DNA of 50,597 bases from Shigella phage S2_02. The translations under genes were made by a program, and so were the position numbers. The stretch lies in the sequence record OQ223306. The stretch is one strand, 5' to 3'. Shown here one piece after another: positions 1-50,597 of the stretch. Numbering within the stretch: the first letter of the stretch is position 1; every line of letters begins with the position of its first letter. Below the pieces are notes generated by a model. That model was not told the origin of the DNA. It saw nothing but the letters and a program-made list of their open reading frames with translations, and made no database searches.

Positions 1-127
1 GGGGGGGGAATTGGTGTTACCCAGTTCACCTGGTAGTCATCTCCATTTTTAGCAAAAAGTGCTATCCATTACGATTACGCTTGATTGTGTGTTAATCCAT
101 GTATATGATTTGCCTAAATCGCAATCG
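1..127. repeat. Terminal direct repeat copy 1 (identical to 50471-50597); probable circular-assembly overlap
   Basis: Bases 1-127 (starting with a G8 run) are repeated exactly at the window end; 127 bp is a typical assembler k-mer overlap. Confidence 0.9.
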
Positions 128-342
128 TAGACAAAATTACACCAAATTACGACTTATAATATACATATAGATATATGTATATATATAATATATAAGTGTT
201 TTTTTTATTTATATATATAGATACTATTATTTGTAATATGGCTGTATAGCGTGTCTACTATGTTAATCGTTGGATGCTCTGGTTATGATATTCATGTTTA
301 TATATACAGTAGTTTTATCGGCTCATATTTATATGGGAAAAG

Positions 343-369
343 CGATTAACACGATTAACACGATTAACC
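343..369. repeat. 3 x 9-bp tandem repeat CGATTAACA in early control region
   Basis: cgattaaca cgattaaca cgattaacc read directly; upstream of first rightward gene. Confidence 0.8.
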
Positions 370-413
370 ACACTTAAAATAGGCTCGCAAGCCTTGACGC
401 AAGAGGGTCGCCG

Positions 414-445
414 TGTAACACTATGATTAGAGACATAGTGTTACA
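414..445. promoter_or_regulatory. Perfect 12-bp inverted repeat TGTAACACTATG-N8-CATAGTGTTACA abutting first early gene; candidate operator
   Basis: Palindrome read directly; shares GTGTAACA core with motifs in 30596-30950; a TTGACG -35-like hexamer lies at 394-399. Confidence 0.45.
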
Positions 446-483
446 TGTTAATCATGGTGTATATTGAAAATGAGGAGAAAGAT

Positions 484-1059
484 ATGAGTTCTTACCAATC
501 AGACGCAGTACAGGCAGCAATTCAGGCGGCTTACGAGAAATCTGGCGTGACCGTTGAGAAGCGCCAGGAGGCAAAAGTGACCGATGTTATCCGTGCCGCT
601 TGCGATCAGCTTTATGGTGATGGCGAGAGTGTCGAGTTCTCATTCGACGCTACTCAGATGGCTGAGGCAGCAGTGAGAAAGTCAGTCCCTGACGCTGATG
701 ATGATGCTGTTAGCGGATATGCCGAGTCCTGGTTGCTCGGGAAGACGGAAGAGATTAACGAGAAGTTTAAATCATCATTCATCACCCCGATCGTATCGCG
801 ACACTTCTCCAAAATCGGCAAGTCGGTCAAGGTGAGCGTAACCATGAACGATGAGAAGTTGCGAGTCGTTACTATCTCAGTGAGCGACGAAGAAGTTCCA
901 GTGAAGAAGCGCCGCAGTCGGAAAAAAGTTAGCCTGGCTGATTGCCTGGATTCGTTTGTGGTTGATGTGGGTAAACTGGCTGATAGCGAATTGATGACTC
1001 GCGATGTAAATGAGATCGTGCGCCAGATGAAAGCGCATATCGAAAAATGTGGATTATAA
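484..1059 (+). CDS. hypothetical early protein (191 aa)
   Basis: ORF-track frame 445..1059; ATG 484 preceded by GAGGAG SD at 472-477; first gene of rightward early region. Confidence 0.6.
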   Translation: MSSYQSDAVQAAIQAAYEKSGVTVEKRQEAKVTDVIRAACDQLYGDGESVEFSFDATQMAEAAVRKSVPDADDDAVSGYAESWLLGKTEEINEKFKSSFITPIVSRHFSKIGKSVKVSVTMNDEKLRVVTISVSDEEVPVKKRRSRKKVSLADCLDSFVVDVGKLADSELMTRDVNEIVRQMKAHIEKCGL

Positions 1060-1065
1060 GGAGAG

Positions 1066-1401
1066 GTGACTATGTTTACTAATATGTTTGATCCGAAGGT
1101 GATGGAAAGACGAAAACTGGAAAGCGAGAAGCAGGAAGAGAACATCAAGAAGATAGCTGATGCCGTGACTGGTAAAAAATTAATCAAAGTAAACCTTAAT
1201 ACCATTGGCCCAGCTTACGACTTAAGAGGTCTTGGCAAGAAAGAGGCGTCAGTGAAGGTTCTTAGACTTATTCACGAAATCAAGAATCAGTACAAGATAG
1301 CCCTCAAGATGAAGAGCCTTAATGTTCCGCATTGCGAGCTTGAGAACATTACTGAGCCGGACTGGTGGGAAATCACCGACGTCGAGTTTACCGTAGAATA
1401 G
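1066..1401 (+). CDS. hypothetical protein (111 aa)
   Basis: ORF track; SD AAGGAGAGG before ATG; stop TAG lies inside conserved box 1397-1417. Confidence 0.6.
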   Translation: MTMFTNMFDPKVMERRKLESEKQEENIKKIADAVTGKKLIKVNLNTIGPAYDLRGLGKKEASVKVLRLIHEIKNQYKIALKMKSLNVPHCELENITEPDWWEITDVEFTVE

Positions 1402-1441
1402 CACTTTTTGTTAAAACCGGATCGGGATAACGCGGTATAGT
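1397..1441 (+). promoter_or_regulatory. Early promoter module: 21-bp box (AATAGCACTTTTTGTTAAAAC) + 18 bp + TATAGT
   Basis: Box 1397-1417, -10-like TATAGT 1436-1441 embedded in hairpin GGGATAAC/GTTATCCC; CATCGA start-like motif follows; gene ATG at 1473. Confidence 0.5.
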
Positions 1442-1472
1442 TATCCCATCGACAACGAATGAGGAAACGAAG

Positions 1473-1667
1473 ATGGAAACGAAAATTGACGTAGTGGTTG
1501 TTCAGCGCGATTCAACTCACGAGAAGGGTCTGTTCAAGAAAGGAACCGAAATCACGATCGACCTTGAGGATATGGTTTCGTATCACTCTAGCCTTACCTG
1601 GAATGTTGTGCGCGTAGGTAGCGACTACAAACTCAAAGGCTTTAACACTTACTTTGCGGAGGCTTAA
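1473..1667 (+). CDS. hypothetical protein (64 aa)
   Basis: ORF track; SD GAGGAAACG; about 25 nt downstream of predicted start of module 1397-1441. Confidence 0.55.
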   Translation: METKIDVVVVQRDSTHEKGLFKKGTEITIDLEDMVSYHSSLTWNVVRVGSDYKLKGFNTYFAEA

Positions 1668-1669
1668 TC

Positions 1670-2140
1670 ATGGCGACAATTACCGTATTCCTGGCTAAAG
1701 ATGAGATTGATGGCGAAATGTCATTCTTCGCGTTTGAGCACAAAACCGGATCGCACTGGCACACTTACAGCCATTACACGGTTATCTCAATCGAAGCGTA
1801 CGACGGCGAACTGCTCACTGATAAACTGAGTAATTTCATTGAAGCCGTTAAAGCTAGCGGCGGCTGCGAGTGGAAGGAAGATCACGAAGTTATGCGAATG
1901 TTTGAGATGGTCAATCCGGTTCGCCTTGAGTCGTTCGAGCTTGATGCTAATGTGACTATCAAGGTGAGAAAGTCGGGTGAGTTATTGCCAGGGATGCGTG
2001 TGCTGACTGGTTACTCTGGCCGTAAGGTGTGGCGCACTGTATCCAAGATTCGCCAGCGCTCGGCAACATGCTATAGCGTATTCTTTGATGATGGTTGGAA
2101 TATGATGTCCGGTAGTGAGGTAAAGTATCTCACCAAATAG
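1670..2140 (+). CDS. hypothetical protein (156 aa)
   Basis: ORF track; GAGG SD; stop TAG inside box 2136-2156. Confidence 0.6.
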   Translation: MATITVFLAKDEIDGEMSFFAFEHKTGSHWHTYSHYTVISIEAYDGELLTDKLSNFIEAVKASGGCEWKEDHEVMRMFEMVNPVRLESFELDANVTIKVRKSGELLPGMRVLTGYSGRKVWRTVSKIRQRSATCYSVFFDDGWNMMSGSEVKYLTK

Positions 2141-2180
2141 CACGAATTGCTAAAACCGGATCGGGGTATCTTGCTATAGT
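2136..2180 (+). promoter_or_regulatory. Early promoter module: box AATAGCACGAATTGCTAAAAC + 18 bp + TATAGT
   Basis: Box 2136-2156; TATAGT 2175-2180 in hairpin GGGGTA/TACCCC; CATCGA follows; gene at 2219. Confidence 0.5.
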
Positions 2181-2218
2181 TACCCCATCGAGACGAGATA
2201 CCAATCAGAGGATTCACC

Positions 2219-2449
2219 ATGTCAATCGTAAAAAACCAGCAAGCCATCGATTCAACCAATAACAACCGCTTTGCTATTTTCATCACTCGCGACAACAAGC
2301 GTTTTGCGGTCAAGGTAGTACCGGGTGGATACAATACATACATGGAAGATAACGGAAAATGGGTTCGGTGTGACAACCTCTCAAACTTCCTGGTCTGGAA
2401 TGCAGAACTCCAGGGATTTGATGATATCAGCACTTTAATTGAGGAGTAA
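2219..2449 (+). CDS. hypothetical protein (76 aa)
   Basis: ORF track; SD CAGAGGA in conserved CCAATCAGAGGA context. Confidence 0.55.
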   Translation: MSIVKNQQAIDSTNNNRFAIFITRDNKRFAVKVVPGGYNTYMEDNGKWVRCDNLSNFLVWNAELQGFDDISTLIEE

Positions 2450-2454
2450 TAATC

Positions 2455-2682
2455 ATGCCACGTTACAGCAACCTAACTCAACTGACCCGCGTTAACGGGC
2501 ACATGATTCCAGCAAAATCCACTCACTACGCTATTGGCGCAAAACACGGAGTCTATTTCAAGTGGCGCGGTCAATGGAACTTCACGGCGGTGAGTAATTT
2601 CTACATGCGCGTTCCAGGTGACGACCCGCAATCGGTAGTCGAGAACTCAATCGGCGACCACAAGATCGAGGTACTGAAATGA
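2455..2682 (+). CDS. hypothetical protein (75 aa)
   Basis: ORF track; SD GAGGAG. Confidence 0.55.
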   Translation: MPRYSNLTQLTRVNGHMIPAKSTHYAIGAKHGVYFKWRGQWNFTAVSNFYMRVPGDDPQSVVENSIGDHKIEVLK

Positions 2683-2789
2683 ACTTCAACACGATTGCAT
2701 TATGGTCTGCCGTCTGGTTCTTCTGCATGGGTCACGCCATTGTTGGGATCGTAATCATGTTACTACTGTGTGCCGGAGCGTTTGAATGA
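2679..2789 (+). CDS. small hydrophobic peptide (36 aa), putative membrane micro-protein
   Basis: ATGA overlap with upstream stop; hydrophobic translation MNFNTIALWSAVWFFCMGHAIVGIVIMLLLCAGAFE; below ORF-track size cutoff. Confidence 0.3.
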   Translation: MNFNTIALWSAVWFFCMGHAIVGIVIMLLLCAGAFE

Positions 2790-2959
2790 TGCGCATTCTA
2801 ATTTGCATGATGGCGGCAGTCGCCATAACTATCCTGGTAGTGTCCGGCTGCGGAGAGGTCAAAGAGAGATGCCATGAAACCGGAAACCAGGTTACTACTT
2901 TCGTGATGGTTGGAAACGTATTGCTACCAATCACATCAAATGAAATCACTTGCGAATAA
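2786..2959 (+). CDS. putative small lipoprotein (57 aa)
   Basis: ATGA overlap with previous micro-ORF; N-terminal signal-like segment with lipobox-like VVSGC; stop TAA falls inside box variant 2955-2975. Confidence 0.4.
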   Translation: MMRILICMMAAVAITILVVSGCGEVKERCHETGNQVTTFVMVGNVLLPITSNEITCE

Positions 2960-2999
2960 CACTTTTTGTTAAAACTCAATTCCGGGGTTGCGATATAGT
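2955..2999 (+). promoter_or_regulatory. Early promoter module (variant box AATAACACTTTTTGTTAAAAC + 18 bp + TATAGT) with no sizeable ORF downstream
   Basis: Box shows symmetric half-site change TAACA/TGTTA; TATAGT 2994-2999; only a 24-codon ORF (3069-3143) before next module. Confidence 0.45.
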
Positions 3000-3139
3000 T
3001 ACCCCATCGACAACAACCTGGTCTGCGTCAGCAATGAGCATCTCAAGGCTGTAGGATTCACTGGCGGTATGCATAAAGAGGATTTGTGCTTCGTTCTCGA
3101 AGAAATGCACGGTTACTATCCTGAGTGCGAGTTAGTTTA

Positions 3140-3184
3140 CTAAGCACGAATTGTTAAAAGGGGATTTGTCCTGACTGGTATAAT
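3140..3184 (+). promoter_or_regulatory. Early promoter module: box CTAAGCACGAATTGTTAAAAG + 18 bp + TATAAT
   Basis: TATAAT 3179-3184 in hairpin GGGGATT/AATCCCC; box contains stop TAA of 24-codon ORF; gene at 3215. Confidence 0.5.
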
Positions 3185-3214
3185 CCCCACATCAACCACT
3201 AAGAGGAAATCATT

Positions 3215-3700
3215 ATGTTGAAATTAAACGAGATTAAATTCCCTGTAGTTTTTAACACTATTAGCTGCGGAAAAATAACCTGCCATAGCAAAGATCGCGC
3301 AACTGACTCATCACTTAATGAGTGTCACCCGTCTATTATTTGCAACTTGATTGATTTACACAATAAGCATAATCCTGACAATATCTCATCACTCCCTTAT
3401 TACGTTGAGTATTTTGGTTCTGGCTGGAAAACTGGTCGAGCCATCTTTCATAGCGCAAAGCCAGAAATCAAGCCAATGCTACAGTGTACTCAGATCGAGA
3501 ACATGCCATTGAGCGCCACGATAAAAGGCGTTCAGATTAGCGATGAATCATGGATCGAGATTACCGCCACGCCTAAAACTATTGAGGTACATGATGATGT
3601 GGTGATTCTCCTGTTGCATTACGGCAGCTTTAAGCACAAGACTGTATCAGGAGAAATCAGCATTAAGCGCGGAACGCTTGTACGCTACGAGGTGAAATAA
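3215..3700 (+). CDS. hypothetical protein (161 aa)
   Basis: ORF track; SD AAGAGGAAA. Confidence 0.6.
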   Translation: MLKLNEIKFPVVFNTISCGKITCHSKDRATDSSLNECHPSIICNLIDLHNKHNPDNISSLPYYVEYFGSGWKTGRAIFHSAKPEIKPMLQCTQIENMPLSATIKGVQISDESWIEITATPKTIEVHDDVVILLLHYGSFKHKTVSGEISIKRGTLVRYEVK

Positions 3701-3762
3701 TGAGCAACTGGTATAACGAACATGTAATGCAGTTTTACCGCAATCGCATCAAGAAAGTTTTA

Positions 3763-3807
3763 AATAGCACGAATTGCTAAACCTTCCGCAAGGCCATTTG
3801 ATATAGT
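3763..3807 (+). promoter_or_regulatory. Early promoter module: box AATAGCACGAATTGCTAAACC + 18 bp + TATAGT
   Basis: TATAGT 3802-3807 in hairpin AAGGCCA/TGGCCTT; predicted start about 3814 supports ATG 3848 as gene start. Confidence 0.5.
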
Positions 3808-3847
3808 GGCCTTATTGAAGCATGGCAACCAATCAGAGGAATCAGCT

Positions 3848-4147
3848 ATGAAAATCAGATTAACCAGCAACTACTTTAACCGTGAATCTTTCAAACAATA
3901 CATAATCACAGACGGAATGAATCCTGGCATCATCCTTGATGTGTCCTACAACATTGGCGACGTTATGTTTGTATCAGCAACTGAGCTTGCAAAGTACGCA
4001 AAGCCAGAACATTGTCACCTGGCAGAGCCTCACTTGATCGATGGAAAGGTTACAGATTACGCATTCACCAAAGGTGAGTATGAAATCGTGAGATCTGGAC
4101 CTTTCAGCTTCTGGAACAAACTTAAATCAGGGGAGTTATTCAAATGA
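3848..4147 (+). CDS. hypothetical protein (99 aa)
   Basis: ORF-track frame (track start is GTG 3806); ATG 3848 has SD CAGAGGA and lies downstream of predicted start of module 3763-3807. Confidence 0.55.
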   Translation: MKIRLTSNYFNRESFKQYIITDGMNPGIILDVSYNIGDVMFVSATELAKYAKPEHCHLAEPHLIDGKVTDYAFTKGEYEIVRSGPFSFWNKLKSGELFK

Positions 4148-4431
4148 GCAAAACTCATAAGTTAAAAATTGCCCCGATACATTTCATTGGTGTAATGAAC
4201 GGAGCCAAAACGGCAGAGTTCCGCATCAATGACCGCAACTTCCAGGTTGGTGATATCCTTGAGCTACGCGAGTTCGATCGTGACGAGTTTACCGGGTGGG
4301 AAGTTCACGCCAGGGTGTCCGATGTTACAGACGTGACGCCATACATCAATCGCGGTTATGACGAGCAAGAATGCGACTTCACGCAATACGTGATGTTATC
4401 AATCAAGCCTTACAGGAAGGTTAGACCATGA
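4144..4431 (+). CDS. putative ASCH/PUA-like (DUF3850-like) domain protein (95 aa)
   Basis: ORF track; N-terminal pattern KLKIAPIHF...GAKTAEFRINDRNFQVGDILELRE recalls ASCH-type small phage proteins (from memory, unverified). Confidence 0.4.
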   Translation: MSKTHKLKIAPIHFIGVMNGAKTAEFRINDRNFQVGDILELREFDRDEFTGWEVHARVSDVTDVTPYINRGYDEQECDFTQYVMLSIKPYRKVRP

Positions 4432-5066
4432 AATTTGAGTGCGTATCAAGTAGCGGATCTGGTTTTAAGTGGGGAAAAACTTACAAAGGTGTTCGCGTAA
4501 ATGATGACAGCTTCATCATTACTGATGAGAACGATTGCAACGTGAACGTTGTACGGCGTCACGAATATCAGGAAATTTTCCTGCCTTATGGCGGTAGCTC
4601 AAAATATATCTTCCATCGAATCGTGGATGGTGTTAAATTTAAAGACGTAATCGAAGCAATCAACCAACTGCATAATAAAGAGGTCAAATTTATGAAATTC
4701 GAATGTATCAGTGATAACACCAAAAAATTTACCGTTGGCAAAATCTACGACGTGCCTACTGAGCACGCAAAGCACACTGTAGCACTGACCGACGACACGG
4801 GTCGCCACCGCATTGCAACCGTAACGCACAACTGTGAAGGTCTTCGCTGGAATAGCGGCGGAACTAAGTTCGCAACGTTCGGCAAGAAGCGCAAGCGTAC
4901 TTTCTGCGTTAATGGAAAGGTTACAGCGAACAAGATCCACAACGTCAAGCCGTCAGAAGTTGACCGTAAGCCAGCGACGAAGTTTGAAGAAAAGGCAGAT
5001 TTGTCTGGTCTGGCTATCGCTCTTGTTCTCCTGGTTGCTTCGATTTCGCTGCTATTCATCATGTAA
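4428..5066 (+). CDS. membrane-anchored protein with internally duplicated N-terminal domain (212 aa)
   Basis: ORF track; two segments each starting MKFEC(V/I)S; C-terminal hydrophobic helix LSGLAIALVLLVASISLLFIM. Confidence 0.6.
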   Translation: MKFECVSSSGSGFKWGKTYKGVRVNDDSFIITDENDCNVNVVRRHEYQEIFLPYGGSSKYIFHRIVDGVKFKDVIEAINQLHNKEVKFMKFECISDNTKKFTVGKIYDVPTEHAKHTVALTDDTGRHRIATVTHNCEGLRWNSGGTKFATFGKKRKRTFCVNGKVTANKIHNVKPSEVDRKPATKFEEKADLSGLAIALVLLVASISLLFIM

Positions 5067-5073
5067 TGCTAAT

Positions 5074-5107
5074 GGGGAATCGGCTCTGAACGGTTCCCCT
5101 TTCTTTT
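5074..5107 (+). terminator. Rho-independent terminator
   Basis: GGGGAA...TTCCCC hairpin followed by TTTCTTTT directly after stop of 4428..5066. Confidence 0.6.
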
Positions 5108-5214
5108 GGAGAAAACACTATGCCAGACTTTTCTAATTGGAATAACGAGCCGCCATCATTTCAGGAGTTGCTATTTTGCCTCCTGATCCTGACACTATCT
5201 CTTAAGGGTGTTTT

Positions 5215-5433
5215 ATGGCTACTATCATGACAGCAGAAGATGCAGCACGCGAAGCAGTGGAAGGAATGCGCCCAAATAGCTCCAGAATCGCCCACTACTA
5301 CAAATTTGAGGTGTCGGCAGTGCAATTGGTCCATGAAATTTTAAGGCTCCCACAAGTCGATTCAGCGCGCGTGGTGACGTGCTTAAAAAATTATTTTTGC
5401 ATCACTATTAAAACGAATAGCACGAATTGCTAA
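5215..5433 (+). CDS. hypothetical protein (72 aa)
   Basis: ORF track; weak SD; C-terminus NSTNC and stop are encoded by box 5416-5436; an alternative 36-codon hydrophobic ORF 5120-5230 has a better SD. Confidence 0.4.
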   Translation: MATIMTAEDAAREAVEGMRPNSSRIAHYYKFEVSAVQLVHEILRLPQVDSARVVTCLKNYFCITIKTNSTNC

Positions 5434-5460
5434 AACTTGCTCAAGGGCATTTGTTAGAAT
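5416..5460 (+). promoter_or_regulatory. Early promoter module: box AATAGCACGAATTGCTAAAAC + 18 bp + TGtTAGAAT
   Basis: -10-like TAGAAT 5455-5460 in hairpin AAGGGCAT/ATGCCCTT; gene at 5501. Confidence 0.5.
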
Positions 5461-5500
5461 GCCCTTCGTTGAGTTAAGCAACTAATCAGAGGAATAAATC

Positions 5501-6034
5501 ATGGATAAAATCACAATTTGGGGCCAGACAATCAACCTGTTTCTCGGCACTCGCCGCGTGGCAATCTTTGACTTCGACGGAACACTGAGTGACGGCTCAA
5601 AACGTCTTCACCTGCTACCGACGAAAGATTTGCACTTAACGGAAAGCTGGTCTGAGTTCAACCGCGCGGCAATATTTGACAATCCTATACGTAGTACGAT
5701 TGATGTGATGAACTCCATGTTTGCAGCTGGGTATCATGTGATCATTTTAACCGGGCGAAGCGATGAGGTGCGTTACGCATCTGAGTTATGGCTTAAGCAT
5801 CACGGCGCGCGATATGATTACTTAATCATGAGGCCGCATACCGACAACCGCAAAGACACGGTAATGAAAGAAGAGGCAGTGCGCGCTATCGGCATTGAGA
5901 ACATCCTGGCGGCTTGGGAAGACTCACCGCAAATTATTCCATTATTCCGGTCGCTTGGGATAACCACTTACGCTGTAGTTGACTATGGCGATAAAGTCCA
6001 CGATCATTTAAAATCTCACGGGGTAGAGAAATGA
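5501..6034 (+). CDS. HAD-superfamily phosphatase-like protein (177 aa)
   Basis: ORF track; N-terminal IFDFDGTLSD (DxDGT) motif and downstream ILTGR motif typical of HAD phosphatases. Confidence 0.65.
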   Translation: MDKITIWGQTINLFLGTRRVAIFDFDGTLSDGSKRLHLLPTKDLHLTESWSEFNRAAIFDNPIRSTIDVMNSMFAAGYHVIILTGRSDEVRYASELWLKHHGARYDYLIMRPHTDNRKDTVMKEEAVRAIGIENILAAWEDSPQIIPLFRSLGITTYAVVDYGDKVHDHLKSHGVEK

Positions 6035-6141
6035 ACCTATACGAATTTATTGCAGAACATCCGGTATTGACGGTTATCATCCTGCTAATCATCAATCACA
6101 CTATCATCAATGTAGCAAAATTATTTTTAGGGAGATACTGA
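6031..6141 (+). CDS. small hydrophobic peptide (36 aa)
   Basis: ATGA overlap with phosphatase stop; translation MNLYEFIAEHPVLTVIILLIINHTIINVAKLFLGRY; ends 1 nt before kinase ATG. Confidence 0.3.
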   Translation: MNLYEFIAEHPVLTVIILLIINHTIINVAKLFLGRY

Positions 6142-6142
6142 C

Positions 6143-6715
6143 ATGAAAACAGCTATCGTTTTAAACGGCGCGCCTGGAGCGGGAAAAGACACTATCGGAT
6201 GCATCCTGGCTGACACTTACGATCACGTAGCCTTGCGCAGCTTCAAAGCGCCAATGTTTGAGATTGCCCGGGCAATCCTGGGTGAAGCTAACTACGAGTA
6301 TTTCATGTTCTTGTATGAGGACCGTCGATATAAAGAAGAGCCAGCATCCATCCTGAACGGTAAAAGCCCACGCCAGTTTATGATCTGGATTAGCGAAGAA
6401 GTCATCAAGCCGCAGTTCGGAAATCGCTTCTTCGGTATGCGAGCGGAAAGCAAGGTGAAAGAGTCGCACTCCCTTTCGGTATTTACTGACGGTGGATTCA
6501 AAGATGAGATCTTGCAAATGATTGAAGGCGATATCCAAGTCAAGCTATGCCGCATACATCGCAACGGCTGCAACTTCGATAACGACAGTCGAGATTATAT
6601 CTACCTGGATAATATGATCGGTGTCAACGGTTATCAGGAATGTGACTTCTTCTCTGTCGAAGGTCATCCAGAAATTACCGCTCAGCACATAGCCGCCACG
6701 TTCATCAATAAATAG
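6143..6715 (+). CDS. P-loop nucleotide/nucleoside kinase-like protein (190 aa)
   Basis: ORF track; Walker A GAPGAGKDT at N-terminus; stop TAG inside box 6711-6731. Confidence 0.65.
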   Translation: MKTAIVLNGAPGAGKDTIGCILADTYDHVALRSFKAPMFEIARAILGEANYEYFMFLYEDRRYKEEPASILNGKSPRQFMIWISEEVIKPQFGNRFFGMRAESKVKESHSLSVFTDGGFKDEILQMIEGDIQVKLCRIHRNGCNFDNDSRDYIYLDNMIGVNGYQECDFFSVEGHPEITAQHIAATFINK

Positions 6716-6755
6716 CACGAATTGCTAAAACGTCGATGGGGTGATTTGATATAGT
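6711..6755 (+). promoter_or_regulatory. Early promoter module: box AATAGCACGAATTGCTAAAAC + 18 bp + TATAGT
   Basis: TATAGT 6750-6755; flanking 9-bp stem CGATGGGGT/ACCTCATCG has one G-T (G.U) pair; gene at 6788. Confidence 0.5.
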
Positions 6756-6787
6756 TACCTCATCGACAACGAAGAGAGAAAATCGAA

Positions 6788-6997
6788 ATGATGGTATCAA
6801 CTGATAAGTTTTTCACTTGCACTAAAACCTCTGAAGTATTCGAACTCGTTCATACTGATAACGGTGATTTCATGCATGACGGTTGCGACGTTTTTATCGA
6901 AGTGAAAGAAAGCGACTATGATGACGGAGTTTATTATAACCCGGCAGTGAACACTCAGTTCTTTACACCGATCGAAGAAGAAGGAGAAGAGGCATGA
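6788..6997 (+). CDS. small acidic protein (69 aa)
   Basis: ORF track; strongly acidic C-terminus (ESDYDDGVYY...EEEGEEA). Confidence 0.5.
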   Translation: MMVSTDKFFTCTKTSEVFELVHTDNGDFMHDGCDVFIEVKESDYDDGVYYNPAVNTQFFTPIEEEGEEA

Positions 6998-7338
6998 TTA
7001 CGATTAACTTGTCAGATAAACAAGCGCGCGAACTCCTGGGCACGATTGGTGAACAGCTTCACGTAAAAGGTGCTACGGCTGAATTGCTTAACCAGATCGA
7101 CAGGAAGCTTACACCAGTGTCGACGAATCAAGCTGAGTTTGCAGCATGGAAAAGCGAACGCATTACGCCAAACATTATCAGGGCGTGGAAGAGTAAGCAC
7201 AAAAAAGAAATCAATGTTGAGGATTTATTTACCGATGAATTAAGCCCTTCAAAGGTTGCTCAATATCAGTTGCGATACATGGAGTCGGTTTGCAATCAGG
7301 TTTTAGATGTTAACTTCTCATTTGGTGGAGGTAAATAA
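6994..7338 (+). CDS. hypothetical protein (114 aa)
   Basis: ORF track; ATGA overlap with upstream gene. Confidence 0.55.
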   Translation: MITINLSDKQARELLGTIGEQLHVKGATAELLNQIDRKLTPVSTNQAEFAAWKSERITPNIIRAWKSKHKKEINVEDLFTDELSPSKVAQYQLRYMESVCNQVLDVNFSFGGGK

Positions 7339-7568
7339 TGTTCGGTTTAAGTGAAGTGGAATGGAACGTAGTAAAGCGCGCGGCGAAGGAATTAAATAAA
7401 TTCGTTAGCGGCATGAAGAAGGAAGATCGTAAAAACGACAAGATTATGATTGACGTAATCTCAACTCACCACAAAAAGGTCGAGCCACTCATCGACCGCT
7501 ACAAATTTGTCTGGACTGCCGGGTATATTGCCGGTCGCGTAGGTAACAAAGAATGGGATTACGAATAA
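7338..7568 (+). CDS. hypothetical protein (76 aa)
   Basis: ORF track; TAATG overlap with upstream stop. Confidence 0.5.
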   Translation: MFGLSEVEWNVVKRAAKELNKFVSGMKKEDRKNDKIMIDVISTHHKKVEPLIDRYKFVWTAGYIAGRVGNKEWDYE

Positions 7569-7771
7569 TGGCTAATTTACCGAAGAAAGGCGATCAGGTT
7601 CGATGCATCACGTCACGCAATAGCGATGCTTTCTCGGCGGGATGCGCGTACGACGTTGAAAAAGTCAGTAAATCAAAGAAAATTGTATTCGTGTACGGGG
7701 ATGATGGAAATCTGCATGAGATTGACTACCCGCAGGATGTGACTAATGGTCAATTCGAAATTAATGATTGA
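7568..7771 (+). CDS. hypothetical protein (67 aa)
   Basis: ORF-track frame 7553..7771; ATG 7568 overlaps upstream TAA (TAATG) so preferred over 7553. Confidence 0.45.
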   Translation: MANLPKKGDQVRCITSRNSDAFSAGCAYDVEKVSKSKKIVFVYGDDGNLHEIDYPQDVTNGQFEIND

Positions 7772-7935
7772 CCTACGCCACTGAGCGGTGATAGCATTAA
7801 TCCCGTAGACAGACTAGGCGCAATTAAGCGCAACGCGTGAGACGACTCTCACACTCCCAGCTAACAAGCTCGGTTGCATAGTGGTTAAGCAACGCCGCAG
7901 ACCCGTAAGCGGCAATAATTCAAGAGGATTGCATA

Positions 7936-8097
7936 ATGCAAAACACTAAAGATGAATCAGTCAAAATTGAAATTAAAGTAACTCGCAACGGTGAAACCAC
8001 TAGTTATAAAAAACGATTAAATCCTGGCGAGGCTGTTATTGGTCGAATTGCTGGCGTTATGATTAAGGCGCAGGAAGATGAAGCGATTCAAAGTTAA
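7936..8097 (+). CDS. hypothetical small protein (53 aa)
   Basis: ATG with SD AAGAGGA; below ORF-track cutoff; follows a 164-bp non-coding gap. Confidence 0.35.
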   Translation: MQNTKDESVKIEIKVTRNGETTSYKKRLNPGEAVIGRIAGVMIKAQEDEAIQS

Positions 8098-8264
8098 ATT
8101 AATCATTCGAAAGATGGGAATGTTTTGCCAGTCGTGCAAGCAATCTTTCGAAACTGAATTATCAGCAACCAGTCAGGCAGAAGCCATCACGAAAGCAAAA
8201 AAACTTTCCGGCGCTAATCTTGACACTCACAAAATAAACATTGAATTAATCAAGGAGATTTAAC

Positions 8265-8492
8265 ATGACCATTTTTTTATTGATTCTTGCTGGTATCGTT
8301 ATTTTTGGTGCTGGTTTGTTTGCTGGATTCGCACTTGTGGCGGCAGCAATTGCGATGGACGCGAAGAATAAAACTGGTGTATGGCTGACCTACTCGCCTA
8401 AGAAGGACCAATGGGAAATGACTGGCGACCTTGCTCACTGCTACTCTAAAGCACAGACCCACCCAAAAGGCATTAAACGACGATTATCGTGA
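8265..8492 (+). CDS. small membrane protein (75 aa)
   Basis: ORF track; SD AAGGAG; N-terminal hydrophobic segment IFLLILAGIVIFGAGLFAGFALVAAAIA. Confidence 0.55.
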   Translation: MTIFLLILAGIVIFGAGLFAGFALVAAAIAMDAKNKTGVWLTYSPKKDQWEMTGDLAHCYSKAQTHPKGIKRRLS

Positions 8493-8501
8493 TAAATACT
8501 A

Positions 8502-8524
8502 ACCCGCTTCGGCGGGTTTTTTTA
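8502..8524 (+). terminator. Rho-independent terminator closing the rightward early region
   Basis: CCCGC-TTCG-GCGGG hairpin followed by T7. Confidence 0.7.
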
Positions 8525-8535
8525 TGCCTGCAATA

Positions 8536-8561
8536 TGGTAAAATAACACTAAATGTTAAAC
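8536..8561 (+). promoter_or_regulatory. Putative late promoter (extended -10 TGgTAAAAT) overlapped by box copy AATAACACTAAATGTTAAAC
   Basis: TGGTAAAAT 8536-8544; box 8542-8561 spans predicted start and abuts TerS SD. Confidence 0.4.
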
Positions 8562-8576
8562 AAAGAGGATGGATTT

Positions 8577-9101
8577 ATGAGTGAACCTAAGAACGTTCCC
8601 GTTGTTCAGGGGGGTAATTTCAAAGAGCTATACAAGAAAAAGTTCGGCACTGTTCTTGCGAAGAACCGGGCAATGACACCAGAGCAACTATTCGATCTGT
8701 CAGTGAAGTATTTCGAATGGGCCGAGGACAACGCAATCAAGGCGTCAGAATCAGCCAGCTTTCAGGGTGGCGTTTATGAATCGCTTGTCCATAAGCCGCG
8801 CGTCTTCACCTGGACCGGATACCGACTATTTATCGGTGCAAGCGAGGCTGCAATCATTAAGTGGAAGCGAGAGGAAGAGTACAGTGAGGTTATGGAGTTT
8901 GTGGAATCGGTAATCAACGAGCAAAAATTCCAGCTTGCCGCCAACGGTGTTATTAATGCCTCCTTTATCGGTAAGGATCTCGGAATCGATAAGCCAACCT
9001 CAATAAATATCGAAAACTCGTCAGCCTCCGCATCGACAGTAGTCGCCACTACTGAGGATGCAATGAAGGACGCGGTAGACAAGGTTATTGGATTGCTGTA
9101 G
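8577..9101 (+). CDS. terS: terminase small subunit (174 aa)
   Basis: ORF-track frame 8553..9101; ATG 8577 has SD AGAGGA; position immediately upstream of TerL in packaging module. Confidence 0.55.
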   Translation: MSEPKNVPVVQGGNFKELYKKKFGTVLAKNRAMTPEQLFDLSVKYFEWAEDNAIKASESASFQGGVYESLVHKPRVFTWTGYRLFIGASEAAIIKWKREEEYSEVMEFVESVINEQKFQLAANGVINASFIGKDLGIDKPTSINIENSSASASTVVATTEDAMKDAVDKVIGLL

Positions 9102-9129
9102 TATCTTACCCACGGATGGGTAACATTTT

Positions 9130-9705
9130 ATGGGTTTGACTATGAACACAGGATTAGCAAGAGAAGTAAGTTCAGATGATGAGGCGTGGTTGTTGGAGCA
9201 CGTATATTACGACGAATCATCACCTACATCGTTGAGATTTAAGAACATGTTTCATAGGAATAAGGAAAACTCCGCCGCATTCAGGGAGGTTACTAAAGAC
9301 GGTTATTTTAGAGGTCAGCGCGGTAGTAGGGGTAGGAGGTTTTTTGCTCATCGCGTGGTGTGGTTCCTTCATTATGGGGTATGGCCTGAAAAAATAGATC
9401 ACATTGATGGTGACAGACAAAACAATGCAGTAAAAAACCTGCAAGAAACTGACGCGATGAGGAATCAGCAGAATAGAGATTGCAATGATATTGCTGGTGG
9501 ATATTTTGAGAAAAGGGTTGGTCGATGGCATTGCAGGATTAAGAGGAAAGGCAAGGTAACATTCATTGGTTATTTTGACACTCCGGAAGAATGTAGAGCA
9601 GCATACGCGAAAGCGAAATTAGAAATTCATGAAAACTTGTGTGAAAGGTCATTTAATGAAGGGGAGTTGAAAAATGTTGCAATGGGAAGAGTTAAACAAT
9701 CTTGA
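9130..9705 (+). CDS. HNH endonuclease with AP2-like domain (191 aa)
   Basis: ORF track; HNH motif region HRVVWFLHYG...IDHIDGDRQNN; paralog of 38762..39241 and 49475..50002; overlaps TerL start by 32 nt. Confidence 0.75.
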   Translation: MGLTMNTGLAREVSSDDEAWLLEHVYYDESSPTSLRFKNMFHRNKENSAAFREVTKDGYFRGQRGSRGRRFFAHRVVWFLHYGVWPEKIDHIDGDRQNNAVKNLQETDAMRNQQNRDCNDIAGGYFEKRVGRWHCRIKRKGKVTFIGYFDTPEECRAAYAKAKLEIHENLCERSFNEGELKNVAMGRVKQS

Positions 9706-11242
9706 GAAGCTGGCTATAAAGAAAATATCTGAGGCAAGCTTCTCTGGAATGATTAGGGCATGGTTCCAGATTATGCAGGCGCAAAAATACTCAATGAACT
9801 GGCATCACATTTACTTGTGTCATGAGGCTGAAGAGATTGTTGCGGGTCGTCGCGGTAACACCATCTTTAACGTAACGCCAGGATCATCAAAAACTGAGAT
9901 ATTCTCAATCCACCTCCCGGTGTACGCAATGCTTAAGTGTAAAAAGATTCGTAACCTTAACGTGTCGTTTGCCGACAGCCTGGTGAAGCGTAACAGTAAG
10001 CGAGTTCGTGAGATTATCAGCAGCAACGAATTCCAGGAGCTATGGCCCTGCAAGTTCGGCACATCTAAAGACGAAGAGATTCAGGTTCTGAATAGTGACG
10101 GAAAGGTTTGGTTTGAGCTAATCTCCGCAGCGGCTGGCGGTCGTATTACAGGTTCTCGTGGTGGCTACATGATGCCGGGATTCTCAGGGATGGTAATGCT
10201 CGACGACATCGACAAGCCTGATGATATGTTCTCAAAGGTTAAGCGTGAGCGTACGCACATGCTATTGAAAAACACCATCCGTTCCCGTCGTATGCATAAC
10301 GAGACTCCTATTATTGCAATTCAGCAACGACTACATGCTCAGGATTCAACATGGTTCATGATGAATGGCGGGATGGGTATTGAGTTTGACCAAATATCAA
10401 TACCGGCACTGGTGACGGAAGAATACGGAAAGACACTTCCTGATTGGTTGCAGCCTTACTTTGAGCGTGATGTTTTATCGTCTGAGTATGTAGAATTGGA
10501 TGGCGTTAAGCATTACTCTTTTTGGCCCAGCAAGGAAAGCGTTCACGACCTGTTAGCGTTACGAGAAGCAGATCAGTATACCTTTGATTCTCAGTATCAG
10601 CAGAAACCGATCGCGCTGGGTGGCTCCGTGTTTAACTCAGAGTGGTGGACTTATTACGGCAGCAGCCTTGACGCTGATGAGCCAGATCCGGGTAAATATG
10701 ATTACAGATTCATCACTGCCGATACCGCTCAGAAGACAGGTGAGCTAAACGACTACACAGTCTTTTGCTTGTGGGGTAAGAAGAACGATAAGGTTTACTT
10801 TATTGACGGCATTCGCGGTAAGTGGGAAGCGCCGGATATGGAGAAACAATTTACCGCTTTCGTTAATCAGGCATGGAGACACAATAAATCAATGGGCGTG
10901 CTTCGAAAAATCTACGTGGAAGATAAAGCGAGCGGTACGGGCCTTATCCAGAACCTCAGGAAAAAGACTCCGATCTCTATCACTCCGTTGCAGCGTAACA
11001 AAGACAAAGTTACCCGCGCTATGGATGCTCAGCCAGTTATTAAAGCCGGGCGTGTGGTTCTGCCAGAAGAGCACCCTATGCTTGCTGAAATTATCACTGA
11101 ACACAGCGCCTTCACTTACGATGACACCCATCCGCATGATGATATCGTCGATAACTTCATGGATGCGGCGAACATCGAATTGCTGACCATTGATGATCCT
11201 ATCGAGAGAATGAAGCGGCTCGCCGGGATGGTTAAGCGGTAA
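9674..11242 (+). CDS. terL: terminase large subunit (522 aa)
   Basis: ORF track; ATPase Walker-A-like PGSSKT and Walker-B-like VMLDDID; size and position typical of TerL. Confidence 0.9.
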   Translation: MLQWEELNNLEKLAIKKISEASFSGMIRAWFQIMQAQKYSMNWHHIYLCHEAEEIVAGRRGNTIFNVTPGSSKTEIFSIHLPVYAMLKCKKIRNLNVSFADSLVKRNSKRVREIISSNEFQELWPCKFGTSKDEEIQVLNSDGKVWFELISAAAGGRITGSRGGYMMPGFSGMVMLDDIDKPDDMFSKVKRERTHMLLKNTIRSRRMHNETPIIAIQQRLHAQDSTWFMMNGGMGIEFDQISIPALVTEEYGKTLPDWLQPYFERDVLSSEYVELDGVKHYSFWPSKESVHDLLALREADQYTFDSQYQQKPIALGGSVFNSEWWTYYGSSLDADEPDPGKYDYRFITADTAQKTGELNDYTVFCLWGKKNDKVYFIDGIRGKWEAPDMEKQFTAFVNQAWRHNKSMGVLRKIYVEDKASGTGLIQNLRKKTPISITPLQRNKDKVTRAMDAQPVIKAGRVVLPEEHPMLAEIITEHSAFTYDDTHPHDDIVDNFMDAANIELLTIDDPIERMKRLAGMVKR

Positions 11243-11260
11243 TAAATGAGATATAATCAA

Positions 11261-11287
11261 GGCTGTCAATTGACGGCCTTTTTTATT
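11261..11287 (+). terminator. Hairpin + T-run between TerL and portal (attenuator-like)
   Basis: GGCTGTCAATTGACGGCC palindrome followed by TTTTTTATT, then SD GGAGGA of portal. Confidence 0.45.
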
Positions 11288-11296
11288 GGAGGAAAC

Positions 11297-12580
11297 ATGA
11301 AAATTGTTAAGCATGATGGATATAACGATATCTTTAACGGCGGTGCAGACGGATCGCCTAAGCCATTCTTTATGTCTGATGCATCATATCACGTAGGATC
11401 TTTCTACAACGACAACGCAACCGCGAAGCGAATTGTGGATGTTATCCCGGAAGAGATGGTGACGGCTGGATTTAAAATGTCAGGCGTCAAGGATGAAAAA
11501 GAGTTCAAGTCTCTGTGGGATAGTTACAAAATTGATTCTAGCTTGGTTGACGTTCTTTGCTGGGCGAGACTATACGGTGGGGCTGCTATTGTGGCAATCA
11601 TCAAAGACAACAGAATGCTAACCAGCCCCGTTAAACCTGGCGCTAAACTTGAGGGCGTGCGTGTTTACGATCGATTTGCAATCACCGTTGAAAAGAGAGT
11701 AACCAATGCTCGATCGCCTCGCTATGGTGAGCCTGAGATATACAAGGTATCTCCTGGCGATAATCTTCAACCTTACTTAATCCACCACACAAGAATTTTT
11801 ATTGCTGATGGTGAGCGAGTAACCCCTCAGATTCGCAAGCAGAATCAGGGGTGGGGTGCTTCAGTTTTGAATAAGTCACTGATTGATGCAATCTGCGACT
11901 ACGACTATTGCGAATCACTTGCGACTCAGATCCTGCGGCGTAAGCAACAGGCGGTATGGAAGGTCAAAGGTCTTGCCGAAATGTGCGATGATGACGATGC
12001 TCAGTATGCTGCGCGCCTGCGACTTGCTCAGGTTGATGACAACTCCGGAGTAGGCCGTGCGATCGGTATCGATGCTGAGACGGAAGAATACGATGTTCTA
12101 AACTCTGATATCAGCGGAGTGCCTGAGTTCTTATCGAGCAAGATGGATCGTATTGTTTCCCTTTCAGGGATTCATGAGATTATCATCAAAAATAAGAACG
12201 TAGGCGGCGTATCAGCGAGCCAAAACACAGCGCTTGAGACTTTCTATAAGCTGGTAGATCGTAAGCGTGAGGAAGATTACAGGCCTCTTCTTGAGTTCTT
12301 GCTGCCGTTCATTGTTGACGAGCAAGAGTGGTCGATCGAGTTTGAGCCTTTGTCTGTTCCGAGTAAGAAAGAGGAATCAGAGATCACGAAGAATAACGTT
12401 GAGTCAGTCACGAAAGCTATCACTGAGCAAATCATCGATCTGGAAGAAGCTCGAGACACGTTGCGATCCATTGCCCCTGAGTTCAAACTCAAGGATGGTA
12501 ATAACATCAACATTCGCGAACAGGAAGAAACAACCGAACCGGAACCGGGATTAGGGGAGAAGTTAGAAGATGAAAATTAA
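11297..12580 (+). CDS. portal protein (427 aa)
   Basis: ORF-track frame 11246..12580; ATG 11297 has SD GGAGGA; size and position after TerL. Confidence 0.85.
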   Translation: MKIVKHDGYNDIFNGGADGSPKPFFMSDASYHVGSFYNDNATAKRIVDVIPEEMVTAGFKMSGVKDEKEFKSLWDSYKIDSSLVDVLCWARLYGGAAIVAIIKDNRMLTSPVKPGAKLEGVRVYDRFAITVEKRVTNARSPRYGEPEIYKVSPGDNLQPYLIHHTRIFIADGERVTPQIRKQNQGWGASVLNKSLIDAICDYDYCESLATQILRRKQQAVWKVKGLAEMCDDDDAQYAARLRLAQVDDNSGVGRAIGIDAETEEYDVLNSDISGVPEFLSSKMDRIVSLSGIHEIIIKNKNVGGVSASQNTALETFYKLVDRKREEDYRPLLEFLLPFIVDEQEWSIEFEPLSVPSKKEESEITKNNVESVTKAITEQIIDLEEARDTLRSIAPEFKLKDGNNINIREQEETTEPEPGLGEKLEDEN

Positions 12581-13331
12581 TGGCGTTGCAACACAGTGGC
12601 GCTATCCTGAAATGAGCGAGCGCGCAATGTCGCGCTCCCTACAGGATGTTGCAGCCAAACTAACTGAAAAAATGCGTGACGAATTAAAGCCGATGAAATT
12701 TGATGCTACCGACGAAGAGATAGATCAGACAGAAAGGTCATTGCTTGATTACGTTGAATCACTCATCGCTCCGATTATTGGTTCTCTATCATCCGTTGCG
12801 CTCACGATCTATAAATTCAACTCTAAGCAGTGGCTGCGTATCGCTCGCAATGCTGGAGGTAAGAAGAATCAAGCCGTGATGCTACTTGCCCTGATTGGTC
12901 CTGCCGCTGCCGAAAGCTGGTACTCAGGACAATATAATCTGTGGCGATCGCAGGTGACTACTTCTATCAGGAAATTTGCTGCCAACATGGTTACTGATTT
13001 CACTGATAAACTTCGTGCGGCATCCGGTCAGGGTAAAAGCAAGGATTTTGTTGTTGAACTTGCTAATGAGCGATTTGGTGTTTACCGGAATTGGGCCAAA
13101 AATAGAGCATCGGGAATTGTTGGAACCTGGAACAGTAGACTAATGCGTCAGCGCATAAAAGACGCTGGAGTCTCTTACTATTTCTGGCGTGGGGTGATGG
13201 ATTTACGTGAACGTGAAAAACATGTAAGATGGGAAGGAAAACGCATAGCGGTAGATTCCGATCACGTATTCCCAGGTGAAGAATACAACTGCCGTTGTTG
13301 GGCTGTTCCAGACTTTTCTACAGGAGATTAA
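12570..13331 (+). CDS. head morphogenesis protein (Mu F / SPP1 gp7-like) (253 aa)
   Basis: ORF track; position after portal; assignment by synteny and composition. Confidence 0.55.
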   Translation: MKINGVATQWRYPEMSERAMSRSLQDVAAKLTEKMRDELKPMKFDATDEEIDQTERSLLDYVESLIAPIIGSLSSVALTIYKFNSKQWLRIARNAGGKKNQAVMLLALIGPAAAESWYSGQYNLWRSQVTTSIRKFAANMVTDFTDKLRAASGQGKSKDFVVELANERFGVYRNWAKNRASGIVGTWNSRLMRQRIKDAGVSYYFWRGVMDLREREKHVRWEGKRIAVDSDHVFPGEEYNCRCWAVPDFSTGD

Positions 13332-13333
13332 AA

Positions 13334-14446
13334 ATGAAGGCAAAGCAAAGATTCGATTCAGTAAAAATCAAGGCTCACTTTGATGATAACGGTTTTTTAG
13401 TTGACCGCCCAATCGTGGCGCGAATCGGCGCTCAGGTTTACAAAACGCCGCACGGCGATCGAGTTGAGTTCCGTCCGGCGTCCGAAGTTTTCAAGCAAGA
13501 TTCCTTGCAAAGTTTTGCAGGCAAGCCGATCACAGTCGGTCACGTAACGGTGACACCCCAAAATGCTAAGGATGTTGTTGTCGGATCGTGTGCTGGCGCT
13601 GGTATTGCTTCAGGGGTTGGCGTTGAAGTTCCTTTAAGTATTTACAGCGACTACGCGATCAGTAAAGCTAAAGCGAAGGAGGCCGGGGAATTATCTGTAG
13701 GGTATACGTCGGTAGATATTGATAAGCCAGGCTGGGGTTCAAATGAGACTGGAGAATATATCTTCGAAGAGGATATGAAACAGGACGAAGCGCCGCCTGA
13801 AGGTTGGGTGAAATTCGACGCGGTACAAACTAATATCAAGGTCAACCATATCGCCCTAGTTTTTAAAGGTCGTGCTGGAATTGCTAAATTAAACCTTGAT
13901 GCCGAACAGGAGTTCCCGTATGATAATAACGTTCAATTAACTAACGAGGACAAGCAAATGAAAAAAATTAAGATCGACTCAGTTGATGTGGAAGTAACCG
14001 AAGACGTTGCGAACCATATCGAAAAATTAACCGCGCAGATTGCCACCATTCAGGGGAAAGCTGATGGCTTTGAAGCTGAGCGCGATGCGCTGAAGGTTAA
14101 GGTTGACTCTCTGCCGGAACTTGTGAAGGCCGAGGTAGAGAAGCAAAAAGCCGATGCCGCCGCACGCGCAGAAGTTACCGCAGTAGCAGAAACCGCAGGC
14201 GTCAAACATGATGGTCTTGATATCAAAGACGTCAAGATTGCCGTAGTTAAAGCCATGCTTGATAAAGATGTTAGTGAAAAATCAGACGCATATATCGACG
14301 CTATGTTTGATGTTGCTAAAGATTCTGATATCATGGCTATTCAGCGTAAAGCAGTAAAAGGCGACTCTATCGAAGGCGGTAAGCCGGAAGAGAAAAACGA
14401 CGCCGCGCCTGTTACGCCAAATTCACGTTTAAGCAAAGTAATGTAA
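13334..14446 (+). CDS. putative capsid scaffolding / prohead-protease-like protein (370 aa)
   Basis: ORF-track frame 13295..14446; ATG 13334 has SD AGGAGA; C-terminal half is Ala/Glu/Lys-rich coiled-coil-like. Confidence 0.45.
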   Translation: MKAKQRFDSVKIKAHFDDNGFLVDRPIVARIGAQVYKTPHGDRVEFRPASEVFKQDSLQSFAGKPITVGHVTVTPQNAKDVVVGSCAGAGIASGVGVEVPLSIYSDYAISKAKAKEAGELSVGYTSVDIDKPGWGSNETGEYIFEEDMKQDEAPPEGWVKFDAVQTNIKVNHIALVFKGRAGIAKLNLDAEQEFPYDNNVQLTNEDKQMKKIKIDSVDVEVTEDVANHIEKLTAQIATIQGKADGFEAERDALKVKVDSLPELVKAEVEKQKADAAARAEVTAVAETAGVKHDGLDIKDVKIAVVKAMLDKDVSEKSDAYIDAMFDVAKDSDIMAIQRKAVKGDSIEGGKPEEKNDAAPVTPNSRLSKVM

Positions 14447-14457
14447 GGGGAAATATC

Positions 14458-14934
14458 ATGGCACAAATTAATGCATCTTATCAGCGAGATATGGCGATTG
14501 CGCTTCCGGGTATGGTTGCGGATACTTCAAAGTACAATATTGACGGCGCTTGTGTCGTTAATGAAGGTGATGTTCTTGTTGGCGCTGCCGTACAGGTCGT
14601 TCAAGCTCAGGCGGTTGATGGTCATAAGTTGGTTAAGGCTCTTACTACCGGAGCAACTCCTTACGGCGTGGCAATCCGATCTCACTGGCAGACTGTTAAC
14701 GCTCAAAATCAGATGATTTACGAAGATGGCGGCGCTATCAACGTGATGACTTCAGGTCGAGTATGGATGCTTTCCAAATCCACCGAAGCACCAACTTTCG
14801 GCTCTGCCGTTAAACTTGATGTTGATGGTCAGGAAAAATCTGATGGCACGATCGAAACAACCTGGACCTACGCTGGCGGTTGGACTAAATACAAAGATAT
14901 TCAGCTTGTTGAGGTTCAGTTGCATCAACTGTAA
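14458..14934 (+). CDS. capsid-associated protein, paralog A (158 aa)
   Basis: ORF track; shares N-terminal motif TSKYNIDGACV...GAAVQVV...TPYG with 14996..15763. Confidence 0.5.
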   Translation: MAQINASYQRDMAIALPGMVADTSKYNIDGACVVNEGDVLVGAAVQVVQAQAVDGHKLVKALTTGATPYGVAIRSHWQTVNAQNQMIYEDGGAINVMTSGRVWMLSKSTEAPTFGSAVKLDVDGQEKSDGTIETTWTYAGGWTKYKDIQLVEVQLHQL

Positions 14935-14948
14935 TTAGCGTTTAATAT

Positions 14949-14982
14949 GGGGACTATCCTTTTTTGGATAGTCCTTTTTTTA
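14949..14982 (+). terminator. Rho-independent terminator between capsid paralogs
   Basis: 9-bp stem GGACTATCC/GGATAGTCC, T6 loop, T7 tail. Confidence 0.65.
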
Positions 14983-14995
14983 TGGAGAAATCATT

Positions 14996-15763
14996 ATGGC
15001 TTACGAAAATTTAATGTTGCGCCCAGCGTGTCCGGGAAATCTTTCTGATACTTCAACCTACAATATTGATGGCGCTTGCGTGGCTCAAGGTGACATTGAG
15101 TTCGGCGCGGCGGTTCAGGTTGTCGGCATCGTTGATGGTGTAAAAGTCGTCAAAGTACTTTCTGATGGCGGGACTCCTTACGGTATCGCTTTCCGTTCTC
15201 AATATGAACACCTGAGCGGTAAAATTCTCGACGGCGAAGTTTGCAACGTCGTTTCTCACGGTCGCATGTGGGCGCTTACTTCTCTTGATGAGGCTCCCGG
15301 CTTGTTCTCAAAGTTGCAGTTTGGATCTGGTGGAGTTGTTACTGGTGGGTCTGGTTCCGCAGGATGGACCTTTGCTGGCGGCTTTGTTAAGCATGAAGAT
15401 GGCTACATTATTGAGGTTCAGGTGAAACAAAATGCTTTCATTGTTCCACCGCCGCCGCCCCCTGTCGTTCTTGTTGAATCCGCTACAATCACCACTGACA
15501 AGGAAAGCCCTCAGCCAAACAACGTTACGATCCAGTGTGTAGCTAATGTTATTCCAGCTAATGCAACTGATAAGACTGGCAAGTGGTCAATAGACGCTAC
15601 CAATATCGCTACTATCGATCCTGACTCAGGTCTTGTAACTCCTGCTGGTGGAGAATCGGTCGGTGATTTCAATATCACATGGACGGCTAACGATGCCAGC
15701 AAGACGACGGCAACCATTGCTTATCGCGTAGAAGCAGTGCCAGAGCCAGAGGTTGATGCATAA
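14996..15763 (+). CDS. capsid-associated protein, paralog B, with poly-Pro linker and Ig-like C-terminal domain (255 aa)
   Basis: ORF track; N-terminus paralogous to 14458..14934; PPPPPP linker; C-terminal beta-rich segment resembling Big_2-type Ig domain. Confidence 0.5.
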   Translation: MAYENLMLRPACPGNLSDTSTYNIDGACVAQGDIEFGAAVQVVGIVDGVKVVKVLSDGGTPYGIAFRSQYEHLSGKILDGEVCNVVSHGRMWALTSLDEAPGLFSKLQFGSGGVVTGGSGSAGWTFAGGFVKHEDGYIIEVQVKQNAFIVPPPPPPVVLVESATITTDKESPQPNNVTIQCVANVIPANATDKTGKWSIDATNIATIDPDSGLVTPAGGESVGDFNITWTANDASKTTATIAYRVEAVPEPEVDA

Positions 15764-15775
15764 CATAAAAACACT

Positions 15776-15803
15776 TTGACGCTTTAACAAAAAGTGCTAT
15801 TAT
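15776..15803 (+). promoter_or_regulatory. Putative sigma70-type promoter for major capsid gene (TTGACG-16-TATTAT) with box copy in the spacer
   Basis: TTGACG 15776-15781, TATTAT 15798-15803; reverse-orientation box 15781-15801 fills the spacer. Confidence 0.45.
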
Positions 15804-15806
15804 TGA

Positions 15807-15836
15807 AGCCGTGAACATAATCACGGCTTTTTTATT
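15807..15836 (+). terminator. Hairpin + T-run upstream of major capsid gene
   Basis: GCCGTGA-acataa-TCACGGC followed by T6. Confidence 0.5.
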
Positions 15837-15854
15837 AACTACGGAGAAGTAATC

Positions 15855-16814
15855 ATGACTACTAAAAAATTTGATGAAGCAGATAAAAGCAATGTTGAAA
15901 TGTATCTGATCCAGGCTGGCGTAAAACAGGATGCAGCCGCAACAATGGGTATCTGGACCGCTCAGGAACTACACCGCATCAAAAGCCAATCTTACGAAGA
16001 AGACTATCCGGTAGGGTCAGCACTACGAGTATTCCCGGTTACAACCGAACTCTCTCCTACCGACAAGACGTTTGAGTACATGACCTTTGATAAGGTTGGT
16101 ACTGCTCAGATTATCGCTGACTATACCGATGACCTGCCTCTGGTTGATGCACTTGGTACTTCTGAATTTGGTAAGGTGTTCCGTTTGGGTAACGCGTATC
16201 TGATCTCAATTGATGAAATCAAAGCAGGTCAGGCAACTGGTCGCCCACTGTCAACTCGCAAGGCAAGCGCTTGTCAGTTAGCACACGACCAACTGGTTAA
16301 CCGCCTGGTGTTCAAAGGTTCTGCTCCGCACAAGATCGTGTCTGTGTTCAATCATCCGAACATCACCAAAATCACCTCGGGTAAGTGGATGAATGCAGCA
16401 ACTCCGAAGCCGGAAACTGCTGAAGCGGAATTGACTCAGGCGATCGAAACCATCGAGACGATTACACGCGGCCAGCATCGTGCAACCAACATCCTGATCC
16501 CTCCGTCCATGCGTAAGGTTCTGGCGATCCGTATGCCTGAAACTACCATGTCTTACCTGGACTATTTCAAGTCTCAGAATGCGGGTATCGAAATCGACTC
16601 CATCGCAGAGCTTGAAGATATCGACGGTGCGGGTACTAAAGGCGTGCTGGTGTACGAAAAAAATCCGATGAACATGTCCATCGAGATCCCGGAAGCATTT
16701 AACATGCTGCCAGCGCAGCCGAAAGACTTGCACTTCAAAGTGCCTTGCACCTCTAAGTGTACTGGTCTTACAATTTATCGCCCGATGACTATTGTCTTAA
16801 TTACTGGCGTGTAA
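15855..16814 (+). CDS. major capsid protein (319 aa)
   Basis: ORF track; size, position in head module, own promoter and terminator; not verified by homology. Confidence 0.65.
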   Translation: MTTKKFDEADKSNVEMYLIQAGVKQDAAATMGIWTAQELHRIKSQSYEEDYPVGSALRVFPVTTELSPTDKTFEYMTFDKVGTAQIIADYTDDLPLVDALGTSEFGKVFRLGNAYLISIDEIKAGQATGRPLSTRKASACQLAHDQLVNRLVFKGSAPHKIVSVFNHPNITKITSGKWMNAATPKPETAEAELTQAIETIETITRGQHRATNILIPPSMRKVLAIRMPETTMSYLDYFKSQNAGIEIDSIAELEDIDGAGTKGVLVYEKNPMNMSIEIPEAFNMLPAQPKDLHFKVPCTSKCTGLTIYRPMTIVLITGV

Positions 16815-16821
16815 TATTATA

Positions 16822-16848
16822 GGGGCTAACTTAGTTAGTCCCTTTTTT
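16822..16848 (+). terminator. Rho-independent terminator after major capsid gene
   Basis: GGGGCTAA/TTAGTCCC stem (one G-T) followed by T6. Confidence 0.6.
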
Positions 16849-16863
16849 ATTGGAGAAATCAAA

Positions 16864-17151
16864 ATGGCTAAAGAAAAAACTGTTGTTATCGTAAACGTTG
16901 GTGTAGCTCTTCAGATGTTCCGTCTTGAAGATGGCTCCTTTGCTAAAGTTCTTCCAGATGAAGAGGTCACGCTTCCGGCGTCCGTTCTTGATTTACCTGG
17001 CCTGCGTTGCTTAATTGCTCGCGAAGAAATCGAAGTTAAAGACGACAGTGCAACCAACCGCGAAATCCGCGATGAAATGGCAAAGATCACGAAACCAGAT
17101 CCGTGGGATAGCAAAAGCGTTAAAGAGCTTGAGGACGGCGGCGAATATTAA
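16864..17151 (+). CDS. hypothetical head-associated protein (95 aa)
   Basis: ORF track; SD GGAGAAA in recurrent TTTTTTATTGGAGAAATCA context. Confidence 0.5.
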   Translation: MAKEKTVVIVNVGVALQMFRLEDGSFAKVLPDEEVTLPASVLDLPGLRCLIAREEIEVKDDSATNREIRDEMAKITKPDPWDSKSVKELEDGGEY

Positions 17152-17156
17152 TCATC

Positions 17157-17183
17157 AAGGCGCTCACGTAGCGCCTTTTTTTA
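17157..17183 (+). terminator. Rho-independent terminator
   Basis: AAGGCGC-tcacgta-GCGCCTT followed by T7. Confidence 0.6.
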
Positions 17184-17195
17184 TGGGGGTAAATT

Positions 17196-17606
17196 ATGAA
17201 TCAAGAAACTTTAATTGCAGTTATCGAGCAAATGAGAAAGCTGGTTCCGGCACTTCGCAAGGTTCCAGACGAAACGCTTTATTCTTGGGTAGAAATGGCT
17301 GAGCTATTTGTATGCCAGAAGACCTTTAAAGATGCATACATCAAGGCGCTTGCTCTTTATGCATTACACCTTGCTTTCCTTGATGGGGCGCTAAAAGGTG
17401 AAGATGAGGATCTTGAATCTTACTCACGACGCGTTACGTCATTCTCCCTGAGCGGTGAATTTAGCCAGACTTTCGGAGAGGTGACGAAGAACCAGTCAGG
17501 AAACATGATGCTTTCGACGCCGTGGGGTAAGATGTTCGAACAGCTTAAAGCGAGACGCCGTGGTCGATTCGCATTAATGACAGGACTCCGTGGAGGATGC
17601 CACTAA
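17196..17606 (+). CDS. putative head-tail connector / head completion protein (136 aa)
   Basis: ORF track; synteny between capsid and tail genes. Confidence 0.4.
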   Translation: MNQETLIAVIEQMRKLVPALRKVPDETLYSWVEMAELFVCQKTFKDAYIKALALYALHLAFLDGALKGEDEDLESYSRRVTSFSLSGEFSQTFGEVTKNQSGNMMLSTPWGKMFEQLKARRRGRFALMTGLRGGCH

Positions 17607-17977
17607 TGAACTACTCACAGATTGAAAGGATGGCTCGCAAAGGCGTGGCTTTCTTCACCGATCCGTCAAGACCTATGAACCTGATAAAACAAGGTGAATA
17701 CGGATATGATGAAAACGGATTCGAGATCCCACCAATGGAAAAGGTTATTCCAATATCCGGCGCGACGCGAAGACCGAACGCGCGTGAGGTTGACGGTGAA
17801 ACTATCCGCGCCTCAGATATTTTGGGGATCTTCAATAATGATCATGAAATAAACGAAGGTGACTATATAGAGATTGATGGCATTCGTCATGTTGTCGTTG
17901 ATGCTCGCCCGGTTCAGGCGTCACTGGAACCAATCGCCTATCGTCCAGTATTGCGGAGGGTATCAGTCGGTGGCTAA
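17597..17977 (+). CDS. putative head-tail joining protein (126 aa)
   Basis: ORF track; synteny. Confidence 0.4.
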   Translation: MPLMNYSQIERMARKGVAFFTDPSRPMNLIKQGEYGYDENGFEIPPMEKVIPISGATRRPNAREVDGETIRASDILGIFNNDHEINEGDYIEIDGIRHVVVDARPVQASLEPIAYRPVLRRVSVGG

Positions 17978-18413
17978 TTATCAAATTCGTAGATTTCAAG
18001 GTGAGATTGATGCGTGGATTAAGGCCGCAGAAAGCACGTTAGAACATGCTATTGAGATATTCGTAAGGGATGTTCACAACGCTCTTGTTAGTCGCTCTCC
18101 GGTCGATACAGGTCGTTTCAAGGGCAACTGGCAGATAACCTTTAACGAGATACCTAACCACGCATTAAACCGATACGATAAAACTGGCGGTGTCGTCAGA
18201 GGTGAGGAGCAAGCCAAAACTTATGGCATGTTCAGCCGTGGCGGCGCGATAACATCAGTTCACTTTTCAAACATGTTGATTTATGCAAACGCTCTTGAGT
18301 ACGGTCATTCACAGCAAGCACCGAGCGGCGTTGTCGGTCTTGTGGCATTAAGGCTGAGATCATATATGGCTGACGCAATCAAGCAGGCAAGGAGACAGCA
18401 AAATGCACTATGA
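17970..18413 (+). CDS. putative neck / tail-completion protein (147 aa)
   Basis: ORF-track frame 17874..18413; GTG 17970 preferred (SD GGAGGG 9 nt upstream, 8-nt overlap with upstream gene). Confidence 0.4.
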   Translation: MANYQIRRFQGEIDAWIKAAESTLEHAIEIFVRDVHNALVSRSPVDTGRFKGNWQITFNEIPNHALNRYDKTGGVVRGEEQAKTYGMFSRGGAITSVHFSNMLIYANALEYGHSQQAPSGVVGLVALRLRSYMADAIKQARRQQNAL

Positions 18414-18801
18414 GTTATCAGCGGCGGCGCGAGCCGCTTTTCTATCAAAGTACAGGGACTTTCCTCACTACATGGAAAACAGAAATTTCACACCGCCTAA
18501 GGATGGCGGTATGTGGCTGAGGTTCAACTACATTGAAGGGGATACGCTTTATCTATCCATTGACAGAAAGTGTAAATCTTACATCGCAATCGTTCAGATC
18601 GGCGTAGTGTTCCCGCCAGGATCAGGAGTTGATGAAGCAAGATTGAAAGCAAAAGAGATTGCTGATTTTTTCAAAGATGGTAAAATGCTTAACGTTGGTT
18701 ATATTTTCGAGGGTGCAATTGTGCATCAAATTGTTAAACACGAAAGCGGATGGATGATTCCGGTTCGCTTTACAGTACGAGTAGATACAAAGGAGACTTA
18801 A
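18403..18801 (+). CDS. putative tail terminator protein (132 aa)
   Basis: ORF track; synteny immediately before major tail protein. Confidence 0.4.
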   Translation: MHYELSAAARAAFLSKYRDFPHYMENRNFTPPKDGGMWLRFNYIEGDTLYLSIDRKCKSYIAIVQIGVVFPPGSGVDEARLKAKEIADFFKDGKMLNVGYIFEGAIVHQIVKHESGWMIPVRFTVRVDTKET

Positions 18802-18803
18802 TT

Positions 18804-19472
18804 ATGCACTTACCAAATGGCGCACAAATTTTCGTGGAAACCTCTCGCGGAGAAGAGATTGAGGCAACCGCTATTACTAACGCAGCAAATCCTGTTGCTA
18901 CAGTTGCATCTAAGGGGGACTTAGTAAAAGGTGATTACGTTATTGTAACTCAGTCAACCTGGGCAAAGATGGTTAGTCGAGTGCTAATTGTTACTGACGC
19001 TAAGGAAACAAGCATCACTCTTGCTGGGATTGACACCTCTGATACTCTTGTTTTCCCGGCTGGCGGTACGATGAGCTTTGCAAAAATTACTGGCTGGACT
19101 GAGATTCCTTGCGTACAGGAGATTGGTCAGGACGGCGGCGAGCAGCAGTATTATACTTATCAGTGCTTGTCCGACGATAAAGAACAGCAGATCCCAACGT
19201 TTAAATCTGCAGTCTCGCTAACGTACACTTTCGCGCACGAATTTGATAACCCGATCTACCCGATTCTGCGTAAGCTTGATTCGTCTGGTCAGGTGACAGC
19301 GGTTCGAATGTACGTTCCGAAAGCGAGCGAAATGCGTATGTGGGCTGGCATCTTGTCGTTTAACGATATCCCATCCACGCAGGTTAACGAAATGGAAACG
19401 GTGGAACTCGACGTATCCCTGAAAGGTGACTTTACTTTCATTTCCTCCACTCTGGCATCTCCTGGTGCTTAA
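18804..19472 (+). CDS. major tail protein (222 aa)
   Basis: ORF-track frame 18750..19472; ATG 18804 has SD AAGGAGA; position before chaperone and tape measure. Confidence 0.6.
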   Translation: MHLPNGAQIFVETSRGEEIEATAITNAANPVATVASKGDLVKGDYVIVTQSTWAKMVSRVLIVTDAKETSITLAGIDTSDTLVFPAGGTMSFAKITGWTEIPCVQEIGQDGGEQQYYTYQCLSDDKEQQIPTFKSAVSLTYTFAHEFDNPIYPILRKLDSSGQVTAVRMYVPKASEMRMWAGILSFNDIPSTQVNEMETVELDVSLKGDFTFISSTLASPGA

Positions 19473-19484
19473 ATCATATCCATA

Positions 19485-19510
19485 GGGGGCTTGCGCCCCC
19501 TTGTTCATTT
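19485..19510 (+). terminator. Hairpin after major tail gene (weak U tract)
   Basis: GGGGGC-ttgc-GCCCCC followed by TTGTTCATTT. Confidence 0.45.
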
Positions 19511-19565
19511 CTGTAAAATCATCCTATCAACTTTATTCAATTAACTTTTAACAAAAAGTGCTATC
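19491..19565 (+). promoter_or_regulatory. Putative promoter for tail chaperone (TTGCGC-17-TAAAAT) with box copy in 5' UTR
   Basis: -35 TTGCGC 19491-19496 inside hairpin, -10 TAAAAT 19514-19519, reverse-orientation box 19545-19565 just before SD. Confidence 0.4.
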
Positions 19566-19585
19566 AACCAATCAGGAGAAACATC

Positions 19586-19903
19586 ATGGCTAAATTCAAT
19601 TTCGTGTTGGGCCAGCTTCCAGACTTCAAACTTCCGGTGACGTTCACCATGCCAAACGGCGAGGATGCGACTATTATTTTTACAGTACGCCACCTTTCCA
19701 GTAAAGAAGTGCAAGATATGTATGCAAAGCAGGGCGAAATGAATGATAGCGATTTCATCACTAAGATCGCGTCAGGCTGGAATCTGGAAGAAGAATTTAA
19801 CGAAGAGAATGCGCGTAAACTGGTGCAGTATTATCCTTCCGCAGCATACAATCTGACGGCAACTTACATCAAGGCGCTCGCCGGACACCGCGCAAAAAAC
19901 TAA
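19586..19903 (+). CDS. tail assembly chaperone (G-like) (105 aa)
   Basis: ORF track; position before tape measure; ends at TAA directly after slippery heptamer. Confidence 0.7.
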   Translation: MAKFNFVLGQLPDFKLPVTFTMPNGEDATIIFTVRHLSSKEVQDMYAKQGEMNDSDFITKIASGWNLEEEFNEENARKLVQYYPSAAYNLTATYIKALAGHRAKN

Positions 19904-20220
19904 AAAGGGCGGTTTATCTGTTATATCAGAAACCGCCAACAGAAGAGCAATTAAGATCGGTTGGCCTCAGTCTTTCTGACTATGAAGACGAGGAACCGGA
20001 AACGATAATCGGCGATGCTGAAATGGTGAAGGCGTGGAATGTTTTTACGTCAATGCTCACTCAGTGGAGAAGTTCAGGCGCTGGAGCTTATGGTCTTGAC
20101 TATAATGTTTTGCCTATGTTGTTCAAAATCTATAAAATAGAAGATGAAGAACTGGCATTGCAGGACGTTAGGATCATGGAAGCGAAAGCGCTTGAAATGA
20201 TTGCTAAGCAAAACAACTAA
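19586..20220 (+). CDS. tail assembly chaperone frameshift fusion product (G-T-like)
   Basis: -1 shift at 19894-19900 joins 19586 frame to frame of ORF 20023..20220 with no intervening stop. Confidence 0.6.
19894..19900 (+). other. -1 programmed ribosomal frameshift slippery heptamer A_AAA_AAC
   Basis: X_XXY_YYZ heptamer in chaperone frame immediately before its stop; -1 frame is open to 20220. Confidence 0.65.
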
Positions 20221-20242
20221 GCCGCCGTTTGGCGGTTTTTTC
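20221..20242 (+). terminator. Hairpin + T-run between chaperone and tape measure genes
   Basis: CCGCC-gttt-GGCGG followed by T6. Confidence 0.45.
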
Positions 20243-20258
20243 GTATATAGGGGGTTAT

Positions 20259-23225
20259 ATGGTTGATAAGGTAGCAGGTCTATCTCTTGACGTTGACGTG
20301 TCAACAGTTCAGCGCGCGGTCAAGTCACTGAAAGAGTTTTCAAGGGCCAACGACCAGGCCGCTGATTCTATGGGTTCTTTAATCAATGAGGCCGAGGTTG
20401 CAAAACAGAAGGCTAAAGAACACGCAGAGCAACTCAAGCGACAGAGAAAAGAGTACGAAGCGGTAGAGAAAGCAATCGATCCTACAGTTGCAAAAATGGA
20501 GAGGTTAAAAGTTACTTCCCAGCAGCTTGATAAACTCTGGCAGCAAGGCGTTATTCCAGATGACACGTTTTTCCGTTTAGGTGAAATGCTTGAGACGCAG
20601 AATAACGCGCTCATCAAGTCACGCTCTATGTTGACAGTGGAGGGGCGTGCTGCGGCGGAGAATGCCAAGCAGAAAGCCAGGGCCAAAGTTGATGCTGATA
20701 ACTTCATTCGAAGCCTTGAGCGTCAAGCTCAAGCGGCTACGATGACGAAGCAAGAAATGCTTGAGCTTAGGGCGGCTGAGTTGGGCGTATCGGACAAAGC
20801 GTCTCCTTTGATTTCTAAGTTAAATCAGCAAACGGAAGCATTCAAACTCAGCGGAATCTCAGCGGGTCAATACCGAAACGCAATGAAGATGCTACCTGCG
20901 CAGATTACTGATGTTGTAACATCAATGGCGACTGGGATGCCGATATGGATGGTTGCCATCCAGCAGGGCGGACAGATCAGCGATTCATTCGGCGGAATTG
21001 GTAACGCGATGCAGTTAGCGAAGGATGGCGTGATTGATTATATATCATCTATTACAGAGCTTAAATCAGCATTCGCAGATGTAAGAACCTTGGGTCAAGA
21101 TGCGATTGCCAGATTCGGACGTGCGGCAACGATTTTCGGCGGCGGCATTTTCACAGCGGTTGCTGCTATTGGTTATGCGGCTTACTCCTCATACTCTGAG
21201 CTGAGTGAGCTTCAAAGAGCTATCGTTCTGAGCGGTGGATATGCGGTTCAATCAGCGGCTGAAATGGATACATTGACCGATTCGATCACCAAAAACAGCA
21301 AGGGAAGCGGAGGAGCGGTTAAGGATATCGCTGCATCCATGGCTAAGTCTGGCAAGTACACATCCGATCAAATCAAAATCATCACCGCATCCACTGCGGA
21401 TTGGGCGACAGTAACAGGAACAAGCGCAGATAAGATCATTGCGGAGTTCGATAAGATTGCAAAAGATCCGGTTAGCGGACTGGCGGAGTTAAACAAGACA
21501 TATAACTTCCTAGAGAAAGGCCAGTTAACATACATCAACAATCTTAAGAAAACGGAAGGTCAAACTGCGGCGGTTACTGCTGCGACGAAAATTTTCGCCG
21601 ATGTAATGGATGATCGAATTGAAAAGCTTGCGGAATCAGCAAACCCACTAGAGAAAATGTGGTGGAATATCAAGAAATGGTCTAGCGACGCGTGGGATTC
21701 CGTTTCCGACAGGACGCTAGGGGCGCTAAATCTGATCACCGATGTAGTTGCTGGCACGCTTGAGCAGGTCAAGGTTATCCTCAACTATGGCGATCAGTAC
21801 ATTGGGGAGTTCGTCATTTCAGCTACAAAGGCGATGCAAGGGATTCCTGGTATGGGAACTTTCGGTCAATCGGTGATCGACGAGCAGCAGAAAATTGTTG
21901 ACGCAGCCAAAAAACAAAACGATGAGTTGTCAAAATCCATCGCAGAGCGAGACGCTAGGATCAGAAAGGGGGAAATGGGCTACTCGGAAGCGAGCAAGAA
22001 TGAGAAGGTAGGAGACGGTTATTCGTCAAAAACAAAAGACGCTGTAGACAAAGAGGCCGAGGCTCTAAAAAAAGTAAACAAGGAAAAGAAATATTCAGTA
22101 GATCAGGGGAATAAAATCACCGATCAGTACGAAATGGATATTGTCGCCTTGCAGTCTCAGCTAAAAGTACTGCAGGAGCATAAGACCATCAACGACAGCA
22201 TCAGCCATCAGCGCAAAACGCAATGGAACGAGCAAGCGCGGATACTGATTCTGGAGGGTATCGCGGCGGATCAGAAAAGTAGAGCGCTGACGCAGGAAGA
22301 GAAATCAATCCTTTTAAACAAGGCCAAGATTCTAGACCTTGCGGAACAGAAAGCGGTGTTGGGGGATCAGATTGTTAAGCAGCAGCAGTTGAACGATCTT
22401 ACCGATAAATCACTGAAATTTGTTAATGATTTTACGGCAGCTACAGAGCGGCTAAACGCGTCTCGCGGGATGAGCACCCGAGAAATGGAACGGCAAGCTG
22501 AGTTGGCTAAGATCACCACTGATTATATTAATGCAGGTGGCAGCGAAGGAGACGAGAAACTTCAGAACATGATTAAGGCGCAAAATGATTACTACGCTGC
22601 GGAAGATGCCAAGCGAGCTGACTGGTTGGCAGGTGCTGAAAGTGCTTTTGCTGATTACGGTGATGCAGCAATGGATATGTACGGCAATGTTAACGAGATC
22701 GCGTCAAGTGCCCTTAACGGAATGTCAGATATGATGGTTCAATTTCTAACCACAGGAAAAGCGAACTTTGAGGACTTTGCGAAAAATATCATCGGCATGA
22801 TTATAAAGATGATTGCTCAGATGGTAATCTTCAATACGATCTCAGGCATGATGGGCGGTAAGACGTGGAGCTTTGCTGGAGGGGCGTCGTCTGGTGCTTC
22901 TGCGGCATCACAGGCAACCCCTACGCCTGCTGCTTCTGTTTTTAGATCTGTATCTTCCGGCGGGGCCGCTGTATCACTTGCTGCCGCAGCGGGTAGCGTG
23001 GCAACCTCTGGATTCAACGCATCAAACTCGGCGCCAAAGGTGGTAAACCATTCAGGAGGTGGAACAGTCGTTGATGTAAGTGGCATGGAGGTGAGAGTTG
23101 ACAACGGTTCAGATCCGAGGGGGATTTCTCAGGGTGTAGAAATGATGTTCAAAAAAATGATTCGTGAGTCTTGTTCGCAGGGCGGCGAGGTTTATAATTA
23201 CATTCAGGAAAAAACAGGAGGTTAA
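20259..23225 (+). CDS. tail tape measure protein (988 aa)
   Basis: ORF-track frame 20229..23225; ATG 20259; long Ala/Gln/Lys-rich protein with C-terminal Gly/Ala/Ser-rich hydrophobic region, downstream of G/GT. Confidence 0.85.
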
Positions 23226-23227
23226 TA

Positions 23228-23581
23228 ATGGCGACACTTGACACTTTCGGTTGGTGTACGCAGGTTCAAGGGGGCGGTGGCTCCCTTACCACTACCAATA
23301 ATGACCGCTCAATCCAGTTTGGTAACGGCTACATGCAGCTTGCATCGTCTGGATTTAACACCACTCGACGAGAGTATTCAGTTGTCTATGCTGGGGAAGA
23401 TTTCATGTCTGTTTACGACTTCTGTGACTCTCACCGCATTAAGCCGTTCGCATGGACGCCGCCGGACGGTAAGGTCGGGATATGGGTAGTAAAGCCTAAC
23501 AGTTTGGGAGCGAAGCCAGTATCACGCGACGTGATGGAGATTAACGTCACGTTTATGGAGCAGTTTACATCTATGGATTAA
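23228..23581 (+). CDS. minor tail protein (lambda M-like) (117 aa)
   Basis: ORF track; size and position after tape measure. Confidence 0.6.
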   Translation: MATLDTFGWCTQVQGGGGSLTTTNNDRSIQFGNGYMQLASSGFNTTRREYSVVYAGEDFMSVYDFCDSHRIKPFAWTPPDGKVGIWVVKPNSLGAKPVSRDVMEINVTFMEQFTSMD

Positions 23582-23596
23582 CGCTACATAACAAAA

Positions 23597-23619
23597 GCCC
23601 GCCTTGCGCGGGTTTTTTT
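23597..23619 (+). terminator. Rho-independent terminator (hairpin CCCGCCTTGCGCGGG + T7), copy 1
   Basis: Same 15-nt hairpin recurs at 25777-25791. Confidence 0.65.
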
Positions 23620-23632
23620 GTAGCTGTAGAAT
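23604..23632 (+). promoter_or_regulatory. Putative promoter TTGCGC-17-TAGAAT overlapping terminator
   Basis: -35-like hexamer lies inside the terminator hairpin; -10 at 23627-23632. Confidence 0.35.
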
Positions 23633-23660
23633 GGTTGCAGGTAAACAAGAGGAAAAATCA

Positions 23661-24443
23661 ATGAGCGAAAACAAAAAACTTTATGATGAAGAAAGCGGAA
23701 GAAGCCTGTTTCACAACTGCCTTCAATCACTGTATCCTGGAGAGATAATCACTCTGATCGAAGTGGATGGCAGCAAGTTCGGCGCTCAGGTGTACCGATT
23801 CCACGGTGAGAATATCCAGTACACTCCAGAAGAAATCATGCAGGCCCAGCAAACTGGAACGCTACCGCCGAAAGAAATTACATTCCGTGGCGAGAAATAC
23901 GGGGCGCGACCGTTCGGTATATCCGGGATCTCGTTTGACAGTTCCGGGAAGGCAACAAAACCACAATTAACGGTGGCAAACATTGATAGTCGCGTATCTG
24001 CGATGATTCGTGCATATAACGGACTAATGCAAGCTAAGGTGACTATCTGGATAACTCAGCGTGATCTTATTAACTCCGATGGCTCAATCGCTGATGGAGC
24101 TTACCGTAAACTGGTATACTATATCGAGCGCCCTAACTATGTTGATAAAAGCGTTGCGCGGTTCGATCTCACATCACCTTACGATATGGACGGCATCATG
24201 ATCCCATCTCGACTCACGCAAAGCGCTTGCTATTGGGCACAGAGGGGATGGTATAAAACCGGAAAAGGGTGCGGATACAACGGGCAAAATGGTTACTTCG
24301 ATAAAGACAATAATCCTGTAGACGATCCATCGCTGGATTTTTGCCCAGGAACGGTAACGGCCTGCCGCCTGAGATTCGGCGCAAACAATGAATTGGATTT
24401 TGGCGGTTGCGCTGTCGCTTCACTACAGAGGAAAAATCAATGA
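23661..24443 (+). CDS. minor tail protein (lambda L-like) (260 aa)
   Basis: ORF-track frame 23604..24443; ATG 23661 has SD GAGGAAAAA; Cys-rich C-terminus. Confidence 0.7.
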   Translation: MSENKKLYDEESGRSLFHNCLQSLYPGEIITLIEVDGSKFGAQVYRFHGENIQYTPEEIMQAQQTGTLPPKEITFRGEKYGARPFGISGISFDSSGKATKPQLTVANIDSRVSAMIRAYNGLMQAKVTIWITQRDLINSDGSIADGAYRKLVYYIERPNYVDKSVARFDLTSPYDMDGIMIPSRLTQSACYWAQRGWYKTGKGCGYNGQNGYFDKDNNPVDDPSLDFCPGTVTACRLRFGANNELDFGGCAVASLQRKNQ

Positions 24444-25174
24444 TTAGTGCAAAAATTAAACTTGAAATTATGACTCACGCTCAGGAAGAATACCCCCGCG
24501 AATGCTGCGGGGTAGTCACCCAAAAGGGCCGCGTGCAAAAATACCATCGCATTGATAATGTGCATCGTGATCCCGAGAATCATTTCATGATGGATGCTGT
24601 ACAATACGCTTGCATTGAGGACGATGCGGAATCAACAACAATAGCAATTGTTCACAGCCACACAGGAGACGGGGCTACAACCCTACCAAGCGCTCACGAT
24701 ACGTGCATGTGCAACGAGATGGAAGTTACCTGGATTATTGTTAGCGTGCCGGAAGGGGATATGCGATTTGTGAAGCCGGAGAAATTGCCTCTGATTGGTC
24801 GTCCGTGGTCATTAGGATCATTCGACTGTTACGGTCTTGTTATGGCGTGGCACAAAGAGCACGGCGTAGAATTGCGCGATCGCCGATTGAATTTTGAATG
24901 GTGGAAACCTGAGTACGGAATTAATCTCTATCAGGATTATTACAAGCAGGATGGCTTCGTTGAGATTCCAGATCAGAATAATCCGTCATTCGGTGATATG
25001 GTAATCATGCAGATAGGGCAAAACGTTCCGGTATGGAACCATGCAGGGATTTACCTGGGAGATAATCAGATCTTGCATCATGCCTTCGGTAAGTTATCGC
25101 GACGTGATATTTATTCAGGCTGGTATCAGGATCACACCGTTTTGATTGTTCGCCATAAGGATCTCAAATTATGA
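24440..25174 (+). CDS. tail assembly protein (lambda K-like; JAMM/MPN + NlpC/P60-like) (244 aa)
   Basis: ORF-track frame 24407..25174; ATGA overlap; HSHTGDG...SAHD metal-binding motif and Cys-containing second domain. Confidence 0.8.
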   Translation: MISAKIKLEIMTHAQEEYPRECCGVVTQKGRVQKYHRIDNVHRDPENHFMMDAVQYACIEDDAESTTIAIVHSHTGDGATTLPSAHDTCMCNEMEVTWIIVSVPEGDMRFVKPEKLPLIGRPWSLGSFDCYGLVMAWHKEHGVELRDRRLNFEWWKPEYGINLYQDYYKQDGFVEIPDQNNPSFGDMVIMQIGQNVPVWNHAGIYLGDNQILHHAFGKLSRRDIYSGWYQDHTVLIVRHKDLKL

Positions 25175-25770
25175 ACGATGTAAAAGTAATCAAATTATCC
25201 GGTTCACTTGGGAGACGCTTCGGCGTCTTTCACCGATTTGCTGTTGACTCTTACCCGGAAGCTATCCGGGCGCTATCCAGTCAGGTGGACGGATTTAAAG
25301 AATACATGCAAAGCGAGGTAGGATCTCGTAGCAAGTTTGCAATATTTGTGGATGGCGTTAACGTGGGCCACCATGAAGAGGAAAAATTCAAGTGCGCGAA
25401 AGAGATAAGAATCGTACCTATCCCTACTGGCTCTAAGACAGGAGGTCTATTCCAGGTTGTATTGGGCGCGGCAATAATGGTTGCAGCATTCTATACTGGC
25501 GGCGCGTCTCTAGCTTTAATGGGAACAATGTCCTCGTCTCTGTTTATGATGGGCGGCGCTATGGTGCTTGGCGGTGTGATGCAGATGATTTCACCTCAGC
25601 CTGGTGGCGCAAACTTTGAAGTTCAATCAAGCAAGAATAAACCTTCGTACGCGTTCGGCGGTGCTGTCAATACGACGGCGGCGGGATACCCTCTCCCGGT
25701 CCCGTATGGATATCGCGCCGGAGGTGGCGCAACTTTCTCAGCAGGTTCTTATGCCGAGGATATGAGTTAA
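25171..25770 (+). CDS. tail assembly protein (lambda I-like) (199 aa)
   Basis: ORF track; hydrophobic Gly/Ala-rich central segment; position between K-like and J-like genes. Confidence 0.7.
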   Translation: MNDVKVIKLSGSLGRRFGVFHRFAVDSYPEAIRALSSQVDGFKEYMQSEVGSRSKFAIFVDGVNVGHHEEEKFKCAKEIRIVPIPTGSKTGGLFQVVLGAAIMVAAFYTGGASLALMGTMSSSLFMMGGAMVLGGVMQMISPQPGGANFEVQSSKNKPSYAFGGAVNTTAAGYPLPVPYGYRAGGGATFSAGSYAEDMS

Positions 25771-25775
25771 AATTA

Positions 25776-25799
25776 ACCCGCCTTGCGCGGGTTTTTTTT
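25776..25799 (+). terminator. Rho-independent terminator (hairpin CCCGCCTTGCGCGGG + T8), copy 2
   Basis: Hairpin sequence identical to 23598-23612. Confidence 0.65.
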
Positions 25800-25839
25800 C
25801 GCCTGTATAATGGGTTCACCGATAAATAGCACAAAAAGG
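25783..25839 (+). promoter_or_regulatory. Putative promoter for J (TTGCGC-17-TATAAT) with box-like AATAGCACAAAAAGG in 5' UTR
   Basis: -35 inside terminator hairpin, TATAAT 25806-25811, box-like sequence 25825-25839 adjoining SD. Confidence 0.4.
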
Positions 25840-25847
25840 TAAACATC

Positions 25848-28800
25848 ATGATTCAAAAAGTGATAAGCGGATCTAAAGGTGGGTCACAGAAGCCTCATAA
25901 CCCAGTTGAGATGGAAGACAATCTAATCTCAATCAACAAAATCAAGATCCTGTTAGCTGTGTCTGATGGTGAAATTGACGAAACATTCAGCCTAAAGCAG
26001 TTGATGTTTAACTCAGTTCCGGTGCAAAACGAGGATGGATCGTTCAACTTCGAAGGGGTAAAGGCTGAGTTCAGACCGGGAACTCAGACGCAGGAATACA
26101 TCAAGGGCATGGAAGATAGCTCCAGTGAGGTAACTGTAAATCGTGAGGTTACTACCGATAACCCATACACGATCTCAGTAACCAACAAAACGCTGTCGGC
26201 AATCCGTATCAAAATGTTCATGCCTCGCGGCGTACGAATTGAAAGTAACGGAGATAAAAACGGCGTTCGCGTTGAGTACGAAGTGCAACAAGCGGTTGAT
26301 GGCGGTTCGTTTGAGACTGTTCTTACTGACGTAATCGAAGGCAAAACAATGTCAGGTTATGATCGAAGCCGTCGCGTAAACCTTCCTAACTTCAACAATC
26401 AGGTAATATTCAGAGTTGTTCGAAAGACTCCTGACTCCAGTGATTCGAATGTCGTTGATGCAATTCAGGTGAAAAGCTATGCCGAGGTGATTGATGCCAA
26501 ATTCCGTTATCCTCTGACTGGTCTTCTTTTCGTGGAGTTCGATTCGAAGATGTTCCCCAACCAGTTACCTACGATTTCAATTCGTAAGCGCTGGAAGATT
26601 GTAAACGTTCCGTCGAACTACGATCCAGAATCGCGAACATACAACGGCAATTGGGATGGCACTTTCAAAAAAGCATGGACGAATAATCCGGCGTGGGTTC
26701 TTTATGACCTGATGATTAATCAGCGTTACGGCTTGGATCAGAAAGAGCTTGGTATCGCTGTCGATAAATGGGCGCTCTACGAGGCTGCGCAATATTGCGA
26801 TCAGATGGTTCCTGATGGGAAGGGCGGGACGGAACCTCGATACCTTTGCGATGTGATAATCCAGTCTCAAACTGACGCTTACAAGGTTATTCGAGATATT
26901 TGCTCAATCTTTCGAGGTATGAGCTTTTGGAATGGCGAAAGCATTTCGGTAATCATCGACAGGCCGCGTGAGCCTGCGTACATCTTCACTAACGACAACG
27001 TGGTTAATGGTGACTTCTCCTACACGTTTGCAAGCGAAAAGAGCATGTACACGACGTGTAATGTGATGTTTGACGACGAGCAAAACATGTATCAGCAGGA
27101 CGTTGAGCCAGTATTCGATCGTGAGGCTACTCTACGGTTCGGGAACAACGTAACGAGCATTACAGCGATCGGCTGCACACGTCGAAGTGAGGCCAACCGA
27201 CGCGGGAGATGGATTCTGAAAACTAACCTCCGCAGCACTACGGTAAACTTCGCTACCGGGCTTGAAGGTATGATCCCGACAATCGGAGATGTTGTGGCAA
27301 TAGCTGATAACTTCTGGTCAAGCAACTTGACTATGAACCTGTCAGGGCGCTTGCTTGAAGTGTCTGGAAGCCAGATTTTCTTACCGTTCCGAGTGGATGC
27401 GCGCGCAGGTGACTTTATTATCGTAAATAAGCCCGATGGCAAGCCCGTGAAGCGCACAATCTCAAGTGTTAGTGCGGATGGTAAGACTATAGAGATTAAC
27501 ATCGGCTTTGGCTTTCCTGTGAAGCCTAACACGGTATTCGCTATCGACCGCACCGACATTGCGTTACAACAGTACGTCGTGACAAAAATCGACAAGGGAG
27601 ATGATGATGATGAATTTACCTACAAAATCACGGCGGTGGAGTACGATCCTAACAAGTACGATGAGATTGATTACGGAGTTAACATCGACGACAGGCCGAC
27701 GAGCATCGTTGAACCAGATCAGATCCCTAGACCGGAAAACGTGCAAGTGTCCTCAGAGTCACGAATCGTCCAGGGTATGAGCGTAGAAACGATGATCGTT
27801 AGCTGGGATAAAGTGCCGTACGCAGTTTTCTATGATGTCCAGTGGCGAAAGGATAACGGCAACTGGCAAAATGTACCGCAGACGGCAAATAAAGAGGTAT
27901 ACGTTGAAGGTATTTACGCTGGCAACTATCAGGTTCGTGTTCGCTCCGTCGCTGGTTCCGGTACGACTTCAGGATGGTCAAATATCGTAGCTGCGACGCT
28001 GACGGGTAAACAAGGTGAGCCGGGTCGACCGATTAACCTTGCAGCTACGGATGATGTTGTTTTTGGTATCCGTACAAAATGGGGGTTCTCTGATGGTTCT
28101 GGAGATACAGCCTATACGGAGTTGCAACAGTCACCGGATGGAACAGTGGATAACGCAAGTTTGCTTTCTTTGATTCCGTATCCGCAGCATGAGTATTATC
28201 ACTCACCGATGCCTGGAGGGAATATTGTGTGGTATAGGGTAAGGACGGTTGACAGGATCGGTAACGTATCTCAGTGGACTGATTTTGTCAGAGGCATGGC
28301 ATCAACAAACGTTGACGATATCATCGGAGAGATTTCTGTCGATATCGAAAACTCGCCGGGTTACGAGTGGCTTGTTGATAACGCAACCGACAACGCGGCG
28401 CAGAACTCAGCGAACGCAGAGGCAGCAATTGAGAACGCTCTAGCTAATGACAAAGACGCGATCTACATGAAGAAGGAGAACGGAAAACGAAAAGCAGAGT
28501 ACACCAAATCACTGCAACTTATTGCTGATGAGACTCAGGCGAGAGTAACAGCAGTTGAGCAGTTAAGGGCAAGTTTTGGTGATCAGATTAGTGCAAGCAA
28601 TAGCGAATTGCGTGAGGTTATCGCAACCGAGACTGGAGCACTATCGCGTGAGATTGACCAGCTTAAGGCTCAGATTGGTGACGACATTCAGGCAAGTCTG
28701 ACTGATATTCGGGAGGCTATCGCGAACGAGACTGAGGCGAGAACGCAAGCTGACTTGTCGTTAAGCGCGAGGCTTGGAGATAACGAGGCAGCGCTTGCTC

Positions 28801-29297
28801 AAAAATTAGACTCCTGGAGTAATGCTAGTTCGACCGGGGCAATGTACGGCGTCAAGCTGGGTCTGAAATATAACGGTCAGGAATACAGTGCAGGCATGGC
28901 TATGTCTCTGATTGGTTCCGGCGCAGCGGTTAAGGCGCAAATTCTATTCGAAGCGTCACGATTTGCAATCATGACAGGGATGAAAGGCCAGACTCAGTAT
29001 CCTTTCGTGGTTGAGAATGGTCAAGTTATCCTGAGTAGCGCGATCATTAAGGATGGCTTTATTACTAATGCCATGATTGGAAACTGGATTCAATCTAACA
29101 ATTGGGATGGGAATAATGGATGGGCCATAAACAAGAATGGCGACGCTTCATTCATGAATGCAACAGTGAGGGGTAGAATTTACGCAAATAACGGAGAGTT
29201 TGCATTTAACGGAACAAATAACACGGTTCAGATAAACAATAACGGTATCACGGTCAACCTACCTAACGGGGGCCGAGTGGTTGTTGGTGTCTGGTAA
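25848..29297 (+). CDS. central tail fibre / host specificity protein (lambda J-like) (1149 aa)
   Basis: ORF track; size and position at end of tail module. Confidence 0.85.
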   Translation: MIQKVISGSKGGSQKPHNPVEMEDNLISINKIKILLAVSDGEIDETFSLKQLMFNSVPVQNEDGSFNFEGVKAEFRPGTQTQEYIKGMEDSSSEVTVNREVTTDNPYTISVTNKTLSAIRIKMFMPRGVRIESNGDKNGVRVEYEVQQAVDGGSFETVLTDVIEGKTMSGYDRSRRVNLPNFNNQVIFRVVRKTPDSSDSNVVDAIQVKSYAEVIDAKFRYPLTGLLFVEFDSKMFPNQLPTISIRKRWKIVNVPSNYDPESRTYNGNWDGTFKKAWTNNPAWVLYDLMINQRYGLDQKELGIAVDKWALYEAAQYCDQMVPDGKGGTEPRYLCDVIIQSQTDAYKVIRDICSIFRGMSFWNGESISVIIDRPREPAYIFTNDNVVNGDFSYTFASEKSMYTTCNVMFDDEQNMYQQDVEPVFDREATLRFGNNVTSITAIGCTRRSEANRRGRWILKTNLRSTTVNFATGLEGMIPTIGDVVAIADNFWSSNLTMNLSGRLLEVSGSQIFLPFRVDARAGDFIIVNKPDGKPVKRTISSVSADGKTIEINIGFGFPVKPNTVFAIDRTDIALQQYVVTKIDKGDDDDEFTYKITAVEYDPNKYDEIDYGVNIDDRPTSIVEPDQIPRPENVQVSSESRIVQGMSVETMIVSWDKVPYAVFYDVQWRKDNGNWQNVPQTANKEVYVEGIYAGNYQVRVRSVAGSGTTSGWSNIVAATLTGKQGEPGRPINLAATDDVVFGIRTKWGFSDGSGDTAYTELQQSPDGTVDNASLLSLIPYPQHEYYHSPMPGGNIVWYRVRTVDRIGNVSQWTDFVRGMASTNVDDIIGEISVDIENSPGYEWLVDNATDNAAQNSANAEAAIENALANDKDAIYMKKENGKRKAEYTKSLQLIADETQARVTAVEQLRASFGDQISASNSELREVIATETGALSREIDQLKAQIGDDIQASLTDIREAIANETEARTQADLSLSARLGDNEAALAQKLDSWSNASSTGAMYGVKLGLKYNGQEYSAGMAMSLIGSGAAVKAQILFEASRFAIMTGMKGQTQYPFVVENGQVILSSAIIKDGFITNAMIGNWIQSNNWDGNNGWAINKNGDASFMNATVRGRIYANNGEFAFNGTNNTVQINNNGITVNLPNGGRVVVGVW

Positions 29298-29300
29298 CAG

Positions 29301-29330
29301 AAAGGGGCCGATTGGCCCCCTTTTTTTTAA
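29301..29330. terminator. Bidirectional Rho-independent terminator
   Basis: GGGGCC-gatt-GGCCCC flanked by A3 upstream and T8 downstream; sits between convergent genes. Confidence 0.7.
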
Positions 29331-30292
29331 TACATGTTCGGAGTGAAAGGAATTGGCATTGAAATGTTTATATTGAAGGGGAATCGCGCTCCGCTTTGGG
29401 TGGAATAATTACCTACTCTTGTTCCTGGGGCGCTTCTAACGTTACCGCCGCTCATGCAAACGCCCTTGTATCGAATGTTATTATATCCACCTGTAACTCT
29501 GCATATCGTACCTGTTCTCAGTATTGGGAAAAATCCACCGCACCACTGCCAACCATCATTTATCGCCATAGTCCCGCCAAGAACGAAGGGGCGTCTAACG
29601 CTTGAGAAAACGATCTGGCCAGCAGGGTTACTCATAGTTATTCCCGGCCCAGGAGGTGGTGGGGTGTTATTAAATATTACGAGTTGAACGTATACGCTCG
29701 CGCCAACGTCATCAATCCCGTTATAGTTTGCATCCCTGCACCATATTGTATTGCCGTCAGATTCAAGTGTTACGTTTGGATTATCCCACATACCGAAAGG
29801 AACGCCCTGTACTGGCAACTGAGCCTGACCGTTAACCTGAATCCCCCCAACAAATGCAGCGCTCATCAATCTGGCGTTATTCGGTATCGCTGCGAAGTTC
29901 GTTGAATCGTTAACAAGTACCCCCTGATTTCCAGCTTGAGCGGGGAGGATTTCGTAGCAGTTTCCATAAAATCTCATCCTCCTTCCACCGTGCCCGTTAA
30001 AATTACCTACCGTTATTCGTCCGGTTGAATCATTGACCTTCTGAAAACTAGTCAAATAATACACCTCCGGGATGTAATCCATATCGTCTATGTAGATAGC
30101 CTGAGATGGAAGGCAAAAAGCGGTAGATCCTGGACTCATTTGCAGACCAAAATCAAAAACCGATCCAGATGAATCAACTCCGTCAGCCTGTATAGGTCCA
30201 CACCATGACGGGGCGCGAAGCCCTGAAGTTATCTCCATTGCCGGGCGACCGTCGTTTAGGTTTATATATATTCCTTGCCCCATAATTACCAC
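29327..30292 (-). CDS. hypothetical protein co-transcribed with cor-like gene; possible receptor-recognition / tail-fibre-associated protein (321 aa)
   Basis: ORF track; Gly/Asn/Ser-rich with PPPPGPG linker; start overlaps stop of cor-like gene; product assignment speculative. Confidence 0.45.
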   Translation of the reverse strand: MVIMGQGIYINLNDGRPAMEITSGLRAPSWCGPIQADGVDSSGSVFDFGLQMSPGSTAFCLPSQAIYIDDMDYIPEVYYLTSFQKVNDSTGRITVGNFNGHGGRRMRFYGNCYEILPAQAGNQGVLVNDSTNFAAIPNNARLMSAAFVGGIQVNGQAQLPVQGVPFGMWDNPNVTLESDGNTIWCRDANYNGIDDVGASVYVQLVIFNNTPPPPGPGITMSNPAGQIVFSSVRRPFVLGGTMAINDGWQWCGGFFPILRTGTICRVTGGYNNIRYKGVCMSGGNVRSAPGTRVGNYSTQSGARFPFNINISMPIPFTPNMY

Positions 30293-30516
30293 TCTTTAGT
30301 TTTGATTGACACTTTGCCGCTAAAGTTGCCCTGATCGTCGTCGGATGACAGACCTTTGAATCGCATATCAATTTCGCCAGCAGGAACCTTTTGACCATCA
30401 ACGAATCGCATCATGCAAGAACCGTATGCGTAAGTAACGCAGTCGCCATTTTTAAGATTCTGAGCACAACCAGTCAGGATGAATGCCGCAGCAATAATGG
30501 TGATTAACTTTTTCAT
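30286..30516 (-). CDS. cor: Cor-like outer-membrane lipoprotein (superinfection exclusion candidate) (76 aa)
   Basis: ORF track; signal peptide with lipobox LTGC; size and position next to tail-fibre genes as in T1/phi80-type phages (from memory). Confidence 0.55.
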   Translation of the reverse strand: MKKLITIIAAAFILTGCAQNLKNGDCVTYAYGSCMMRFVDGQKVPAGEIDMRFKGLSSDDDQGNFSGKVSIKTKEW

Positions 30517-30545
30517 TCGTGTGTCCTCGTCGTTAGTGTGATTGC

Positions 30546-30574
30546 ATTGTATGTCGCATTTACTTTTATTGCAA
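30546..30574 (-). promoter_or_regulatory. Putative sigma70 promoter for cor operon (TTGCAA-17-TACAAT on minus strand)
   Basis: Minus-strand -35 at 30569-30574 and -10 at 30546-30551, 17-bp spacer; SD GAGGA before cor ATG. Confidence 0.5.
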
Positions 30575-30595
30575 TAGCACGATTACAATTTTTTA

Positions 30596-30950
30596 GTGTA
30601 ACAGGTGTCTATTTTTGTAACCGGAACGGGTGTTACAAAATCCACCACATCCGATCGCAGAGGGATATGATAAAAACTCTATATAATATATATAGATAGA
30701 TAATATTTAATTTTAGCTTTATATATATAATTATTGCTGTGTAACAGTTGTCTATCGTGTAACAGGTGATTTTATTGATTCGTCAAATTTCTATCATATA
30801 TGTTCAAAATTTAATCAATATTGATTCTATTCATGGATATCTGTGTATTTCTAAGAAAATGCTGTTACAAGTATTACACAATAGACACCACATAAAAACA
30901 GCTCTAAGCTATTGATTACGTTGACACTGGTTGTAACTTGAGCGATATAG
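30596..30950. repeat. Array of GTGTAACAG / GTGTCTAT motifs (direct and inverted) with AT-rich tracts in divergent control region
   Basis: Copies read at about 30596-30613, 30616-30637 (palindrome TGTAACC...GTGTTACA), 30736-30768, 30861-30889 (inverted), 30930-30950. Confidence 0.6.
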
Positions 30951-30983
30951 ACACGCAATTACACACCAATTACATGTATTCGA

Positions 30984-31011
30984 TTGACTAAACTCTGTTA
31001 ATGGCTATAAT
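30984..31011 (+). promoter_or_regulatory. Putative strong sigma70 promoter for exonuclease operon (TTGACT-16-TATAAT)
   Basis: TTGACT 30984-30989, TATAAT 31006-31011; about 30 nt upstream of ATG 31043. Confidence 0.6.
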
Positions 31012-31042
31012 GGATTCATCGTAAACGAGGGAGATAAACGAA

Positions 31043-32107
31043 ATGTTCCAGGTATTCACATCAAGTCAGCTTTCTAATGACGAGTATCATAGCAACGAAG
31101 GTTGGGCGGCAGAGTATGTAAGCGGTTCGAGCCTTGCAGAAATTTATCAGACTTGCCCGGCTAACTGGCGATTCAAGAAGAACGAGACTACTAAAGCGCT
31201 GGAGTTCGGCACTCAGTCGCACACTAACTTTGAGAGTCGAGATCTGTTTACTGCAACGTATGCGCGTTGTCCTGCTCCGTCAGAGTTTAAAGATCTTATT
31301 ACTTCGCAAACGGCACTGGCAGCAAAATTAAAATCTTTTGGCCTGAAAGGTACATCCGGTAAGCAGTACCCTGACCTCATCAAAATGATGGTTGATTGCG
31401 GTGAAGATCTCAATGTTCAATATCTTATTGAACTGATTGCTGAAGCTGAGGCGCGCGCTGAAGGAAAGCAACTGGTTGACGCTGATAAATATGATGCCTG
31501 CATGAAGATGAGGGCCATTCTTGAGCAAAACCCAGATCATGAATCGTGCATCAATAGCGAAACTGCGCAGCGTGAGATCTCAATTTTCGGTGAGATATCC
31601 GGCGTCAAGGTTAAGGTTCGACTTGACCATTTGGACTACAAAGAGAATGTACCAGGTCGTGTACTGACTGGTTATGATGAGAATGGTGATCCGGTATTTG
31701 AAGACGTAATTTTCCCGGAAGCACTGATTATCACAGATTTCAAAACTACGATGAGCGCCAACCCGTTAGAGTTCCCGAGACTGGCATACAATCACGGCTA
31801 TTACCTGAAGATGGCATTGCAGCATGACCTGCTACGTCGCGCAATCCAGGCTGGCGCTTTTGAAGGAAACTTCCCGGAAGATATTCCGATCGTAGTTCGA
31901 TTGCTTGCGCAGGAGAAAAAAGAGCCTTATATCGCACTGGCTTACCGTATGACTATGGAGCAAATCAGGATCGGTCGTAACCAGTACATTAGCGTAGTCC
32001 ACACTTACAAGGCTTGCTCTGAAATGGATGTTTGGCCTGGGTACGCTGGCGACGCAAGCGAGATCGAACTTGAAACGCCATCATGGGTGCGTTACCAAAA
32101 TAAGTAA
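31043..32107 (+). CDS. putative recombination exonuclease (PD-(D/E)XK-type) (354 aa)
   Basis: ORF track; motif region IITDFKTT...YNHGYYLKMALQ resembles D..E.K nuclease core; adjacent to Erf and SSB. Confidence 0.55.
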   Translation: MFQVFTSSQLSNDEYHSNEGWAAEYVSGSSLAEIYQTCPANWRFKKNETTKALEFGTQSHTNFESRDLFTATYARCPAPSEFKDLITSQTALAAKLKSFGLKGTSGKQYPDLIKMMVDCGEDLNVQYLIELIAEAEARAEGKQLVDADKYDACMKMRAILEQNPDHESCINSETAQREISIFGEISGVKVKVRLDHLDYKENVPGRVLTGYDENGDPVFEDVIFPEALIITDFKTTMSANPLEFPRLAYNHGYYLKMALQHDLLRRAIQAGAFEGNFPEDIPIVVRLLAQEKKEPYIALAYRMTMEQIRIGRNQYISVVHTYKACSEMDVWPGYAGDASEIELETPSWVRYQNK

Positions 32108-32115
32108 ACGGCACA

Positions 32116-32150
32116 AATAGCTAAACAAATAATTAATGAGGTGTTATAAT
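32116..32150 (+). promoter_or_regulatory. Degenerate box + hairpin carrying TATAAT upstream of erf
   Basis: AATAGCTAAAC at 32116-32126; hairpin ATGAGGTG-ttataatg-CACCTCAT with TATAAT 32145-32150. Confidence 0.4.
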
Positions 32151-32181
32151 GCACCTCATACACCAATCAGGAGAAGTTAAG

Positions 32182-32829
32182 ATGCAATTATCACCAGAAA
32201 CAAACGAAATCCTTCCTGCACTGTTCAATGCTCGCAACAAATTCGCGAAAGCAAAGAAGGACGCTAAAAACAATCACCTGAAAAATTCATACGCAACTCT
32301 TGATGCAATGATGGCGGCAGTAAGCCCGGCGCTAACCGACAACGATATTATGATCCTGCAATCAATGCTGGACACCAGCACGGAAACAACCTTCCATCTT
32401 GAAACGATGCTGATTCACAAATCCGGGCAGTGGGCCAAATTCTTCATGATGATGCCTATTGCAAAGCGCGATCCTCAAGGTGTAGGATCCGCAATGACTT
32501 ACGCTCGGCGCTACTCACTCGCTGCGGCGCTGGGGATTAGTCAGAGTGATGACGATGCTCAGCTTGCAGTGAAATCTGTCAAGGACTGGAAAAAAGAACT
32601 TGATGCGTGTGAAGATATCGAATCACTGAAAGAGGTATGGGCCAGCGCATATCGTCAGACTGACACGGCGAGCAAATCAATCATTCAGGATCATTACAAC
32701 GCACTTAAGGCGAAGTTTGAGGTCGGAAAGGCTCGCGGCATTCGCCCGGCGCAACCGGAACAGAAAAAACAGGTTGAAGCAACGAGCGCGAAACCTGTAC
32801 AATCACAATCAATAACCAACTTTGAATAA
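32182..32829 (+). CDS. Erf-like single-strand annealing protein (215 aa)
   Basis: ORF-track frame 32149..32829; ATG 32182 has SD CAGGAGAAG; central region typical of Erf-family recombinases; followed by SSB. Confidence 0.65.
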   Translation: MQLSPETNEILPALFNARNKFAKAKKDAKNNHLKNSYATLDAMMAAVSPALTDNDIMILQSMLDTSTETTFHLETMLIHKSGQWAKFFMMMPIAKRDPQGVGSAMTYARRYSLAAALGISQSDDDAQLAVKSVKDWKKELDACEDIESLKEVWASAYRQTDTASKSIIQDHYNALKAKFEVGKARGIRPAQPEQKKQVEATSAKPVQSQSITNFE

Positions 32830-32875
32830 CAACTCGGGCGGCTTCGGTCGCCCATAAATTTTAGGAGAGAAAATC

Positions 32876-33289
32876 ATGCATATTATCACTGGCGAGATCC
32901 GAAAAGAACCTAAGATTCTTGAACGTAATGGCGGGAATACTTATATAATCGAACTGGCAGAAAGCTACAAGCCTCGTGATGGCGATCGCGAATACACAAA
33001 CTACACATTCTTTTTTAGCGATGGTGGAAAGCCTGGTCTTGCTGACTGGTATCGTGAGGCATTCCAGGTTGGTCGCGTAGTGTCAGTATCGTGCGAGACG
33101 TTGAAGATCTCATCCCGTGAGCACAACGGAAATGTTTACAATTCATTGCAGGCTGCTGATTTTCCGAAACTGGTATTCAGTCAACGAGGTCAAGGTAATC
33201 AACAACGAGCACCGCAGCAACAACAACGAACGCAATCACAGCCACAGCCAAATCCTCAATCAACTTTCGATGATGATATCCCGTTCTAA
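32876..33289 (+). CDS. ssb: single-stranded DNA-binding protein (137 aa)
   Basis: ORF track; Gln/Pro-rich linker and acidic C-terminal tail DDDIPF typical of SSB. Confidence 0.8.
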   Translation: MHIITGEIRKEPKILERNGGNTYIIELAESYKPRDGDREYTNYTFFFSDGGKPGLADWYREAFQVGRVVSVSCETLKISSREHNGNVYNSLQAADFPKLVFSQRGQGNQQRAPQQQQRTQSQPQPNPQSTFDDDIPF

Positions 33290-33317
33290 CAAAAATCCCC
33301 GCAATGCGGGGATTTTA
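33290..33317. terminator. Bidirectional Rho-independent terminator
   Basis: AAAAATCCCCGC-aat-GCGGGGATTTT between convergent ssb and tail-fibre genes. Confidence 0.7.
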
Positions 33318-35102
33318 TCATTTGGACTTCAACATTTTTATCTCTTCTTGTAACTCTTCAACTTTCTTTATTGTATCCTGCAAAGCTCTCATAGTGTCAA
33401 GCAATAAAGGAGTTGTATCAAGCTCAAGCCTTTCAACTTTTGGCCCGTTTAGCTCGTGGCTCTCATACATCCTTCTCTTAACATATAGATTGTCGATCTC
33501 TTCTATCTCCTGAGCTATAACACCTCGCCTTACCCTTTCTTGCTCATCATCGTTAAATATAAAGTTCCTAAATCTCATTGATTTTATATTGTTGTATGCA
33601 ATGCTTGATTCATCATCCTTTATGCTGTGCTTTATATTTCTGTCAGATGCCGGAACTTGTTGGAAACTTCCAGTCTCTTGTGGTCCAGCGTAAGATATTT
33701 GCCCTGAAGCCATAAACCTGAAATGCATTTGCAGACCAATATTGCCTGCTCCATCCCTATCTTGAGTGCCTACTGATATTTGTGCTCTGGGCCATTCAGC
33801 ATTACCCGTAGTCATCATGCCAAATGCTACGCCGCCAACATACCCTTGCCCCCTTGTATCACACGATCCAGCAACAAGTGATTGATAGTTTTCAGCGCCA
33901 CTATCGGCGGTGTAAGAATTACCCTGGAAGCATGAAGCAGACCACATCTGGTTGTAACCCATAGATGTTTTCTGGCATAAAAACTGATTGGCTCTAAATC
34001 TATTGTTAGTCTCGAAGTAGTTTGCCCCTTCAGAAAATAATAAAGTCCCAGCATAACCATTATCGCTACGTTCTTTTCTGACGTAAATACCTGGCGTAGA
34101 CATTCCATCAGGTGACATAATCATCAATGATGACAATATGGACTTACTACCCCAGCTAGAACCGTCCCATGAATTCCTTCCTGCACCTATAGCGCCAGTG
34201 GTGTTAATAGTAAGAAAGTTAACAGCATCATTTTCACCTAACCCAATATTTTTTCTTGACTCTTTTTTATCCTCAAGACCAGCTAGATTGCCATCCTTAG
34301 TTAAAAGATTTTCAGCATTGATGCTGTTAGCTGCGTCTTTTGCTTCTTGAGCACTTACCGCAGCCGCATCTTTTGAGCTTACCGCATCGTCACGCGCTGC
34401 CTGAGCGTCGTTTTTTGCAGAGGTCGCTGTTTGTGCCGCTGTTTGAGCGTCATTAACGTAACCTGACAGATCGCCTTTTGCGTCATTAATTGCCTGAATC
34501 GCCGCCGCTTCTTCTGAGTCAATGTGAGTGATGGATGAATTTTCTTTTTGCTGCACATCGGTTATAGCCTGATCCTTCGCCGCATTGATGCTACCGACAG
34601 CACCGTCAACAATCTGTTGCGTCTGATTCTTGATTGAGTTAGTTTCATCGCGTGCAGCGTTGGCTGCGTCACGCGCTAATTCAGCCTGATTTTGCGCAGC
34701 TTGAGAATCAGATTTCGCCTGATTCACATCAGCAACTATTTGCTCAAGTTTATTCATATCAAGCTGATTTATCAGATCTATAGCTGCCGCGATCTCAGTC
34801 TCTTTGCTTTGATAGTATCGAAGCGTCTCAGCAACGTTTTGAGCTAATCCGTTAACAGTCAACGAATCGTTAAGCAGGATCACATACTTACCGTCAGCGG
34901 CAGTCTGACCATCCGTAGAGATAGCCTTTAACTCTGTGTCGCTAACGATATCGCTAATCACCGCCAGCTTAATTGGTTGCTCCAGGAATACGATAGTTGC
35001 ACCGACTCGAATCAGAGCAAGTTGATCTTTCCATTTTGTATCGGTTCCGTGAACCGTGCCGTCTGCATCCATTGATGCAGTGCCGCGTCTATATAAAGCC
35101 AT
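33318..35102 (-). CDS. tail fibre protein with C-terminal intramolecular-chaperone (peptidase S74-like) domain (594 aa)
   Basis: ORF track; Ala/Gln/Asp-rich repeats in N-terminal half; C-terminal segment ...SDRNIKHSIKDDESSIAYNNIKSMRFRNFIF... followed by coiled-coil tail, as in auto-cleaving fibre chaperone domains. Confidence 0.7.
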   Translation of the reverse strand: MALYRRGTASMDADGTVHGTDTKWKDQLALIRVGATIVFLEQPIKLAVISDIVSDTELKAISTDGQTAADGKYVILLNDSLTVNGLAQNVAETLRYYQSKETEIAAAIDLINQLDMNKLEQIVADVNQAKSDSQAAQNQAELARDAANAARDETNSIKNQTQQIVDGAVGSINAAKDQAITDVQQKENSSITHIDSEEAAAIQAINDAKGDLSGYVNDAQTAAQTATSAKNDAQAARDDAVSSKDAAAVSAQEAKDAANSINAENLLTKDGNLAGLEDKKESRKNIGLGENDAVNFLTINTTGAIGAGRNSWDGSSWGSKSILSSLMIMSPDGMSTPGIYVRKERSDNGYAGTLLFSEGANYFETNNRFRANQFLCQKTSMGYNQMWSASCFQGNSYTADSGAENYQSLVAGSCDTRGQGYVGGVAFGMMTTGNAEWPRAQISVGTQDRDGAGNIGLQMHFRFMASGQISYAGPQETGSFQQVPASDRNIKHSIKDDESSIAYNNIKSMRFRNFIFNDDEQERVRRGVIAQEIEEIDNLYVKRRMYESHELNGPKVERLELDTTPLLLDTMRALQDTIKKVEELQEEIKMLKSK

Positions 35103-35121
35103 AGTATAAACTCCTTAAGTA

Positions 35122-35174
35122 AATAGCACGAATTGCTAAGCACAGATTTTATCATTGTGCCACCTGCCTTGCAA
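35122..35174 (-). promoter_or_regulatory. Putative sigma70 promoter for tail-fibre gene (TTGCAA-17-TAAAAT, minus strand) with box copy at the start site
   Basis: Minus-strand -35 at 35169-35174, -10 at 35146-35151; box AATAGCACGAATTGCTAAG 35122-35140 between start site and SD AAGGAG. Confidence 0.45.
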
Positions 35175-35182
35175 TGGGCAAT

Positions 35183-35204
35183 AAAAAACCGCCCGAAGGC
35201 GGTT
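35183..35204 (-). terminator. Rho-independent terminator after primase gene (minus strand)
   Basis: AACCGCC-cgaa-GGCGGTT preceded on plus strand by A6 (U-run on minus transcript). Confidence 0.6.
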
Positions 35205-36138
35205 AGAGTAGGTCACTTGCTGAGAATAATTTGGCTTGCATTCCTGAGCGGTATCCTCCAGGATTCGGGATGATTATTTTTAATTGTCTGTCGTCTGCCA
35301 TGTATAAAGTTTCTTTATCAGATGGTTCGCACGCAACCCTTACCTCCCGCTCTCCCTTGTATCTGTACGCAACCATTTCTAGGTTTTCAGGAGTGAAGCA
35401 GGCCCACACTTCCTGTTTTGTGTGAAAGGCTATGTGCTGAGCGTCAATCCAGTTTAGACACAAGTAGATCGCCTTCTCAGTTTTACCAGTCACGGCAACC
35501 GAGCAACTTGTGTATTTCTTAGCGTAAAATGACTCCCTTCCTTCCTCGTCAATAATCAAAATATTGCAAAACTCGTCATCAAGCCCGTCCTCATGCACAA
35601 GTTGACACGGGATAGTGTGAAATACGCTCTCCCCGCCATCGTCGCGACGTTTTACGCCAACGTCGAATGATTCAGTAGGTAGCGACTCAAACATGCTTAG
35701 TGGTGTGTTTACGCGCTTCTCTGTGCGCTCCATGACTTTCATCACCGCTTCATGATCTGCCATCATGACATTGACGCCAGCTACCGGAGTCCGGCGCGCT
35801 TTCTTGTTCGCCTTGACGATATATTCCTGCGGAACTTTTCCGAGAAATCTCCCCAGGATGTTTATACATTCACTGTACGGCATACCAGTTAATTTCATTA
35901 GCCACCCGATCCCGGAGTCGTTCCCGCATGAGTTGCAGATCGCGCCGCCGTCGCCCGGAGTGTTTAAGTTATCGGTCCATCGAAAGCGGTCTTTACCGCC
36001 GCAGTTTGGGCAAGGTTGGTGCTTCTTATTAAACACCTCATTCTGCAACCCGCAGATTGATTGGAAAGCCTCGCGCCATAACCCCTTCATGTACGGCAAA
36101 ACGTCCTCTTTCTGAAACATCATAAATTCTTCGTTCAC
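35203..36138 (-). CDS. putative DNA primase (N-terminal zinc-binding domain) (311 aa)
   Basis: ORF track (GTG start with SD GGAGAT); CPNCGG...CNSCG zinc-finger-like motifs typical of phage primases. Confidence 0.6.
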   Translation of the reverse strand: MNEEFMMFQKEDVLPYMKGLWREAFQSICGLQNEVFNKKHQPCPNCGGKDRFRWTDNLNTPGDGGAICNSCGNDSGIGWLMKLTGMPYSECINILGRFLGKVPQEYIVKANKKARRTPVAGVNVMMADHEAVMKVMERTEKRVNTPLSMFESLPTESFDVGVKRRDDGGESVFHTIPCQLVHEDGLDDEFCNILIIDEEGRESFYAKKYTSCSVAVTGKTEKAIYLCLNWIDAQHIAFHTKQEVWACFTPENLEMVAYRYKGEREVRVACEPSDKETLYMADDRQLKIIIPNPGGYRSGMQAKLFSASDLL

Positions 36139-36150
36139 TTCCAGATCTCC

Positions 36151-36217
36151 AAAATAAAAAACGCGTAGAAGGATGTTAACCCGCTACGCGTCGTTTGTTT
36201 TAACTAAAAATGCTATT
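36151..36217 (-). promoter_or_regulatory. Minus-strand module: box + 18 bp + TAACAT overlapping hairpin/T-run terminator, upstream of primase
   Basis: Box (revcomp AATAGCATTTTTAGTTAAAAC) 36197-36217 contains stop of upstream gene; -10-like at 36173-36178; hairpin ACGCGTAG/CTACGCGT 36161-36191 then U-run. Confidence 0.45.
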
Positions 36218-36652
36218 GGTCGTTCCGATATCTTCCTTCTTCACGACGCGCATAAATTTCTTGTTCTTGCATCTCTTCTCTAGGCACTTGCCGTTACCGT
36301 CAAACTTGAGGTCGAATCGCAACCATGCGGCGCGGAATCCTTTACAACCCTGACGACGGTAAGCACGATGTGCAGCTTCAGCACCTTGCCACGAAATCAT
36401 GTTGCGCTCCTTCCATCCCTGCACGGTCTGATTGCTAACTTTCAGAGCCTTTGCGCAAGCCGCCGGACCACCATAATATTCAATAAGAGCATCCAATCGC
36501 GCTCTCAGTCCTGCGCGCGTTTCTTCTTTATGGATATAAAATCCGCAGCGCTGGCGAGGCTTTTTATCTTTACCGCGTCGTGTTCCGTTGTTACCATTGA
36601 TGTGACGTTTATCGATTTCACCAGTAGACTCTGCGATACGTTTCATATTCAT
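36200..36652 (-). CDS. putative helix-turn-helix DNA-binding protein (150 aa); candidate regulator
   Basis: ORF-track frame 36200..36724; ATG 36652 has SD AGGAG; basic N-terminus and HTH-like segment PAACAKALKVSNQTVQGWKER; function unverified. Confidence 0.5.
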   Translation of the reverse strand: MNMKRIAESTGEIDKRHINGNNGTRRGKDKKPRQRCGFYIHKEETRAGLRARLDALIEYYGGPAACAKALKVSNQTVQGWKERNMISWQGAEAAHRAYRRQGCKGFRAAWLRFDLKFDGNGKCLEKRCKNKKFMRVVKKEDIGTTNSIFS

Positions 36653-36663
36653 CTTAATTCTCC

Positions 36664-36732
36664 TGTAGCACTTTTTGCTAAAAACGTTTACTGTATGCCG
36701 TGTATTATATCGTAAACGATACAACGATTCAA
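36664..36732. promoter_or_regulatory. Overlapping divergent promoters: box + 18 bp + TATTAT (plus, helicase) and TTGAAT-17-TATAAT (minus, HTH gene)
   Basis: Box 36664-36684; plus -10 at 36703-36708; minus -35 at 36727-36732 and -10 at 36704-36709; box lies in 5' UTR of the minus transcript. Confidence 0.45.
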
Positions 36733-36746
36733 AGGATTAAATAGCC

Positions 36747-38765
36747 GTGACAATTAACATCAAAAAGCAAATCGCATTACTTGGCGAGGACTATATAAAA
36801 CGCACTCAAGAACGATTCACTGTCGGTGAGGTCGTTCCTTATCCGTATCAGGTTGTTGCTTATGCCGAGATCGCAAAACGCCTTTCAAATTACGAGCATC
36901 CATTCTTTGTTAAAGCGTCAGTATCTGCTGGTAAAACAATCATATTCGCTATGGTGGCAAAGCAGTGTCAAAAAATGGGATTGAAAATGCTTGTGCTTGC
37001 GAGGCAGGGTGAGATTGTCGATCAGGATAGTGAGGAGATCGATAACTTCGGGGTAACGAACTCCATCTTCTCAGCGTCGCTTGGAATCAAGTCCTGCTAC
37101 TTCCCGATCGTGGTTGGCTCTGAGGGTACTGTTGCAAATGGCCTAAACAATGAGTTGGCTGATTTTGTCCCGCATGTAATTGGGATCGACGAATGTCACC
37201 AGGTGGATTGGGAAGACCTTGCTCAAGCCATTGAAGGAAAGGAAACGATGGAGCAGATGAAGGGGGAGAAAGGGAAAGTTATTATGGACGGGGAGATTCC
37301 TCTGATTGGTAATGATGGGAAACCTTTACTTGGAACTAAGCGAAGCCAGTACACTATCGTAATCATGGAGATGATGCGTCGCTGTAAAGAGATTCACGGG
37401 CATGACCTCAGAATATTTGGCATGACAGGATCTGAATTTAGGGGCGTTGTTCCGATTCTGGTGGAGAATACAAAGGCGTTAGGATTCTGGCGTGAGCGCG
37501 TAACTGATATCGATACAAACTATCTGATTGAGTTCGGCTCTGTTGTGCCGACGATATTCGGTTCAACTGACGGAGTACACTACGATCTGGATAAGTTCAA
37601 GGCGTCAAGCGAGGACGGCGTACAGGACTTTACAGAGAAAGATATGAAGGCTATGGAAGATGAGATCCTTCATGATAAATCCCTGACTCAGCGAATCATG
37701 CAAATGGTCGCCAAAAAGGCAGAAGAACGCAATGCGGTCCTGATTACATGTGCCGGGGTGCGTCACTGTAAAGAGGCGGCGGCGGCACTTCCACCTGGAA
37801 GTACCTATGCAATTATCACTGGCGAAACAGACACCAAAACGCGCAAGAAGATTCTTGATGATGTGAGGGCCGGGAAAATTAAATACACCTTTCAGGTAAT
37901 GGCGCTCACTACTGGCGTTAACGTTCCAAATTGGGATTTCAGTGTCATACTCCGCAAGATAGGGTCGCTCACACTGTTGATTCAACTTTTGGGTAGGGGT
38001 ATGCGTCTGCTTAAACCCTGGCAGGTTGCTGAGGGAATGGTTAAGCAGGACCATCTGGTATGGGATTTCGCAGGTACGATGGATGAATTGGGTCAGCTTT
38101 ATTTCGATCCGATACTTGAGCAGGCACAATTCCAAAAGCGTTTTGAAAACGGCAAAGATCCGAAAACATGTCCGAAATGCGGTTGCGTAAATAGCTTCTA
38201 TGCTCGACGATGCGTTAACGTTATCGACGGCGAGCGCTGCGATCACTTCTGGACTTCTCAGATTTGCGAGGACCAGGTTGATGAACGTACCGGGAAAATT
38301 CTTGTTAAAGGGTGTGGTGCTGAGAATGACGTTGTGGCACGAGTCTGTCGTTGCTGTGATGTTTCTCTCGTCGATCCGAACCTGAAGTTGTCCGGTAAGG
38401 CGTACACTAAGAATGACTGGTACGAGGTCAAGAATTTTGAGGTTACGCTAACCAAAAACCAAAAGGGCGTGATATACAAATATACGCTGATTAATGATGA
38501 CGGCGATGAGTTCAAGGCGTATGAAAAATTCTTCCCTGAGTCCGACTCTAAGATTTGCGGTACGCTATGGAAAACGAAAGGTGTATTACCTCATGTGTCA
38601 GATCCTAAAATGCGTCGCTACTTTATTGGAATGAAGAACGCTATCAAGATCGTGCAATACTCGCATCATATAGCGCATCCGGTGCGCGTAACTCATCGCC
38701 GCAACCAGAAGAAAGAAGATATTATCTCACGCAAAGACTTCGGTATGGAGGATATCCCGGAATGA
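36747..38765 (+). CDS. superfamily-2 DNA helicase (DEAH-type) with C-terminal zinc-finger region (672 aa)
   Basis: ORF track (GTG start); Walker A SAGKT and motif II DECH; C-terminal Cys clusters. Confidence 0.8.
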   Translation: MTINIKKQIALLGEDYIKRTQERFTVGEVVPYPYQVVAYAEIAKRLSNYEHPFFVKASVSAGKTIIFAMVAKQCQKMGLKMLVLARQGEIVDQDSEEIDNFGVTNSIFSASLGIKSCYFPIVVGSEGTVANGLNNELADFVPHVIGIDECHQVDWEDLAQAIEGKETMEQMKGEKGKVIMDGEIPLIGNDGKPLLGTKRSQYTIVIMEMMRRCKEIHGHDLRIFGMTGSEFRGVVPILVENTKALGFWRERVTDIDTNYLIEFGSVVPTIFGSTDGVHYDLDKFKASSEDGVQDFTEKDMKAMEDEILHDKSLTQRIMQMVAKKAEERNAVLITCAGVRHCKEAAAALPPGSTYAIITGETDTKTRKKILDDVRAGKIKYTFQVMALTTGVNVPNWDFSVILRKIGSLTLLIQLLGRGMRLLKPWQVAEGMVKQDHLVWDFAGTMDELGQLYFDPILEQAQFQKRFENGKDPKTCPKCGCVNSFYARRCVNVIDGERCDHFWTSQICEDQVDERTGKILVKGCGAENDVVARVCRCCDVSLVDPNLKLSGKAYTKNDWYEVKNFEVTLTKNQKGVIYKYTLINDDGDEFKAYEKFFPESDSKICGTLWKTKGVLPHVSDPKMRRYFIGMKNAIKIVQYSHHIAHPVRVTHRRNQKKEDIISRKDFGMEDIPE

Positions 38766-39241
38766 TTGAATGGTCAAAATACCTTAAGTACAACTACGGT
38801 AATCTTTACTGGCTCGTCACTAGAAATAATAGAGTTCAAGCTGGAACGCTTGCTGGAACTATAAGTGATGAGGGTTACGTGAAAGTCATGATGCGCAAGA
38901 AGGCGTATCATGCTCATAGAATAATATGGGAGATGCACTACGGAAAAATACCCGAAGGGATGGAAGTAGACCATATAAATCACGACAGGACTGACAACAG
39001 AATAGAAAACCTTCGTCTTGTCACTAAGCAAGTTAACATGAAAAATAAATCATCATATTCAAATAACAAATCTGGCGTTACTGGAGTAAGCTGGCACTCA
39101 AAGAAAAAGAAATGGGTAGCTCAGATACAAAGCAACAAGAGGAAAAAGATGTTATATGAAGGGGATAGCTTTGATGATGCAGTGAAGGCGAGAAAGTCAG
39201 CAGAGATAGAGCTTGATTTTCATAAAAATCACGGGGTGTAA
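38762..39241 (+). CDS. HNH endonuclease with AP2-like domain (159 aa)
   Basis: ORF track; HRIIWEMHYGKIPEGMEVDHINHDRTDNRIENL HNH core; paralog of 9130 and 49475 genes. Confidence 0.8.
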   Translation: MIEWSKYLKYNYGNLYWLVTRNNRVQAGTLAGTISDEGYVKVMMRKKAYHAHRIIWEMHYGKIPEGMEVDHINHDRTDNRIENLRLVTKQVNMKNKSSYSNNKSGVTGVSWHSKKKKWVAQIQSNKRKKMLYEGDSFDDAVKARKSAEIELDFHKNHGV

Positions 39242-39242
39242 A

Positions 39243-39662
39243 ATGGCTGTACTAGATAAGGGTGATTATTTAGAATATTATGAACGAGATCCCAGCGATA
39301 CTCGAAAGGAGGTTGCTCATCAGATTGATAGCTTCCAGTGGCTAAAGCACAATCATCCGGAATTGCTTGCTTGGCATAGCGTTAATGAAAATAAGAAGAC
39401 AAAAGTTACCGCGATGATTGACCAGCAGTCAGGATTACTTAAGGGCGTATCAGACTTCGTTATCCTGATTGGTGTAAACTCACGTTACCCGTTCGCAGCT
39501 ATCGAACTCAAACGGGTTAATAAGTCCGGCAAAGGAAAAGCGTCACCAGTCAGCGATAAGCAAATTGAGTTTCTCAAAAAGGTTCGTGAACGCGGTGGAT
39601 TCTCTGCCGTTGCATACGGATTTGAGCAATTCAAGCTGGCAATATGCGATTTAACTAAATAG
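39243..39662 (+). CDS. putative VRR-NUC / PD-(D/E)XK nuclease (139 aa)
   Basis: ORF-track frame 39213..39662; ATG 39243 follows upstream stop; GVSDFVIL ... AIELKRVN resembles D...E.K nuclease motif. Confidence 0.5.
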   Translation: MAVLDKGDYLEYYERDPSDTRKEVAHQIDSFQWLKHNHPELLAWHSVNENKKTKVTAMIDQQSGLLKGVSDFVILIGVNSRYPFAAIELKRVNKSGKGKASPVSDKQIEFLKKVRERGGFSAVAYGFEQFKLAICDLTK

Positions 39663-39702
39663 CACTTTTTGCCAAACACGCCGGAATGGAATCTGGCATT
39701 AT
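39658..39702 (+). promoter_or_regulatory. Early-type promoter module upstream of dam (box + 18 bp + CATTAT)
   Basis: Box AATAGCACTTTTTGCCAAACA 39658-39678 includes upstream stop TAG; weak -10-like at 39697-39702. Confidence 0.4.
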
Positions 39703-39729
39703 TACCTCACCAAAACGAGAGGAATAAAA

Positions 39730-40443
39730 ATGAAAGACTTTAATGATATCTAAACCATAGACTTTGCAGATACTGGGTGCTCATTCACTCGTGAAGCAAT
39801 AGCATCAGGCGGTTATTATCAGGCATTGAAAACGCCAACCTGCAAAGAGATTTCAGGCCGTCGATACAAGGGAACCAATACACCTGACGCCGTTCGTGAT
39901 TTATGGTCAACTCCACGCGAGGTTATTGCATACCTTGAGGGGCGTTATGGGAAATATGATCTCGACGCTGCTGCAAGCGAGGAAAATAAAGTTTGCGAGA
40001 AGTTTTACTCCCAGGAAACAAACTGCTTAAAGCGTTGGTGGGGAAAGAATAAGCACGTTTGGTTAAATCCTCCTTATAGCCGACCTGATATATTCGTCAA
40101 GAAAGCGATTGAGCAAATGGAGCACAACAACCAGATCGATATGCTTTTACCTGCTGATAATTCTACAGCTTGGTTTACTGAGGCGCGACAGCACGCGGCT
40201 GAGATTATCTGGATTGAAGCGGATTTGACTGAGGATATCGACGGGAACGAGTACGCACGATCAGGTCGACTGGCGTTCATATCCGGTGAAACCGGAAAGG
40301 CCGTAGATGGTAATAACAAAGGTTCGGTAATTTTTATCATGCGCGAACTTAAAGAGGGTGAGACACAGCAAACTCACTATATCCCAATCACAAGCATTTG
40401 CCCTTCGGTGAAAAACAAGCGAGCAAAAGTGAGGAAAGTATAA
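39730..40443 (+). pseudogene. dam: dam-like gene in its full-length frame, interrupted by in-frame TAA at 39751-39753
   Basis: ATG 39730 with SD GAGAGGAA is in frame with the methyltransferase ORF but separated by TAA after 7 codons; could be nonsense mutation, sequencing error or recoding. Confidence 0.4.
39826..40443 (+). CDS. dam: DNA N6-adenine methyltransferase (phage Dam family) (205 aa from TTG start)
   Basis: ORF track; catalytic NPPYS motif and DLDAAAS region; only TTG start available downstream of the in-frame stop. Confidence 0.6.
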   Translation: MKTPTCKEISGRRYKGTNTPDAVRDLWSTPREVIAYLEGRYGKYDLDAAASEENKVCEKFYSQETNCLKRWWGKNKHVWLNPPYSRPDIFVKKAIEQMEHNNQIDMLLPADNSTAWFTEARQHAAEIIWIEADLTEDIDGNEYARSGRLAFISGETGKAVDGNNKGSVIFIMRELKEGETQQTHYIPITSICPSVKNKRAKVRKV

Positions 40444-40691
40444 TGAACGAGAAAATGACTCCGGTTAAGTTAACTGATCAAGGTTTATGGCTACTTTATC
40501 GAGCTACATGCTGCGAAATTATGGAGCAAAACGGATTGACTCAGGATGTTATTGGTTGCGATCTGTGGGAGTTCACTAGTTCTCTTGATATGTCTTTTGA
40601 TGAGATAAAAAATGAATACATTGAGAATTGGCCCTCAATCATCCAAAAAGACGTAGAAGAACTTTCTTCTGAGATAATTACGCAGCACTAA
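40443..40691 (+). CDS. hypothetical protein (82 aa)
   Basis: ORF-track frame 40398..40691; ATG 40443 overlaps dam stop (TAATG) with SD GAGGAAAG. Confidence 0.5.
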   Translation: MNEKMTPVKLTDQGLWLLYRATCCEIMEQNGLTQDVIGCDLWEFTSSLDMSFDEIKNEYIENWPSIIQKDVEELSSEIITQH

Positions 40692-40725
40692 TTGCTAAAA
40701 CTACCCGGCGAAAGTCGGGTATAGT
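40681..40725 (+). promoter_or_regulatory. Early-type promoter module: box CGCAGCACTAATTGCTAAAAC + 18 bp + TATAGT
   Basis: TATAGT 40720-40725 after hairpin ACCCG/CGGGT; CATCGA follows; box contains upstream stop TAA. Confidence 0.5.
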
Positions 40726-40757
40726 TATTTCATCGAAACGAAATGAGGAATCAGAGG

Positions 40758-40967
40758 ATGGCACGCATTAACGCAAACTTTTTCAATATCGCTCAACAGT
40801 CAGCAAAAATGGCTGTTCATATCACTGACAAGAAAGGCGGCAACTTCGATTGGGATATTGCTATGAACTTCCTTAAAATGTCTTATTACCGTTGCTCGGT
40901 TGAAGAAGTCGAAGGCCTCATCTCTGACGTGGAGAAATTAACTAATGATGATAAAAAAACAAGGTAA
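40758..40967 (+). CDS. hypothetical protein (69 aa)
   Basis: ORF-track frame 40743..40967; ATG 40758 has SD AATCAGAGG and lies downstream of predicted start. Confidence 0.5.
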   Translation: MARINANFFNIAQQSAKMAVHITDKKGGNFDWDIAMNFLKMSYYRCSVEEVEGLISDVEKLTNDDKKTR

Positions 40968-41217
40968 ACGAGAGGTTTGGGAGCACGCGAAGGAATGCGG
41001 AATCTCAGAAGATATAGCACTAATAGCGAAATATTTCGATATAAAGGATGTTAGCATTATCTCAAATGGCAAGATTTCATTTATGGAAGATATGCCGAGA
41101 AAAATGCATAGAGTTCCAGCAACTCCATCACTTGAGTTTTATCGTGAAGAAGGAAAGAGAATTGAGCGAGAACGAAAAAACGCAAAGAACAACAAGACTT
41201 CCAGGCTTAAATATTAA
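40945..41217 (+). CDS. hypothetical protein (90 aa), overlaps next ORF
   Basis: ORF track; SD GGAGA; overlaps 41048..41449 by 170 nt in another frame. Confidence 0.35.
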   Translation: MMIKKQGKREVWEHAKECGISEDIALIAKYFDIKDVSIISNGKISFMEDMPRKMHRVPATPSLEFYREEGKRIERERKNAKNNKTSRLKY

Positions 41218-41449
41218 CGAAGAAGATTACCAGACTATATGGATCGGAAATAAGCAGGTTAAGCAAATCCCTTTCTCTAACTGGTTGCCACCTGACTTTG
41301 TTAATGTGCTTTGCACTATCGGTATTGAGCAGGAGTTGCATATAGGTTACTACTCACCAGGCCGAAACAGTATGATGCTTGAGGTTGACGGAAAACTGGT
41401 TGAGTTTAAATCTTCAGATCTAGGATTCTGGTTAAAGGCTGTGGCATGA
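41048..41449 (+). CDS. hypothetical protein (133 aa as drawn); true start unclear
   Basis: ORF track; region 41218-41449 is open only in this frame; no good start after 41217. Confidence 0.35.
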   Translation: MLALSQMARFHLWKICREKCIEFQQLHHLSFIVKKERELSENEKTQRTTRLPGLNINEEDYQTIWIGNKQVKQIPFSNWLPPDFVNVLCTIGIEQELHIGYYSPGRNSMMLEVDGKLVEFKSSDLGFWLKAVA

Positions 41450-41527
41450 AACTTTATTTTGCTGTAGTATTAACACCGCTAATTTCATTTTCAGTAATGT
41501 ATTTCATTATCATGTAAGGATTAAAAT

Positions 41528-42679
41528 ATGTCACAAGCTAAAATCACCACCGAGCAACTTATTGAAGAGCGCATGAGCGGCCTAACACTTCGCGAAATCG
41601 CGGAAAAATACGGTATGCACATTCGCACTGTTGAAGCGCGACATGCCAAGCTGGCAAAAGAAGGTCATTTTCACGGTAACGAGCATGTTGCTAAAAACGT
41701 GCCCGAGGGATTCATGGTAAAAGGCACGTCGACGATGATTCGCGGCGATGGGACCGAGGTAGTGCGCTGGGTAAAAACCGATCAGGACCGTGAGAAGATT
41801 GCGGCAATGATGGAAGCAGCGCGTATTGCATTCTGTGAAGACCTGCCGAGAGCGAAGCCAACCGAGCTACTAACCTCGCAAGGGCTTACGACAGCGATGG
41901 GTAAGCTGGCACTCTATCCGGTATTCGATCTTCATATTGGCGCGCTTGCTCACAAGCATGAATGCGGAGAGAACTACTCTACCGACGTAGCTGAAAAAGT
42001 GCTTGGCGACTTCTTCAATTACGCGATCGATATTGCCCCGAACGCAGAGAAAGCTGTTCTGTTAATCGGCGGTGACTTCCTTCACTCGGACGGTCTTGAT
42101 GCTGTTACCCCGGCAAGCGGTCACGTTCTGGATCAGGATTCACGATATGCAAAATTGGTGCATGTGGCTATTCGATCGGTGCGTCGCGCTATCGACAAAA
42201 TGCTACTGAAGCACAAAGAAGTCGAAGTCCAGGTTATCGAAGGGAACCACGACCAGGCCGGGATGATTTGGCTACGCGCTGCAATGGCTGCATACTATGA
42301 AGACGAGCCGCGAGTATTCGTTGACGTCAGTCCTATGATTCTGCATAAGACTCGCTGGGGAAATACCTTACTGGGATACACTCACGGTCACACGATGAAA
42401 AAGGCAGACACGCGACTTGCAGCGATGGCGGCAGACTTCCGCGCAGACTTTGGAGAAAGCAAATACGTGTATACTCACAGTGGGCACTGGCATCATCAGA
42501 CAATCACTGAACACTCACTCGGTATTGATGAAGTTCACGGTCAGCTTGGGGCGAAAGACGCATATGCGGCGCGCGGCGGGTGGCGCTCATATCGCCAGGC
42601 GGCGGTAATCATTTACGATAAGCAGTTTGGTGAAATCGGTCGATTCATCTATCGTCCAGAAATGACAGGATCGCACTAA
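41528..42679 (+). CDS. calcineurin-like metallophosphoesterase with N-terminal HTH-like domain (383 aa)
   Basis: ORF track; motifs DLHIG, GGDFLHSDG, GNHD, GHTM, HSGHWHH; N-terminal LTLREIAEKYGMHIRTV HTH-like segment. Confidence 0.65.
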   Translation: MSQAKITTEQLIEERMSGLTLREIAEKYGMHIRTVEARHAKLAKEGHFHGNEHVAKNVPEGFMVKGTSTMIRGDGTEVVRWVKTDQDREKIAAMMEAARIAFCEDLPRAKPTELLTSQGLTTAMGKLALYPVFDLHIGALAHKHECGENYSTDVAEKVLGDFFNYAIDIAPNAEKAVLLIGGDFLHSDGLDAVTPASGHVLDQDSRYAKLVHVAIRSVRRAIDKMLLKHKEVEVQVIEGNHDQAGMIWLRAAMAAYYEDEPRVFVDVSPMILHKTRWGNTLLGYTHGHTMKKADTRLAAMAADFRADFGESKYVYTHSGHWHHQTITEHSLGIDEVHGQLGAKDAYAARGGWRSYRQAAVIIYDKQFGEIGRFIYRPEMTGSH

Positions 42680-42713
42680 TTACTAAAAATACCCGAAGGG
42701 ATTCGGGTATAGT
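42669..42713 (+). promoter_or_regulatory. Early-type promoter module: degenerate box + 18 bp + TATAGT
   Basis: Box GATCGCACTAATTACTAAAAA contains upstream stop; TATAGT 42708-42713 after hairpin ACCCGAA/TTCGGGT. Confidence 0.45.
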
Positions 42714-42742
42714 AACCACATCGAAAACAAAGAGGATATATC

Positions 42743-42919
42743 ATGAAGCGAGTTAAGTGCATCCGAAATGACTCCAAAACACTTCCATTCCGCGTAAATC
42801 AGATCTATAGTGTTGGTTATGATTTCGGTGGTGGATTATTTGAGATTTACGACGGGCGAGATTCAGCAATCCAATCTCCCCTGAATGGTCATTATCTGGA
42901 ATTTATTGAGATAGATTAA
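42743..42919 (+). CDS. hypothetical small protein (58 aa)
   Basis: ATG with SD AAAGAGGA downstream of module 42669-42713; below ORF-track cutoff; followed by terminator. Confidence 0.45.
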   Translation: MKRVKCIRNDSKTLPFRVNQIYSVGYDFGGGLFEIYDGRDSAIQSPLNGHYLEFIEID

Positions 42920-42940
42920 CAATATCATTCATCACCTTAC

Positions 42941-42971
42941 GGGCTGGCATGATTTACATGCTGGCCTTTTT
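42941..42971 (+). terminator. Rho-independent terminator upstream of lysis cassette
   Basis: 10-bp stem GGCTGGCATG/CATGCTGGCC (two G-T pairs) followed by T5. Confidence 0.55.
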
Positions 42972-43037
42972 GCGTTGTATCGAGTAAATTTGAAGGTTAA
43001 AATCGACTCACTTGTTCAAAAAATATATGGTGAGATT

Positions 43038-43253
43038 ATGAAAGAATTTTTAACAGCGGCTACGTCCAGCACGGGCGGTGCTTCATTGGTGGGGGCGGCG
43101 ACCGGGCAGCTTTATATTGCTGGCGCTACATTCATTTGCTTTCTTCTTTTTGGTGTATGGGGCGCGTACTGGAAGTATCGCGATAGCAAGGCAATCCATG
43201 AGGCGCTGAACGATGGAGATCTCAATAAGGCACTTAAGATTAGGGGGCGGTAA
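43038..43253 (+). CDS. putative holin (71 aa)
   Basis: ORF-track frame 42975..43253; ATG 43038 has SD GGTGAG; hydrophobic core and charged C-terminus; directly upstream of endolysin. Confidence 0.55.
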
Positions 43254-43741
43254 TGGGATTAAAAAATAACGTTATAGGCGCATCGATCGGGGCAGCTTTG
43301 ACGTTGACACCAACGCTACTGGAGCGAATCGAAGGGATAGAATACGAAGTGTATTACGATATAGCCGGAGTCCCTACAGTATGCAGCGGAATAACCGGGA
43401 CGGACGTCATACCTGGAAAGAAATACACTAAGCGAGAGTGCGATGCGTTGCTGATAAAACATATCGGCGTCGCTCAGCGATACGTTGACAAAAAGGTTAA
43501 GGTTGACATTCCGGTAACGATGCGAGCCTCACTCTACAGCTTCACATTCAACGTTGGTACTGGCGCGTTCGGATCTTCTACAATGCTTAAGCTAATAAAT
43601 CAGAGTAAGCACAAGGAAGCGTGCAATCAGTTATGGCGATGGGTATACTACTACAACCCAAAAACCAAAAAGCGCGAAGTGTCTAGAGGACTCAAGAACC
43701 GACGCGCTGAAGAATACGCGTATTGCGTTAAGGAATTATGA
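43253..43741 (+). CDS. endolysin (T4-lysozyme-like) (162 aa)
   Basis: ORF track; N-terminal catalytic pattern E...D...T in [26 protein letters not shown]. Confidence 0.8.
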
Positions 43742-44142
43742 TGAGACTTAAGAAAACGTGCATTGCGATTGCAGTGGCTGTTGGTGTTATTTCTCTATCC
43801 GGTTGCTCGACAGCATCTGCCCTGAGCGGTTTAATCGGATCTAAACCGGAAGTTACAGCACAAATCGGAGAGGAGAATACAAAGCAATTAGCAGGAGTAA
43901 CCGCAAAATCCGAAGATAAGCGAGATGTTAAAGTTGAGAAGTCCAATGTAGGAAAGATTGACTCTTCCTTGAAGAAGTCAATTGAAGTGTCAACCATTAA
44001 GGCCAACACAGTTAACGCTGAAAGCATCACAGTAACAAAACCGGAAAACTGGTACGACGCTATCGTTGGCTGGATTCTCGTTTTTATTGGTCTATTGCTG
44101 GTTTATTTTTCACTTCGTAAGGACGAAAAAAAGGAGGCTTAG
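43738..44142 (+). CDS. unimolecular spanin (134 aa)
   Basis: ORF track; N-terminal lipoprotein signal with lipobox LSGC plus C-terminal transmembrane helix in one polypeptide, as in T1-type u-spanin. Confidence 0.7.
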
Positions 44143-44153
44143 CCTCCTTTGTT
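44125..44153. terminator. Bidirectional Rho-independent terminator
   Basis: AAGGAGGC-tta-GCCTCCTT with A-run upstream and T-rich downstream; between convergent gene ends. Confidence 0.6.
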
Positions 44154-44355
44154 ATTTGTACCTTTTGACATGGAGAAGCAACTCCACATCCTGATCGCAA
44201 AGATTATGCTCGCTGTCATTGTTGGCCCTCATTGAAGTAAGTAACAGGCTGAGTAACCCCTGTTCAAATTCTTCCTTTGTAAGCTGGAGTCTTGCGCACA
44301 ATTCGACGTTCCGATCTATCAATGTTTCTACGTTCGCCAAACAAATCCTCATCAC
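44152..44355 (-). CDS. hypothetical protein (67 aa), overlaps end of upstream gene
   Basis: ORF track; SD GGAGAG before ATGATG; overlaps 44264..44671 by 92 nt. Confidence 0.3.
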   Translation of the reverse strand: MMRICLANVETLIDRNVELCARLQLTKEEFEQGLLSLLLTSMRANNDSEHNLCDQDVELLLHVKRYK

Positions 44356-44671
44356 TCATCTCTCCAATATGCATCATTTCCCATGTATACCGATTGTTGT
44401 AACCATCAATACACATCAGCTTCATCATTACCGGGCGCTTAATCTTTCCCTTGCACCAGTAAACACCATCCTTGCGATCCAAGTAACCCTCAGTCACACA
44501 ACGAGCGCAAAACTCCTTAGATAGCGAGCTTGTAAATTCACGGTGAGTCATTCCAGCAGCCTTAGCAAATCGCTCACTTTCCTTGTGGGCGTATATAAAT
44601 TTCGCTATGTGCTGTCGGGTGTATTTGTCGTAACCTTCGCAGAACCTGAACAGATCTAAAAGAAGCAGCAT
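44264..44671 (-). CDS. hypothetical protein (135 aa)
   Basis: ORF track; Cys/His-containing, basic C-terminus. Confidence 0.45.
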   Translation of the reverse strand: MLLLLDLFRFCEGYDKYTRQHIAKFIYAHKESERFAKAAGMTHREFTSSLSKEFCARCVTEGYLDRKDGVYWCKGKIKRPVMMKLMCIDGYNNRYTWEMMHIGEMSDEDLFGERRNIDRSERRIVRKTPAYKGRI

Positions 44672-44675
44672 ATCA

Positions 44676-46244
44676 TTAACCCATCAGTCTAGGATTGATG
44701 AAAACAATATCATCAATGCGGCAAGTGTAGTTCATCTCTTCGAGCGTGATCAGCAGGCTATCGATTCGCTCAGATACTTTCTGTTGACCGCTGAACGGCG
44801 TAACGTTCCGGCACTTTGCAACAATGCTATGAATAGGTGCGCGGCCTTTGTTCTTCTTCGCGATCTCAGTGATAACATCAATCAGCTTACGAGATTCAGC
44901 CTCATCACCAGCATACCCGGCAGCGCTGGCAGACGACAGATAAGTCCTGGAAAGCTCATTGAAAATCATGATCGCTTCCTGCATTGTTTCAAGGTCAATC
45001 TCACGGTTGGCCCGGTTCGGTGATTCACCCTCCCAATTCTTGATCGTGTGGAGAACTGAAGCAATACGCAGGGCGTGCTTATCGAACTTACCGAGATGAC
45101 CGCGTAGCATTGAGTGAGAGTATTTTCCCCCTGCGGCGAAATCCGGTTCCATCGCCTGACGCGCAAGGTTTAATTCACGCATAGCATTACGGCTCACAGA
45201 TAGAACAACGTTATCCTCTTTCATGATGTTGTGGACGAGTCGATAGTATTTGCTAACCAATCCGCGATCGACTTCCTTATACAGTGCATCACCATTTTCA
45301 TCGCAAAGAATACGAGTACCTAAAAGCGGTTCCTCGCGAACCAATAGGAAACGCTCAGATACACCGATACCGCGCTGGCCTGCGTCCATGATACCCTTGA
45401 TTGTTTCATCCTGCGCAATGACGCAGATCGAACCGACCGGGCAAAGAGATAAGTTGTTGTCCTGATTTGAACGCGCGACCTCCATATGGTTTTTATCCCA
45501 CGCCTTAAGGATAAGCTCGCTGTTTGATTTCTTATCAGAACCGCCATAGGTCAGTCCCAGCAATGTATTTATTGCTGTTGCCTCATCAGAGATTACGGAG
45601 AAGTGACCTTGAACAGCCGCCACCTTCGCAAGACCTTCAGGTGTAGGATCTGATACCGCGAAAACAATATCAGCCATCTTCTTGATCTTCTCTTCCAGTT
45701 TTTCTTTGTCCTCGTACAGAGCAGCCGTCGTGTTGCCTTTAGGATCGTTTTTTATTTCCTTCTCGACCTGACGTAGCTGACTGGTTAAACGGATACGTTC
45801 CTTTTTACGCTCTTCATTCAGTCGCTGAATCTCCGCACGCATAGGTGTAATCGCCGCTGAGTTAATCGCTGATTTACCTGTTGACGGTGGCTGGCTAATC
45901 ACCATATAAAGAGCGGTCGGTTGTTCTTCTCCGTGATATTGCACCCAAAACTTCCCGAGCATCGCGGCTGAGATGCACCCAATGAAATGAGCGTACGCAG
46001 ACGAAACAGGAAACTGTACAGACTCAGCCTTTGCCTTTGCATATTCGAATACCAGGTTATCGCCACCTAACGAAATCAGAGGGAACTTATCGTTTCCACT
46101 GTTGATATCGATCGGATCTTGCCAAAACGAAACTGAATCCCCATAGCTGTTTTCACGAATTGCGATCGCCACCGGATTAACTCCAGTGCTATTTGCGATC
46201 TCAATAATCTGTTGGTAATTCAGTTTTGGCTTAATATTAAACAT
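44676..46244 (-). CDS. putative P-loop ATPase, replication/recombination-associated (522 aa)
   Basis: ORF-track frame 44676..46307; ATG 46244 has SD AAGGAG; Walker-A-like PPSTGKSA. Confidence 0.6.
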   Translation of the reverse strand: MFNIKPKLNYQQIIEIANSTGVNPVAIAIRENSYGDSVSFWQDPIDINSGNDKFPLISLGGDNLVFEYAKAKAESVQFPVSSAYAHFIGCISAAMLGKFWVQYHGEEQPTALYMVISQPPSTGKSAINSAAITPMRAEIQRLNEERKKERIRLTSQLRQVEKEIKNDPKGNTTAALYEDKEKLEEKIKKMADIVFAVSDPTPEGLAKVAAVQGHFSVISDEATAINTLLGLTYGGSDKKSNSELILKAWDKNHMEVARSNQDNNLSLCPVGSICVIAQDETIKGIMDAGQRGIGVSERFLLVREEPLLGTRILCDENGDALYKEVDRGLVSKYYRLVHNIMKEDNVVLSVSRNAMRELNLARQAMEPDFAAGGKYSHSMLRGHLGKFDKHALRIASVLHTIKNWEGESPNRANREIDLETMQEAIMIFNELSRTYLSSASAAGYAGDEAESRKLIDVITEIAKKNKGRAPIHSIVAKCRNVTPFSGQQKVSERIDSLLITLEEMNYTCRIDDIVFINPRLMG

Positions 46245-46273
46245 CACAATAAACTCCTTAGTTGACGGTGTGA

Positions 46274-46318
46274 ATGATACACCGCCAATGGTACACGCGT
46301 TTTGCAAAAAGTGCTATT
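46274..46318 (-). promoter_or_regulatory. Leftward early promoter module (box + 18 bp + TATCAT on minus strand)
   Basis: Box (revcomp AATAGCACTTTTTGCAAAACG) 46298-46318; minus-strand -10 at 46274-46279. Confidence 0.45.
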
Positions 46319-46320
46319 GG

Positions 46321-46737
46321 TTATAAGTATTTGGCCTCAAAGGTTGTGCCGTCTGCAATGATGAATCCGACATCCGCACGAAATAAGGTCCAGCGGCAAC
46401 CGTCCTCATCAAAGATGTAACCAGCCACAGCACCGAGAGCGCGACCGCTTTCTACCTGGTAACGCTTTCCAACCTTGAATGATTTTTTCATCGGGTTGCG
46501 ATGGTCAAGTCCGGTGCACTTGAGCGTCTTTGTTTTCAACTCAGTGAACTTCGCGAAGAAGATTTCATCAGATCCGTGAATATGTAATTCATCATGCTTT
46601 TCAAGTTTTAAATACTTCCCGCATTTTAACTTGATTTCACGAGTGCCATCATATCGCTCACGACCTTTGTATAGGTTGTTTACTTCAAATCCTGTGATTT
46701 TATCTGCGTGAGTACATTTCAGTTTGATGGATTTCAT
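46321..46737 (-). CDS. hypothetical protein (138 aa)
   Basis: ORF track; SD AATCAGGAG. Confidence 0.55.
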   Translation of the reverse strand: MKSIKLKCTHADKITGFEVNNLYKGRERYDGTREIKLKCGKYLKLEKHDELHIHGSDEIFFAKFTELKTKTLKCTGLDHRNPMKKSFKVGKRYQVESGRALGAVAGYIFDEDGCRWTLFRADVGFIIADGTTFEAKYL

Positions 46738-46773
46738 TTCGTTAACTCCTGATTGGTTATCTTGAATAAGGTC

Positions 46774-46818
46774 ACTTTATCAAATGACCTTACGGCAACA
46801 TTAACAAATCGTGCTATT
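46774..46818 (-). promoter_or_regulatory. Leftward early promoter module (box + 18 bp + TAAAGT)
   Basis: Box 46798-46818; -10 inside hairpin AAGGTCA/TGACCTT (46768-46792), which differs from the 3791-3817 hairpin by compensatory changes. Confidence 0.5.
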
Positions 46819-47027
46819 TACCAGGGAATATAATCGTCGTCGTCTTCATTAATATCATCACTATGTAATTCAAAGTTAGGATCGTATTCGCTTTCAGCAT
46901 CCATATCCATATCGCCAAGAGCCTCATCAAGTGTTATTTCTTTATATGCAACCTTGACGCACCATTCGGCACTAAGTCCAGCATCAAGCGCTGCGAAATA
47001 ACGGGTCCAAAAATTATCCTGCTCCAT
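46818..47027 (-). CDS. small highly acidic protein (69 aa)
   Basis: ORF track; Asp/Glu-rich (DMDMDAESEYDPNFELHSDDINEDDDDYIPW). Confidence 0.5.
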   Translation of the reverse strand: MEQDNFWTRYFAALDAGLSAEWCVKVAYKEITLDEALGDMDMDAESEYDPNFELHSDDINEDDDDYIPW

Positions 47028-47030
47028 TAA

Positions 47031-47255
47031 TTAACTCCATGAATTAATATAAATTGAGTTTGCTTCAAGCGTAGCACGAACATCGGCATCTGTTGCATTT
47101 ACTAAGCGCGAGCATGGCGTGCTTCCGATAACGTTATTACCGTTACGAGTCTTAGTTACCGTCATTGAAATAAAGCCGGAAGACTTATCCATTTTGATAA
47201 CTACACGGCCTTTCGCGTTCAGGTGCTTGATGATATTCTCAACTTTAATGCTCAT
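47031..47255 (-). CDS. hypothetical protein (74 aa)
   Basis: ORF track; SD AAGGAA. Confidence 0.5.
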   Translation of the reverse strand: MSIKVENIIKHLNAKGRVVIKMDKSSGFISMTVTKTRNGNNVIGSTPCSRLVNATDADVRATLEANSIYINSWS

Positions 47256-47287
47256 TTTTAATTCCTTTGTTTGTTTGGTGTGGGAGT

Positions 47288-47333
47288 AATATACCTTACT
47301 CCCTGCTGATTGTCTTTAGCTATTCGTGCTATC
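47288..47333 (-). promoter_or_regulatory. Leftward early promoter module (box + 19 bp + TATATT)
   Basis: Box 47313-47333; -10 within hairpin GGGAGTAA/TTACTCCC (47282-47303). Confidence 0.45.
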
Positions 47334-47475
47334 AGTACTCAGAAATTACTTTGCACTCTTTGATTGTGCCGCCTAGAACTACTTTCTGCATCATTGCTTT
47401 TTGGTGGCTATCGTAGACGCGAACATTTTTTACGCTGTTAAATTTGCCAGTATAGAAAGTGTGAATATAAATCAT
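47332..47475 (-). CDS. hypothetical small protein (47 aa)
   Basis: ATGA overlap with upstream gene stop; stop TGA adjoins box; below ORF-track cutoff. Confidence 0.3.
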   Translation of the reverse strand: MIYIHTFYTGKFNSVKNVRVYDSHQKAMMQKVVLGGTIKECKVISEY

Positions 47476-47858
47476 TTTTTACCGTCCCATGTTTGATATG
47501 CCGTAACCAGGTTAATGCTATGGTCGAACTCGTCAACGCTAAGCGATCCAATTCGAACAATCTCCTTGTTGTGCTTAATGTCAATCATCCGGCTGCATGG
47601 ATGACCTGGAACGTATTTAAATAGACGCTTGCTGTCGGCAATGTCTGCGTTAATTCCGTAGAATCGGCCTACTGCCGCCTTAACGCGCTCCATGATGTTT
47701 TTTTCGTGGATTGCTGCCGCGTTATTTAGTGCCGCAACCGTGCTTCCGTTAATCTTCGGTGACTTCGTTGTGATTTTGTAAGTGTGGTTCATTATTCCCC
47801 CTAACCAGTCAGGATAGCTTCCGCGCTTCATCAATGATAACAGGTTCGAGACGCTCAA
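47472..47858 (-). CDS. hypothetical protein (128 aa)
   Basis: ORF track. Confidence 0.55.
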   Translation of the reverse strand: MSVSNLLSLMKRGSYPDWLGGIMNHTYKITTKSPKINGSTVAALNNAAAIHEKNIMERVKAAVGRFYGINADIADSKRLFKYVPGHPCSRMIDIKHNKEIVRIGSLSVDEFDHSINLVTAYQTWDGKK

Positions 47859-48009
47859 GTCGAACGCGGAACGTGTTCATAAATCCCTCGTTATTCTTCA
47901 ATAACTCGAAGGCGTCCGTAGCTTCAATGGCGCTACTACCCATGTAAGCGATTACTTTTTTCTTAGTCTTGCGTGAGATCGCCACCACGCGGTAAATATT
48001 ATCACTCAT
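47809..48009 (-). CDS. hypothetical protein (66 aa)
   Basis: ORF-track frame 47809..48027; ATG 48009 preferred (SD AAGGAGG 7 nt upstream). Confidence 0.5.
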   Translation of the reverse strand: MSDNIYRVVAISRKTKKKVIAYMGSSAIEATDAFELLKNNEGFMNTFRVRLERLEPVIIDEARKLS

Positions 48010-48202
48010 ACAATGCCTCCTTAACACGATCCGCTACACATGAGTTAACGGTGATTGAATAGTTTGTCACGCCCCATAATGCAATATTGCCAAGCTCGGT
48101 ACGCATAGATGGATTGTTTAGCTGGATGATTGTCTCGCCAGTATCGTCATCGAAGAAACGAGACGCGCCAGAACGGTCCACCACGCGCGTTACGCGGTTC
48201 AC
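48002..48202 (-). CDS. hypothetical protein (66 aa)
   Basis: ORF track (GTG start); weak SD. Confidence 0.4.
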   Translation of the reverse strand: MNRVTRVVDRSGASRFFDDDTGETIIQLNNPSMRTELGNIALWGVTNYSITVNSCVADRVKEALYE

Positions 48203-48205
48203 GCA

Positions 48206-48373
48206 CTACATTACATCACTTACGCCGTAATAAGCGCTCAGAGCGGATCTCAAGGCCTTCTCTTGCTTGTTGTAAATATTGCGCGCGATGTTCTCGATCG
48301 CCACGCTTTCTTTCTCGTCAGTCTGGATTGCAGTGCTGGCTGAGAAGTCCAGATCTGTGAACTGATTAAACAT
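48206..48373 (-). CDS. hypothetical protein (55 aa)
   Basis: ORF-track frame 48206..48418; ATG 48373 (SD GAGGAAAG) is the first start downstream of predicted start of module 48405-48449. Confidence 0.45.
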   Translation of the reverse strand: MFNQFTDLDFSASTAIQTDEKESVAIENIARNIYNKQEKALRSALSAYYGVSDVM

Positions 48374-48404
48374 GATTCTTTCCTCGTTCTCTGTTGGTGG
48401 GATG

Positions 48405-48449
48405 ACTATACCAGCCATCCCGGATGCGCGTTTAGCAAAAAGTGCTATT
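48405..48449 (-). promoter_or_regulatory. Leftward early promoter module (box + 18 bp + TATAGT)
   Basis: Box 48429-48449; minus-strand TATAGT at 48405-48410; CATCC start-like motif. Confidence 0.5.
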
Positions 48450-48609
48450 CGATAACTTCCTTTGGAACGACCTTGATCTCATCAAAGAAGTTAGTCCTGT
48501 CATTCTCAGTGAGATTCTTGATCTCGTTAGCTTTGCTCTCGGTCGAGCATATCTCGATCAGTTCGTCACCTTCATAGTAGATGGTTCCAACCACGCAATA
48601 TACGATCAT
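48445..48609 (-). CDS. hypothetical small protein (54 aa)
   Basis: ATGA overlap with stop of 48606..48986; stop TAG inside box 48429-48449; below ORF-track cutoff. Confidence 0.35.
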   Translation of the reverse strand: MIVYCVVGTIYYEGDELIEICSTESKANEIKNLTENDRTNFFDEIKVVPKEVIE

Positions 48610-48986
48610 AATTTTTCCTCCAGCACTTCACGGATGCGGTTGATTGCATCCAACTTGTCGCAATCCCAACGAGTCGTTCCGTTATCCGGTCGCCCTTCAA
48701 ACGCGAGACTCACCTCTTCGAGAAGGTTGTCAATGATAGCCTCCTTCTCGTCGCCGTCCATCTTTCCGAACTCAACCGATCCGACGTAGCGATTGATATA
48801 AGCAATCATGCTTTTATGCTCTTCAATGGTAAAGATATCCGTGATACTGATCCCGGTATCGCGTTGAGTGATAATTACTCGATTGCTCGGGCGAATGATG
48901 CCGCCCACCAGGCGATTGCAAATCTCAACGGTAAAACCTTTCTCATTTGCGCGGTCAATTGCTGCCTGAAGTTTTGAATCTGTCAT
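48606..48986 (-). CDS. hypothetical protein (126 aa)
   Basis: ORF track; SD AATCAGGAGAA. Confidence 0.55.
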   Translation of the reverse strand: MTDSKLQAAIDRANEKGFTVEICNRLVGGIIRPSNRVIITQRDTGISITDIFTIEEHKSMIAYINRYVGSVEFGKMDGDEKEAIIDNLLEEVSLAFEGRPDNGTTRWDCDKLDAINRIREVLEEKL

Positions 48987-49016
48987 CTGGTGATTCTCCT
49001 GATTGGTTTATGTGTT

Positions 49017-49062
49017 CAATATACCCCGATTACCTTCGGGGCGTTTAGCAATTCGTGCTGTT
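49017..49062 (-). promoter_or_regulatory. Leftward box copy with hairpin; -10 weak
   Basis: Box (revcomp AACAGCACGAATTGCTAAACG) 49042-49062 with hairpin CCCCGA/TCGGGG; no good -10 at the expected spacing. Confidence 0.35.
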
Positions 49063-49396
49063 AATCAATATCGAACTCAGCGGCATACGCTTTCTTGAAG
49101 CCAGCTTCACGCATGGTACGCTTACTGATTTTTCGCGGGAACTTGTACTGGCTGTTAGGCTTAACCCACCAGAAGCAGGCAGTTTCGCGAACGATTTCAT
49201 ATTTACCATAGCGGGTGAAGGTGTCACGTTCAGCGTCCGGCTGGTTAACACAGGTCAGGAATTTAGCAGCTTTGTCTTCAGTTTTGATTTCTTCCCATAC
49301 GAAGGAATCCATACCGTTAACTTTGCAAGCTACCATGATGTACTCAACGCCGTTTTCGATTTTGATGATTTCGTTACCGCGATTTTCGTATTTCAT
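49061..49396 (-). CDS. hypothetical protein (111 aa)
   Basis: ORF track. Confidence 0.55.
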   Translation of the reverse strand: MKYENRGNEIIKIENGVEYIMVACKVNGMDSFVWEEIKTEDKAAKFLTCVNQPDAERDTFTRYGKYEIVRETACFWWVKPNSQYKFPRKISKRTMREAGFKKAYAAEFDID

Positions 49397-49434
49397 TTTC
49401 CTGCCCCTGATGTGTATCTCGTTTCGATGAAGTA

Positions 49435-49479
49435 ATTATGCCAAATCACACCGATCGAGTTTTAACAAAAAGTGCTATT
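49435..49479 (-). promoter_or_regulatory. Leftward early promoter module (box + 18 bp + CATAAT)
   Basis: Box 49459-49479 contains stop of HNH gene; minus-strand -10 at 49435-49440. Confidence 0.45.
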
Positions 49480-50002
49480 TGCCGTGGTTTTCATGGTATC
49501 CGTGTTCATATTCAGCGGCTTTCTTTGCGGAAATCGCATCATCAAAACTTGAGAAGCACCCTATGTAAATTCTCCTTCCTCGCTTTCCCCCTCCAATCCT
49601 TACAACCCATTTGCCATGTTTATTTTTATGCACACCTGGTATGCCACTTGTATTGTTTTTCTGTTTTGATGTGTTTCGCATATTTCCTTTGTGATCTTTT
49701 AGCTCAAAGTTTATTGCTCTGTTATCAGTCGTAATGTGATTTACGTGATCAACCTCCTTTCCTTCAGGTATAGTCCCATAGTGCATTTCATAGCATATTC
49801 TATGAACTTTTAGGTTATAACGTTTTCCGTTTATAGTAAGTGCGGTTTCTAAATATCTGCCACCACTACCCAAAGAGCCAACCTCATTACCAGCATTGCA
49901 AGCATTCCATTGTTTAACTCTTGATTTGTGGATATCTTTTCTTTCTTTCCAGAACAGCTTTCCAGTTTTCGGATTGTATGTAAAGTAATCATGCCAATTC
50001 AT
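49475..50002 (-). CDS. HNH endonuclease with AP2-like domain (175 aa)
   Basis: ORF track; HRICYEMHYGTIPEGKEVDHVNHITTDNR HNH core; paralog of 9130 and 38762 genes. Confidence 0.8.
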   Translation of the reverse strand: MNWHDYFTYNPKTGKLFWKERKDIHKSRVKQWNACNAGNEVGSLGSGGRYLETALTINGKRYNLKVHRICYEMHYGTIPEGKEVDHVNHITTDNRAINFELKDHKGNMRNTSKQKNNTSGIPGVHKNKHGKWVVRIGGGKRGRRIYIGCFSSFDDAISAKKAAEYEHGYHENHGK

Positions 50003-50114
50003 TCATCACCTCAAAACGGAAGATATCGCGCAAAGTTAAGTTCATGACCAGCAAGGCCGGAACCGTCAAATAGTGACCAGATTAATTTCACTTGTTGCAT
50101 TCTCCTGATTAACC

Positions 50115-50249
50115 TTATCGCTTACCCTGACCGTTGCAGGCCGGACACGTAATTCTCTGCATCATCCAGACTCCAGAGACTTCAGTGAATAACGGAACCA
50201 TAGTAAATCCACGACCAGCACACTGACTACAAATCTGTTTAACTCTCAT
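50115..50249 (-). CDS. small zinc-ribbon-like protein (44 aa)
   Basis: ATG with SD AGAGGAAG; two CxxC pairs (CSQC ... CPAC); below ORF-track cutoff. Confidence 0.4.
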   Translation of the reverse strand: MRVKQICSQCAGRGFTMVPLFTEVSGVWMMQRITCPACNGQGKR

Positions 50250-50283
50250 TTTTGCTTCCTCTTCTGATTGGTTGATGTGATGA

Positions 50284-50329
50284 ATCATACCCTGCCAACA
50301 TAGCTAAGTCGTTAGCAAAAAATGCTATT
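50284..50329 (-). promoter_or_regulatory. Leftward early promoter module (box + 19 bp + TATGAT), first of leftward early region
   Basis: Box (revcomp AATAGCATTTTTTGCTAACGA) 50309-50329; minus-strand -10 at 50284-50289; CATCA start-like motif. Confidence 0.45.
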
Positions 50330-50470
50330 CCAATAATTGCTCATTATTCCATCAATAGTGGAATATGTGGAATAATTTTGATTGTGATTGATTGCGAATG
50401 ATGAAACGTGATTATTGCATGGTGCGCAACAGTTGGTTGATTTGTTGCTGAGAATGCAATGATTGTGAGA
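50330..50470. repeat. Repeat-rich non-coding control region (TGGAAT/ATTCCA and GATTG repeats) ending in G8
   Basis: Short direct and inverted repeats read directly; continues across the assembly junction into 1-445. Confidence 0.5.
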
Positions 50471-50597
50471 GGGGGGGGAATTGGTGTTACCCAGTTCACC
50501 TGGTAGTCATCTCCATTTTTAGCAAAAAGTGCTATCCATTACGATTACGCTTGATTGTGTGTTAATCCATGTATATGATTTGCCTAAATCGCAATCG
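50471..50597. repeat. Terminal direct repeat copy 2 (identical to 1-127)
   Basis: Exact match to window start; repeat may continue beyond window end. Confidence 0.9.

Follow-up and report, generated by a model that had tools for sequence, protein, structure and literature searches.

Two intergenic elements in the late tail operon of Shigella phage S2_02 (record OQ223306), one between genes M and L (M/L) and one between genes I and J (I/J), are a real and conserved feature, in which a GC hairpin and its T-run are followed, at a constrained distance, by a -10-like hexamer. We regard them as probable promoter-coupled terminators, i.e. intrinsic terminators with a DNA sequence that also supplies the upstream half of a promoter for host sigma70. 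This overlapping stop/start design has already been described in bacteria: the phage elements are a well-conserved example of it, and involve no new mechanism and no change of principle.

Genomic context

The window, i.e. the whole stretch of 50,597 nucleotides analysed here, represents an entire Tunavirus genome, sharing about 96% identity with that of phage T1. The two elements are found among the following features:

23228..23581, + strand: tail gene M (Pfam Phage_min_tail, E 1.4e-25; T1 ST37 orthologue)
23661-24443, + strand: gene L (Pfam Phage_tail_L)
24440-25174, + strand: gene K (Pfam Prok-JAB and NLPC_P60)
25171-25770, + strand: gene I (Pfam Lambda_tail_I)
25848..29297, + strand: gene J, tail tip / host specificity (Pfam FNIII-A_GpJ, Phage-tail_3 and Phage_Tail_Tip)
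29304..29328, + strand: post-J terminator, GGGGCC-GATT-GGCCCC plus T-run (terminator scans; T1 annotation 28568-28594)

M is the final gene of the upstream unit G-H-M, the L-K-I unit (23661..25770, + strand) sits between the M/L and I/J elements, and J is the sole gene of the last unit, closed by the post-J terminator. At M/L and I/J, as well as at a third junction, V/G, tail genes are found on both sides, all on the + strand.

The terminator half of the elements

The original prediction had reported a 15-nt hairpin with a T tract occurring twice, at 23597 and 25776. The sequence CCCGCCTTGCGCGGG, followed by a T-run, is indeed present in exactly two copies on the + strand, at the sites indicated, each starting one base further to the right (23598-23612 and 25777-25791). 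No further match to CCCGCCTTGCGCGGG was found in the window, allowing up to 2 mismatches (chance expectation 0.02). The two terminators are composed as follows:

23598..23619, + strand: M/L intrinsic terminator, stem CCCGC/GCGGG (23598-23602 / 23608-23612), loop CTTGC, T7 at 23613-23619
25777..25799, + strand: I/J intrinsic terminator, same 15-nt hairpin (25777-25791), T8 at 25792-25799

Both sites feature 5 GC pairs, a 5-nt loop and a run of 7 or 8 Ts, the structure expected of an intrinsic terminator. The stems can be lengthened, at M/L by the A-tract found 5' of the hairpin (23593-23596) and at I/J by the AA at 25775-25776: the extensions consist of A-U pairs at both sites and, at M/L, of G-U as well. 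Folding energies are -14.3 kcal/mol for the M/L hairpin (z -2.9 vs shuffles) and -13.6 kcal/mol for the I/J one (z -3.0 vs shuffles). In a first terminator scan, terminator-like calls were made on the + strand for the 25775 copy and on the - strand for both; a second, separate scan recovered both on the + strand. In phage T1 the two sites are already annotated as rho-independent terminators (M/L at 22793-22816, I/J at 24972-24994), and they correspond to T46 and T49 in the annotation of phage TLS. No Rfam family matched anywhere in the window.

The predicted promoter half

Each hairpin had also been proposed to contain a TTGCGC placed exactly 17 bp from a -10, TAGAAT in one copy and TATAAT in the other. 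The coordinates bear this out, and define two predicted sigma70 promoters:

23604..23632, + strand: P(L), -35 TTGCGC (23604-23609), 17-bp spacer, -10 TAGAAT (23627-23632)
25783..25811, + strand: P(J), -35 TTGCGC (25783-25788), 17-bp spacer, -10 TATAAT (25806-25811)

In P(L) the -35 is located within the hairpin loop and 3' arm, while the T-run falls inside the spacer; the putative start is A23639, and the SD, AAGAGGA, is found at 23647-23653. P(J) features a GGG discriminator and a putative start at A25818. Both starts are preceded by a C. Both hexamers feature A2 and T6, and are identical or close to TATAAT (6/6 at P(J), 5/6 at P(L)). The -35 matches TTGACA at 3 positions out of 6, corresponding to the TTG alone, at a spacing of exactly 17 bp: neither P(L) nor P(J) was called by a consensus promoter scan of the window, the -35 being below threshold. 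Promoters at M/L, I/J and V/G are unmarked in the database records examined and in the 2024 re-annotation of TLS, and a full-text literature search for the hairpin and promoter strings returned no match; searches for RNA-seq or mapped transcript ends of T1-like phages yielded nothing of use.

Genome-wide, the pattern TTGNNN-N16-18-TANAAT is found 15 times, vs 8.5 +/- 2.9 in shuffles: being only mildly enriched by itself, it derives its significance from comparative data. A TTG at the boundary between loop and 3' arm is also found in terminators with no downstream -10 (20220, 29304), and is therefore not diagnostic by itself. An extended -10 (TGn) was considered and discarded: it is in canonical position in some lineages only (TGCTATAAT, TGCTACAAT, TGATACAAT), and the TG of the window is one base too close.

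Related units and DR motifs

The M/L and I/J units are not unique in the window, which also contains a third unit at V/G and a degenerate relative before terS:

19485..19519, + strand: third unit, V/G, hairpin GGGGGC-TTGC-GCCCCC (19485-19500), -35 TTGCGC (19491-19496), 17 bp, -10 TAAAAT (19514-19519)
8503..8561, + strand: degenerate relative before terS, hairpin CCCGC-TTCG-GCGGG (8503-8516), T7, weak CAATAT (8531-8536), DR (8543-8561)
25826..25844, + strand: DR-like motif ATAGCACAAAAAGGTAAAC, between the P(J) -10 and the J start codon at 25848, overlapping the SD

The V/G T-run is degraded within the T1 clade and a proper T6-T7 outside it; its putative start is near 19526, followed by a reverse DR (19546-19564, centred at +29) and by the start codon of G at 19586. 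The copy before terS (8503-8536), whose gene starts at 8577, was rejected as a fourth promoter unit, since the various lineages keep just nAnTAT and no TTG.

The DR at I/J, centred at about +17 from the predicted start, corresponds to DR8 of phage TLS. The DR is a 19-nt palindrome of the phage family, and adjoins three of the four late junctions (pre-terS, V/G and I/J), always downstream of the predicted start, with centres from +9 to +29; no copy was found upstream of the hexamers at M/L, I/J and V/G. A separate class of T1-like promoters, by comparison, carries a 19-nt DR exactly 19 nt upstream of the -10 and no -35 (17 out of 22 DRs).

Conservation across relatives

The comparison was extended to about 130 related loci, whose L proteins share 63-99% identity. 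At both M/L and I/J, stem sequences differ among relatives, while the GC hairpin, the T-run and a TAnAAT hexamer are retained. Of 80 related loci, nearly all retain hairpin and T-run, the latter being 5-9 Ts long in almost every lineage. De novo hairpin detection in each lineage revealed at least 7 different stems at M/L and at least 6 at I/J (CCCGC, GCCGC, GGCCCGC, GCCCC, GCGCCC, GCCTCC, CCCCGC, GTCGCGC, CCTGGGGGC and others): structure is conserved over sequence, as expected of an intrinsic terminator. Covariation in a MAFFT alignment of I/J was weakly supportive, with 81.8% of cells paired, 2 double-change pairs and a score reached in 6 out of 500 shuffles, because differences in loop size put the stems out of register.

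Within the alignment of I/J from 22 lineages, positions T1, A2, A4, A5 and T6 of the -10 are invariant and the TTG nearly so, next to a scrambled linker. At M/L the hexamer is found as TATAAT, TACAAT, TAGAAT, TATGAT or GATAAT, and the same five forms, along with TAAAAT and TAATAT, make up the whole repertoire of the junctions: changes fall at positions 3 to 5, once at position 1, and A2 and T6 are always retained.

The TTG of the relatives also lies at the boundary between loop and 3' arm. Where an architecture bears a TTG, the spacer between TTGNNN and the -10 is of 17 bp in all 16 cases at V/G, in 20 out of 21 at I/J and in 10 out of 15 at M/L, natural variants ranging from 15 to 19 bp. T-runs of 2-9 nt and linkers of 5-11 nt are found, and their changes in length compensate each other, holding the spacer: its variance is 0-0.9, vs 1.9-8.3 for T-run plus linker. 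Identity across lineages is also higher in the I/J spacer region, 74-81%, than in the flanking coding DNA, 64-74%. In one natural variant, L010, the I/J hairpin is destroyed and the -10 is intact.

Changed stems, a kept hexamer and a 17-bp spacer, along with the match to a bacterial class of elements discussed below, support the original proposal of terminator-promoter units before L and J, the activity of the promoters being a predicted one.

Alternative explanations

The elements could act as terminators or attenuators only, their -10 and -35 being look-alikes with poor or no binding of polymerase in vivo, and L-K-I and J being transcribed, like the other late genes, only by polymerases reading through leaky terminators. 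An SD directly follows six other late terminators (11259, 14949, 15805, 16821, 17157, 20220): read-through must therefore work, and suffice for essential genes, which makes internal promoters less necessary. A -35 with half of the consensus positions, below the threshold of the scan, points in the same direction, as does the rigorous 2024 analysis of TLS, which called no promoters at these junctions; moreover, at M/L of lineages L047 and L053 the terminator runs straight into the SD with no -10, so that a promoter is dispensable there. Such an account, which we consider rather unlikely, leaves unexplained the invariance of TAnAAT beside a scrambled linker, the distance of 17 bp kept between TTG and hexamer through compensating indels at three junctions, and the conservation of the I/J spacer region above that of coding DNA. 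The hexamer might, on the other hand, be a real promoter element independent of the hairpin TTG, either a -10-only late promoter or one dependent on a phage protein, e.g. a DR-binding factor, the overlap with the hairpin merely reflecting compact spacing. The DR-type class, with no -35, indicates that the phage uses non-canonical upstream elements, a DR adjoins most of the late junctions, and the Rogue1-like clade retains at I/J the -10 but not the TTG (TAGCCT-17-TACAAT). However, any DR present at M/L, I/J or V/G lies downstream of the hexamer, and a strict 17-bp distance from the TTG is what contact of sigma70 with a -35 would predict; we thus find this possibility distinctly unlikely.

Short stems, with 5 GC pairs and energies of about -10 to -14 kcal/mol, and the poor U-run of the V/G copy in the T1 clade would also suit hairpins whose main role is not termination but the stabilisation of RNA 3' ends, processing, or protein binding at a palindrome, and palindromes of bacterial terminators of the same class can be transcription factor sites (LexA, at yobI-ruvA). 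This is very improbable, given the T-run found after the hairpin in almost every lineage, the conservation of pairing and not of stem sequence, which favours an RNA structure over a DNA-binding site, and the lack of an Rfam match. Least credible of all is that the two copies were recently duplicated, or that a short mobile repeat landed by chance in two intergenic spacers, as could be suggested by the identical 15-mer and by 78% identity over 51 nt: the comparative data led us to reject this. Similarity is restricted to the functional pieces, the flanks being unrelated, and a terminator plus -10 is present at both sites across lineages. Hairpins differ between the two sites outside Tunavirus, being typically GCCGCC(T)TTGTGCGGC at M/L and CCCGCC(G)TTGCGCGGG at I/J, and the M/L hairpin of T1 is two steps away from the GCCGCCTTGCGCGGC of the L046 type. 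The hairpins described as duplicated are, accordingly, identical in Tunavirus, but they belong to separate, positionally conserved elements. A sigma70-dependent pause or Q-loading site was also set aside, since the hexamer follows a terminator, far from the late promoters, and no Q-like arrangement is evident.

A model for the junctions

Taking the elements as promoter-coupled terminators, the same DNA would work at two levels. In the RNA, the GC hairpin and U-run would halt part of the polymerases coming from the upstream tail genes. In the DNA, the TTG at the boundary between loop and 3' arm would serve as a -35, what remains of the 3' arm, together with T-run and short linker, as the 17-bp spacer, and TAnAAT as the -10. 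Transcription would restart at A23639 and A25818, about 18-20 bp past the point of termination, and, if the analogy to the bacterial class holds, incoming polymerases should be terminated more strongly when another one occupies the embedded promoter. The M/L, I/J and V/G elements, along with the post-J terminator, would split the tail operon into V, G-H-M, L-K-I and J, self-contained units which may reset transcript levels of the distal, low-copy tail-tip genes.

A more elaborate scheme, to which we assign a low probability, would make of the late operon of Drexlerviridae a regulated relay of terminator-embedded sigma70 promoters, where a DR-binding phage protein switches junctions between stop, restart and block, timing and dosing the tail-tip genes. 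At DR-type promoters elsewhere, a phage DR-binding protein seems to act as an activator, working from about -42. Such a relay, if true, would represent a new control logic of late genes, made of coupled terminator, promoter and operator modules.

Should the embedded promoters be active, T1-like phages would provide the first example of promoter-coupled terminators in a phage, and an unusually clean one, with three units chained in one operon. Their activity would help to explain how host polymerase alone expresses distal tail genes past about a dozen terminators, and a large phage family, employed in therapy and in screens for defence systems, would be better annotated. Natural variants are at hand, with hairpin lost and -10 kept, with -10 lost and hairpin kept, or with spacers of 15-19 bp, and make the model of coupling and interference testable in a small genome.

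Relation to known systems

The definition of promoter-coupled terminators rests on stops and starts of transcription measured in A. baumannii, E. coli and B. subtilis: a termination site lies at most 35 bp upstream of a start on the same strand, with a mode of about 10 bp; the -10 is found just past the T-tract, the DNA of the stem-loop is used as -35, the elements lie between tandem, functionally related genes, and the palindrome of the terminator can double as a transcription factor site, as for LexA at yobI-ruvA (Fletcher et al., bioRxiv 10.64898/2026.08.19.745784). Stronger read-through upon inactivation of the promoter is a further criterion of the class. Phages are not mentioned in that paper. 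The phage elements share this layout, with a T-run ending 6-7 nt before the predicted -10, a putative -35 within loop and 3' arm, and a short spacer between tandem related genes, as found at M/L, I/J and V/G. The dual role proposed for the bacterial elements, restart of transcription and termination reinforced by promoter-bound polymerase, is the one we propose here. In contrast to the measured bacterial ends, those of the phage are predicted, about 18-20 bp apart, within the 35 bp of the definition, though away from the mode of about 10 bp; moreover, a linker of 5-8 nt separates T-run and -10, and the units are chained along one operon.

The present design also agrees with the idea of "transcriptons" in the late region of phage T1, put forward by Roberts, Martin & Kropinski (2004), as cited in PMC11447400; as far as that citation conveys it, it concerns the same type of genome and the same terminators. 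Transcriptons could not be confirmed in the 2024 re-analysis of TLS, where these junctions carry no listed promoter. T1 records have terminators annotated, and not promoters; a description of the embedded -35 and its 17-bp geometry was not found in the literature examined, a set outside which fall Roberts et al. (2004) and the genome paper of Rtp.

Tail genes V-G-H-M-L-K-I-J are homologous, and found in the same order, in the late operon of lambda, where transcription also relies on host RNA polymerase. Lambda uses a single promoter, PR', and Q antitermination through all terminators, resulting in one antiterminated transcript. To our knowledge, no internal terminators or promoters lie between its V-G-H-M-L-K-I-J genes. 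The T1-like operon is, in contrast, punctuated by about 12 terminators, three of which with predicted embedded promoters.

A pairing of terminator and E. coli promoter roles within a short sequence, predicted here, is also featured by the class II terminators of T7, which act as sigma70 promoters (Bao & Forster, bioRxiv 10.64898/2026.02.12.705533). The T7 signals, however, are hairpin-less, serve T7 RNA polymerase and feature an extended TGn -10, while the elements described here are classical hairpin terminators for the host polymerase.

The two hairpins and their setting

The complete genome, of about 50.5 kb, shares about 96% identity with coliphage T1 and is a Tunavirus (family Drexlerviridae); by Pfam, its tail genes stand in the lambda-like order V, G, H, M, L, K, I, J. 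Its two ends (1-127 and 50471-50597) share an exact direct repeat of 127 bp. In a T1-type genome, which is circularly permuted and terminally redundant, this is consistent with overlap in the assembly, rather than with a biological repeat.

The 15-mer CCCGCCTTGCGCGGG is present in exactly two copies, one between M and L and one between I and J, each followed by a T-run, as the original prediction had it; no further match with up to 2 mismatches was found in the window, about 0.02 being expected by chance. Both hairpins fold with about -14 kcal/mol (z about -3 versus shuffles). In each copy the final three loop bases and the initial three bases of the 3' arm form TTGCGC, with a -10-like hexamer exactly 17 bp downstream: the description first given of this arrangement was accurate, its coordinates being off by one base.

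Elements at the two junctions
23598-23612, +, M-L hairpin
23613-23619, +, T7 run
23627-23632, +, -10-like hexamer TAGAAT
25777-25791, +, I-J hairpin
25792-25799, +, T8 run
25806-25811, +, -10-like hexamer TATAAT

The original T1 record, which lists about 21 rho-independent terminators and no promoters, already includes both hairpins among the former (22793-22816 and 24972-24994), and the terminator half of the finding was therefore already known.

Conservation in related phages

The comparison drew on the surroundings of gene L at 80 related loci, with protein identities of 63-99%; the M-L and I-J intergenic spacers were extracted, and hairpins, T-runs and hexamers were located de novo in each distinct architecture. 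Hairpin and T-run are retained nearly everywhere, with widely different stems (CCCGC, GCCGC, GGCCCGC, GCCCC, GCGCCC, GCCTCC, CCCCGC, GTCGCGC and CCTGGGGGC, among others), which is the pattern of an RNA structure under selection. A TAnAAT hexamer lies 3' of the T-run in nearly all lineages. Forms seen over all junctions are TATAAT, TACAAT, TAGAAT, TATGAT, GATAAT, TAAAAT and TAATAT: they differ at positions 3, 4 or 5, and in one case at position 1, A2 and T6 being always retained. In a 22-lineage alignment, positions T, A, A, A and T of the I-J hexamer are invariant, while the adjoining linker is scrambled.

TTGNNN and the hexamer are 17 bp apart in 20 of 21 I-J and 10 of 15 M-L architectures with TTG, while T-runs vary from 3 to 9 nt and linkers from 5 to 10 nt, the rest of the 3' arm being variable too. 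The variance of this distance is 0.2-0.9, versus 1.9-2.2 for T-run plus linker; the lengths of T-run, linker and 3' arm compensate one another. The I-J spacer region is also more conserved (74-81% identity) than flanking coding DNA (64-74%), and an 80-nt query taken from it matched 284 phage records, including phages of Klebsiella, Salmonella, Citrobacter and Serratia.

This is a real feature, and one under selection. The conserved hexamer, the 17-bp spacing and the varied stems of related loci support, as a prediction, the proposal that these are terminator-promoter units; the best-supported reading is that both elements are promoter-coupled intrinsic terminators, with predicted promoter activity.

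Origin of the two identical copies

The hairpin had been described as duplicated. Outside Tunavirus, however, the M-L and I-J hairpins differ from each other, being typically GCCGCC(T)TTGTGCGGC and CCCGCC(G)TTGCGCGGG, respectively, and neither site is empty in any lineage, which makes a recent duplication very unlikely. The likeness of the two copies in the window is limited to the functional pieces. Since hairpins differ elsewhere, and the T1 M-L hairpin is two small steps from GCCGCCTTGCGCGGC, found in the related lineage L046, identity within Tunavirus is best explained by convergence, or by micro-conversion between two old, similar elements.

Further units of similar layout

Genome-wide, TTGNNN-N16-18-TANAAT is found at 15 sites, versus 8.5 +/- 2.9 in shuffles. 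In three of the 15 the TTG lies inside a terminator hairpin: the two described and one at 19491, between tail tube gene V and chaperone gene G.

Elements of the V-G unit
19485-19500, hairpin GGGGGC-TTGC-GCCCCC
19514-19519, TAAAAT, 17 bp downstream of TTGCGC

The V-G geometry is retained in 16 of 16 distinct architectures (36 further loci), with different stems, T-runs and linkers. A diverged copy upstream of terS (8503-8536), put in one family with the two by the repeat finder, was rejected as a further unit: it retains the terminator, but its hexamer, nAnTAT, is weak and it lacks TTG.

At two more terminators a promoter-like site comes next, within about 10-12 nt, adjoining the terminator and not embedded in it.

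Terminators adjoining promoter-like sites
35204-35146, -, terminator, then TTGCAA-17-TAAAAT
42942-43003, +, terminator, then TTGTAT-17-TAAAAT

Because of these two cases, terminator-then-promoter is suggested to be a general layout in this genome.

Proposed mechanism and known systems

RNA hairpin and U-run would halt part of the incoming transcription, while the hairpin DNA would double as the -35 (TTG), and the T-run as the spacer, of a sigma70 promoter. Transcription would resume at A23639 and A25818, the predicted starts, about 18-20 bp beyond the stop; both have a C before them. The two elements, the V-G unit and the terminator that follows J (29304) would together divide the tail operon into V, G-H-M, L-K-I and J.

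An August 2026 preprint by Fletcher et al. (bioRxiv 10.64898/2026.08.19.745784), which makes no mention of phages, describes promoter-coupled terminators of three bacteria (A. baumannii, E. coli and B. subtilis). Defined from Cappable-seq together with Term-seq, they carry a -10 immediately 3' of the T-tract, stem-loop DNA serves as -35, the T-tract aids the promoter, and the elements are enriched between tandem, functionally related genes. The T1 units share the sequence-level features of this class, their ends being predicted; their linker of 5-8 nt puts the predicted stop and start about 18-20 bp apart, compared with a mode of about 10 bp in the class. Embedded promoters are a well-supported prediction, as members of a recently described general class. 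Inactivation of the coupled promoter increases read-through in the bacterial elements (bioRxiv 10.64898/2026.08.19.745784); by this analogy only, we infer that polymerase on the embedded promoter may hinder incoming polymerases and so raise termination efficiency.

The idea of terminator-flanked T1 late "transcriptons" with RpoD promoters stems from the T1 genome paper of 2004, cited for it in PMC11447400. The 2024 re-annotation of phage TLS reports the orthologous terminators T42, T46 and T49, and a DR (the palindromic direct repeat of the family) at I-J, lists no promoter at the M-L, I-J and V-G orthologues, and states that transcriptons cannot be confirmed. Among the best 60 of 284 and the best 60 of 148 GenBank matches, no promoter is annotated inside either hairpin; the sole promoter feature, in OL960578, lies upstream of the M-L terminator. 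A literature search for transcript-end data on T1-like phages found none.

Evidence limiting the promoter prediction

Most other late-operon terminators have a Shine-Dalgarno sequence within a few bases, leaving no room for a promoter. In six of them the T-run is followed by ATTGGAGG or ATGGAG.

Terminators running straight into a Shine-Dalgarno sequence
11259-11297
14949-14993
15805-15850
16821-16861
17157-17195
20220-20250

Portal, major capsid and tail genes must therefore depend on read-through, which requires that these six terminators leak or that some mechanism overrides them. The analysis identified no antiterminator that would let host polymerase through the dozen or so late terminators.

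Several observations cut against a strict promoter requirement. At the related loci L047 and L053 the M-L terminator runs directly into the Shine-Dalgarno sequence, without a -10; in L010 (a Shigella phage vB_SsoS_008-like contig, 5119-5197) the I-J hairpin is destroyed (CCCGCTCCGCATTCA), with T-run and TATAAT intact. The -35 TTGCGC matches consensus at 3 of 6 positions, and a consensus promoter scan of the window called neither site. TTG is also found at the loop/arm boundary of two terminators with no -10 (20220 and 29304), and in the Rogue1-like clade the hexamer lies 17 bp from TAGCCT or TTTACG, not TTG.

In L041 and L042 a 564-bp insertion separates I from J, with a reverse DR copy just before J, and L018, with two T more at each junction, has 19-bp spacers, which could be a homopolymer sequencing error. 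All these natural variants (L010, L047, L053, L041/L042 and L018) would be useful for testing, and the units are of value mainly because they offer a small test system, rich in natural variation, for the coupling of promoter and terminator.

Direct repeats and other promoter-like sites

The DR is the known 19-21 nt repeat of the family, ATAGCACnnnTTGnTAAAA. A -10-like hexamer, mostly TATAGT, lies exactly 19 nt after it in 17 of 22 copies, against a background of about 2% per position; the TLS paper makes no mention of this fixed spacing.

DR copies
+, 1398, 2137, 2956, 3141, 3764, 5417, 6712, 36665, 39659, 40682, 42670
-, 36216, 46317, 46817, 47332, 48448, 49061, 49478
8543-8561, +, late operon, upstream of terS
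15782-15800, -, late operon, upstream of the major capsid gene
19546-19564, -, late operon, upstream of chaperone G
25826-25844, +, late operon, upstream of J

The fixed distance centres the dyad TAGCA-N5-TGCTA at about -42 of the putative start site, a position typical of class II activators, and for this reason DRs resemble the upstream half of promoters in a separate phage class that has no -35.

All four late-operon DRs adjoin an intrinsic terminator just 5' of a key gene, and no DR is found at the M-L unit. Three of the four lie just 3' of where a terminator-associated -10 is predicted to start transcription, centred at about +9, +29 and +17, which resemble operator or roadblock positions. 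On the - strand (19564-19485), the DR at 19564 is followed by 19 nt, TAGGAT and, in reverse, the V-G hairpin, where a short antisense transcript could conceivably end, although the hexamer is weak (4/6) and the U-run poor.

A near-consensus sigma70 promoter, TTGAAT-17-TATAAT (36732-36704, - strand), lies directly upstream of an ORF (36200-36724, - strand) encoding a small protein that matches P22_Cro weakly (E 5.5e-5, below the Pfam cut-off) and whose T1 counterpart is annotated as a transcriptional regulator; this Cro-like protein is a candidate DR binder. Another such promoter, TTGACT-16-TATAAT (30984-31011, + strand), precedes the gene at 31043, exonuclease VIII in the T1 annotation.

Follow-up and report, generated by a model that had tools for sequence, protein, structure and literature searches.

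Receptor-binding and exclusion modules beside J

The pairing of a receptor-binding protein (RBP) with an exclusion lipoprotein is already known, and structures of the family were solved in 2025. In the phages Rtp (Rtp44/Rtp45) and Oekolampad (bas18_0025/0026), it constitutes the LptD-type 'bona fide RBP locus' (PDB: 9RPT, 9RPW, 9RQI, 9RPS), and the literature source for the gene pair as RBP plus receptor-blocking lipoprotein is Maffei et al. Dunbar et al. 2025 determined cryo-EM structures of LptDE with the Oekolampad RBP and with Rtp45, which reveal the mechanisms of binding and exclusion (PMC12685063). In vitro, the Oekolampad RBP docks on LptDE from the extracellular side, and this binding is lost through point mutations that confer phage resistance (PMC12685063). 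Oekolampad, AugustePiccard, JeanPiccard and others are no longer infective on lptD mutants (PMC8594841), and OzMSK fails on lptD mutants that stop Oekolampad and others (PMC13035648). SH6 has been published as a predicted LptD phage, with its gp49 modelled as a predicted LptD-binding RBP.

Further systems share parts of this arrangement. Phage T5 carries its RBP (pb5) as a separate monomer on the central-fibre tip and pairs it with a small periplasm-facing lipoprotein (Llp) that prevents RBP binding; Llp works on FhuA through long-range allostery, while Rtp45 displaces LptD loop 4 physically (PMC12685063). Cor, found in T1, phi80, N15 and HK022, is a lipoprotein of the outer membrane; it disables the receptor of its own phage, FhuA, and is encoded in the same slot beside J.

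The Shigella phage S2_02 genome is that of a Tunavirus (T1-like phage), with ~97% DNA identity to Shigella phage Sfin-1. Within the window, which comprises the whole analysed stretch of 50,597 nucleotides (record OQ223306), the gene pair at 29327-30516 is best read as a host-recognition cassette of the LptD-targeting type in a T1-like siphophage, consisting of an RBP and a blocking lipoprotein, with LptD as the predicted receptor. We assign this reading a probability of roughly 0.88. The features of the locus are as follows.

25848..29297, plus strand: J-like central tail fibre or tail tip protein, 1149 aa, proposed RBP-carrying platform (Pfam and phrog_31)
29102..29294, plus strand: final 64 codons of J (residues 1086-1149), exchanged along with the genes downstream (break in DNA homology)
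29102..30465, no strand: proposed exchangeable host-range cassette of 1364 bp, comprising J tail, terminator, RBP and mature lipoprotein (comparison with T1 and Sfin-3)
29304..29319, no strand: palindromic GC hairpin GGGGCC-GATT-GGCCCC between the J and RBP stop codons, probable two-way intrinsic terminator
29327..30283, minus strand: receptor-binding protein of the DUF6453 / Rtp44 / RBP-Oekolampad family, 318 aa, predicted binder of the LptD extracellular face
30286..30516, minus strand: Rtp45-family superinfection-exclusion lipoprotein, 76 aa as precursor and 60 aa mature, predicted binder of LptDE from the periplasm
30466..30516, minus strand: signal peptide and lipobox MKKLITIIAAAFILTGC, 17/17 residues identical to T1 Cor
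30574..30546, minus strand: candidate sigma70-type promoter TTGCAA-17-TACAAT (scan, 9/12 matches)
~30611..30582, minus strand: candidate sigma70-type promoter TAGACA-N17-TGTAAT, corresponding to a promoter annotated in SA32RD

Homology, predicted fold, gene order and recombination junctions were established on the S2_02 cassette itself. The order of lipoprotein followed by RBP, convergent on J, is common to S2_02, Oekolampad, Rtp and SH6, and S2_02 also shares with Rtp and Oekolampad both Pfam families and the type of J C-terminal tail. The phage backbone differs, being Tunavirus in S2_02 and Rtpvirus and Dhillonvirus in the other two. The first-pass annotation had likened the pair to modules of a receptor-blocking lipoprotein plus RBP and had suspected a host-range locus. 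Both are supported by the literature and by homology of the two proteins to the solved chains 9rps_D and 9rpt_C.

Essentially the same genes are found in SH6 (gp49/gp50) and as counterparts in Sfin-1, Shfl1, pSf-2, phi2457T and AV106, with 98.7-99.7% identity for the RBP (SH6 98.7%), 98.7-100% for the lipoprotein and no difference of substance. Database records of these genes mostly read 'hypothetical' or 'membrane protein'. Since the gene family is published, with structures and an LptD prediction for a 98.7%-identical protein, the S2_02 locus holds little that is new. What it adds is a re-annotation, from 'hypothetical' or 'membrane protein' to RBP and from 'lipoprotein' to exclusion factor, as well as exact cassette boundaries that could guide engineering.

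The receptor-binding protein

The larger open reading frame matches PF20051 (DUF6453) with an E-value of 2.7e-126 (421 bits, cut-off 25); the match spans residues 7-298 of the 321-aa frame and covers the profile completely (positions 1-291 of 291). Its alignment with the Oekolampad RBP on LptDE (PDB: 9rpt_C; E 2.7e-66) runs end to end, and global identity amounts to 43% to the Oekolampad RBP and 41% to Rtp44. The nearest relative with a tested receptor is the RBP of OzMSK, at 67.8% identity. The AlphaFold2 model (pLDDT 83.7) is all-beta, and when compared with the PDB by Foldseek, 9rpt_C was the sole significant match (E 5.4e-20, target-normalised TM 0.91, rmsd 2.5 Å), the common fold being a double beta-sandwich. 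Homology and structure prediction, the checks named in the first-pass annotation for this protein, thus lead to the same chain by sequence and by fold.

The protein is indeed rich in Gly (13.2%) and Asn (8.8%), as initially described, and also in Pro (7.5%). A poly-Pro stretch, previously taken for a linker, is present as PPPP at residues 208-211, but it is not a loose linker; it belongs to the conserved family motif FNNTPPxxGxG, in which P209 and G214 are invariant. The length of 321 aa and the 7-nt overlap with the lipoprotein gene had to be abandoned, as the GTG-initiated frame is only the mechanically longest one. Judged from the sequence, translation likely starts with the ATG at 30283, 2 nt beyond the lipoprotein TAA, for a product of 318 aa. 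This ATG is preceded by AAAGAG, its equivalent is used in the annotations of the relatives SH6 and SA32RD, and its Met is the first residue in the alignment with the solved homologue. Short plus-strand frames at 29396-29905, antisense to the RBP gene, lie wholly within this well-supported gene.

Divergence is most prominent in the N-terminal sandwich, where residues 31-120 share 10-20% identity with Oekolampad and column entropy is high. Because of this low identity, the details of receptor contact, and conceivably specificity, could differ from those of the Oekolampad RBP.

The exclusion lipoprotein

The 76-aa lipoprotein with lipobox LTGC was correctly recognized at the outset: the reading frame opens with MKKLITIIAAAFILTGC, a signal peptide is present, and a GAGGA ribosome-binding site lies 8 nt 5' of the start. 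Around the lipidation site the sequence reads MKKLITIIAAAFILTG-C17-A18. Under the +2 rule, Asp serves as the retention signal; Ala differs from Asp, and its presence at +2 permits sorting to the outer membrane.

The protein belongs to PF24052 (8.6e-25, 87 bits, cut-off 27) and phrog_4281 (3e-37), and aligns with Rtp45 (PDB: 9rps_D) at an E-value of 1.1e-9. Residues C26 and C34 align with the disulfide cysteines of Rtp45 (Cys30-Cys38), and the hairpin motif VPAGE(I/V)D(M/V)R(F/Y) is kept between the two proteins. Identity of the mature part reaches 73% with the Oekolampad SE protein and 41% with Rtp45. According to the authors of 9RPS, AlphaFold3 mis-predicts Rtp45 and its complex (PMC12685063). 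PDB sequence searches with the RBP and the lipoprotein returned 9rpt_C and 9rps_D only; chains of pb5 or Llp were absent from the matches up to E 0.01 for the RBP query and up to 1 for the lipoprotein query.

The earlier designation as Cor-like holds for function but not for the mature part, which is unrelated to Cor. The match to phrog_1119 (Cor) is confined to residues 1-33, the mature protein gives no real alignment with T1 Cor (4 identities in 12 aligned residues, score 21), and T1 Cor scores 17.7 bits against PF24052, below the cut-off of 27. Membership in the Cor family was therefore rejected, the likeness being limited to the signal peptide. The signal peptide is that of T1 Cor because recombination joined the two sequences precisely at the lipobox Cys codon, which also accounts for the '45% identity to T1 cor' of SH6 gp50 (PMC5238451). 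The promoter region is likewise identical between T1 cor and S2_02.

Receptor assignment

LptDE binding, the exclusion mechanism and LptD-dependent infection are established for homologues, the exclusion mechanism solely through the Rtp45-LptDE structure. By analogy with these, and judging from sequence, the receptor for irreversible adsorption of S2_02 is most probably LptD, the outer-membrane LPS exporter. Since the lipoprotein must recognise the same receptor from the periplasm, it supports LptD independently of the more divergent RBP.

We considered whether the module is of the same kind, yet the Tunavirus sub-clade of S2_02 has drifted to an outer-membrane receptor other than LptD. The hypervariable segment 31-120 of the RBP would be compatible with such a drift, and in this sub-clade LptD is a receptor by prediction only. 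However, the verified LptD binders of Oekolampad and Rtp are just 35% identical to each other, less than the 41-43% that the S2_02 RBP shares with either, and the RBP of LptD-dependent OzMSK is closer still. Moreover, the mature lipoprotein resembles that of an LptD phage at 73% identity and retains the VPAGE-D-R hairpin motif as well as the Cys pair of Rtp45. A change of receptor is thus improbable.

Even less probable is a role of the 318-aa protein outside the virion, as a membrane-associated accessory ('moron') that aids the lipoprotein in excluding other phages. Such a role is suggested by the phrog_1265 label 'membrane protein' (category moron), by the RefSeq naming of homologues as 'membrane protein', and by the presumed co-transcription of the gene with the exclusion gene and not with the tail operon; in addition, a 2026 paper takes gp31 and gp32, the unrelated T1 genes next to cor, to function in exclusion (PMC13164509). 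LC-MS/MS of purified SH6 virions identified 11 proteins, including J and the lateral fibre, and left the RBP homologue gp49 undetected (PMC5238451). This is weak negative evidence against the RBP in the virion, given an incomplete survey and a very low expected copy number; in the literature consulted, we found no positive virion evidence for any member of the DUF6453 family. Against the accessory role stand the all-beta, soluble fold, the lack of any signal peptide or hydrophobic segment in the 318-aa protein (maximum Kyte-Doolittle 19-residue mean 0.99), and the behaviour of the homologue, whose binding to LptDE's extracellular face is abolished by resistance mutations. The label 'membrane protein' or 'moron' for DUF6453 was rejected on account of the absent hydrophobic segment and the soluble beta fold.

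The J tail and the limits of the cassette

The J protein matches the Pfam families FNIII-A_GpJ, Phage-tail_3 and Phage_Tail_Tip as well as phrog_31 ('central tail fiber J'), and is 98-100% identical to T1 J as far as ~residue 1050. The RBP gene is convergent on J, as had been stated; it lies on the same strand as the lipoprotein gene and ends at 29327, facing the J stop at 29297. Towards its C-terminus, J changes in kind: over the last 49 residues (1101-1149), identity falls to 24% with T1 J, against 77% with Rtp43 and 51% with Oekolampad J. A tblastn search with the J tail matched the 3' end of the J gene in 89 phage records, T1 being absent from the matches. In every listed record that was cross-checked against the DUF6453 hit list, a DUF6453 gene lay within ~100 nt of the J-tail match. 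We infer that the C-terminal 64 aa of J are probably the docking adaptor for the DUF6453 RBP in S2_02. That J instead binds the receptor itself, as in lambda, with the 318-aa protein acting as an assembly factor or chaperone of the J tip, is scarcely credible: the Phage_Tail_Tip domain, the naming of J as 'the RBP' of T1-like phages in several papers and the TolC-targeting relatives that carry an extended J instead of a downstream locus speak for it, but outside its last ~64 residues J is 98-100% identical to the J of FhuA-dependent T1, so specificity does not reside in the J body, and the RBP homologue has been solved in direct complexes with LptDE.

The exchange of this J tail extends to the neighbouring genes. 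DNA homology to T1 and to the sibling phage Sfin-3 ends at 29101, inside J, and restarts at 30467/30466, placing the junctions at J codon 1085 and after the lipobox Cys codon. The flanks are 92-94% identical to T1 and Sfin-3, and there is no homology inside. Exactly in this slot, T1 and Sfin-3 carry the FhuA-type set of gp32, gp31 and cor. T1 has its putative RBP genes on the same strand as J and cor by itself on the other, whereas in S2_02 the RBP follows the lipoprotein on the opposite strand; no similarity of the S2_02 cassette proteins to T1 gp31 or gp32 was found.

We favour, by a narrow margin over an even chance, the view that the host-range unit of T1-like phages is a precise three-part cassette, consisting of the last 64 residues of J, the RBP and the mature lipoprotein alone, with fixed 'sockets' and a docking interface. 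The J body would be one socket, the cor promoter plus signal peptide the other. The docking interface would be formed by the J tail together with RBP segments 1-22 and 120-130, which are conserved but poorly modelled. If this is true, swapping 29102-30465 alone could re-programme receptor specificity from FhuA to LptD and back.

Proposed mechanism and significance

We postulate that the 318-aa all-beta RBP is held non-covalently on the J C-terminal tail by its conserved N-terminal base, and that its variable end would enter the extracellular mouth of LptD, the LPS translocon. This engagement would lead to irreversible adsorption and DNA injection. The lipoprotein, in turn, would be exported, lipidated at Cys17 and, with Ala at +2, sorted to the inner leaflet of the outer membrane, where it is predicted to bind LptDE from the periplasmic side and push its hairpin up the LptD lumen. 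Displacement of LptD extracellular loop 4 by the hairpin would block RBP docking, leaving the infected cell safe from superinfection and sparing progeny phage from being wasted on cell debris. Cloned rtp45 reportedly confers resistance to Rtp.

The locus sets the outer-membrane protein used for irreversible adsorption, and with it host range, the routes of bacterial resistance and cross-exclusion between phages. As LptD is essential and conserved, phages that target it are attractive in therapy. They are also nuisance contaminants, to which T1-resistant (fhuA) laboratory strains present no barrier.

Transcription signals

The lipoprotein and RBP genes are probably translationally coupled (TAA-TT-ATG). 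Their leftward transcription would begin in the intergenic region that they share with the recombination genes and stop at the hairpin shared with J. Some leftward promoter is logically required within 30517..31042. The sigma70-like promoter that had been assigned to the pair is present as a site upstream, but it does not rise above chance, as the AT-rich region holds 7 promoter-like sites against 6.2 +/- 3.0 expected; the second candidate, at ~30611..30582, likewise stays within chance. A sigma70-like promoter of the lipoprotein/RBP operon is therefore plausible as a candidate only, and both the operon promoter and the timing of expression in S2_02 are putative.

The bidirectional terminator proposed for the pair and J is probable. 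The hairpin at 29304..29319 is perfect; the scan gave GGGGCCGATTGGCCCC followed by T8 on the plus strand, and the sequence itself shows the tail TTTCTGTT on the minus strand. The homologous hairpin in phage SA32RD carries a terminator annotation on both strands.

Phage identity and the lipoprotein/probable RBP gene pair

Identity to Shigella phage Sfin-1 is 97.3% over the 1.5 kb around the lipoprotein/receptor-binding protein (RBP) pair. Over the same 1.5 kb, identity to phi2457T, ISF002, pSf-2, Shfl1 and SH6 is 92-97%. These phages belong to Tunavirus (T1-like Drexlerviridae), with genomes of ~50 kb. The genes flanking the pair fit a lambda/T1-type tail module.

Features of the locus
Upstream side of the pair: K-like JAB/NlpC protein, lambda I-like protein, 1149-aa tail-tip protein J (25848-29297, + strand)
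29304-29319: hairpin GGGGCC-GATT-GGCCCC between the convergent stop codons of the J and RBP genes
29327-30283, - strand: RBP gene, 318 aa
30286-30516, - strand: lipoprotein gene, 76 aa
30574..30546, leftward: sigma70-like site TTGCAA-17-TACAAT upstream of the lipoprotein
About 30611..30582: second candidate promoter, the one annotated in SA32RD
30596-30612, 30739-30755, 30757-30773: direct copies of a 17-nt motif
30874-30889: inverted partial copy of the motif
Other side of the pair: PDDEXK exonuclease, ERF recombinase, likely SSB, lateral tail fibre
33318-35102, - strand: lateral tail fibre, 594 aa, with a Peptidase_S74 intramolecular chaperone domain (residues 486-536)
Sfin-3 (locus L006) 3690-4933: counterpart of window 29102-30465; two small + strand genes and cor, T1/FhuA-type

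Both open reading frames are present on the minus strand. The 76-aa product begins with MKKLITIIAAAFILTGC, a signal peptide and LTGC lipobox with Ala at +2, and is preceded by a GAGGA ribosome-binding site, in agreement with the lipoprotein described in the first-pass annotation. The second protein had been read as 321 aa with a 7-nt overlap; this start (GTG 30292) merely gives the longest possible frame, and we favour ATG 30283, located 2 nt past the lipoprotein TAA with AAAGAG in front. The ATG yields the 318 aa of the curated records SH6 and SA32RD, and alignment to the solved homologue begins at its Met. The protein is Gly/Asn-rich as described (Gly 13.2%, Asn 8.8%, Pro 7.5%). The proposed poly-Pro linker is present as a PPPP run (residues 208-211), but belongs to a motif found across the family, in which P209 and G214 are invariant.

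The probable RBP and its putative excluder

The RBP is a full-length DUF6453 protein (Pfam PF20051, 2.7e-126). A PDB sequence search returned one entry set only, aligned end to end (9RPT/9RPW/9RQI chain C, E 2.7e-66), and 9rpt_C was the sole significant match of the AF2 model (pLDDT 83.7, pTM 0.82) in a structure search (E 5.4e-20, target-normalised TM 0.91, rmsd 2.5 A). The homology and structure-prediction checks suggested for this protein thus both point to the RBP of phage Oekolampad, solved on LptDE.

PHROG 1265, which the RBP also matches, is labelled 'membrane protein, moron'. We reject this label, as hydropathy peaks at 0.99 (19-residue mean), a search for a signal peptide in the RBP found none, and the model is all-beta. 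DUF6453 proteins are called 'membrane protein' or 'moron' in RefSeq/PHROG and 'hypothetical protein' in most GenBank records, with 'receptor binding protein' used for the OzMSK record only; annotation of the family lags behind the 2025 structures. Family members are frequent in coliphages, in phages of Klebsiella and Salmonella, and in enterobacterial prophages. DUF6453 RBPs (38-68% identical) and coliphage-type J tails also occur in MG065663.1 and related records ('Campylobacter phage A134' and others) and PP134917.1 ('Pseudomonas phage PsgS01F'), which may be coliphage contaminants or carry mislabelled hosts.

The lipoprotein belongs to PF24052 (8.6e-25) and aligns with Rtp45 on LptDE (9RPS chain D, E 1.1e-9), including the internal cysteine pair and the VPAGE-D-R motif. 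The designation as Cor-like stands for function, since the protein works like Cor and Llp, but not for descent. Its signal peptide is identical to that of T1 Cor (17/17); the PHROG Cor profile covers residues 1-33 only, the mature parts do not align, and T1 Cor scores below the PF24052 threshold, so the lipoprotein is not a Cor family member.

Identity to LptD-type relatives
RBP: SH6 gp49, 98.7%; AV106, 99.7%; OzMSK RBP, 67.8%; Oekolampad RBP, 43%; Rtp44, 41%
Lipoprotein: phi2457T cluster, 100%
Mature lipoprotein: Oekolampad exclusion protein, 73%; Rtp45, 41%

In small siphoviruses, the terminal receptor was matched to allelic 'bona fide RBP loci' that lie immediately downstream of gpJ and each include a cognate superinfection-exclusion protein; small lptD deletions block seven phages with one common module, Oekolampad included, and an LptD receptor was predicted for Rtp via rtp44/rtp45 (Maffei et al. 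2021, PMC8594841). OzMSK also fails on these lptD mutants, and RBP models for 'predicted LptD-dependent' phages expressly cover Tunavirus SH6 (Black et al. 2025, PMC13035648). Structurally, the Oekolampad RBP sits deep inside an open state of Shigella flexneri LptDE, and the resistance-conferring single LptD substitutions Y671N and D352Y abolish its binding. Rtp45 binds LptDE from the periplasm, in between LptE and LptM; its Cys30-Cys38 disulfide and a hairpin up the lumen shift extracellular loop 4 by as much as 20 A, which leaves the RBP unable to bind (Dunbar et al. 2025, PMC12685063).

Oekolampad and Rtp share the gene order of the window, lipoprotein then RBP, convergent on J. Homology, fold and synteny thus place the pair among receptor-blocking lipoprotein plus RBP modules, and the first-pass interpretation as the host-range locus is right. 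Most likely, the RBP is an LptD-specific adsorption protein on the J tip and the lipoprotein its excluder, by analogy with homologues for which LptDE binding and exclusion have been shown. Carried on the J tip, the RBP would adsorb to LptD; the lipoprotein, facing the periplasm, would deform LptD and exclude phages with the same RBP type.

We infer LptD as the probable receptor of this Tunavirus sub-clade because the RBP is no more divergent than RBPs verified to use LptD are among themselves (those of Oekolampad and Rtp are only 35% identical), and because the lipoprotein, which has to recognise that receptor from the inner side, is far better conserved than the RBP. Two caveats apply. RBP residues 31-120 are only 10-20% identical to Oekolampad, and LC-MS/MS of SH6 virions listed 11 proteins without the RBP homologue gp49 (PMC5238451), although this survey was incomplete and the expected copy number is very low.

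The system is already known, both from the solved structures and from a prediction published for a protein with 98.7% identity. The exact cassette boundaries, our own addition, and the co-variation of the J tail are useful details rather than a discovery.

Cassette boundaries and the J tail

DNA homology to T1 and Sfin-3 ends on the left at 29101 (J codon 1085) and resumes on the right at 30467/30466, exactly past the lipobox Cys codon, which accounts for the signal-peptide identity to T1 Cor. The swapped unit therefore spans 29102-30465 and comprises the end of J, the terminator, the RBP and the mature part of the lipoprotein. An unrelated mature lipoprotein thus makes use of the existing cor promoter and signal peptide, and the final 64 J residues move together with the RBP. 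Up to about residue 1050, J matches its T1 counterpart at 98-100% identity. Over the final 49 residues (1101-1149), identity is 24% with T1 J, 77% with Rtp43 and 51% with Oekolampad J.

A search with the J tail found 89 phage records, among them the LptD-dependent JeanPiccard and TheodorHerzl; T1 was not among the matches. Among the matches listed, every record that was cross-checked against the DUF6453 match list (Rtp, HK578, the vB_EcoS-12210I group and others) had a DUF6453 gene within ~100 nt of the J end. The T1-type J tail is found in 510 other records, one of them Sfin-3, where gp32, gp31 and cor occupy this slot. Sfin-1, -2, -4, -5, -6 and the window hold the LptD-type set there, and the Sfin siblings, named as one series, probably differ in terminal receptor.

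The RBP probably docks onto the J tail. RBP segments 1-22 and 120-130 are the most conserved, yet have the lowest model confidence, which would fit an interface ordered only upon binding and also the cryo-EM map, where RBP-Oekolampad is poorly ordered in its tail-proximal part (PMC12685063).

The lateral tail fibre, ~3 kb from the cassette, is a second, independently variable host-range determinant; its chaperone domain has been noted in the SH6 fibre too.

Transcription signals

On the + strand the hairpin leads into T8, on the - strand into TTTCTGTT, and SA32RD is annotated with terminators on both strands at the homologous site, in keeping with a probable bidirectional terminator common to the pair and J. 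Because the genes next on the right point the opposite way, 30517-31042 must contain a leftward promoter. The sigma70-like promoter assigned to the pair has a matching site, but sites of this kind are no more frequent than in shuffled sequence (7 found, 6.2 +/- 3.0 expected) and it is unproven; apart from this and the start codon with its overlap, the first-pass observation was essentially right.

The leftward lipoprotein/RBP and rightward recombination operons are separated by 525 bp of AT-rich DNA containing a recurring 17-nt motif, GTGTAACAGGTGTCTAT. Allowing up to 3 mismatches, it has 3 matches there, compared with an expectation of 0.04 for the whole window. One candidate leftward promoter has its -35 element overlapped by the first copy, and a phage regulator of both divergent operons could bind at these copies.

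Follow-up and report, generated by a model that had tools for sequence, protein, structure and literature searches.

Short repeats around DNA predicted to melt most easily form a two-copy element conserved across the phage T1 family

Two loci in the genome of a T1-like phage carry copies of what appears to be one and the same element, in which arrays of short repeats are set around the DNA predicted to melt most easily, and this two-copy element is conserved across the phage T1 family. We consider it about an even chance (a probability of roughly 0.5) that the two elements are the replication origins of the phage, of the type that combines iterons with a DNA-unwinding element, and that they are entwined with the divergent early promoters. 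The 50,597-base window, by which we mean the whole stretch of DNA analysed, is a complete genome of a T1-like siphovirus (Tunavirus, Drexlerviridae) with Shigella phage Shfl1 and other Tunavirus members as nearest relatives (91-98% identity over the region of interest); as bases 1-128 are repeated at 50470-50597, the unique genome amounts to approximately 50,469 bp. The 2024 re-annotation of phage TLS found no origin-like repeats in T1-like phages and stated that the origin is unknown, and its authors, who had sought lambda-like repeats in the helicase gene and elsewhere, reported none (PMC11447400). Given that this work reports no such repeats, the prediction of two origins appears to be new. 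Our literature search for an origin or a transcript map in the T1 family returned nothing beyond that paper, the 2004 T1 genome paper being outside its coverage.

The first of the two loci to be considered is the 526-bp gap at 30517-31042, with a lipoprotein gene on one side and exonuclease VIII on the other, in agreement with the preliminary description of this DNA, which had placed a gap of this length between the cor and the exonuclease operons. The genes and predicted promoters that frame it are the following.

30286-30516, minus strand: lipoprotein gene (Pfam Phage_lipoprotein), annotated as Cor in T1
30546-30574, minus strand: sigma-70-like promoter of the cor-like lipoprotein operon, TTGCAA-17-TACAAT, 9/12 matches
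30984-31011, plus strand: strong sigma-70-like promoter of the exonuclease VIII-Erf-SSB operon, TTGACT-16-TATAAT, 11/12 matches
31043-32107, plus strand: exonuclease VIII, first gene of the exonuclease VIII-Erf-SSB operon

The divergent promoters that had been proposed to flank the gap are thus present as predicted sites on both sides, and both are unchanged in 13 tunaviruses apart from two variable spacer columns in the TTGACT-16-TATAAT site, although the number of promoter-like sites in the gap region shows no excess over shuffled sequence. An Rfam scan of the gap gave zero matches up to E = 1, and direct reading finds one GATC only.

At least five copies of motifs resembling TGTAACAG and GTGTCTAT, in direct and inverted orientation, had been claimed for the gap, together with a call for their enrichment to be measured against shuffled controls. 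The array is indeed far above chance: KTGTAAC occurs seven times in 342 bp of the gap, for which a mean of 0.28 is expected, and none of 2000 dinucleotide shuffles of the gap sequence itself reached seven, while a scan statistic of seven matches in 350 bp was reached by none of 20000 random placements. All four exact copies of TGTAACAG in the window fall within 30597-30869 (1.24 expected genome-wide), and all three exact copies of GTGTCTAT fall within 30605-30954 (1.07 expected genome-wide). The genome-wide totals of both motifs are ordinary and it is their clustering that is unusual. The looser pattern KTGTAAY has 10 sites in 500 bp out of 31 genome-wide, seven of the 10 being KTGTAAC, and a 16-base composite, TGTAACAGNTGTCTAT, is present in two copies where approximately zero are expected. 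A repeat search returned a 17-nt family, GTGTAACAG[G/T]TGTCTAT, at 30596 and 30739 with a partial copy at 30757, and inverted copies too. The TGTAACAG and GTGTCTAT motifs are one family and alternate in a 9-bp phase, as GTGTAACAG-GTGTCTATT-TTTGTAACC from 30596 and as GTGTAACAG-TTGTCTATC-GTGTAACAG from 30739, GTGTCTAT (with the core TGTCTAT) being a degenerate form of GTGTAACAG that keeps this phase.

The organising feature of the arrays is a central A+T tract, a role that the preliminary description, which had noted AT-rich tracts between the motifs, did not assign to it. The exonuclease-side element is approximately 380 bp long with promoters interleaved, and it consists of the following parts.

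30596-30640: left repeat cluster, with GTGTAACAG at 30596, GTGTCTAT at 30605, TTGTAAC at 30615 and inverted GTTACAA at 30632
30663-30746: A+T tract of 84 bp with at least 85% A+T, candidate DNA-unwinding element
30739-30773, plus strand: right proximal repeats in 9-bp phase, GTGTAACAG, TTGTCTATC, GTGTAACAG, GTGATTTTA
30774-30835: nearly invariant block, with overlapping TTGATT/AATCAA palindromes at 30808-30831
30862-30888, minus strand: distal inverted repeats, in minus-strand order GTGTCTAT, GTGTAAT, TTGTAACAG, with cores kept and flanks varying
30905-30917, minus strand: match to the IHF consensus, AATCAATAGCTTA, with the WATCAA and TTR arms invariant and N4 variable in 13 genomes
30931-30975: promoter-proximal repeats, conserved, with TTGTAAC at 30931, inverted GTGTCTAT at 30947-30954, inverted GTGTAAT at 30958-30964 and inverted ATGTAAT at 30969-30975

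Across the tract the motif orientations read + + - on the left and + + - - + - - on the right, which is mixed and not cleanly symmetric. When duplex stability is calculated from nearest-neighbour energies in 100-bp windows, the tract at 30663-30746 provides the second least stable window of the genome (z = +4.8), and a paralogous tract at 133-248 provides the least stable one genome-wide (z = +5.9). The same holds in relatives: in seven genomes, namely the six complete ones (this window, T1, Sin4, mtp13, E6 and BEK6) and Chapo, no other 100-bp window is as unstable as those at the two tracts (z = 4.6-5.9), and the third least stable window reaches a z of only 2.8-3.7. Moreover, in all six complete genomes, which represent five genera, an A+T content of 85% or more is reached by exactly two 60-bp windows per genome, and these lie at the two tracts. 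Within a genome the two copies align together and in one shared orientation relative to the operon on their right, and in Sin4 approximately 140 bp are nearly identical between its two copies.

The within-genus footprint of the element was taken from an alignment of 13 tunaviruses with 90-98% identity, in which the repeat cores are invariant while the sequence between them is variable; the absence of conservation in related genomes, which the preliminary description had named as a reason to give up the motifs, is therefore not what is observed. The left cluster as a whole reads TTTTGTAAC-N10-GTTACAAAA, and its arms are invariant while the 10-bp spacer is variable. Because TGTCTAT can be replaced by TGTATAT, as in T1, and one site does not keep the final G of TGTAACAG, the constrained core is KTGTAAY. 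The approximately 100 bp to the right of the tract are almost without change, and the tract at 30663-30746 is itself near-invariant, with a 2-bp deletion in two genomes and one further variable column. This near-invariance suggests a sequence-specific constraint beyond what melting alone would demand, and it counts against the origin reading.

The second copy occupies the other divergent region, near the start of the window, and its parts are listed below.

133-248: paralogous A+T tract, between the two early arms
251-258, plus strand: GTGTCTAC, which adjoins the tract and aligns with TTGTCTAT of the exonuclease-side copy
343-369, plus strand: three tandem 9-mers, CGATTAACA, CGATTAACA, CGATTAACC
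414-445: perfect 12-nt palindrome TGTAACACTATG-N8-CATAGTGTTACA, with arms at 414-425 and 434-445

The perfect palindrome and the GTGTCTAC at 251-258 had both been pointed out before and are found as described, the latter by direct reading. In the T1 version of the palindrome the GTGTAACAC halves are retained and outer stem positions are altered without compensation, on which grounds a hairpin was rejected and protein half-sites are favoured over structure. The earlier claim that motif arrays occupy both divergent regions holds strongly for the gap but modestly for this second region, where TGTAAC occurs twice against 0.49 expected (P = 0.09) and TGTMTAT five times against 0.89 expected (P = 0.002). 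Few KTGTAAY are present in this copy (three), and its tandem 9-mer CGATTAACA differs from the repeats on the exonuclease side. As this enrichment is weak, what links the two regions is mainly the A+T tract that they have in common, with its adjoining sequence. Chapo adds to this link from another side. Its exonuclease-side copy is 92% identical to that of the window, whereas its other copy cannot be aligned with that of the window, carries the tandem 9-mers CGGTTGCAT, CGGTTGCAC and TGGTTACAA at the position of those at 343-369, and still contains six TGTAAY and three ATAGACA; a divergent allele with the same motifs supports a shared trans-acting factor at both loci.

Beyond the genus, the architecture is kept while the repeat sequence changes. 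Among 80 exonuclease VIII loci from IMG/VR, almost all of those with enough upstream sequence have a tract, which ends about 256-309 bp upstream of the gene, and the dominant flanking repeat depends on the lineage (GTTACA, GATTAC, GAAACA/AAACAG, GGACAA with up to 11 copies, or GTAAGA with up to 11 copies). The repeat is GTTACA/ATAGAC in Tunavirus, GTAATC in SRT8, which includes four tandem copies at 9-bp spacing, GATAAC in Hanrivervirus, GAACA/TGGTT in Tlsvirus and GTAAGAT, in approximately eleven copies, in Webervirus (Klebsiella phages); further lineages use GGAAACAG or GGGACAAA (approximately ten copies). In L082 two copies of GGGACAAA stand opposite two inverted copies across the tract, so that at least two repeats per side in opposed orientation are cleanly present there. 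The exonuclease-side copy of the Webervirus Sin4 comes after the primase terminator and has the full architecture although no divergent gene is present, from which it follows that the element travels with the exonuclease operon and not with the divergent promoter pair.

Taken as origins, the two elements would work as follows. The repeats to the left and right of the tract would be recognised by a sequence-specific protein that the phage itself encodes and that would open the duplex between them, and the melted tract would admit the MCM-like DUF3987 helicase of the phage (gp9 homologue) together with its primase (gp24 homologue). Since the outermost repeats abut the two divergent promoters, we propose that origin activity may be coupled to early transcription through the same repeat binding. 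One such origin would lie between the early arms (133-248) and the other approximately 300 bp upstream of the exonuclease VIII-Erf-SSB operon. In known iteron origins a repeat cluster far above chance goes together with an easily melted A+T region inside or beside the repeats, and a cluster of this kind around an A+T tract of predicted low stability is found here. Such origins also lie beside or inside the initiator gene, which is not the arrangement in this window, with gp9 at 44676-46244 and gp23 at 36200-36652 and the element at 30596-30975 and 133-445; the gp9 gene is approximately 14 kb from the exonuclease-side copy and approximately 4-6 kb from the other one. In Sin4 the element comes directly after the primase gene. 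GC and AT skew track gene orientation exactly and are therefore uninformative on the position of an origin. A DnaA-dependent, oriC-like origin was rejected, as one-mismatch matches to TTWTNCACA number 93 genome-wide against 107 expected and none are clustered in the gap.

The closest anatomical counterparts are the origins of staphylococcal pathogenicity islands (SaPIs), where a central A+T region divides 6-12 iterons such that each side has two or more, the two sides pointing in opposite directions, and where the iterons are bound by the C-terminal winged helix of the self-loading helicase Rep (PMC9371898). In both systems the iterons are short, penta- to hexanucleotides, and stand to the left and right of an A+T region, with a sequence specific to the element, and the phage encodes an MCM-like helicase with a predicted winged helix. 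They differ in that the SaPI origin lies immediately downstream of rep, whereas the helicase gene of the phage is 4-14 kb away, and in that the phage has two copies per genome and an element of approximately 380 bp that is promoter-interleaved and whose protein binding is putative; between gp9 and the solved Rep structures no sequence similarity was detectable. The presence of two copies is reminiscent of phage SPP1, whose oriL and oriR, approximately 13 kb apart, each combine direct repeats with an A+T unwinding element and are bound by gp38, and whose second origin has been proposed to trigger recombination-dependent replication through an exonuclease, an annealase and an SSB (PMC6316719). 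SPP1 is likewise a lytic pac-type siphovirus, and one of the two copies described here lies directly upstream of the exonuclease VIII-Erf-SSB operon. In contrast, SPP1 relies on a DnaB-type helicase with a loader and on a separate protein devoted to origin binding, its oriL is inside gene 38, and its repeat sequences are unrelated to those of this phage, in which no homologue of gp38 was found.

Two separated cis regions are also known from satellite phage P4, in which ori and crr carry the same short iterons and are both needed for replication. These iterons are read by the C-terminal domain of alpha, a single protein in which primase, SF3 helicase and binding functions are fused. Similarity to alpha-type primases is noted in the annotation of the T1 primase, whereas primase and SF6-like helicase are separate genes here. 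Lambda-type origins likewise pair iterons with A+T-rich DNA next to them, and lambda ori requires transcription close by (transcriptional activation). However, the lambda iterons lie inside the initiator gene O, and this phage has no homologue of O or P. Finally, the T1 family has a 21-nt intergenic box, aaATAGCACnnnTTGnTAAAA (PMC11447400), which is also a short conserved intergenic repeat of the same phages and of which copies stand at the edges of both regions (for example at 46-66 and 50304-50324 on the minus strand, with a partial one at 30575-30590). The box is oriented with transcription and lies approximately 76 nt upstream of a start codon, whereas the gap motifs have another sequence and are found, in either orientation, at two loci only, around the A+T tracts; their separation from the box family in the preliminary description is borne out.

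As the repeat changes with the lineage, even among genera that share a host, the evidence points to a phage-encoded binder. With DnaA boxes unenriched and only one IHF site, this is the economical reading of the sequence comparison, in which IHF would perhaps be accessory. Candidates for the binder are the winged helix of gp9, gp23 or another protein; the genes concerned, with that of the primase, are given below.

44676-46244, minus strand: gp9-like DUF3987 protein, candidate initiator-helicase (Pfam E = 5.6e-42, 144.7 bits against a cut-off of 27)
36200-36652, minus strand: gp23-like protein, Cro/YdaS-type helix-turn-helix, alternative candidate binder (Pfam P22_Cro at E = 4.5e-5, which does not reach the curated cut-off)
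35203-36138, minus strand: primase (gp24 homologue), zinc ribbon, primase-helicase type

The AF2 model of the gp9 homologue (pLDDT 89) predicts an AAA+ core followed at 447-516 by a C-terminal winged helix, in the arrangement helix-strand-helix-helix-hairpin, and its best fold matches are MCM2-7 subunits and archaeal MCM. By its Pfam match, its modelled fold and its predicted winged helix the protein is placed among the DUF3987, SF6 MCM-like helicases, in line with the literature (PMC4889955), and helicase activity was shown for one member of the family to which the gp9 homologue belongs (PMC11724360). The gp23 gene lies between those of the primase and an SF2 helicase and is conserved across genera. 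Sequence searches with gp9 and gp23 against solved structures gave no useful matches. Comparison of either protein with the repeats gives a mixed picture. The helix-turn-helix of gp23 is identical in IME347, which has GTAAC/GTCAC arrays, and in SRT8, which has GTAATC arrays, nor does it vary among the lineages whose repeats are GAAACA, AGAACA and AACAAC; the same helix-turn-helix with different repeats opposes gp23 as the specificity determinant, but weakly, because the compared motifs are close variants. The C-terminus of gp9 reads 'NPR' in Tunavirus, IME347 and L079, which have GTAAC-type repeats, and 'NPCF' in SRT8, but this correspondence is broken by L086 and L081, which combine 'NPR' with repeats of the TGTTAT/GAACA type.

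The preliminary description had offered a repressor operator set, a host-factor site array and an origin as explanations. The origin fits the anatomy best, a host factor finds no support as the main explanation, and operators are the main, though less probable, rival because the outermost repeats abut both promoters; for these outer repeats a role in transcription alone is as good a fit as an origin. On this alternative, the repeats would be operators or enhancers of a phage regulator, for example the Cro-like gp23, that switches the early promoters on or off, the tract would be a bendable spacer or an insulator, and replication would begin elsewhere. The arrays do lie between two predicted promoters that are invariant in the genus and come to within approximately 10-22 bp of both -35 hexamers, the palindrome at 414-445 sits where the promoter of the first early gene is expected, and some repeats of L082 overlap box-type promoter elements. 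Furthermore, gp23 offers a Cro/YdaS-type helix-turn-helix with family-wide conservation, and lineage-specific repeats would suit any phage-encoded DNA binder. Most repeats, however, are 60-400 bp from the promoters and are grouped around the tract instead of covering the -35 and -10 elements, the Sin4 copy keeps its full architecture with no divergent gene to be regulated, and the constancy of the gp23 helix-turn-helix between IME347 and SRT8 speaks weakly in the same direction, GTAAC/GTCAC and GTAATC differing little. Operators of the lambda OR/OL type are palindromes of 14-20 bp over -35 and -10 elements with an adjacent repressor gene, whereas the sites described here are mostly off the hexamers, their half-sites vary in spacing (N10 in one case, N8 with 12-nt arms in the other) and no regulator gene is adjacent. 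Operators also leave unexplained that the tract is a global minimum of duplex stability in every genome. The operator and origin readings are not mutually exclusive.

A landing pad for host proteins is improbable. On this reading nucleoid proteins such as IHF, Fis or H-NS, or else RNA polymerase, would raise or repress early promoter activity through intrinsically curved A+T DNA, with the repeats as host sites or as decoys that resemble -35 hexamers. A+T tracts are typical targets of H-NS, TAGACA and GTTACA resemble the hexamer TTGACA on direct reading, and the IHF match at 30905-30917 has conserved arms around a variable N4. Nevertheless, genera that infect E. coli differ in their repeats (GTTACA in Tunavirus, GATAAC in Hanrivervirus, GAACA/TGGTT in Tlsvirus) and the Klebsiella phages have GTAAGAT, although the host factors are nearly identical, and DnaA boxes show no enrichment. 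IHF was rejected as the explanation of the array, which has a single consensus site only. Nor is the tract placed as a promoter UP element, which would be A+T sequence at -40 to -60, since 30663-30746 is approximately 90 bp from one of the two -35 hexamers and approximately 240 bp from the other.

Still less probable is a role in packaging or recombination, as a pac-like terminase site or a RecE/Erf hot spot that is duplicated in the genome. The first copy is near the genome start, where the terminally redundant region of T1 (2.8 kb) has its left end, pac has been mapped only roughly in the T1 family (PMC11447400), and the second copy lies directly upstream of the recombination operon. Against this, T1 and TLS are known to have one pac only, with the second copy approximately 20-30 kb away, lineage-specific repeats around a melting-prone tract are unlike known pac anatomy, and no terminase gene is adjacent, that of the small subunit being approximately 8 kb from the first copy. 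That a small protein-coding gene accounts for the conservation (the 46-codon ORF CPTT1_049 in T1, a TTG-start ORF at 30775-30915 here) is hardly credible and the ORF was rejected, for although it is intact in 13/13 tunaviruses with no stops or indels and has AGGTGA just upstream, it shows many non-conservative amino-acid changes, its substitutions fall between the repeats and by inspection not at third codon positions, the ORFs at the same place in LL5 and BEK6 are dissimilar to the CPTT1_049 equivalent and to each other, other genera have no counterpart, and it extends over only some of the array, with the left cluster wholly outside it.

The origin reading invites a broader proposal, which we regard as doubtful in its full form: all Drexlerviridae would have paired paralogous origins, a self-loading DUF3987 initiator-helicase would recognise the iterons through its winged helix, and the exonuclease-side copy would act like SPP1 oriR to trigger recombination-dependent synthesis of concatemers. 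If this is true, the pair of iteron and initiator would define replicon specificity between co-infecting T1-like phages. To date, self-loading initiator-helicases have been described in staphylococcal islands and in systems of archaeal and eukaryotic type but are not known from a classic coliphage, and if the DUF3987 helicase is the binder, T1 would become a tractable E. coli model for these enzymes. Lineage-specific repeats may in addition be useful for engineering or classifying T1-like phages. T1 belongs to the seven classic T phages, and phages related to it are common both as candidates for phage therapy and as contaminants of fermentations; with a family-wide candidate that comprises two loci per genome and defined repeats, the question of where these phages begin to replicate their DNA becomes directly testable.

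In the gap on the exonuclease VIII side, the following features lie rightward of the proximal repeats, the 9-bp-phased motif copies at 30739-30773.

30774-30835, near-invariant block
30775-30915, plus strand, 46-codon ORF with a TTG start, annotated as CPTT1_049 in T1
30905-30917, minus strand, match to the IHF consensus, its arms conserved and its central N4 variable among 13 genomes

Within the near-invariant block, overlapping palindromes of the AATCAATATTGATT type are found at 30808-30831, and the words TGATTG and TTGATT are found again at 50360-50470, within the left portion of the first control region. These words and palindromes may constitute a second binding motif. The ORF is uninterrupted in all 13 tunaviruses aligned. 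Since its non-conservative changes are numerous and a homologue is absent from other genera, it is probably not a gene.

The 21-nt box, an intergenic repeat known from T1-like phages and distinct from these arrays, is found at control-region edges and also between two genes.

46-66, minus strand, box ATAGCACnnnTTGnTAAAA at a control-region edge
50304-50324, minus strand, box ATAGCACnnnTTGnTAAAA at a control-region edge
30575-30590, partial copy of the box at a control-region edge
36664-36684, plus strand, box ATAGCACnnnTTGnTAAAA in the gap between the gp23 and helicase genes

In the relative L082, the local repeat GGGACAAA and the 3' half of the box share bases.

Two further proteins encoded in the window carry stretches that resemble known domains.

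41528-42679, plus strand, 383-aa homologue of T1 gp16, annotated as 'DNA repair exonuclease'
50115-50288, minus strand, 57-aa protein, product of the gene that opens the leftward early operon

The gp16 homologue, for which zero Pfam matches were obtained, contains the N-terminal helix-turn-helix-like stretch LTLREIAEKYGMHIRTVEAR and is possibly another DNA binder. The 57-aa protein contains DnaJ-type CXXCXGXG zinc-finger repeats that score under the Pfam cut-off. In SRT8 (L269/L270, NC_042043) the ends of the linear GenBank record fall within the gp23-like gene, so that gp1, the 'transcriptional regulator' of the annotation, is called in truncated form; the full-length gp23-like protein was recovered by joining both ends of the record. 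Another record, MG065643 (L025, 'Campylobacter phage E6'), is a T1-like enterobacterial phage genome of typical Hanrivervirus type, and its Campylobacter host label is probably wrong.

Bases 1-128 of the window recur as its final 128 bases (50470-50597), leaving a unique length of approximately 50,469 bp; either the genome is circularly permuted and its assembly overlaps itself, or these bases form a short terminal repeat. A G8 run is located at 1-8 (equal to 50470-50477). The first A+T tract follows about 130 bp to its right, and the run is close to the position at which the T1 record starts, the first 2800 bases of which are annotated as terminal repeat region. The run is kept as G6-G8 in T1 and Chapo, and G- or C-rich runs are also present near the A+T tracts of Sin4, E6, and BEK6.

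Upstream of the first early gene, three tandem 9-mers, CGATTAACA, CGATTAACA, and CGATTAACC, are found at 343-369, and Chapo (L001) contains at the same position a different triplet, CGGTTGCAT, CGGTTGCAC, and TGGTTACAA. The tandem 9-mers look like a second, allele-specific repeat set. Bases 1-533 of Chapo and 1-486 of the window represent non-alignable alleles from approximately 70 bp past the G run up to the start codon, although elsewhere the two genomes share about 92% identity. The Chapo allele of the first control region amounts to mosaic replacement of regulatory or origin DNA.

Follow-up and report, generated by a model that had tools for sequence, protein, structure and literature searches.

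A probable lateral tail fibre with a C-terminal S74 chaperone domain, encoded in the replication module of the T1-like Shigella phage S2_02

C-terminal intramolecular chaperones have been described for the fibres T5 pb1 and DT57C LtfA (4UW8, 8HQZ chain d), in which a Ser acts together with a Lys five positions later and the chaperone is cut off after folding; these fibres bind O-antigen reversibly. For T5 pb1, the residues are Ser1264 and Lys1269, cleavage takes place between Thr1263 and Ser1264, and a folding sensor/oxyanion hole is provided upstream by Arg1250 (from the neighbouring subunit) and Asp1239 (PMC4690869). The founder of the Peptidase S74 family (PF13884) is the chaperone of the K1F endosialidase, whose cargo, an enzymatic tailspike, has a stalk built as a triple beta-helix, and the mechanism proposed there was carried over to T5. 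For Drexlerviridae, the lateral fibre locus was placed between recombination genes and primase/helicase genes in the BASEL study (PMC8594841, S1C Fig), according to which the N-terminus alone is conserved and 'likely attached to the virion', and the role of the lateral fibres is likely and 'has never been directly demonstrated'. O-antigen specificity is set in Cronobacter Drexlerviridae by a fibre that combines a coiled coil, a beta-helix, and an ICA domain (PMC12090712). Two residues switch this specificity in gp28 of CRES7/CRES9, where a coiled coil and a beta-rich distal part are joined to an ICA (S74) domain. These phages differ from S2_02 in host and distal domain, and LPS is the sole receptor there. 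In phage TLS, a 78-kDa structural protein was assigned to Gp55, for which HHpred indicates a relation to T5 pb1. For Shigella phage Sfin-1, pfam13884 has already been given for a near-identical orthologue (CDS61) of the S2_02 protein, and this orthologue was detected in virions by LC-MS/MS with 10% coverage, in a preparation that also held primase, helicase, and other non-structural proteins (PMC6714547). The cryo-EM paper on Sf11, a phage with Sf6-like tailspikes, has no bearing on the fibre gene.

The window, i.e., the whole analysed stretch of 50,597 nt, is the genome of a Tunavirus (Drexlerviridae), a T1-like siphophage. The 594-aa minus-strand protein that had been reported between ssb and primase was recovered as an open reading frame with ATG start and TGA stop (64.5 kDa precursor; Table 1), and its identity as a tail fibre was borne out by a profile match to PHROG 1980 'tail fiber protein' (8e-100) and by the N-terminal anchor common to Drexlerviridae fibres and depolymerases. 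At the nucleotide level, the gene shares 96–99% identity with genes annotated as tail fibres in the Shigella phages ISF002, pSf-2, ISF001, and Sfin-1. Over its full length, the same gene with the same neighbours is found at 93–99% nucleotide identity as Shfl1p56, Sfin-1 CDS61, and the ISF002 and pSf-2 fibres; Shigella/Escherichia Tunavirus fibres differ from that of S2_02 by point substitutions only, except that 93 aa are missing within the rod of the natural 501-aa variants in FCWL1 and Eco_BIFF. One flank is formed by an ssb-like gene (32876-33289, plus strand; PHROG 44, 8.6e-23; C-terminal DDDIPF) and the other by a primase gene with a Zn_Ribbon_Prim match (35203-36138, minus strand), and a Cro-like regulator gene (36200-36724) lies two genes upstream of the fibre. 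The separation of about 4 kb from the tail genes comes to 4021 bp if counted from where the gpJ-like gene ends, and to 3026 bp if counted from the DUF6453 gene, a candidate receptor-binding gene by position. The latter (29327-30292) lies directly downstream of the gpJ-like gene and is followed by a lipoprotein gene (30286-30516).

Table 1. Features of the fibre locus of phage S2_02 (positions in the window; aa, residues of the fibre protein)
Feature	Position	Strand	Basis or remark
Bidirectional terminator AAAAATCCCCGCAATGCGGGGATTTT	33291..33316	.	between convergent ssb and fibre genes; from sequence
Lateral tail fibre gene, stop codon included	33318..35102	-	ORF list; PHROG 1980; nucleotide identity to annotated fibres
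Peptidase_S74 intramolecular chaperone domain, aa 486-594	33321..33647	-	PF13884; conserved Ser/Lys; profile vs 8hqz_d
Lys491 codon	33630-33632	-	catalytic pair with Ser486 (predicted)
Ser486 codon	33645-33647	-	predicted cleavage between Ala485 and Ser486
Gly/Ser-rich, beta-rich distal domain, presumed receptor-binding tip, exchangeable module, aa 258-485	33648..34331	-	composition, comparison
Ala/Asp/Gln/Asn-rich alpha-helical rod (presumed trimeric coiled coil), aa 83-257	34332..34856	-	composition and AF2
N-terminal beta-rich domain, conserved virion-attachment (anchor) part, aa 1-80	34863..35102	-	homology and AF2
Ribosome-binding site AAGGAG	35111..35116	-	8 nt before ATG
Box TAGCAATTCGTGCTA, one reversed copy of the T1-family intergenic repeat	35124..35138	-	motif counts, context table
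Putative sigma-70 promoter of the fibre gene: TTGCAA, 17 nt, TGaTAAAAT (extended -10)	35146..35174	-	promoter scan, 9/12 plus TG
Intrinsic terminator, AACCGCCTTCGGGCGGTT then TTTTTATT	35187..35204	-	directly after primase stop codon

The preliminary description had implied that a fibre gene inside the replication module is unusual; this did not hold, the arrangement being the standard, published Drexlerviridae layout (PMC8594841). Comparison with related phages placed the fibre beside ssb/recombination and primase/helicase genes in the window, T1, Shfl1, and four further lineages (Warwickvirus, Tlsvirus, Guelphvirus, and the unclassified Erwinia phage Snitter), and the order regulator-primase-fibre-ssb is common to T1, Shfl1, atuna, UTK0007, ACG-M12, SECphi27, and Snitter. 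Webervirus Sushi has the fibre gene after ssb, both on one strand. In T1, the fibre ST26 (YP_003919) occupies the same locus between ST27 (ssb-like) and the primase ST24, and paired plus- and minus-strand terminators are annotated at the same ssb/fibre junction.

The N-terminal part was examined by PDB search and by AlphaFold2 (AF2). Residues 1-163 match residues 1-160 of the solved siphophage depolymerases 7vyv/7lzj (E about 1e-42), and residues 1-130 share about 50-60% identity with fibres, spikes, and depolymerases of Klebsiella, Salmonella, and Erwinia Drexlerviridae; strands were predicted across aa 6-76 (pLDDT 60-79). The family-wide conserved anchor of Drexlerviridae lateral fibres is hence present, with 85% identity to T1 that extends up to aa 288. 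The Ala/Gln/Asp-rich part noted before agrees with the composition of aa 111-275 (A 22%, D 11%, Q 10%, N 10%) and is therefore correctly described, yet it is confined to about aa 83-257. This rod was modelled as essentially one long helix (helices 83-113 and 116-257, pLDDT about 70-78). Tandem Repeats Finder gave no DNA repeats in the rod-coding DNA, and in a heptad count over aa 116-257 no one register stood out clearly. The trimeric coiled coil is thus presumed, since behind it stand the predicted helix and the Cronobacter analogue, with no clean heptad register.

The distal domain (G 14%, S 11%) is presumed to be the receptor-binding tip. Beyond aa 288, the T1 fibre is unrelated and ends in PF25670 (Phage_tail_C_2) rather than in S74, which places a module exchange breakpoint after aa 288, and the same distal module was found joined to other N-termini in P0004, P0006, and P0007; both observations agree with the variable, exchangeable distal part of a Drexlerviridae lateral fibre. 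Residues 376-542 share 34-35% identity with fibres of T5-like phages. A homologue search with the distal half found 9 proteins, so that no deep alignment was possible. Mean confidence was low in AF2 runs of aa 276-594 with the 9-sequence alignment (pLDDT 38.8) and of the full-length protein (pLDDT 51); these values were too poor for a fold search, and AF2 was therefore used for secondary structure and the helical rod only.

A domain search confirmed the S74-type chaperone segment that had been proposed for the C-terminus. Pfam Peptidase_S74 (PF13884) was matched with 33.5 bits (gathering cut-off 22, E=5e-8), with aa 486-536 corresponding to profile positions 1-52. The domain forms the extreme C-terminus (486-594 of 594), right after the predicted beta-rich, Gly/Ser-rich region 258-485, and starts with the motif S486-D-R-N-I-K491, i.e., a Ser plus a Lys five residues on, as S74 requires. 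In the alignment with the C-terminus of DT57C LtfA, both residues fall on its Ser and Lys, and both are invariant across 8-9 homologues with identities as low as 33%, as is the pattern A-S-D-x3-K. Against the PDB, the fibre C-terminus reached the DT57C L-shaped fibre (8hqz_d) at 5.9e-21 by profile and 1e-10 by single sequence; T5 pb1 and the K1F endosialidase were not reached in either search. With K1F, the fibre shares the Pfam family, matched above threshold, and there was no direct sequence match to the solved K1F chains. Sequence similarity to the T5 pb1/DT57C LtfA fibres covers aa 376-594 of the S2_02 fibre; those fibres are far longer (1076-1396 aa), have another N-terminal attachment, and belong to another phage family. 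In the low-confidence monomer model of the S74 segment (pLDDT 30-70), helices 499-507 and 520-531, strands 541-546 and 556-561, and a helix 564-593 fit the description of T5 pb1 (helices, two strands, long terminal helix). For the region before the predicted cleavage site, no reliable alignment to T5 or K1F was obtained with respect to the folding-sensor Arg/Asp.

Taken as a whole, the product of the gene is very probably a lateral (side) tail fibre of a T1-like siphophage with an S74 domain, for which autocleavage is predicted. Other readings were weighed against this. The N-terminal anchor is shared with solved Klebsiella Drexlerviridae proteins (7vyv, 7lzj) annotated as depolymerase/tailspike, and the S2_02 protein might likewise be an enzymatic tailspike that degrades surface polysaccharide instead of binding it passively. 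In those proteins, the remainder is a large capsule-degrading beta-helix enzyme, whereas similarity to the fibre stops at aa 163; only ~228 aa lie between rod and chaperone, compared with depolymerases of 907 aa, no Pfam domain other than S74 was above threshold in the fibre, and its distal part is similar to the tip regions of binding fibres from T5-like phages. An enzymatic function is thus quite improbable. That the protein is instead the terminal (irreversible) receptor-binding protein is suggested by tools such as PhageRBPdetect, in which the orthologous KanT1 protein scores as receptor-binding. Terminal receptor specificity in Drexlerviridae maps directly downstream of gpJ, however (PMC8594841), and this locus is present in S2_02 in the form of the DUF6453 and lipoprotein genes, so that we regard this role as very improbable.

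A further reading concerns the fate of the C-terminus, namely that the S74-like segment is a retained, non-cleaving trimerisation domain and that the virion carries the full-length protein. The T5 pb1 'folding sensor' Arg/Asp, which could not be aligned with confidence in the S2_02 fibre, would be compatible with it. The invariance of Ser486 and Lys491 in all homologues and the position of Ser486 exactly at PF13884 profile position 1 argue against it, and we hold it to be improbable.

For the lateral fibre, the following maturation can be proposed. The 594-aa precursor would trimerise, the C-terminal 109-aa S74 chaperone would template folding of an intertwined beta-rich distal domain, and the chaperone would then cut itself off between Ala485 and Ser486 via Ser486/Lys491, so that the mature subunit would have about 485 aa (about 51.5 kDa). 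Once matured, the fibre would be attached to the tail tip by its N-terminal beta domain (aa 1-80); the helical rod, about 175 residues in length, would serve as a spacer, and the exchangeable distal domain would touch a surface glycan (LPS or O-antigen) first and reversibly. An outer-membrane protein would then be bound irreversibly by the gpJ tip and the product of the gene that directly follows gpJ. The fibre gene, located downstream of regulator and primase and convergent with exo-erf-ssb, would be transcribed from its own terminator-insulated extended -10 promoter.

A promoter of its own with a box at the start site had likewise been claimed for the fibre gene, and terminator, putative extended -10 promoter, and box were all found. 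The predicted terminator separates the fibre from the primase transcript and has counterparts at this site in T1, Shfl1, atuna, ACG-M12, SECphi27, and Snitter. The bare match to the promoter consensus is no better than chance (8 sites vs 6.9 expected in 4 kb). The fibre promoter is nearly identical in T1 and Shfl1, as are terminator and box in T1, and three other lineages (Warwickvirus, Guelphvirus, and Erwinia phage Snitter) have TGnTAnnAT in the corresponding position; the layout of terminator, TGn -10, and ribosome-binding site is kept in other genera. The fibre gene is its own terminator-promoter unit, with promoter activity predicted from these sequence features.

The box is a copy of the known 21-nt repeat of T1-like phages, described in TLS (PMC11447400). 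Its pattern TAGCA-N5-TGCTA occurs in 21 copies in the window (1.6 expected). Ahead of the fibre gene, the box spans about +1 to +16, from 7 nt past the -10 to 7 nt short of the ribosome-binding site; the whole 20 nt after the -10 occur once in the window, only the 15-bp core being repeated. A reversed box ahead of the fibre gene was also found in atuna, SECphi27, ACG-M12, and Snitter (three other lineages), and the reversed placement overlapping +1 is the one mildly new point. Forward copies of the repeat (aaATAGCACnnnTTGnTAAAA) lie exactly 22-23 nt upstream of a TATAGT-like -10 at ~18 early or middle promoters, and their centre is therefore near -42, a class-II-activator position. At the major capsid gene, a reversed copy overlaps spacer and -10. 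A sigma-54 promoter was considered for the box (TAGCAC-N-TTGC compared with TGGCAC-N5-TTGC) and rejected, as AG stands in place of GG and the spacing falls two bases short; a plus-strand promoter at the fibre-proximal box was rejected as well, as no -10-like hexamer is present 22-23 nt downstream on that strand.

As a tentative and rather doubtful reading, the 21-nt repeat could be a protein-binding site used in two ways, for activation when forward and for repression when reversed at structural-gene promoters. A protein bound to the reversed box over the core promoter/start site of the fibre and major capsid genes would then repress, the box at the fibre promoter would be a switch that times fibre synthesis, and the Cro-like regulator would be a candidate binder.

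The replication-module location, the modular exchange, and the S74 chaperone have all already been published for Drexlerviridae fibres. With regard to annotation, the gene is settled as a lateral tail fibre. The predicted maturation site between Ala485 and Ser486 and the domain boundaries could guide host-range engineering, e.g., a module swap after ~aa 288, and with the reversed repeat at the fibre start, the role of the T1-family repeat can be approached by concrete tests.

The fibre gene was confirmed as a minus-strand reading frame of 594 codons from ATG to TGA, preceded by an AAGGAG ribosome-binding site 8 nt 5′ of the ATG. The product begins with MALYRRGTA and can be aligned, from its first residue onwards, to solved depolymerases of siphophages that start MALYREGKA; the start codon is therefore taken to be right. 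Residues 1–163 match the N-termini of PDB 7vyv and 7lzj (E-value about 1e-42), and hundreds of Drexlerviridae fibres, spikes, and depolymerases retrieved by tblastn share only this N-terminus (residues 1–130, 50–60% identity), which was proposed to be the virion-attachment part in the BASEL paper (PMC8594841). The Ala/Gln/Asp-rich part named in the preliminary description was recovered at residues 111–275 (Ala 22%, Asp 11%, Gln 10%, Asn 10%). Natural 501-aa variants lack 93 residues from within the predicted helical rod (see table), which argues that rod length is free to vary, as that of a spacer would be. In two such variants, the fibre proteins of FCWL1 and Eco_BIFF (P0001 and P0002), the deletion corresponds to approximately 34418–34697 of the window and lies between two similar AxxARDxA stretches, looking as if it were the product of recombination between internal near-repeats.

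Features of the fibre protein (residues) and of the window (nucleotide positions)
Feature	Coordinates	Strand	Remarks
Fibre, residues	1–80		Beta strands (predicted structure)
Fibre, residues	83–257		Rod, essentially a single helix (prediction, pLDDT ~70–78)
Fibre, residues	258–485		Gly/Ser-rich; beta-rich by prediction, low confidence
Fibre, residues	486–594		S74 domain
Forward boxes (TAGCAC-N3-TTGnTA)	1399, 2138, 2957, 3142, 3765, 5418, 6713, 36666, 40683, 42671	+	
Forward boxes (TAGCAC-N3-TTGnTA)	46302, 46802, 47317, 48433, 49046, 49463, 50313	−	
Major capsid gene	15855–16814		Promoter region 15770–15855
105-aa gene	19586–19903		Preceded by the major tail protein gene with its terminator
DUF6453 gene	29327–30292	−	321 aa; directly downstream of the gpJ-like gene, opposite strand to it
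Lipoprotein gene	30286–30516	−	Small product of the Phage_lipoprotein family (76 aa), N-terminus weakly Cor-like; also directly downstream of the gpJ-like gene, opposite strand
Fibre gene	33318–35102	−	
Box before fibre gene	35138–35124	−	Reversed
Putative fibre promoter	35174–35146	−	TTGCAA, 17 nt, TGaTAAAAT
Hairpin with T-run	35204–35187	−	Strong; immediately 3′ of the primase stop codon
Cro-like regulator gene	36200–36724		True start likely near 36650
Helicase gene	36747–38765	+	
HNH endonuclease gene	38762–39241	+	159 aa, AP2 domain; overlaps the helicase gene end

That the C-terminal segment is of the S74 type was borne out by a domain search, in which Pfam Peptidase_S74 (PF13884) matched residues 486–536 with 33.5 bits (curated cut-off, 22 bits), the match beginning at profile position 1 on Ser486. 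The motif reads A485-S486-D-R-N-I-K491, and Ser486 and Lys491 pair with a Ser and a Lys in the C-terminus of LtfA, the L-shaped fibre of DT57C (PDB 8hqz chain d; E-value 1.1e-10 with the single sequence, 5.9e-21 with a profile). Ala485, Ser486, Asp487, and Lys491 were invariant across all recovered homologues, down to 33% identity. In T5 pb1, the chain is cleaved between Thr1263 and Ser1264, with Lys1269 activating Ser1264, and the whole 133-residue domain is released after trimer folding (PMC4690869). By analogy, we infer that the fibre would undergo S74-domain cleavage, giving a mature subunit of residues 1–485 (~51.5 kDa) and a released domain of 109 aa (~13 kDa). The predicted secondary structure of the latter comprises a pair of short helices, two strands, and, at the end, a helix of 30 residues, in models too poor for fold comparison.

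Comparison with related phages placed the gene among close relatives: DNA identity was 98.8% to Shigella phage vB_SsoS-ISF002, 96–97% to pSf-2, ISF001, and Sfin-3, and 92.8% to Shfl1, all Tunavirus (Tunavirinae, Drexlerviridae; T1-like siphophages). The fibre is 85% identical to that of T1 over residues 1–288 and unrelated over the remainder; the T1 C-terminus belongs to PF25670, not S74, whereas that of Warwickvirus atuna is S74, as here. The distal and chaperone module also occurs on different N-termini, e.g., in Escherichia phage jat, and residues 376–542 are ~35% identical to T5-like phage fibres. This pattern is ordinary fibre mosaicism. Sfin-1 CDS61 (95.7% DNA identity) was entered as a tail fibre with pfam13884 and was among 22 proteins found by LC–MS/MS of purified phage, with a coverage of only 10% and in a preparation that also held primase, helicase, and other non-structural proteins (PMC6714547). 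For TLS, HHpred relates Gp55 to T5 pb1 (4UW8), and Gp55 was tied to a 78-kDa virion protein (PMC11447400). O-antigen specificity in Drexlerviridae of Cronobacter is set by a fibre that combines a coiled coil, a beta-helix, and an ICA domain (PMC12090712); reversible O-antigen/LPS binding is the likely role according to BASEL (PMC8594841) and the KanT1 paper, both of which state that it was not shown directly for coliphage members.

[quoted passage not shown] One neighbour is an ssb-like gene (137 aa, PHROG 44, 8.6e-23) whose product ends in DDDIPF, a tail typical of SSB, and the other is a primase gene with a zinc-ribbon domain. The placement inside the replication module stands as a position, but not as a peculiarity of this genome, since the same order recurs in other Drexlerviridae: in T1, the minus-strand tail fibre gene ST26 is flanked by ST27 (ssb-like) and primase ST24, the gene order around the fibre in Shfl1 is as in the window, and the order regulator, primase, fibre, convergent ssb is also kept in Warwickvirus (atuna, SECphi27), Tlsvirus (UTK0007), Guelphvirus (ACG-M12), and Erwinia phage Snitter. 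Likewise, conserved recombination and primase/helicase genes were reported to flank the Drexlerviridae lateral tail fibre locus, conservation of the fibre gene itself being limited to its 5′ end (BASEL, PMC8594841). The Klebsiella Webervirus Sushi differs in that its fibre/depolymerase gene (L005 947–3393) shares its strand with the adjoining ssb (order exo, erf, ssb, fibre) and is not convergent with it.

Elsewhere in the genome, the DUF6453 and lipoprotein genes would by position be the receptor-binding-protein and superinfection-exclusion locus described for Drexlerviridae, unlike T1's own locus (ST32, ST31, Cor). The HNH gene is probably a homing-endonuclease insertion; T1 and Shfl1 lack any gene at this site, the T1p21 homologue coming straight after their helicase gene. 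Positions 1–127 and 50471–50597 are an exact 127-bp duplicate, and the record is therefore a complete genome of ~50.47 kb (50,470 bp unique) written with an assembly overlap, most likely of a circularly permuted genome; a 127-bp terminal repeat was likewise present in the initial assembly of Sfin-1 (PMC6714547).

In the spacer between primase and fibre genes, the hairpin is followed by the putative promoter, the box, and the ribosome-binding site. Judged on its match to the consensus alone, the putative promoter was not significant (8 sites versus 6.9 expected); the proposal that the gene has its own promoter is supported by the layout of terminator, TGn-extended −10, box, and ribosome-binding site, which is kept in Warwickvirus, Guelphvirus, and Snitter in otherwise differing sequences. 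T1 and Shfl1 carry a 100-nt spacer that is, over its entire length, nearly identical to that of the window. A bidirectional terminator at the fibre 3′ end separates the gene from the convergent ssb gene, and terminators are annotated at the same junction in T1.

The box, TAGCA-N5-TGCTA, was found 21 times in the window at up to one mismatch, versus 1.6 expected, a count reached in 0 of 100 shuffles. The motif forms the core of a 21-nt repeat reported for TLS (consensus aaATAGCACnnnTTGnTAAAA); according to the TLS authors, who count its function among the open questions, the repeat is present in T1, Rtp, and Rogue1 as well (PMC11447400). About 18 forward boxes have a TATAGT-like hexamer exactly 22–23 nt downstream, often with a preceding TGn, and this fixed spacing, which puts the box centre near −42, goes beyond the TLS paper (PMC11447400), where the repeat alone is reported. 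The spacer and −10 after the box often lie within an inverted repeat that varies by site (GGGGTA..TACCCC, AAGGCCA..TGGCCTT, AAGGGCA..TGCCCTT, CGTTTAC..GTAAACG), so that a hairpin in DNA or RNA, and not the sequence, seems to be under selection. The −10 hexamer is in or beside an inverted repeat between box and start at ~1415–1450, 2155–2190, 3780–3812, 5433–5465, and 36681–36720. At 1399, 2138, and 6713, the preceding ORF terminates at the TAG of the box. Box 36666–36680 lies in a divergent region, 22 nt upstream of a TATTAT before the helicase gene on the plus strand and, on the minus strand, in the 5′ leader of the Cro-like regulator gene beside its ribosome-binding site.

The box described at the fibre start site is indeed there: its orientation is the reverse of the gene's, and it begins 7 nt past the −10, so that it spans ~+1 to +16, with no −10-like hexamer on the opposite strand. 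A reversed box 4–12 nt past the −10 also precedes the fibre genes of atuna, SECphi27, ACG-M12, and Snitter, but not those of UTK0007 and Sushi, the latter having a terminator and a TGcTATTAT −10 upstream. Another reversed box, at 15785, overlaps the spacer and −10 of a TTGACG-16-TATTAT promoter before the major capsid gene. Between this promoter and the ribosome-binding site lies a terminator-like hairpin with T-run (GAAGCCGTGAACATAATCACGGCTTTTTT), an arrangement that might serve for attenuation or antitermination. A further reversed box (19549–19563, TAACAAAAAGTGCTA) precedes the 105-aa gene, 8 nt ahead of its ribosome-binding site.

Overall, the preliminary observation was confirmed and its interpretation supported: the fibre is a textbook case of a class already described, its position is likewise known, and near-identical genes have been annotated and published. 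The conserved reversed repeat over the fibre start site is the sole point without a match in the literature consulted, and an attractive reading of the two box orientations is that the T1-family repeat may act in a dual activator/operator role.

Follow-up and report, generated by a model that had tools for sequence, protein, structure and literature searches.

Phage S2_02 carries the T1 regulator gene pir next to a divergent helicase promoter whose marbox-like box is most likely read by host activators

We analysed the 50,597-nucleotide sequence of Shigella phage S2_02 (OQ223306), hereafter the window, which is that of a T1-like coliphage. The small regulatory gene pir lies in it between the primase gene and a divergently transcribed helicase gene, and the synteny is identical in T1. 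The features of this locus are the following:

36153..36191, minus strand: intrinsic terminator 3' of pir (stem 36161-36191, then a T-run; dG -17.3, z -4.3)
36178..36173, minus strand: -10-like hexamer TAACAT, 20 nt on from the second box-like site and within the terminator loop
36213..36199, minus strand: second box-like site, GCATTTTTAGTTAAA, overlapping the pir stop codon
36200..36652, minus strand: pir, a 150-aa ORF with its ATG at 36652; ortholog of T1 Orf23/Pir, predicted Cro-fold HTH regulator
36660..36664, minus strand: Shine-Dalgarno sequence AGGAG of pir, as read from the sequence, 7 nt before the ATG and abutting the box
36665..36684, plus strand: box, 20-nt marbox-like GTAGCACTTTTTGCTAAAAA, with its 15-mer core at 36668-36682
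36685-36691 / 36712-36718, plus strand: inverted repeat CGTTTAC / GTAAACG, bracketing both overlapping -10 hexamers
36703..36708, plus strand: helicase -10 hexamer TATTAT, 20 nt past the box, without a -35 hexamer
36704..36732, minus strand: pir sigma-70 promoter TTGAAT-17-TATAAT (-35 at 36732..36727, -10 at 36709..36704; 10/12 matches)
36747..38765, plus strand: ATP-dependent helicase gene with a GTG start, divergent from pir

The initial annotation had described the product of the minus-strand ORF as a 150-aa HTH-like protein, and the ORF itself, a match to PHROG 2856 ('transcriptional regulator', 2e-76), sub-threshold Pfam matches and a Cro-like AF2 model agree with this description. The Pfam matches (residues 54-83) are to P22_Cro (PF14549, 4.5e-5) and YdaS (PF15943, 8.7e-4), both short of the gathering cut-offs (23.6 vs 30.2 bits and 19.5 vs 30 bits, respectively), and the same two domains are precomputed matches in some Pir homologs. 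Structure prediction, which the same annotation had proposed as a check, gave an AF2 model with a pLDDT of 81 (>90 for residues 35-140) and helices at residues 43-60, 63-70, 74-83 and 88-100, and the best Foldseek matches of this model were the Cro proteins 3bd1, 6on0 and 2hin (probability 0.99-1.0, target-normalised TM-score ~0.7), pointing to a Cro-type DNA-binding fold. The core of Pir is thus predicted to adopt an all-alpha Cro fold with an HTH. Conservation in the protein is highest outside the HTH, in a basic, disordered stretch at the N-terminus (residues 5-33) that could in theory recognise an invariant site. Over its full length Pir is identical to T1 Orf23 (ST23) at 146 of 150 residues (97%), and the published T1 cloning primers and CRISPRi guide both map onto the gene. 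Experiments in T1 showed that Pir represses the recE promoter as well as its own and that it activates those of hol and dam (PMC6737242). The autoregulation previously proposed for the HTH protein is therefore supported through its near-identity to a regulator whose negative autoregulation was measured (PMC6737242), and the reading of the pir product as an HTH autoregulator holds, having already been known from T1.

The divergent arrangement of pir (36200-36652, minus) and the helicase gene (36747-38765, plus) was confirmed, as was the minus-strand TTGAAT-17-TATAAT promoter said to overlap the helicase -10; it lies at 36732..36704, shares 5 bp with that hexamer on the opposite strand through its own -10, and is kept in relatives. 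The box is oriented forward toward the helicase gene and hence reversed within the predicted pir leader. Its earlier placement in the pir 5' UTR (36664-36684) stands in that it falls between the predicted start (~36697) and the Shine-Dalgarno sequence, a leader position that depends on the start fitting the -10. The surrounding inverted repeat folds with a dG of -9.3 (z -2.0), and a hairpin of like kind occurs at most box promoters, so that we regard it as generic rather than Pir-specific. At the other end of pir, the terminator is also annotated in T1, and the second box-like site together with TAACAT (36173..36213, minus) is, as judged from the sequence, likely to be the primase promoter; the position of this site is kept in KP36. 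CRP sites were not enriched, with just one weak site at 36632-36647, and Rfam and tRNA scans gave no matches.

The box belongs to a family of sites with fixed geometry. Allowing up to 3 mismatches, the 15-mer TAGCACTTTTTGCTA has 25 matches in the window against 1.9 expected, and a -10 hexamer lies exactly 20 nt downstream at 17 of the 22 box sites, the helicase site included. Box and spacing recur in T1, KP36, AKS96 and Motto. The element is directional; its flanks (ATA...AAAAC) are conserved and asymmetric, and its best-conserved positions contain G/C (GCAC). Two subtypes are relevant here, the pir leader box being always of the TTTTT type, as at Pdam, and the Porf65 box of the GAATT type. 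An extended -10 TG at -15/-14 is present in 29 of 67 modules (43%), with G-14 conserved, so that part of the basal activity would require no activator.

This element matches the binding-site consensus of the host activators MarA, SoxS and Rob. That consensus, the marbox, has been published as GCAHWWWWTGYYAAA, with class II comprising the sites in forward orientation that overlap the -35 (PMC6900184). The core of the pir/helicase box (36668-36682, GCACTTTTTGCTAAA) fits this consensus with 0 mismatches, and the window holds 9 perfect and 22 one-mismatch sites, compared to 0.0 and 1.7 expected. The pir/helicase box also has the class II layout, being forward, over the -35 position and 20 nt from the -10. 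At MG1655 micF, GCACTGAATGTCAAA is followed by 20 nt and then TAGAAT, such that the distance from the AAA to the -10 equals that in the box promoters, and the mar marbox ATGCCACGTTTTGCTAAATC has 16 of 20 bases in common with the phage box consensus. Further class II promoters are those of inaA, nfo and fumC; the geometry comparison rests on micF because the stretches examined gave no clear marbox for inaA and nfo and just a 3-mismatch site for fumC. No phage-encoded MarA/AraC-like ORF was found by tblastn in four phage genomes, and a literature search found no paper linking Rob, MarA or SoxS to phage box sites.

We located the T1 reporter fragments by the published primers and scanned them for the box. 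Pdam and Ppir carry it and respond to Pir, and in Phol and PrecE, both Pir-responsive, no box is present even with 3 mismatches allowed. Conversely, the minimal 101-bp Porf65, reported to be Pir-independent (PMC6737242), carries a box. Pir responsiveness in T1 thus does not track box presence, and Pir is not supported as the box factor on this ground. The Pir operator is probably not the box. The hexamer CGTAAA/TTTACG is present in all four Pir-responsive fragments and absent from Porf65; however, the number of 6-mers common to the four fragments (3 vs 0.55 expected, with a shuffle maximum of 3) is not a significant enrichment, and neither GTAAACG nor TTTACG is enriched genome-wide. Neither the GTAAACG arm nor the inverted repeat surrounding the -10 was retained as a Pir operator, the former being a variant form of a generic leader motif, CATCG(A)AACGA, and the latter generic to box promoters. 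Inspection by eye of 61 distinct intergenic sequences revealed no operator specific to any one group of Pir proteins.

The initial annotation had put forward Pir itself as the most obvious candidate for the box-binding factor. In a model of this kind a Pir dimer would bind the box as a dyad, TAGCA-N5-TGCTA, activate ~20 promoters from the class II position and repress pir via the leader box. In its favour, the regulatory function of Pir is established, with activation of the box-bearing Pdam and repression of its own box-bearing promoter, it has a Cro-type HTH fold, and it could be made first from its good sigma-70 promoter; moreover, the box arms are 5-bp inverted sequences one helical turn apart, the pir leader holds a TTTTT-type box in 80/80 loci, the invariant basic N-terminus could serve as the reading element, and the difference between the TTTTT type (leader, Pdam) and the GAATT type (Porf65) leaves room for subtype-specific Pir binding. 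Against this account stand the T1 reporters, with the box-bearing Porf65 independent of Pir and the box-less Phol and PrecE responsive to it. Across 80 related loci (all at least 51% identical), the leader box is invariant and occupies the same position in every one, whereas the predicted recognition helix of Pir (helix 3) occurs in 20 variants, with changes at likely base-contacting positions. Helix and box do not covary, contrary to what is expected of a phage-encoded box-specific activator, and the conservation of the leader box is accounted for by the helicase promoter alone. In addition, the box is directional and its apparent dyad is already contained in the marbox consensus (GCA...TGY). 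With the reporters, the non-covarying helix and a perfect marbox in micF geometry all against it, we consider it unlikely that Pir reads the box.

A reader other than Pir could be sought among further phage proteins. One candidate is the metallophosphoesterase (41528-42679) with its sigma-70 region-4-like N-terminal HTH, previously offered as the alternative; another is an accessory protein, for example T1 Orf65. The metallophosphoesterase has the better conserved helix (xIRxVExR, fairly conserved in five phages) and weak Pfam matches to Sigma70_r4_2 and HTH_23, which are below cut-off (E = 0.02-0.08). In T1, Orf65 stimulates one minimal box promoter and represses Ppir (PMC6737242), two fragments with no obvious element in common other than the box. 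Yet Orf65 is without a recognisable DNA-binding domain and is missing from three genomes with full sets of boxes, namely the window, KP36 and AKS96, and its absence led us to reject it for S2_02. Any phage-encoded reader, the metallophosphoesterase included, has to contend with the activity of T1 minimal box promoters in phage-free cells and of the dam promoter in cell-free E. coli extract without phage proteins (PMC6737242), and we regard a reader among these other phage proteins as highly improbable. The same basal activity without phage proteins would suit a box that has no dedicated factor and that RNA polymerase touches as an UP-like or displaced -35-like element together with the extended -10, an idea that the authors of the TLS study raised, as regards the UP element, for their repeat (PMC11447400). 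The TTGCTA/TTGTTA within the box, the TG at -15/-14 in the 29/67 modules and the conserved G-14 speak for it, but a TTG(C/T)TA hexamer 22 nt from the -10 is too far for sigma region 4, the conserved GCAC is unlike the A/T-only sites of the alpha-CTD, and chance would have to account for the exact fit to an activator consensus of 22 bits at the spacing of micF. A box without a dedicated factor is, in our view, quite improbable.

On the sequence evidence, we conclude that the box is most likely read by the host activators MarA, SoxS or Rob rather than by Pir. Rob is constitutively abundant and, given this abundance, is the obvious candidate among them. Two relatives with the same boxes are listed as phages of Pseudomonas and Vibrio; if these labels are correct, an enterobacterial factor is not the whole story, and the GC content of Motto (45%) renders its host label doubtful.

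We favour, with somewhat better than even confidence, a model in which Pir is a Cro-like switch separate from the box, and the box is a host-read class II marbox driving the helicase promoter in competition with pir. For this model we computed the identity, fold, geometry, marbox match and non-covariation, took the Pir effects from the T1 literature, and infer the box binder and the competition. Pir would be made from its near-consensus sigma-70 promoter and, as in T1 it lowers the activity of Ppir and PrecE and raises that of Phol and Pdam, would act as a Cro-type early-to-late switch. The box would belong to the divergent helicase promoter as a class II activator site centred at ~-41, over the missing -35, and the ~20 box promoters would drive non-structural phage genes. 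Because the -10 hexamers of the two genes overlap on opposite strands, RNA polymerase could be accommodated there in only one direction at any moment. A bound box is expected to favour helicase transcription and to lower that of pir by competition and by a roadblock between about +15 and +30 in the pir RNA.

A wider proposal, for and against which we see the balance as even, is that nearly all early and middle promoters of T1-like phages (Drexlerviridae) are wired to MarA/SoxS/Rob. Each genome would carry ~20 near-consensus class II marboxes, and reversed boxes would act as a brake on pir and a few late genes. Replication would multiply the sites and titrate the factor, which could help to time the late switch, and a Cro-like Pir would be layered on top as a modulator that might touch the T-tract box subtype via its invariant basic N-terminus. 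If the marbox reading is confirmed, a very common group of phages of E. coli and Klebsiella, with therapy candidates and contaminants of fermentations among them, would depend on the same activators as control multidrug resistance. The pir gene itself adds nothing new, being that of T1 Pir; the value of the analysis lies in the correction on who reads the box. Transcription in T1-like phages is poorly understood, and the reading as a consensus class II marbox makes the question of the repeat experimentally simple.

Compared to T1 Pir (Laganenka et al. 2019, PMC6737242), the S2_02 locus has the same promoter, box, terminator and position, and nothing of substance is different. The core of Pir (residues ~40-105) resembles in fold the all-alpha Cro proteins (Xfaso 1 Cro 3bd1, N15 Cro 6on0/2hin, P22 Cro PF14549), and its role resembles that of Cro proteins as small early repressors acting on early promoters. 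Unlike Cro, Pir has a conserved disordered basic N-terminus of 35 aa and a C-terminal extension of 45 aa, and it activates some promoters too. T4 MotA with its Mot box, a phage-encoded activator that replaces the -35, exemplifies how box binding by Pir would work, but here covariation and the T1 reporter data oppose a phage-encoded reader. The 21-nt direct repeat of phage TLS, aaATAGCACnnnTTGnTAAAA (PMC11447400), is the same element as the box, with equal orientation rule and start-codon distance. Its authors considered a stoperator, an enhancer site and an UP element without settling on a function, and drew no connection to the marbox or to Pir (PMC11447400), and the repeat was still of unknown function in a 2024 description. 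A further likeness is to the E. coli class II promoters of MarA/SoxS/Rob such as micF, in which consensus fit, orientation, -35 overlap and -10 spacing are as in the box; whereas the host marboxes are degenerate and scattered, the phage genome carries ~20 near-consensus copies as predicted sites.

The regulator encoded at 36200-36652(-) is already known: it is Pir of phage T1, named by Laganenka et al. (PMC6737242) for T1 ST23, which occupies the same place between primase and helicase and is identical to the window protein at 146 of 150 residues. The published T1 pir cloning primers have their matches in this ORF, as does the CRISPRi guide, and the surrounding 4 kb are 91-94% identical to T1-like coliphages (e.g. 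Shfl1, ISF002, LHE71). With GFP reporters in phage-free E. coli, Pir raised hol and dam promoter activity and lowered that of its own and the recE promoter, T1 Orf65 repressed pir and activated its own promoter, and cAMP-CRP was found to repress pir, dam and recE in T1 (PMC6737242). Pir homologs also occur in "Pseudomonas phage Motto" (ON843697.1) and "Vibrio phage Vc1" (NC_054898.2).

The initial annotation had described a 150-aa HTH-like protein, and this description holds: the product strongly matches PHROG 2856 "transcriptional regulator" and, over aa 54-83, shows sub-threshold Pfam similarity to P22_Cro and YdaS. Modelling with AF2 from 20 homologs gave high confidence over aa 35-140 and a DNA-binding (Cro) fold, contrary to the non-DNA-binding fold that the initial annotation named as a refuting outcome; among known structures, all-alpha Cro from Xfaso 1 and from N15 match best. 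The divergent layout, the overlapping promoters and the box (a repeated marbox-like site) in the pir leader were likewise recovered, the box lying between the Shine-Dalgarno sequence and the predicted pir start (transcription starts being inferred).

Features of the pir/helicase locus
36200-36652, minus: pir ORF, 150 aa
7 nt upstream of the pir ATG, minus: Shine-Dalgarno sequence AGGAG
36732..36704, minus: pir promoter TTGAAT-17-TATAAT, a good sigma-70 promoter
36703-36708, plus: helicase -10 TATTAT, sharing five bases with the pir -10
36747-38765, plus: helicase gene, divergent from pir

The first codons of pir include a weak CRP-like site at 36632-36647 (TGCGATACGTTTCATA, with 2 mismatches), which is inside the T1 reporter fragment that is repressed by CRP; genome-wide, CRP-like sites are not enriched. 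Behind the helicase gene is an HNH/AP2-type homing endonuclease ORF (38762-39241); alignment to most close relatives ends at the helicase end, and among them only LHE71 has such an ORF.

The box family itself is real: its 15-mer has 25 matches in the window at up to 3 mismatches versus 1.9 expected. It has been described, without explanation, in the 2024 reannotation of TLS as a repeat of 21 nt (aaATAGCACnnnTTGnTAAAA) that occurs at 21 sites, oriented with transcription ~76 nt upstream of start codons, best conserved at ATAGCAC and TAAAA, also found in T1, Rtp and Rogue1, and proposed to be a stoperator, enhancer site or UP element (PMC11447400). The consensus naATAGCACnnnTTGyTAAAac and the box-to--10 spacing are unchanged in five phages from four genera or subfamilies, with 15-22 sites per phage versus about 1.3-2.5 expected. 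Forward boxes precede non-structural genes at 1.4-8.5, 32-43 and 46-50 kb of the window; the structural block has reversed boxes only. Reversed boxes sit close upstream of late genes, namely the major head, tape-measure chaperone and tail fibre genes [15783-15797(-), 19547-19561(-) and 35124-35138]; in both T1 and the window, the major head gene is preceded by a sigma-70-like promoter, TTGACG-16-TATTAT, that has a reversed box in its spacer, and two others are ~22 nt ahead of a late-gene start codon. These reversed copies would seem to suit a braking role, not an activating one.

The proposal that Pir is the box-binding factor found no support, and three independent lines, namely the T1 reporters, covariation and a better-fitting marbox reader, indicate that Pir probably does not read the box. 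We placed the five T1 reporter fragments on the T1 genome via the published primers.

T1 reporter fragments, their boxes and the effect of Pir
Pdam: perfect box; activated
Ppir: reversed box; repressed
Phol: no box even at 3 mismatches; activated
PrecE: no box even at 3 mismatches; repressed
Porf65: 101-bp fragment beginning 10 bp before its box; reported Pir-independent

The response to Pir thus does not track the box. Among 80 IMG/VR loci, the predicted recognition-helix segment (aa 73-84; AF2 helix 74-83) occurs in 20 variants (e.g. SNQTVQGWKERN, NLKTVWGWKERG, TPQAVEEWFKRG, SIQVVQQWIKRG), whereas the pir-leader box is present in 80/80, invariably as ATAGCA(C/T)TTTTTG(C/T)TAAA. A caveat is that Pir is conserved most strongly outside the HTH, in an N-terminal stretch that is basic and disordered. 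Pir might still recognise the TTTTT box subtype alone; a common Pir-responsive motif TTTACG/GTAAACG had no statistical support. Orf65 as box reader would fit the T1 data, in which a minimal box promoter responds to it positively and Ppir negatively, but this candidate is contradicted by the lack of a homolog in the window, KP36 and AKS96 and of a recognisable DNA-binding domain. The N-terminal HTH of the metallophosphoesterase, the alternative in the initial annotation, is sigma region-4-like and fairly conserved; against it, the Pfam evidence is weak and box promoters are active without phage proteins. This N-terminus (41528-41650) resembles sigma-70 region 4.2 (TLREIAEKYGMHIRTVEARHAKLAK), and its helix xIRxVExR is kept in five phages.

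The window looks like T1 minus the orf65 cassette, excised exactly from box to box: about 520 bp are absent (window 5418-5432 versus T1 4345-4879), with the junction within an identical box. Boxes seem to be recombination points for gene-cassette swapping. Window 1-127 is identical to 50471-50597, and this repeat probably arose when a circularly permuted genome was assembled with overlapping ends; the genome is therefore ~50,470 bp and the box matches at 48 and 50518 are one site. In the dam methyltransferase gene (39730-40443), codon 8 (39751-39753) is an in-frame TAA in place of the GAA of T1; elsewhere the product is 98% identical to T1 Dam. The stop reflects a nonsense mutation in the phage or else an error in sequencing.

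Nearly every box promoter has a hairpin over the spacer, -10 and +1 region (e.g. 1416-1463, 5435-5482, 6730-6777, 40700-40747), with a mean z-score of -2.7 (67 modules, 5 phages). The stems differ in sequence from site to site, are more stable on the sense than the antisense strand (p = 4e-4) and contain 82 G.U pairs in 767, a pattern suggestive of an RNA hairpin at which read-through transcripts end or are processed and within which the next promoter starts. After the -10 follow a conserved leader CATCG(A)AACGA and then a ribosome-binding region AATCAGAGG (e.g. 1448-1470, 40732-40760). The variant ATCGTAAACGA is found in the helicase leader and, at 31021, in the sigma-70 recE promoter.

In the most likely working of the locus, for which we infer who binds what, pir would use its good sigma-70 promoter and the helicase gene a promoter with a box and no -35. 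The -10 hexamers overlap on opposite strands and the predicted starts are ~18 nt apart, so that polymerase binding should be mutually exclusive. A putative box-bound factor would draw polymerase towards the helicase gene and, relative to the pir start, occupy roughly +15 to +30; Pir may act as a Cro-like regulator at sites of its own.

For that factor, we consider host MarA/SoxS/Rob a better-fitting candidate than Pir, and would replace the Pir reading with this testable host-factor hypothesis. The MarA/SoxS/Rob site, 5'-GCAHWWWWTGYYAAA-3', is directional and monomer-bound, and in class II promoters lies forward, overlapping the -35 (PMC6900184). Box forms GCACTTTTTGCTAAA and GCACTTTTTGTTAAA match it at every position, and the GAATT subtype is one base off. 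Where Markov shuffles yield 0.0 perfect and 1.7 one-mismatch sites, the window holds 9 and 22, and 19 marbox-type sites were counted in Motto. At 17 of the 22 sites, a -10 hexamer, in most cases TATAGT, begins exactly 20 nt past AAA, with AAAACn in the -35 position. Because the marbox consensus (GCA...TGY) already entails the apparent dyad TAGCA-N5-TGCTA, the dyad is no argument for a dimer. We detected no MarA-like ORF in four phage genomes and found no literature connecting these repeats to marbox or Rob. Against a host factor, an extended -10 TG is found in 43% of modules, whose basal activity may thus need no activator, and the boxes are identical in two relatives that carry the labels of Pseudomonas and Vibrio phages. 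The Pseudomonas label of Motto is doubtful because its GC content is 45%; for Motto and Vc1, one must doubt the host labels or else allow the box reader to extend beyond enterobacteria. The host-factor hypothesis has a counterpart in the micF promoter of MG1655, where GCACTGAATGTCAAA is followed by 20 nt and then TAGAAT, the same spacing as at the phage box, and where the annotated RNA start 8 nt after TAGAAT puts the site centre at -41.5; similarly, the mar marbox, ATGCCACGTTTTGCTAAATC, has 16 of 20 bases in common with the phage consensus.
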